From the NCBI GenBank assembly GCA_041694835.1, contig JBGFRZ010000005.1:1-16492 (forward strand): a stretch of DNA of 16,492 bases, written 5' to 3'. The stretch is from Ignavibacteria bacterium. Its GTDB lineage: Bacteria; Elusimicrobiota; Endomicrobiia; PHAN01. Shown one piece after another: positions 1-16,492 of this stretch; within the stretch, counting starts at the first letter, position 1; the number at the start of each line of letters is the position of its first letter. The translations under genes and the position numbers were made by a program. The notes beneath the pieces are model-generated. The model was not told the origin of the DNA and did not search any database. It saw only the letters and a program-made list of their open reading frames with translations.

Positions 1-2033
1 ACTTCTTCGTAGCCGCTCGGCTCCATATTGTAGATTGCTCTTCCCTGCGATAGCGATCTTATGACCGTTGCGTATCCGAACATCTCAGAGAGAGGAACGC
101 TCCCTCTTACATAATTGATTTTTCCCCTGGCTTCCATGCTAAATATCTTGCCGCGACGGGAGTTCAAATCGCCTATTATGTCTCCCATGTATTCTTCTGG
201 AACTATCACTTCTATTTTCATGAGCGGCTCAAGGAGATACGGTTCAGCTTTTTTCATTCCTTCCTTGAAAGCGATGGATGCCGCTAATTTGAAAGCCATC
301 TCCGACGAATCAACTTCATGGTAAGAGCCGTCAACAAGCGTCACTTTTACATCGACTACTGGATATCCTGCAAGCACACCGCTATCAAGGGTCTCTCTGA
401 GACCTTTCTCGACAGACGGTATGTATTCCCTGGGTATGGCGCCACCTGTTATCTTGTTGACAAACTCAAATCCCTTGGATTTTTCAAGCGGCTCCATCTC
501 AAAGCAGACATGTCCATACTGCCCACGACCACCAGACTGTCTTATATATTTCCCTTCGTGCACGACTTTCTTCCTGAACGTCTCCCTGTATGCCACCTGT
601 GGTTTGCCGGTGTTGGCAACGACGTTAAACTCCCTTTTCATCCTGTCGACTATTATATCTAAATGGAGCTCACCCATTCCTGAGATGAGCGTTTGACCTG
701 TCTCATGATCGACTTTTACCTTAAAAGTCGGGTCTTCTTCGGAAAGTTTATTCAAAGCTATGCCGAGCTTTTCCTCGTCGGCTTTTGTGGCTGGTTCTAT
801 AGCCATTGATATCACTGGTTCGGGAAATTCTATAGACTCAAGAATTATCGGCTCATCCTCGTCGCAAAGGGTGTCTCCCGTGTAGGTTTTTTTTAGCCCA
901 ACAACAGCCGCTATGTCGCCTGCCGAAATCTCATCCACTTCTTCGCGCTTGTTCGCATGCATTATCACAACTCTTGAGATTCTTTCTTTTCCGGAGCCAG
1001 TTGTCGCATTATATACATAACTCCCGTTTGCGAGTTTCCCGGAGTAAACTCTCAGGTACGTAAGTTTGCCGATATAAGGATCGCTCTGTATCTTGAAAGC
1101 CAAAGCCGAGAACGGCTCCGAGGCGTTGGGTTTTCTTTCGATATCCTGCTTATTCTCGGGATTTTTGCCTTTTACCGGAGGCAGGTCCAGAGGGGAAGGC
1201 AGAAAATCCACGACGGAATCAAGAAGAGGCTGTATACCCTTGTTTTTGAAAGATGAGCCGCATAAAACCGGAACTATCTTTCCTGATATAGTGGAGCGTC
1301 TTATAGAATCGACTATCTCTTGTTCTGAAATCTCCATCCCTTCCAGAAATTTATGAAGAATGCTCTCGTCGAAGTCTGCGAGATGCTCAAGCATCTTCTC
1401 TCTGTGATGAACCGCTATCTTTTTGTAATCTTCGGGTATTTCAATTACTTCGAATTTTGCGCCGAGTGTCTCCTCAAGCCATACAATGGCCTTCATATTT
1501 ACAAGATCTATGACTCCCCTGAACGCGCTTTCGGCTCCTATGGGAAGGTAAACCGGAATCGGATTGGCGTTTAGCCTTCTTTTAATCTGCTTTATGCAGT
1601 TGGGAAAGTTTGCCCCTACTCTGTCCATTTTGTTTATGAAAACGAGTCTTGGAACGCCGTATCTGTCCGCCTGACGCCAAACTGTCTCGGACTGCGGTTC
1701 GACGCCGCTGACCGCGTCAAAAACAACAACCGCTCCGTCGAGAACTCTCAAAGATCTTTCAACTTCAATAGTAAAATCGACATGGCCAGGCGTGTCGATT
1801 ATGTTTATCTGATAGTCCTTCCACTCGCAACGTGTGGCGGCGGAGGTAATCGTTATACCCCTTTCCTGTTCCTGTTCCATCCAGTCCATAGTGGCGGTGC
1901 CCTCGTGGACCTCTCCGATTTTGTAAATTTTCCCCGTATAATATAGTATTCGCTCGGAAGTGGTGGTTTTTCCGGCGTCAATATGTGCTATGATGCCGAT
2001 ATTGCGAACTTTATCAAGCGCGTATTTATCCAT
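1..2033 (-). CDS. fusA: Elongation factor G (3' end truncated by window edge)
   Basis: Manual translation from ATG 2033: [30 protein letters not shown]...[13 protein letters not shown]...[10 protein letters not shown] (G1-G3 motifs). The frame ends in domain V ([15 protein letters not shown]) at the edge. Not in the ORF track because there is no stop in the window. An in-frame ATG at 2072 is an alternative start. Confidence 0.98.
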
Positions 2034-2089
2034 AGTTTTGTTTGGGATGCAGCAATTTTGTCCCGTAATCATTTTTATCCCTGGTCCAA

Positions 2090-2178
2090 GTATGTAGTAG
2101 GTAGTATGTAGTATGTAGGGTTAGAAGTGGCATCCGTTCCCCCCTCTATGCCCCTACCTACTACCTACTATCTACTAC
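2090..2178. repeat. Inverted hairpin of 7-nt tandem repeats (GTATGTA/GTAGGTA vs TACCTAC), rpsG-fusA gap
   Basis: Left arm gtatgta gtaggta gtatgta gtatgta ggg; right arm ccc tacctac tacctac tatctac tac, overlapping the rpsG stop. Confidence 0.85.
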
Positions 2179-2657
2179 CATCTATAATGGGCAAATGCCT
2201 TGTTAGATTCGGCCATCTTGTGGGTATCCTCTCTCTTTTTGTAAGAAGACCCTTCTTTTTTGCTCGCAGCCAGTATCTCTTCGGCAAGTCTTGATGCCAT
2301 CGGCTTCCCCCTCTTTTCCTTCGAGTATCCTATGAGCCATTTTGTCGCAAGAGTCACTGATCTTCTATACGGAACCTCTACAGGTACCTGGAAAGTCGCG
2401 CCGCCGACCCTTCTGGGTCTAACTTCGACTAATGGCCTAATCGCTTCTATAGCCCTATTGAAAACTTCAATAGGATTTTCATTCGACCGCTCCTTTATGA
2501 TGTCCATTGCGGTGTAGAATATCTTCTCGGCAACTGTCTTTTTCCCTCTGAAATCGAGCTTGTTTATGAATCTTGCCACTATATCCGAACCGAAGACATG
2601 ATCCGGCGGTATAGTCACATTTTTCCTCTGTTTTGGTTTAAGTCCACCTCGTACCAT
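2175..2657 (-). CDS. rpsG: 30S ribosomal protein S7
   Basis: EVRPRRVGGATFQVPVEV and HKMAESNKAFAHYRW motifs. Start moved to ATG 2657 (GGAG at 2664-2667); the longer ORF start runs through a repeat hairpin. Confidence 0.97.
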   Translation of the reverse strand: MVRGGLKPKQRKNVTIPPDHVFGSDIVARFINKLDFRGKKTVAEKIFYTAMDIIKERSNENPIEVFNRAIEAIRPLVEVRPRRVGGATFQVPVEVPYRRSVTLATKWLIGYSKEKRGKPMASRLAEEILAASKKEGSSYKKREDTHKMAESNKAFAHYRW

Positions 2658-2674
2658 AATTAACTCCAAATCTA

Positions 2675-2740
2675 ACAAGAGCACAAGGCACAAGAACACA
2701 AGTTTTGACTTATGCACTTATGCACTTGTGCTCTTATGCT
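2675..2740. repeat. Inverted hairpin of ~8-nt tandem repeats (AGCATAAG/AGCACAAG vs CTTGTGCT), rpsL-rpsG gap
   Basis: Minus strand after the rpsL stop: agcataag agcacaag tgcataag tgcataag tcaaaa cttgtgtt cttgtgc cttgtgct ctt. Confidence 0.8.
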
Positions 2741-3115
2741 CTATTGTTTCGGTTTTTTCGCTCCGTATTTGCTCCTGCCTTGTTTTCTTCCGTCGACACC
2801 AGTGGCATCAAGAGTGCCTCTGATGATATGATATCTAACTCCGGGGAGATCCTTGACCCTTCCGCCTCTGACAAGAACTATTGAGTGCTCCTGAAGTCCG
2901 TGGCCTATCCCCGGTATGTATGCCGTAACTTCGAGTCCGCTCGTTAGTTTAACGCGAGCGACTTTGCGCAAAGCACTGTTAGGCTTTTTAGGTGTCGTTG
3001 TGTAAACCCGTGTGCAAACACCCCGACGTTGGGGGGAATTTTTCAAAGCCGGGGACTTGCTCTTCTTAAACTGAATTTCCCTTGAAGTTCTTACAAGCTG
3101 CGTAACTGTTGGCAT
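2741..3115 (-). CDS. rpsL: 30S ribosomal protein S12
   Basis: [22 protein letters not shown] and [17 protein letters not shown] motifs; AGGTG Shine-Dalgarno upstream. Confidence 0.99.
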
Positions 3116-3132
3116 ATATTCACCTTTGACAA

Positions 3133-3298
3133 GTTCAGAGACGAGAGGTCAGAGGACGGAGATGAGGGCAGTAGAGAATTAGTGGCTCGTGACTCGTGGC
3201 TCGTTGCTCGTGGCTCGTTGTTCGTTTCCTCGAGTCACCAGTCACTAGTCACCAGCCACTAATAAGTCACCCCTCGCCTCTGTTCTCTTCTCTTGAAT
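3133..3298. repeat. Nested inverted repeat with 7-nt tandem units (GTGGCTC/GTGACTC vs GTCACCA/GCCACTA)
   Basis: attagtggctcgtgactcgtggctcgttgctcgtggctcg ... cgagtcaccagtcactagtcaccagccactaat, enclosed by a purine arm (ttcagagacgagaggtcagagg) and a pyrimidine arm (cctctgttctcttctcttgaa). Confidence 0.85.
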
Positions 3299-3306
3299 TA
3301 ACTCTC

Positions 3307-3488
3307 AAATTTCGGGTCTTCTCCATTTTTTGTTGTGCGTATAAAAACAAAGTGTTTGAGCGGGTTTAATCAAGTGTGAACACTTGATTGCCTCGCAGTC
3401 CCGATTTATCGGGACGAGAATGAGCGAAAATACTTTGTTTTTACCCTTACCCAATGTTACAACAACATTTGGAGAAGAGTCGAAATTT
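3307..3488. repeat. Nested palindrome directly downstream of rpoC, containing the 39-bp dispersed repeat
   Basis: Arm pairs aaatttcg/cgaaattt, tcttctcca/tggagaaga, ttgttgt/acaacaa, aaaaacaaagt/actttgttttt; inner hairpins aatcaagtg/cacttgatt and gtcccgat/atcgggac. Confidence 0.8.
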
Positions 3489-6400
3489 TAAACTTCCTTA
3501 ACAAAACCCGTTCCGGCTGGTATCAGATGGCCGATGGAAACGTTCTCTTTCAGACCCCTCAGATAATCGACTTGACCTGAAGATGCGGCCTCGGCAAGTA
3601 TCTTCGTCGTTTCCTGAAATGACGCGGCCGATATAAACGAATCGGAGGCAAGCGATGCCTTTGTGATGCCGAGAAGTATTGGCTGCGCCTGAGGCGCTTT
3701 TTGTTCGGCAGCGTCGAGTTTTTTGACGACTTCGTTATAATTATTTTTAGATGTTATCTCCCCTGTTATGAACTCGCTGTCGCCGGGGTCTGTTATGCGG
3801 ACATTCGAAAGCATCTGCTTCACAACTACTTCTATGTGCTTGTCGTTAATCGTGACACCCTGAGTTCGGTAAATCTGCTGTATCTCGTTGACGAGGTACT
3901 CCTGAACTTCTTTTTCGCTTTTTACTTTTAGAAGATCGTGAGGATTCACCGCTCCATCAGTCAGCGCCTCGCCCGCTATGACTTTATCGTTATTATAAAC
4001 AAGCGCATGTCGACCGTGAGGTATAGAATGAGTCCTTTTTAATTTCGATATTTCGTCTTCCACTATTATCTCGCCGGCAGCCTGATCGATTGAAACGATG
4101 CCCTCTATCTCGGAAATTACAGCCGAGTTTTTGGGTTTCCTTGCTTCAAAAAGCTCTTCAACGCGAGGAAGACCTCCGGTGATGTCTTTTATCTTTATGG
4201 TTTCCTGCGGAATTTTAGCAAGTACATCGCCTTTCTCGACCTCGGCGTTGTTTTCTACGGAAAGAACGGTGTCAACAAGCAACGGATATTCGTGTTCGGC
4301 CTCTTTCGAAATGATGTTTATCCTTGGTCTCAACTCCCTCTGTGCGGGGTGGGTTGTTATGATTTTTTCAACAACACCGGTGAGTTTGGATTTTTCAAGT
4401 CTTAAAGTCGCGCCCTGTTTTACATCTTCCAGTTTCACTTTGCCGCTGAACTCCGATATTATAGGTTTGTAGTGAGGGTCCCAGTCGGCAATCTGCTCCC
4501 CCTTTTCGACCTTGACGTCTTTTGCGTATTTTATCTTAGCGCCGTAAGGAATAGCAAAGCTCTCTTTTCTCCTTGCCCCGGGAGTCATCACAGTCAATAT
4601 CATAAGTGTGTCGCGGCTGATTACTATGTAATTACCGCTCTTGTTTTTCACATACTTGAGGTTTTGATACTCAACTTCGCCATCTTCGGGAGCTACAATT
4701 TCGGATCTGAGTGATATCTTGCTGGCGGCGCCGCCAACGTGAAACGTCCTTAAGGTAAGCTGCGTGCCGGGTTCGCCTATCGATTGAGCGGCGATAATCC
4801 CAACCGCTTCACCTATCTCTACAATTTTGTTGGTGGCGAGATTCAAACCGTAGCACATCGCGCAAACTCCAATTTCTGCTTCGCATGTGAGAACGCTCCT
4901 GACTCTTATTTTCTCTATTCCGCCAGAAACAATTTTTTTCGCTGTCTCGGCGGTGAGCATCTCTTCTCTTTTCGCTATCACTTCGGCTGTAAGCAAATCG
5001 ACAACATCTTCTACGGGAAATCTTCCCGCTATGCGCTCTTCCATTTTTTCAACTATATCTTCCCCGCTCTTCAGATCGCCTATGGCGAGCCCCTTTATGG
5101 TGCCACAATCAGTCGCGCTTATCACAACGCCATGCCCGACATCGACAAGTCTGCGGGTTAAATATCCGGCATCGGCCGTCTTAAGAGCGGTATCGGATAA
5201 ACCTTTTCTTCCGCCGTGGGTGGATATGAAATATTCAAGCACATTTAATCCCTCACGGAAGTTTGATATGACGGGGGTTTCTATAATCTCACCCCCCGCT
5301 CCCTTTATTTTTTTCTGAGGCCTGGACATCAGTCCCCTTATACATGCAAGTTGTCTTACCTGCTGGCGGTTTCCGCGGGCGCCAGATTCCGCCATAAGAT
5401 ATATTGAATTCACCCTTGGCTGGCTCGGGACGAATTTTTCGTCGCCAACTTTTTTCATTTCGTCGAACACTATGTCGCTTATCTCGTCGGTGGCATGCGA
5501 CCATACATCTATTATTTTACTGTATCTTTCACCTTCGGTTATAAGCCCCTGATGGGCCTGGGATATTATCTTTTTAACCTCGCCCTGCGCCTTTTTTATT
5601 ATATCGGCTTTCCTGGCGGGAACAGTCAACTGATCGATGGATATTGAAACGCCGCTGTAAGTCGCATAGCTGAAGCCCAATTTCTTTATTTCATCAAGGA
5701 GTTTGACAGTTGCGTACGCGCCGAGTTTTGCGTAACACATATCAAGAAGAGCCGATAGTTCTTTTTTGCTCATGGCTTTATTGACATAACCTAACTCCCG
5801 CGGGAGAACGTTGTTAAAGAGTACCCTTCCTACCGTCGTCCAATCTTTCCAGTGAAGCGCCGACCTGGCCGTTTTAACTTCCGCGATATTATTGATTCCG
5901 GCAACTTTTATTATAGCCTGCAGATCGATTTTTTTCCTCTGAAACGCGCTCAACACCTCTTCCGTATCCGAGAATATAGTCCCTTCCCCAAGCACTCCTT
6001 TCTTCGGCAACGTAAGATATGCACAGCCGAGTATCATGTCCTGGCTCGGCACCGCTATCGGACGACCCGAAGCGGGTGAGAATATGTTATTCGTCGACAT
6101 TATCAGAACCCTGCTTTCAATCTGAGCCTCAACAGAAAGCGGAACATGGACTGCCATCTGATCTCCATCGAAATCGGCGTTAAAGGCCGCGCATGTGAGG
6201 GGATGAAGCTGAATGGCCTTCCCTTCTACAAGCGCCGGTTCGAAAGCCTGTATGCCGAGTCTGTGAAGCGTTGGAGCGCGGTTCAAGAGCACAGGATGAT
6301 TTTTTATTACTCTTTCAAGTATGCTCCAGACTATTGGATCCCCTGTTTCTAACATCTTTCTTGAAGTCTTAAGCTGGTTTTGCTTTTCTTTCAAAAGCTC

Positions 6401-7771
6401 TCTTAAGATGAAAGGGGTGAATAATTTCAGAGCCATTTCTTTGGGCAAGCCGCACTGATTAAGCCTCAGGTGAGGACCTACAACTATGACGCTCCTGCCG
6501 GAGTAATCAACTCTTTTACCAAGAAGATTCTGTCTGAACCTTCCCTGCTTTCCCCTGAGCGCCTCCGACAGAGATTTCAATGGCCTGTTGTTTGTACCAG
6601 CAACCACGGGATGCGGGCGAGACTCATTGTCGAATAAGGCGTCGACTGCTTCCTGCAAAAGTCTTTTCTCGTTGTTTATTATCACGGCCGGGGCGCGAAG
6701 TTGTATCGTGTGCTTAAGGCGGTTGTTTCTATTTAGTATTCTCCTGTAAAGATCGTTCAAATCAGATGAGGCGAACCTCCCGCCTTCAAGCGGAACAAGA
6801 GGTCTTAAGTCAGGAGGCAGGACGGGAAGCGTCGTCAAAACCATCCAACCGGGCCTTACGCCGGACCTCTTTAGCCCCTCTAAAACCCTCAACCTCTTTA
6901 TGAGACGAGAGCGATCGCTCTCCGTGAGAAATGAGCCTGATTTTTCTATCAGATAATTCTTGAGTTCTTTGCGGTCGCCTTTCTTTGCCTTAAGTTCTCT
7001 GAAAATAACGGGTATTTTTCTTTTGGCGGAGGATGTCACTCTGAAAAGTTTAGCAAGTTCTTCTTTTCTTTTAGCATCGCTTGAAAGATCGTCCAGCTTT
7101 GAAAGGAACTCATCTATCTCGTCGAGGCGGACATTTTTCAGTGAGGTTCTTATTTCCGATATCTCCTTGTCTATGTCTACTTCCTCTAGCATCTTCCTTA
7201 TGGGCTCGCTTCCTATGTCAACTTTCAGGCGGCTGCCGTAAACACTCGCGAGTTCTTCGTATTCCGTCGTAGTTATTATGTCTTTCGCCGAAAGAATTTT
7301 TTTTCCTTTGTCTTCAAGAGCCTCGGTCACGATGTAGTGCGTGAAGTATACGACTTTCGTCAACGACTCCATTTTCATGTTGAGAATCAGGCCGATTCTG
7401 GATGGGGATTTCTTCAAAAACCATACGTGGCTGACGGGATAGGCAAGTTCTATGTGGCCGAATCTCTCCCTTCTGTATTTAGATTCTATGACTTCGACAC
7501 CACATCGGTCGCAGACAACTCCCCTGTATCTGATTGTCTTATATTTCCCGCAGTGGCACTCAAGATTTTTCACCGGGCCGAATATTTTCTCGCAAAACAA
7601 ACCATCCCTCTCGGGTTTGAAGGTTCTGTAATTTATCGTCTCGGGCTTTTTGACTTCGCCGTGCGACCATTCGCGTATTTGCTCGGGCGAGGCCACGCTA
7701 AGTTTTATGGCGTTAAAAGCAGCGAAATTTAGTGAAATTTTCTGTTTTTTCTTTATCTTTTGTGTGAGCAT
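3488..7771 (-). CDS. rpoC: DNA-directed RNA polymerase subunit beta'
   Basis: Zn finger CHCGK...CDRC, catalytic [20 protein letters not shown] trigger loop with an SI3-like insertion, SAASFQETT. Confidence 0.99.
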
Positions 7772-7776
7772 AATTT

Positions 7777-10700
7777 TTACTTTCTCTGTTTTTTCCCAAT
7801 CAGCTCCACATTCAATCCGAGCGCCTTCATCTCGGAAACCAAAACCTTGAACGACTCGGGTATGCCGGGCTTGATGGGCGGCAAGCCCTTTATTATTGAA
7901 TTAAACATACTGACTCTGCCTTCCTCATCGTCGGATTTTACCGTCAGAAACTCCTGAAGAGTGTGAGCGGCTCCGTACGCCTCAAGCGCCCATACCTCCA
8001 TCTCTCCTAAACGTTGTCCGCCCTGATGAGCTTTTCCGCCGAGAGGCTGCCTGGTTACCATACTGTATGGTCCGGTGGATCTTGCGTGCATCTTATCCTC
8101 TACAAGATGTATCAACTTCATTATGTACATATAACCTATGGTTACTTTCTCAAGGAAAGCCTCGCCGGTTCTTCCATCATAAAGCGTTATCCTCACGTTT
8201 TCATCAGGAAGATACTTTTCGGGAATGCCTTTTTTTATAAGTTCTTTTCGCACCGCAGATATTTCCGCTCTAACTTCTTCCTCGGTAGCACCCGAAAAAA
8301 CCGGGGTGAGCATCTGTGTATTTGTCATCGCTCCCGCCCAACCGAGCATCGATTCTAATAACTGCCCCACGTTCATCCTCGACGGAATTGAAAGCGGCGA
8401 TAAAATAACATCGACCGGCGTCCCGTCGGGCATCCTCGGCATGTCTTCTAATGGAACTATCTTTGAGATGACGCCTTTGTTGCCGTGACGGCCGGCAAGT
8501 TTGTCTCCTACCTGCAACTTTCTTTTTACGGCAACATAAACTTTTACAACTTTGTTGACAGAAACCCCAAGGTCGTCGCCTTTTTTTATATTTTCTTTTT
8601 CTCTTCTGTACGACTCATCAAGCTGTTCGCCTAAATCGGCGAAAAGTTTTTCGGACTTTTTCTCATCAATTTTGCTATTTATCTTTCTCTTATACCCTTT
8701 CATCGCATCTTTGAGATAATTCTTTTTCGATTCATAGTCGTCTTTAAGGAGTTCAAGCGCGCGTGCTCTTGATTTTTCATCGGTTTTTTCCTTTCTCACA
8801 AAAACCCTGGTGCCTATAACTTTACCTTCGAGTCCCGGGGGGAGACGAAGCGAAGCATCCTGGGTCGTCTCAGATTTTCTTCCGAAAAGCGCCCTTATCA
8901 GTCTTTCTTCGGGGCCGGACTGATGCTCACCCTTCGGAGTTGTTTTGCCTACAAGTATGTCGCCCCTCTCGACTTCCGCTCCAATCCTGATTATACCGTT
9001 TTCGTCCAGCTGCTGAAGGTCTTCTGAGCTGGCGCCGGGTATGTCTCTCGTTATTTCTTCAGGGGAGCCTTTCGTCTCTCTCGCCTCGCAGGTAAACTCC
9101 TGAATGTGTATTGATGTAAAAACATCGTCTCTTACAAGGCGCTCGGACACTATTATGGCATCTTCAAAGTTATAGCCATCCCAGGGCATAAACGCAACGA
9201 GCAAATTTTTACCAAGAGCAAGTTGTCCATTCGAAGTAGCCATTCCGTCAGCGATGGGCTGGCCTTCTTTTACTTTATCCCCGACGCTAACTATCGGCAC
9301 CTGATTTATACATGTGTCCTGATTTGTTCTTCTGTATTTTTTCAACGTATATGTGTCTATTTTTTGAACGTCGTTATATACCAAAATTTTATTCGCATCA
9401 ATCCAAACAACGTCGCCTTGATTTTTCGCCACAACCACAGCGCCGGAATCGACAGCAACCTTTTCATCTATGCCGGTAGCGACTATCGGGGGTTCGGTAA
9501 GAAACAAAGGAACGGATTGACGTTGCATATTTGAGCCCATCAAGGCGCGGTTGGCATCGTCATGCTCAAGAAAAGGAATTAACGCCGATGAAGCCGAAAC
9601 AACCTGAATGGGGGCAACATCCATATAACCAACTTTGGACGCTTCTATGTTAGGAAAGTCGTCATAATAACGCGAAGCCACGAGACCGCAAAGTTTACCA
9701 TTTTCATCGCAGGGAGCATTCGCGGTGGCTACATAGTGTTCATCTTCTACATCCGCTGTAAGATACTCGATTTTATTTGTGGCTTTGCCTTTTTCAACTT
9801 TTCTATAAGGCGTCTCAATAAGTCCATATTCATTTACTTTCGCATATGTCGCAAGGGACACTATAAGACCTATATTTTCGCCTTCGGGAGTTTCGATGGG
9901 ACAGATTCTTCCGTAATGAGTGTGATGTACATCTCTGACTTCAAAGCCGGCGCGTTTTCTGTTTAGACCGCCCGGACCAAGAGCCGAGAGACGTCTTTTA
10001 TTTGTAAGTTCAGCCAGCGGATTTGTCTGCTCCAGAAACTGCGAGAGTTGCCCCGTGGCAAAAAATTTCTTTATACTATTTATGAACGGTGAAGTGTTTA
10101 TGAGCATGCGCGGGGTCATTGTGGCCTTATCTTTTGAGTTCAGATTGTCCCTTATTATTTTTATCATCTGCAAAAGACCGACCCTTATCTGATTTTCAAG
10201 AAGCTCGCCCACAGGTCTGACCCTGCGATTTCCAAGATGATCTATGTCGTCGGTGGCGCCGGAAAACTGATCCGAAAGATTCAGAAGAAACTTTATTGTG
10301 GCGACAACGTCCTCTTTTGTCAATGTCCTTCTGTGCTCGTCAGGCGGGTGGAAGCTTTTTATCTTGCTTTTAAGCTCGTTAAAAATTGGGCCGAGTTTTT
10401 TATTTATCTTATATCTTCCAACACTTGTAAGGTCGTATCTTCTGGGTTTGTGTCCAAAAATCAGGTCATCTAAATACTTCTCCACATGAGCGGGAACTAT
10501 GTAGTCCTGACTTTTCATTATCTTGTATATGTAATTTATCGCCGATTTTTTATCTTTTGTAGCGTCTTTTTTGAGGGTGAGAACAAAGGCGGGATTTTTA
10601 TAGACGGTTACGGACTTTATTTTTTTTGTTTTCCACAAGTCAAGGTGCTCTTTCCGTATCTCAAGTACATCAAGACTGTGAGAGCCATGAGATATTGCAC

Positions 10701-11466
10701 CGGAAACATCGCTTAAAATTTCCCCGGTTGATTTATCTACGACATCTCTGGCGAGAAATTTCCCTATGAAAACCTCATCCGGGGTTTTCCCGATTTCAAT
10801 CTCTTCGGTGTCATCAAAAAGCTCAAGTATGTTCTTGTCGGTCTCGTATCCGAGAGCCCTTAAAAATGTCGTGGCAAGCACCTTTTTTCTGCGCTCAAGT
10901 TTAACGTAGAGGATGTTGTTCTGATCGAATTCAACCTCTATCCAGGCTCCACGATACGGAATTATTCTGGCGACATAAAGAGGCTTGCCATATATTGAAT
11001 TTTTCTGCTCCTCGTCTTGCTCAAATACCGCCCCCGGCGAGCGGTGTATCTGGCTAACAACAACTCTCTCGTCACCGTTTATTATGAAAGAGCCATTCTC
11101 CGTCATCAAAGGAAAATCGCCCATATACACATCCTGCTGGGCTTTCTCTTTAACGGTTCCGTCGTCTTTAACTATAGACAAAGCGAATTTTGCATACAGT
11201 GGGGCGCCGTATGTAGTATCTCTTTCCTTGCATTCTTCCGATGTAAACTTCGAGGGTTTCAGTTCGCAAGAATTAAACTCGAGTCGCGAAGAGCCGTCCG
11301 CACTTTCAACCGGAAAAACCTCATGAAAAATAGCGGAAAGACCTTTTGCGTTCTTTCCTCCACTTACGCCGATAAGACGCTCGAAAGATTTTTTCTGGAT
11401 ATCCAAAAGCGGCGGCATCTCCAGCGCGGGATTTATTTTCGCAAAACTTTTTCTCTTTATTTTCAT
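7777..11466 (-). CDS. rpoB: DNA-directed RNA polymerase subunit beta
   Basis: DDIDHLGNRRVR, KRRLSALGPGG, GDKLAGRHGNKG, GGQRLGEMEVWALEAYGA. Confidence 0.99.
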   Translation of the reverse strand: MKIKRKSFAKINPALEMPPLLDIQKKSFERLIGVSGGKNAKGLSAIFHEVFPVESADGSSRLEFNSCELKPSKFTSEECKERDTTYGAPLYAKFALSIVKDDGTVKEKAQQDVYMGDFPLMTENGSFIINGDERVVVSQIHRSPGAVFEQDEEQKNSIYGKPLYVARIIPYRGAWIEVEFDQNNILYVKLERRKKVLATTFLRALGYETDKNILELFDDTEEIEIGKTPDEVFIGKFLARDVVDKSTGEILSDVSGAISHGSHSLDVLEIRKEHLDLWKTKKIKSVTVYKNPAFVLTLKKDATKDKKSAINYIYKIMKSQDYIVPAHVEKYLDDLIFGHKPRRYDLTSVGRYKINKKLGPIFNELKSKIKSFHPPDEHRRTLTKEDVVATIKFLLNLSDQFSGATDDIDHLGNRRVRPVGELLENQIRVGLLQMIKIIRDNLNSKDKATMTPRMLINTSPFINSIKKFFATGQLSQFLEQTNPLAELTNKRRLSALGPGGLNRKRAGFEVRDVHHTHYGRICPIETPEGENIGLIVSLATYAKVNEYGLIETPYRKVEKGKATNKIEYLTADVEDEHYVATANAPCDENGKLCGLVASRYYDDFPNIEASKVGYMDVAPIQVVSASSALIPFLEHDDANRALMGSNMQRQSVPLFLTEPPIVATGIDEKVAVDSGAVVVAKNQGDVVWIDANKILVYNDVQKIDTYTLKKYRRTNQDTCINQVPIVSVGDKVKEGQPIADGMATSNGQLALGKNLLVAFMPWDGYNFEDAIIVSERLVRDDVFTSIHIQEFTCEARETKGSPEEITRDIPGASSEDLQQLDENGIIRIGAEVERGDILVGKTTPKGEHQSGPEERLIRALFGRKSETTQDASLRLPPGLEGKVIGTRVFVRKEKTDEKSRARALELLKDDYESKKNYLKDAMKGYKRKINSKIDEKKSEKLFADLGEQLDESYRREKENIKKGDDLGVSVNKVVKVYVAVKRKLQVGDKLAGRHGNKGVISKIVPLEDMPRMPDGTPVDVILSPLSIPSRMNVGQLLESMLGWAGAMTNTQMLTPVFSGATEEEVRAEISAVRKELIKKGIPEKYLPDENVRITLYDGRTGEAFLEKVTIGYMYIMKLIHLVEDKMHARSTGPYSMVTRQPLGGKAHQGGQRLGEMEVWALEAYGAAHTLQEFLTVKSDDEEGRVSMFNSIIKGLPPIKPGIPESFKVLVSEMKALGLNVELIGKKQRK

Positions 11467-11492
11467 TATGATGTTAGTTGCCAGGTATAAAG

Positions 11493-11882
11493 TTATTTTA
11501 TCTCAGCGGTGGCTCCAGCTTCGACAAGCTTCTTTTTGATTTCTTCAGCCTGCTCTTTCGTAATACCTTCCTTAACGGGCTTCGGCGCCGCTTCCACTAA
11601 ATCTTTGGCTTCTTTTAATCCAAGCCCTGTTATTTCTCTAACGACCTTAATGGCTTGAATTTTGTTGCCGCCCGCATTTGCGAGAACAACCGTAAACTCG
11701 GTCTTCTCCTCTGCCGACGACTGTGCTGCACCCGACGGCGCGCCCGAAGGAGCGACTGCAAAAGAAGCGGCTGAAACTCCAAATTTTTCTTCGAGAGTTT
11801 TGACCAACTCCGCTAAATCAAGAACGCTCATCTTTGAAATTGCTTCAACAATTGCATCTTTACCATTCAAATTTCCACTCAT
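11493..11882 (-). CDS. rplL: 50S ribosomal protein L7/L12
   Basis: [17 protein letters not shown]...[10 protein letters not shown]...[12 protein letters not shown]. Start moved to ATG 11882, preceded by GAGG. Confidence 0.98.
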
Positions 11883-12099
11883 GTTTCCTCCTATTGTCGC
11901 ATCCCGATGTCCATCGGGACGAATGAAAGCACTGCCTCGCTCCGAAAGGAAATTGCTCCGCTCGGTGCTCCACAAGGGGAGATAATCTCCCCATTACTTC
12001 GTCGCTCGCTTTTCACCTACTCGCTGAACGCTCGCTGAACCCCTCTTAAAAGGACTTTAAAGCATAATCTCCCAGGTCAAAACTTGTGCTCTTATGCTC

Positions 12100-12651
12100 T
12101 TATGACTTGCGCTCTTGTATTTTCGCTTTCTGATTCAATATCAGAACAAGATTCCTCGTCGGAGCGTTGATGACATTCACAAAATTGGCGAGCGGAGATT
12201 TAAGGATTCCTATAAGTTTTACCACCAACACTTCAGCCGAAGGAAGTTCGGACAATGTAATTATATCTTTCGCGGTTATAACTCTTCCGTCGGAAATTCC
12301 AAATTTGAGTTTAAGATTTCGGTTTTCTTTTGAAAAATTTGAAATAATTTTTGCTCCGTCTAAAATATTTCTCGACCAGAGCACCGCAATAGGCCCTTTT
12401 AATTCTACAGAACTCATAACATCTTTATATGCCGTTTTTTTGAGCGCTAGATTCAACAGATTATTTTTAATTATCTCAAACTTTAAATCCGGTTCGTCAT
12501 ACGAAGCGGACTTGCCCAAAAGTTGACCTCTAAGCGAGTCAAGCGCCGACATAGTTAAACCGGTATACTCGGTAAGTATTATGCTCGGATATTTATTTAT
12601 CTTCTCAAGTAGTTTTTCAACTATTTTTGACTTTTGCTCTTTTGTTTTCAT
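12100..12651 (-). CDS. rplJ: 50S ribosomal protein L10
   Basis: EYTGLTM..LDSLR, IIKNNLLNLAL, LKGPIA, LSELPSAE motifs; immediately upstream of rplL. Confidence 0.93.
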   Translation of the reverse strand: MKTKEQKSKIVEKLLEKINKYPSIILTEYTGLTMSALDSLRGQLLGKSASYDEPDLKFEIIKNNLLNLALKKTAYKDVMSSVELKGPIAVLWSRNILDGAKIISNFSKENRNLKLKFGISDGRVITAKDIITLSELPSAEVLVVKLIGILKSPLANFVNVINAPTRNLVLILNQKAKIQERKS

Positions 12652-12656
12652 AATTT

Positions 12657-12682
12657 TAGAGACAAGCGTATCTCGCCTCTAC
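12657..12682 (-). repeat. Small GTAG-initiated (REP-like) hairpin before rplJ
   Basis: Minus strand gtagaggcgag atacg cttgtctcta: 10-bp stem including G-U pairs. Confidence 0.5.
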
Positions 12683-12692
12683 TATCTTCTTG

Positions 12693-13469
12693 TTAGAAAA
12701 CCAGGTTTATTGCCGCTGACACACTTCTTTCATTCAGAAAACTTGCTTCAATCGTAAAAGATTCTCTCGGCTCAAAATTGACTTTCAGTCCGGCTGTCAG
12801 TCCGACATTGTCGACATTGCCGGAAAAATTCCCCGAACCGCCCATATTGACGAAATCCGAATAAATCCTTGAAACTTTCACCGCTCCGTAAGGCTCAAAA
12901 ACGCCGAATCTCTTACTTCCTATAAAAGCCAACCGGTATTCTTTGTTTTCTAAAACCGCATCGGCAACTGCGTCGCCGTCATTTGTATGAAGTTTTTTTA
13001 AGGACGCTCTACCATACTCAAACGCCGTCTCTACTGCAAGAGCCGGCGTAACTATGGTATCCGGAAATAAAAGTTTTCTTACACCTAAAGCAAATCTGCA
13101 ACGGGCGCCGTCGGTAAATTTGATGTTTCCGTCAAGCGTGGGCATTTTTAGTTCGGATTTTCCGAATGCTCCTTTAAGCCAGTAATACAATCCGTCAAAA
13201 GGATTAAAATTTACTTTTGCACCGACTTCCCGATATAAAATTTCAGAATCAAACTTAGCGAGGGATTTCGTATAGTAACTTTCTCCTCCTACAACCACTC
13301 GGGTGGCAGTCTCGATGGAAAAATTTATATCGCGCGATGTATTTGTGTAATACACCGACAAATTCAGTTCTCCTTTTCTGAGCTGATGCGCTGTGTTCAA
13401 AATTTCAGACGCGTTTAGAATGGAGAAATTAAATGCGATAAAGAAAACTGATAAAAAGAACTTTGTCAT
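12693..13469 (-). CDS. Hypothetical exported protein, probable outer-membrane beta-barrel
   Basis: Start at ATG 13469 after GGGGGA. Signal-peptide-like N-terminus (MTKFFLSVFFIAFNFSILNA), alternating amphipathic strands, C-terminal Phe (SVSAAINLVF). Confidence 0.75.
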   Translation of the reverse strand: MTKFFLSVFFIAFNFSILNASEILNTAHQLRKGELNLSVYYTNTSRDINFSIETATRVVVGGESYYTKSLAKFDSEILYREVGAKVNFNPFDGLYYWLKGAFGKSELKMPTLDGNIKFTDGARCRFALGVRKLLFPDTIVTPALAVETAFEYGRASLKKLHTNDGDAVADAVLENKEYRLAFIGSKRFGVFEPYGAVKVSRIYSDFVNMGGSGNFSGNVDNVGLTAGLKVNFEPRESFTIEASFLNERSVSAAINLVF

Positions 13470-13489
13470 ATAAATGTCCCCCAAAAAAT

Positions 13490-13693
13490 TTACAACAATT
13501 CCAAAAATTTTTCAATCGTCAATTCGCAACTTTTTAATATTCTGGTTTTCTTTACTGTTCTATGCGATGGAATTGTGATTTTCAATGTTTTTTCCATCGT
13601 ATGTTTTTGAAGTCGCATATGACTTTCTTTCTGTCTGACAACTGCAAAACCTGCTCTCTGAATCGCCCTGATAATCCTCTCATATGATAAATT
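13490..13693 (-). pseudogene. hicA: HicA-family toxin remnant with no start codon
   Basis: Manual translation NLSYERIIRAIQRAGFAVVRQKESHMRLQKHTMEKTLKITIPSHRTVKKTRILKSCELTIEKFLELL* matches the HicA pattern (GF..VRQ.GSH...T.P.H...IL....L..E.F..LL). GSH is ESH here, and an in-frame TAG lies 8 codons upstream with no start codon in between. Confidence 0.75.
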
Positions 13694-13715
13694 AGTGTCC
13701 TGTCCCGCAAATACC

Positions 13716-14029
13716 TAGGACGCGGACTTTCGCAGATGAGTTTATAGTTGCTTTAATCTGCGTTTATCAAAGTTGTTTCTGCGTTCATCTGCGTTCAATT
13801 ATTTTTTAGGACGCAGATTTACAGGATTATCGCAGATTAAAAACTTTACCGCGAAATCACGAAAATTAGAAATCACAAAATTCTTTACAAGTATTTTCGT
13901 GTTTTCGCGCTTTCGTGATTCAAATCTTTTTTCTTCTGCGTTCAAAAATAAAAAAGTGGTTGTAGAAATAGGACGCGGATTTTCGCAGATGCAGTCCCGA
14001 TTTATCGGGACGAGAATGAGCGAAAATAC
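13716..14029. repeat. Cluster of short-repeat palindromes (GGACGCRGA..TCGCAGAT / ATCTGCGTT; CACGAAA / TTTCGTG)
   Basis: taggacgcrga occurs three times (~13716, ~13807, ~13969) with complementary tctgcgtt units between. An inner hairpin pairs cgcgaaatcacgaaaa with ttttcgtgttttcgcgctttcgtgatt. Confidence 0.8.
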
Positions 14030-14082
14030 AATGTAAACACTTGCTGATTATGCAAATCTCAATAGTATAAAAAAACCCTCAA

Positions 14083-14157
14083 TGCCGAGCACTGACCTAC
14101 TCTTCCGTCCCGACATGCGGGAAGGTACCATCGGTCCTGGAGAGCTTAACTTCTCTG
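14083..14157 (-). ncRNA. 3' half of a split outer 5S rRNA-like gene
   Basis: 41 nt (14094-14134) are identical to the intact 5S (14207-14247). The flanking helix strands differ from the intact copy but complement the 5' half at 14345-14387. Confidence 0.85.
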
Positions 14158-14196
14158 CCCGCCACGCACCATTTCTCATGTACTCAGGAACACAAA

Positions 14197-14315
14197 CCCT
14201 GGCATCGACCTACTCTTCCGTCCCGACATGCGGGAAGGTACCATCGGCTCTGGAGGGCTTAACTGCCGTGTTCGGAATGGGAACGGGTGTGACCCCTCCG
14301 AAATAGACACCAGGA
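14197..14315 (-). rRNA. rrf: 5S rRNA (intact, inner copy)
   Basis: UCCUGGUGUC...CACACCCGUUCCCAUUCCGAACACGGCAGUUAAGC...CCGAUGGUAC...GAGUAGGUCGAUGCCAGG; helix I closes; ~119 nt. Confidence 0.97.
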
Positions 14316-14344
14316 TTTCTATCCCTGAAAATGGTGCGGGGTGA

Positions 14345-14387
14345 GAGATAGGAAGAGGTGTGACCTCTCCGGAATAAGCACTCAGCA
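14345..14387 (-). ncRNA. 5' half of a split outer 5S rRNA-like gene
   Basis: UGCUGAGUGCUUAUUCCGGAGAGGUCACACCUCUUCCUAUCUC is collinear with the inner 5S (..UAUUUCGGAGGGGUCACACCCGUUCCCAUUCC). Confidence 0.85.
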
Positions 14388-14467
14388 TTCAGGGTTTTTT
14401 AAAGCGATGAAACCCCTGAAGAGGATGTCCTGAATTGTTCGGAATTACTGCGGTGGCGATGCAAGAA

Positions 14468-14629
14468 TTAGGATTTTCTTTCCTTTATTTCTTTGAGTAA
14501 AGAGGAAATCTGCACCAATTTCAGCAACGCAAAAATCGAACAAATAACGCCGATTATGCTGACCATCGTCATAACCGTAAAGATGTTCGACAACCAGAAA
14601 ATCACCGGATCCAACTCCATCATCTCCAT
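14468..14629 (-). CDS. 53-aa small single-pass membrane protein in the 23S-5S spacer
   Basis: GGAGG (14636-14640) 6 nt before ATG. MEMMELDPVIFWLSNIFTVMTMVSIIGVICSIFALLKLVQISSLLKEIKERKS*: acidic N-terminus, hydrophobic segment, basic C-terminus. Confidence 0.65.
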   Translation of the reverse strand: MEMMELDPVIFWLSNIFTVMTMVSIIGVICSIFALLKLVQISSLLKEIKERKS

Positions 14630-14647
14630 AGAACGCCTCCAATGATA

Positions 14648-14768
14648 AGTTTAGAGTTCGGTAGCGGGCGAATTGCTATTCGCCGTATTCCCCTCTATTA
14701 AGAGGGGACAAAGGGGTGTGTTTCGTGGGATAGCAATCCCACCGCTACATAACTCTCAACTCTAAACT
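14648..14768. repeat. Nested palindrome immediately downstream of 23S
   Basis: agtttagagtt/aactctaaact (with aactctc aactcta heptamers), gtagcgg/ccgctac, attgctat/atagcaat, inner tcccctct-atta-agagggga. Confidence 0.8.
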
Positions 14769-15719
14769 GAATTAAATGATGTGGTCAAGACAAACGGACT
14801 ATTAGTATGGGTTAGCTTAATCCTTTACAGGACTTACACCTCCCACCTATCAACCCTGTAGTCTACAGGAGTCCTTCAGGGAAATCTTATCTTGAGGTTA
14901 GCTTCTCGCTTAGATGCTTTCAGCGATTATCTGAACCGCACTTGGCTACCCGACTAATGCTCTTGGTAGAACAGCCGGAACACCAGAGGTGCGTTCATCC
15001 CGGTCCTCTCGTACTAGGGACGACTCCTCTCAAATTTCCTACGCCCACGGTAGATAGAGACCGTACTGTCTCACGACGTACTGAACCCAGCTCACGTACC
15101 CCTTTAATTGGCGAACAGCCAAACCCTTGGGACCTACTCCAGCCCCAGGATGGGATGAGCCGACATCGAGGTGCCAAACTCCGTCGTCGATATGGACTCT
15201 CGGACGGAATAAGCCTGTTATCCCCGGGGTAGCTTTTATTCGTTGAGCGACGGCATTTCCATTCACAACCGCCGGATCACTAGGTCCTGCTTTCGCATCT
15301 GTTCGACTTGTTTGTCTTACAGTTAAGCTCCCTTATGCCCTTGCACTCTAAAAGCCGATTACTATTCGGCCTGAGGGAACCTTTGAACGCCTCCGTTATC
15401 CTTTGGGAGGCAACCGCCCCAGTTAAACTGCCCACCTAACCCTGTCCCACGCCCTGATAAAAGAGTCGTGGTTAGAACCGCAGTATTGAAAGGGTGGTAT
15501 TTCACTGTCCCCTCCATCCCGACCAGAATCGAGACTTCAAAGGGTCCCACCTATACTACGCATCCAAGACCGTAATTCAAGATTAAGCTACAGTAAAGCT
15601 CCACGGGGTCTTTTCGTCTTACCGCAGGCAACCTGCGTCTTCACAGGTACCACAATTTCGCCGAGTCTCCTATTGAGACAGCGCTCTCTTTGTTACGCCA
15701 TTCGTGCAGGTCGGAACTT

Positions 15720-15952
15720 CATTAACACTTAGATTTCCCTAAGTTTTAGACTATATCTTCACCCCCGATGAAATTGGGGGGACGGCGTGTAGTCGTTACA
15801 GGGTCACTCCGATGTTATGTCAGAGGACTTCCCTCGGTATTATCATAGAGTCGGCATAAGATGGCTTCCTTAAACCATCGCTCATTAGATTCCACCGATA
15901 CAGCCGTTTTACTAATAGCGCGTTACCGCGCTATTCGGGCAAGTTTCCGTTT
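15720..15952 (-). ncRNA. Group I intron after 23S U1951 (L1951), 233 nt, no ORF
   Basis: Follows exon U and ends in G (UUAAUG). P1: UCGGGU/GCCCGA with U-G at the splice site. P10: AACUU/AAGUU. P3: ACGGC/GCCGU. P7: GACUA/UAGUC. S element GAAGAUAUAGUC. Confidence 0.95.
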
Positions 15953-15972
15953 ACCCGACAAGGAATTTCGCT

Positions 15973-16205
15973 CATGTGTTTTCCAATATTACTATTGGCA
16001 TGGACTATATCTTCATCCCGATGTTATATCGGGAGCCAACGTGTAGTCTCTACGGGGTCGATTACGACTTCCCTCGGTATTACCCTTTTCCACATAGCCA
16101 ACCAAGGTTGGCAACTACATTGTAATGTGGAAAATTGGGCTTCACCGATACAGTTGGATTCGATACGCCGTTACCAGCGTAAAGGGCTTTGAAATTCCAT
16201 TCAAA
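15973..16205 (-). ncRNA. Group I intron after 23S U1931 (L1931), 233 nt, no ORF
   Basis: Follows CCUAAGGU and ends in ACAUG. P1: GGU/GCC with U-G, extended by UUUGAA/UUCAAA. GGAAUUUC can pair with 3' exon GAAAUUCC. P3: CCAAC/GUUGG. R element GUAGAGACUA, S element AAGAUAUAGUCC. Confidence 0.95.
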
Positions 16206-16248
<43 letters not shown>

Positions 16249-16262
16249 GACATCAGTGCTTC

Positions 16263-16399
16263 ACACACCAGTTCGCCCATACGAACTCACTGATAAGTTA
16301 GAGGGTAGAGGGTCGACGGTAAATGGGAAATGGAAAACCTTTCTTTCACCTTCTACCTTCTACCTCGCTCAGTGAGTCCATAAGGACGAACCAGCGCAT
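16263..16399 (-). other. Long hairpin insertion (IVS or expansion segment) at the tip of 23S helix 68
   Basis: Replaces the ~8-nt apical hairpin near E. coli 1870. UGCGCUGGUUCGUCCUUAUGGACUCACUGA pairs with UCAGUGAGUUCGUAUGGGCGAACUGGUGUG. Confidence 0.85.
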
Positions 16400-16492
16400 T
16401 GACACCTCCGCTTGACCTTCCGGCACCGGGCAGGCGTCAGACCCTATACATCATCTTGCGATTTCAGCAGAGTCCTGTGTTTTTGTTAAACA

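What the first reader, a model, noticed from the sequence alone, without database searches (positions are those of the whole stretch)
14069..14400. Nested 5S: an intact 5S rRNA gene inserted into loop C of a second, structurally conserved 5S gene
Seen: on the rRNA strand the order is 5S-like 5' half (14387-14345), linker, complete 5S (14315-14197), linker, 5S-like 3' half (14157-14083). The outer halves rebuild a 5S fold with paired changes relative to the inner copy. Helix I is GCUGAGUGCU/AGUGCUCGGC; helix II is GGAGAG/CUCUCC (inner GGAGGG/CCCUCC) with adjacent CC/GG (inner UC/GA); helix III is CUCU/AGAG (inner CCGU/ACGG). The self-contained helix IV/V arm is identical over 41 nt. The ~187-nt insert replaces the GAA of the conserved loop C CCGAAC. 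Inference: covariation in three helices indicates selection on the outer fold, and the differing helices would limit inner/outer mispairing. Possible roles are a second two-piece 5S released on processing, a 5S mimic binding uL18/bL25 but not uL5 (uL5 binds the loop C region), or a processing scaffold. I know of no described arrangement like this.
Basis: partly seen in the sequence, partly recalled or inferred. Interest (0 to 1): 0.92.

Follow-up and report, generated by a model that had tools for sequence, protein, structure and literature searches.

The report
5S rRNA gene nested inside another
A complete 5S ribosomal RNA gene on a hairpin stalk sits inside a loop of a second 5S gene in a bacterium outside the ultra-small CPR group, where this layout otherwise recurs; the inner copy is probably the working one and the split outer copy a displaced leftover that still folds.

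Summary
On the minus strand lie an outer 5S 5' half (14386-14345) and a 183-nt insert (14344-14162). The insert is a 30-nt arm, a full 5S (14314-14197, Rfam 88.1 bits) and a 35-nt arm. The outer 3' half (14161-14084) and a T-run follow. Joined in silico, the outer halves align full-length to 5S. All 24 consensus pairs of helices I-III form; 8 differ from the inner copy on both sides and none is broken.

It is not a misassembly. The same junction (UCACCCCNCACC... / ...GGUGNGGGG|CGGGC, same loop C site) recurs in at least seven other assemblies, mostly CPR bacteria. None of 400 other genomes of the window's own phylum has it.

In a Moranbacteria group, close relatives carry the outer copy uninterrupted, so there the inner copy is the insert. 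Other outer copies are broken or carry further inserts.

Best reading: the inner 5S, the genome's only canonical one, is cut out at the stalk, probably by RNase III. The outer copy serves as closing stem and terminator, not as a second ribosomal 5S. No RNA data exist.

I found no published description. This scan noted 5S-in-5S before in CPR genomes. New here are a diderm host outside the CPR and a junction shared across phyla.

The parts
14387..14400 (-). 5' strand of the closing stem that extends outer helix I (AAAAAACCCUGAAU); pairs with 14070-14083
   Evidence: MFE and centroid folds
14345..14386 (-). Outer 5S, 5' half (helix I, loop A, helix II, loop B, helix III, 5' part of loop C), 42 nt
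   Evidence: nhmmer HMM positions 5-38, 12.1 bits, E 0.001 in place
14315..14344 (-). 5' arm of the stalk, 30 nt. The first 12 nt (14344-14333, UCACCCCGCACC) are the conserved type-1 junction motif.
14197..14314 (-). Inner, complete 5S rRNA gene (118 nt), the only canonical 5S in the genome
   Evidence: RF00001 88.1 bits; 1 match in the whole genome; nhmmer 96.8 bits
14162..14196 (-). 3' arm of the stalk, 35 nt. The last 13 nt (14174-14162, AAAUGGUGCGUGG) are the conserved junction motif. The two arms form 24 pairs.
   Evidence: 0 of 500 shuffles reach the duplex energy
14084..14161 (-). Outer 5S, 3' half, 78 nt. It starts with CGGGC (loop C CGAAC with AA changed to GG), then helix III and II 3' strands, the helix IV/V arm (41 nt identical to the inner copy) and the helix I 3' strand.
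   Evidence: 14.9 bits; HMM 48-115, 40.0 bits, E 2.4e-12
14069..14083 (-). 3' strand of the closing stem (AUUGAGGG) and a run of seven T: terminator-like end of the rRNA operon
   Evidence: terminator-like site 14095..14079 plus T-run; folds
14781..16492 (-). Context: 3' part of the 23S rRNA gene of the same operon, native to the lineage (90.6% identical over 955 nt to a same-family genome)

Best explanation
This is a real gene-within-a-gene at the end of the rRNA operon. A 183-nt cassette lies in loop C of a second full-length 5S gene. The cassette is a complete 5S gene between two complementary arms that form a stalk of about 24 bp. By my recalled E. coli numbering the site is between positions 42 and 43.

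It belongs to a recurrent, undescribed 'type-1' 5S-in-5S layout with a junction conserved across phyla.

How it works (inferred):
- 23S, the spacer and the roughly 330-nt nested unit are transcribed together and end at the T-run.
- The outer helix I plus its extension closes the unit.
- The long stalk is cut, most likely by RNase III, which the genome encodes; RNase M5 was not found.
- The ends are then trimmed, which releases the inner 5S. It is the only canonical 5S and enters the ribosome.

The two outer halves stay paired as a by-product. They act as closing, processing and terminator stem, not as a second ribosomal 5S. The stalk leaves the loop where uL5 sits, and outer copies in other genomes decay.

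Shown: the anatomy, its recurrence, the conserved junction, a single canonical 5S, and displaced-resident status in one CPR group.

Inferred: the processing, the fate of the outer RNA, and how the cassette got there.
For: Anatomy and fold.

Only one RF00001 match in the genome. In 4 of 5 other genomes with nested loci the inner copy is likewise the only match.

The same site and the same junction occur in these other loci:
- L098
- L047 (L096 shows the same sequence)
- L063 (L101 shows the same sequence)
- L090
- L100 and L095, two separate records that differ by a few bases
- L097
- L093, partial

Junction cores are 79% and 97% identical on average over 7 loci. The adjacent stalk 13-mers are 30-31% identical yet still pair (14-24 pairs; 0-1 of 500 shuffles as good).

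The outer copy is the resident gene in the Moranbacteria group:
- G407 and G414 carry it uninterrupted, with the same flanks. For G407 the two halves match at 96% and 94% and lie 4 nt apart.
- Of 13 relatives' loci that I read, 11 are plain and 2 are nested.

Decay of outer copies:
- G425 lost the IV/V arm but keeps a 15-bp helix I.
- G431 has a hairpin in the GUUAAGC region.
- The two halves in L097 do not match each other.
- L047 and L090 carry further inserts.
- L031 has only an orphan 3' half.

RNase III and RNase E/G are present; RNase M5 was not found in a genome 97% complete.

A terminator-like T-run lies directly after the outer copy.

Stepanov & Fox 2021 write that positions 42-43 are blocked by uL5 (passage).
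Against: - There are no RNA data of any kind. Runs on offer cover only the conserved 5S core, from other organisms.
- In this window the outer copy is flawless: 24 of 24 pairs, 8 of them compensated, and only 5 differences in 70 other positions. This also fits continuing selection on a 5S-like product.
- Here the family-mates' 5S resembles the inner copy (16 of 23 differing columns) and not the outer copy (2 of 23). 'Outer = old resident' is therefore not shown for this genome and may be the reverse of the Moranbacteria case.
- No close relative of G000 is held (it is alone in its genus), so there is no empty site and no orthologous comparison.
- The cassette encodes no enzyme, so how it moves is unknown.
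- The strongly conserved junction suggests a function I cannot name.
Confidence: 0.6

Rival explanations
1. The outer copy is a selected product in its own right. After the stalk is cut, its two halves form a stable two-piece 5S-like particle. This could be a second 5S, or a decoy or store for uL18 and bL25. The helices would have diverged to avoid mispairing with the inner copy.
For: - 24 of 24 pairs are kept, with 8 double changes and weaker cross-pairing (16 and 18 of 22).
- Compensated changes occur at pairs invariant in all 10 phylum 5S genes compared.
- Loops A, B and E are kept.
- bL25 is encoded.
- The junction is conserved across phyla.
Against: - Outer copies in other genomes are deleted, mismatched or invaded.
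- The 41-nt identity points to gene conversion, which keeps the loops without selection on the outer copy.
- The insertion site is reported as blocked by uL5.
- There are no RNA data.
Confidence: 0.2
2. The whole RNA of about 305 nt stays uncut. One copy occupies the ribosomal 5S site and the other protrudes as a giant expansion segment.
For: 5S expansion segments of up to 109 nt exist, and one has been seen in a ribosome (Halococcus morrhuae; abstract and passages of PMC7812874; PMC7530397, search listing only).
Against: - A duplex of 24 bp is an ordinary RNase III substrate (established knowledge), and RNase III is present.
- The site is said to clash with uL5.
- The insert is nearly twice the largest known segment.
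Confidence: 0.08
3. Assembly artefact: two 5S variants of a mixed population were joined wrongly.
For: The contig comes from a fragmented genome of 89 contigs. No reads could be laid across the junctions.
Against: - The junctions are not 5S sequence and are complementary to each other.
- They match the junctions of at least seven other assemblies from other organisms, at the same loop C position.
- A wrong join at the shared 41-mer would not give this nested order.
Confidence: 0.02

Closest known systems
Expansion segments and insertion-bearing remnants of prokaryotic 5S rRNA genes (Stepanov & Fox, RNA 2021, PMC7812874; abstract and passages read)
   Same: - Self-paired modules are inserted into the 5S core, often in the region from loop B through helix III to loop C.
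- A site at positions 42-43 is listed.
- Remnant 5S copies lie at the ends of rRNA operons.
- Spread by homologous recombination is proposed.
   Different: - Their inserts are 13-109 nt helices, never a 5S gene.
- The expanded gene itself is taken as the product, or as a pseudogene.
- Their hosts are Clostridia-type orders, Alteromonadales and Halobacteria.
- They discarded sequences with 'internal sequence duplication'. I could not see their supplements, which may hold such cases.
Intervening sequences of bacterial 23S rRNA, cut out by RNase III without re-joining (established knowledge; cited in a passage of PMC7812874)
   Same: A stem-bounded insert in an rRNA gene, and a host that encodes RNase III. 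Excision would leave the host RNA in two paired pieces.
   Different: Here the excised part is the functional RNA and the split host is probably the by-product. Excision has not been shown.
[quoted passage not shown]
   Same: rRNA genes invaded by inserts, mostly in CPR. This window's 23S also carries two group I introns that its family-mates lack.
   Different: That paper states that no insert of 100 bp or more was found in any of 645 CPR 5S genes. The insert here matches no intron family at E up to 10 and holds no protein-coding frame of its own.
5S-in-5S and tRNA-in-tRNA loci noted earlier in this scan in CPR genomes (AI notes: e1-693979, e1-4431594, e1-1020375, e1-2097894; e1-792453)
   Same: A complete structured-RNA gene on a hairpin lies inside a split copy of the same kind. 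The outer copy is read as the displaced resident, and layered and decayed forms occur.
   Different: Those hosts are CPR bacteria. This host has an Omp85/BamA gene and phylum-mates of up to 5 Mb. The notes are unpublished and I did not check them beyond my own loci.

Membership tests
5S rRNA (Rfam RF00001): inner copy | Contiguous match at or above the gathering score | tested here: met
   88.1 bits against 38, model positions 1-120
5S rRNA (Rfam RF00001): outer copy | Contiguous match at or above the gathering score | tested here: not met
   Only the 3' half matches, at 14.9 bits, E 3.2. The 183-nt insert prevents a contiguous match.
5S rRNA (Rfam RF00001): outer copy | Once the insert is removed: full-length likeness to 5S and all consensus helices able to pair | tested here: met
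   Joined inside a script: 63.4 bits, E 1.3e-19 against an HMM of 10 phylum 5S genes; 24 of 24 pairs of helices I-III. A covariance-model score could not be computed.
5S rRNA (any copy) | Mature RNA present in the 50S subunit | not testable with these tools
   No RNA data are held for this organism
5S expansion segment (Stepanov & Fox 2021) | Insert forms a self-paired module that leaves the core fold intact | tested here: met
   A 24-pair stalk; the outer halves co-fold into the 5S Y-shape
5S expansion segment (Stepanov & Fox 2021) | Insert of 13-109 nt without a gene of its own, kept in the mature 5S | tested here: not met
   The insert is 183 nt and contains a complete 5S gene. Whether it is retained is not testable.
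RNase III-processed intervening sequence | Long flanking duplex, and RNase III encoded by the host | tested here: met
   Stalk of 24 pairs; TIGR02191 match of 233.5 bits at G000:C30
RNase III-processed intervening sequence | Cleavage in vivo, with the fragments left unligated | not testable with these tools
   No RNA data
Self-splicing intron (group I or II) | Match of the insert to an intron covariance model | tested here: not met
   No intron family matches at E up to 10 in 13950-14500. The two group I hits lie in the 23S gene.
Type-1 5S-in-5S layout (undescribed; defined here) | Insert between ..CAUUC and CG[GG]C of loop C, with arms starting UCACCCCNCACC and ending GGUGNGGGG | tested here: met
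   The window and 6 further full loci share it; partial copies occur in L093, L095 and L031
Type-1 5S-in-5S layout (undescribed; defined here) | Outer copy orthologous to the uninterrupted 5S of close relatives (an empty site) | tested here: inconclusive
   Met for L063 against G407 and G414. For the window, 40 relatives and 400 phylum genomes have plain 5S genes or no junction, but the family-mates' 5S is closer to the inner copy.

The most novel reading that the evidence does not exclude
The arms together with the inner 5S are a mobile, self-complementing cassette. It lands at one fixed position of 5S loop C, can do so in a single-copy essential gene because it brings a working spare, and has crossed from CPR bacteria into a diderm lineage (Elusimicrobiota by earlier notes). 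Sister cassette types would use other sites: a second junction type three bases further on in loop C, and an insertion in loop B. That would make it a new kind of selfish element that replaces structured-RNA genes from within.
Probability: 0.35. Interest if true: 0.85.

Novelty: new variant of a known kind. Interest (0 to 1): 0.72.

Why it matters
- 5S genes were reported to be free of large inserts in CPR bacteria. Standard annotation sees only the inner copy, so the layout is invisible in databases.
- One transcript that carries two 5S folds raises a direct, testable question: how is the right one chosen and cut out? The conserved junction is a candidate recognition element.
- If the cassette is mobile, it shows how an insertion can be tolerated in an essential single-copy RNA gene. 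It would also document rRNA-gene traffic between CPR bacteria and an unrelated phylum, alongside the group I introns gained by the same operon.
- In practice, split outer copies could be misread as pseudogenes, as tandem genes or as assembly errors.

Tried and rejected
- Reads. The look-up of sequencing runs listed 24 runs, none holding more than 0.05 of the 78 sampled words. I laid four of them (X1, X3, X12, X19). They covered only the conserved 5S core (about 14238-14313, and 14118-14173 in X19) and a short spacer piece, with loose ends on both sides. That is other organisms, and there was no cover of either junction. This is no evidence either way.
An HMM run in a script replaced it.
- MFE folding of the joined outer copy or of the inner copy alone does not return the textbook 5S fold. 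I therefore used the Rfam consensus pairs.
- Phylum scan with the junction pattern: 5 hits outside G000, all chance matches inside coding-looking sequence. The reversed control pattern gave a similar number.
- Metagenome scan: 9 stretches, of which 2 (L094, L099) are chance matches without 5S context.
- A small membrane ORF as part of the cassette: rejected. A conserved ORF ending ..PVI(N/K)AF lies upstream of the 5S in Moranbacteria-like genomes whether nested or not. The window's 53-aa ORF shows no clear likeness to it and has no Pfam match.
- Free-standing 5S genes flanked by the type-1 arms: none among about 130 loci held. The sample is biased.
- Foreign origin of the outer helix I: no similar helix I in any locus held.
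- RNase M5 as the processing enzyme: no match in the genome.
- Absence of uL30 as a CPR marker: uL30 was not found, but Omp85 is present, so this does not make the host a CPR bacterium.

Full report
**What is there**

The window is a whole contig (C31) of a 1.9-Mb genome in 89 contigs, 97% complete. The rRNA operon lies on the minus strand.
- The 3' part of the 23S gene runs 16492-14781 and carries two group I introns.
- A spacer of about 390 nt follows.
- Then comes the feature.

By script the feature's parts are:

| Part | Coordinates | Length |
|---|---|---|
| Outer 5' half | 14386-14345 | 42 nt |
| 5' arm | 14344-14315 | 30 nt |
| Inner 5S | 14314-14197 | 118 nt |
| 3' arm | 14196-14162 | 35 nt |
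| Outer 3' half | 14161-14084 | 78 nt |
| AUUGAGGG plus seven T | 14083-14069 | 15 nt |

- Rfam scores the inner copy at 88.1 bits and finds no other 5S in the genome.
- Of the outer copy Rfam sees only the 3' half, at 14.9 bits.

**Is the outer copy a 5S?**

Yes, once the 183-nt insert is taken out.
- The joined 120 nt align column for column with 5S genes. Identity is 81% to the inner copy and 64-74% to 10 5S genes of the same phylum.
- An HMM of those 10 genes gives 63.4 bits, E 1.3e-19. The best of 200 shuffles gives 3.3 bits.
- On the 24 Rfam pairs of helices I-III the two copies show 14 identical pairs, 2 one-sided changes, 8 double (compensated) changes and no broken pair.
- 18 of the 23 differences lie in the 48 paired positions.
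- The longest identical block is 41 nt, in the helix IV/V arm.
- The arms form 24 pairs, and 0 of 500 shuffles do as well.
- The 332-nt unit folds with z = -5.96. In that fold, helix I of the outer copy and a further 10-bp extension close the unit.
- A terminator-like T-run follows directly.

The insert lies between ..CCUAUCUC and CGGGC. Loop C's CGAAC reads CGGGC, which can pair with the CCU/CCC on the other side of the loop. By my recalled E. coli numbering this is position 42/43.

**Not an artefact, and not unique**

A scan of one genome per species for two 5S 3'-half motifs 90-120 nt apart gave 71 stretches. By script and my own reading they sort as follows:
- 45 are tight tandem 5S pairs.
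- 9 are scaffold joins with N.
- About 13 are nested-like, nearly all labelled as CPR bacteria.
- About 4 are chance.

A metagenome scan with the 3' junction gave 9 stretches, 7 of them nested 5S loci.

Seven full loci share the window's insertion site and junction:
- the window
- L098
- L047 (L096 shows the same sequence)
- L063 (L101 shows the same sequence)
- L090
- L100 (L095 is nearly the same, from another record)
- L097

The arms begin UCACCCCNCACC and end GGUGNGGGG, followed by CGGGC.
- These cores are 79% and 97% identical on average.
- The neighbouring stalk segments are at 30-31% identity, about random, yet remain complementary.
- The variable base N covaries: G-C, or A-U in L090.

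An assembler cannot produce this. The conservation means either selection on the junction or recent common descent of the arms.

Other junction types exist:
- an insertion three bases further on in loop C (L034, L062, L068, L093)
- an insertion in the loop B region (L026, L048), with up to three layers

**Which copy is the intruder?**

I searched 40 relatives of the Moranbacteria genome that holds L063.
- G407 and G414 carry an uninterrupted 5S that matches L063's outer halves. For G407 the matches are 96% and 94% and lie 4 nt apart. The flanks and the upstream gene are the same.
- Of 13 relatives' loci that I read, 11 are plain and 2 are nested. The other matching genomes were not inspected.
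- So in that group the outer copy is the resident gene and the inner copy is the insert.
- The inner copy and its proximal stem resemble the free-standing 5S genes of other relatives.
- The two other nested relatives show decay. G431's outer copy has a hairpin in the conserved GUUAAGC region. G425's has lost the IV/V arm but keeps a perfect 15-bp helix I followed by a T-run.
- Elsewhere, L097's halves do not match each other, L047 and L090 carry further inserts, and L031 keeps only a 3' half.
- In 4 of 5 such genomes the inner copy is the only Rfam 5S.

**This genome**

Its 23S is native: 90.6% identical over 955 nt to a same-family genome. That genome lacks the two introns, a further 175-nt 23S insert and the long spacer.
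- None of 40 relatives shows a second 5S piece.
- None of 400 other genomes of the phylum has the junction. There were 5 hits, all chance.
- The host is not a CPR bacterium. It encodes Omp85/BamA and its phylum-mates reach 5 Mb.
- Earlier notes of this scan call it Elusimicrobiota. I did not verify the name.

So the layout was gained in this lineage, and its arms are shared with CPR bacteria.

The direction is unclear here. At 23 columns where the copies differ, the family-mates have the inner letter at 16 and the outer letter at 2. The outer copy's middle is nearest to a class-mate's 5S. Both copies carry the family's helix IV signature. Two scenarios fit:
- The outer copy has diverged faster while keeping its pairs.
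- The history differs from the Moranbacteria case.

**Mechanism (inferred)**

The genome has RNase III and RNase E/G but no RNase M5.
- I take the stalk as the cleavage site that frees the inner 5S.
- The outer halves stay paired as closing stem and terminator.
- Stepanov & Fox state that inserts at positions 42-43 are blocked by uL5, and they regard such genes as unlikely to assemble (passages). This argues against a ribosomal role for the outer copy.
- The flawless outer fold and the conserved junction keep a functional outer RNA open. I give it about 0.2.

**Literature**

- Tsurumaki 2024 (PMC11270868, passages) reports no insert of 100 bp or more in 645 CPR 5S genes.
- Tsurumaki 2022 (PMC9297842, passages) does not mention nesting.
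- Stepanov & Fox 2021 (PMC7812874, abstract and passages) list inserts of 13-109 nt at 17 sites, and they discarded sequences with internal duplication.
- Phrase searches for 'nested 5S', 'split 5S rRNA', 'fragmented 5S rRNA' and similar found nothing relevant.
- Supplements were closed.
- This scan's own notes record 5S-in-5S and tRNA-in-tRNA loci in CPR genomes. They agree with my reading, which I reached before I saw them.

Noticed in passing
window 15727-15962 and 15982-16215 (-); also 16237-16411: There are two group I introns in the 23S gene (Rfam 69.7 and 54.4 bits) and a further insert of about 175 nt. The same-family genome L006 lacks all three. Short stretches of the introns match the Moranbacteria locus L063 at 79-80%.
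   Followed up: partly
window 14468-14629 (-): A 53-aa ORF with a GGAGG motif shortly upstream of its start and one hydrophobic stretch lies inside the rRNA operon, between the 23S and the nested 5S. It has no Pfam match.
   Followed up: partly
window 14661-14748 (-): The spacer holds a branched hairpin closed by GUAGCGG/CCGCUAC. A piece of about 33 nt (14687-14719) occurs at 90% likeness or more in contigs of three groundwater runs, with unlike sequence on both sides. It may be a small repeat or mobile piece.
   Followed up: no
window 14436-14445 (-): The spacer upstream of the outer copy contains AUUCCGAACA, the 10-mer of 5S loop C. It may be a scrap of a 5S gene or a chance match.
   Followed up: no
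L022-L092 (45 loci, e.g. L023, L029, L036): Many gut Clostridia-type genomes (labelled Acutalibacteraceae, Oscillospiraceae and similar) carry two complete 5S genes head to tail, only about 3-10 nt apart. Helix I differs between the two copies.
   Followed up: no
L047, L077, L062, L068, L026 (outer 5S 3' halves): A recurring element of about 100-210 nt (starting GAGGCGCGAG.., with ..GCAAGACC.. and ..GAAAGGUGUACAG..CUGUAAG) is inserted in the helix IV/V region of outer 5S copies in several CPR loci.
   Followed up: no
L113-L119, L123, L126, L127 (upstream of the 5S): A conserved small membrane ORF ending ..F(F/S)(A/S)PVI(N/K)AF sits directly upstream of the 5S gene in Moranbacteria-like genomes, whether or not the 5S is nested.
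   Followed up: partly
G000 whole genome: Ribosomal protein uL30 (PF00327) was not found in a genome 97% complete, while bL25 and Omp85 are present.
   Followed up: no
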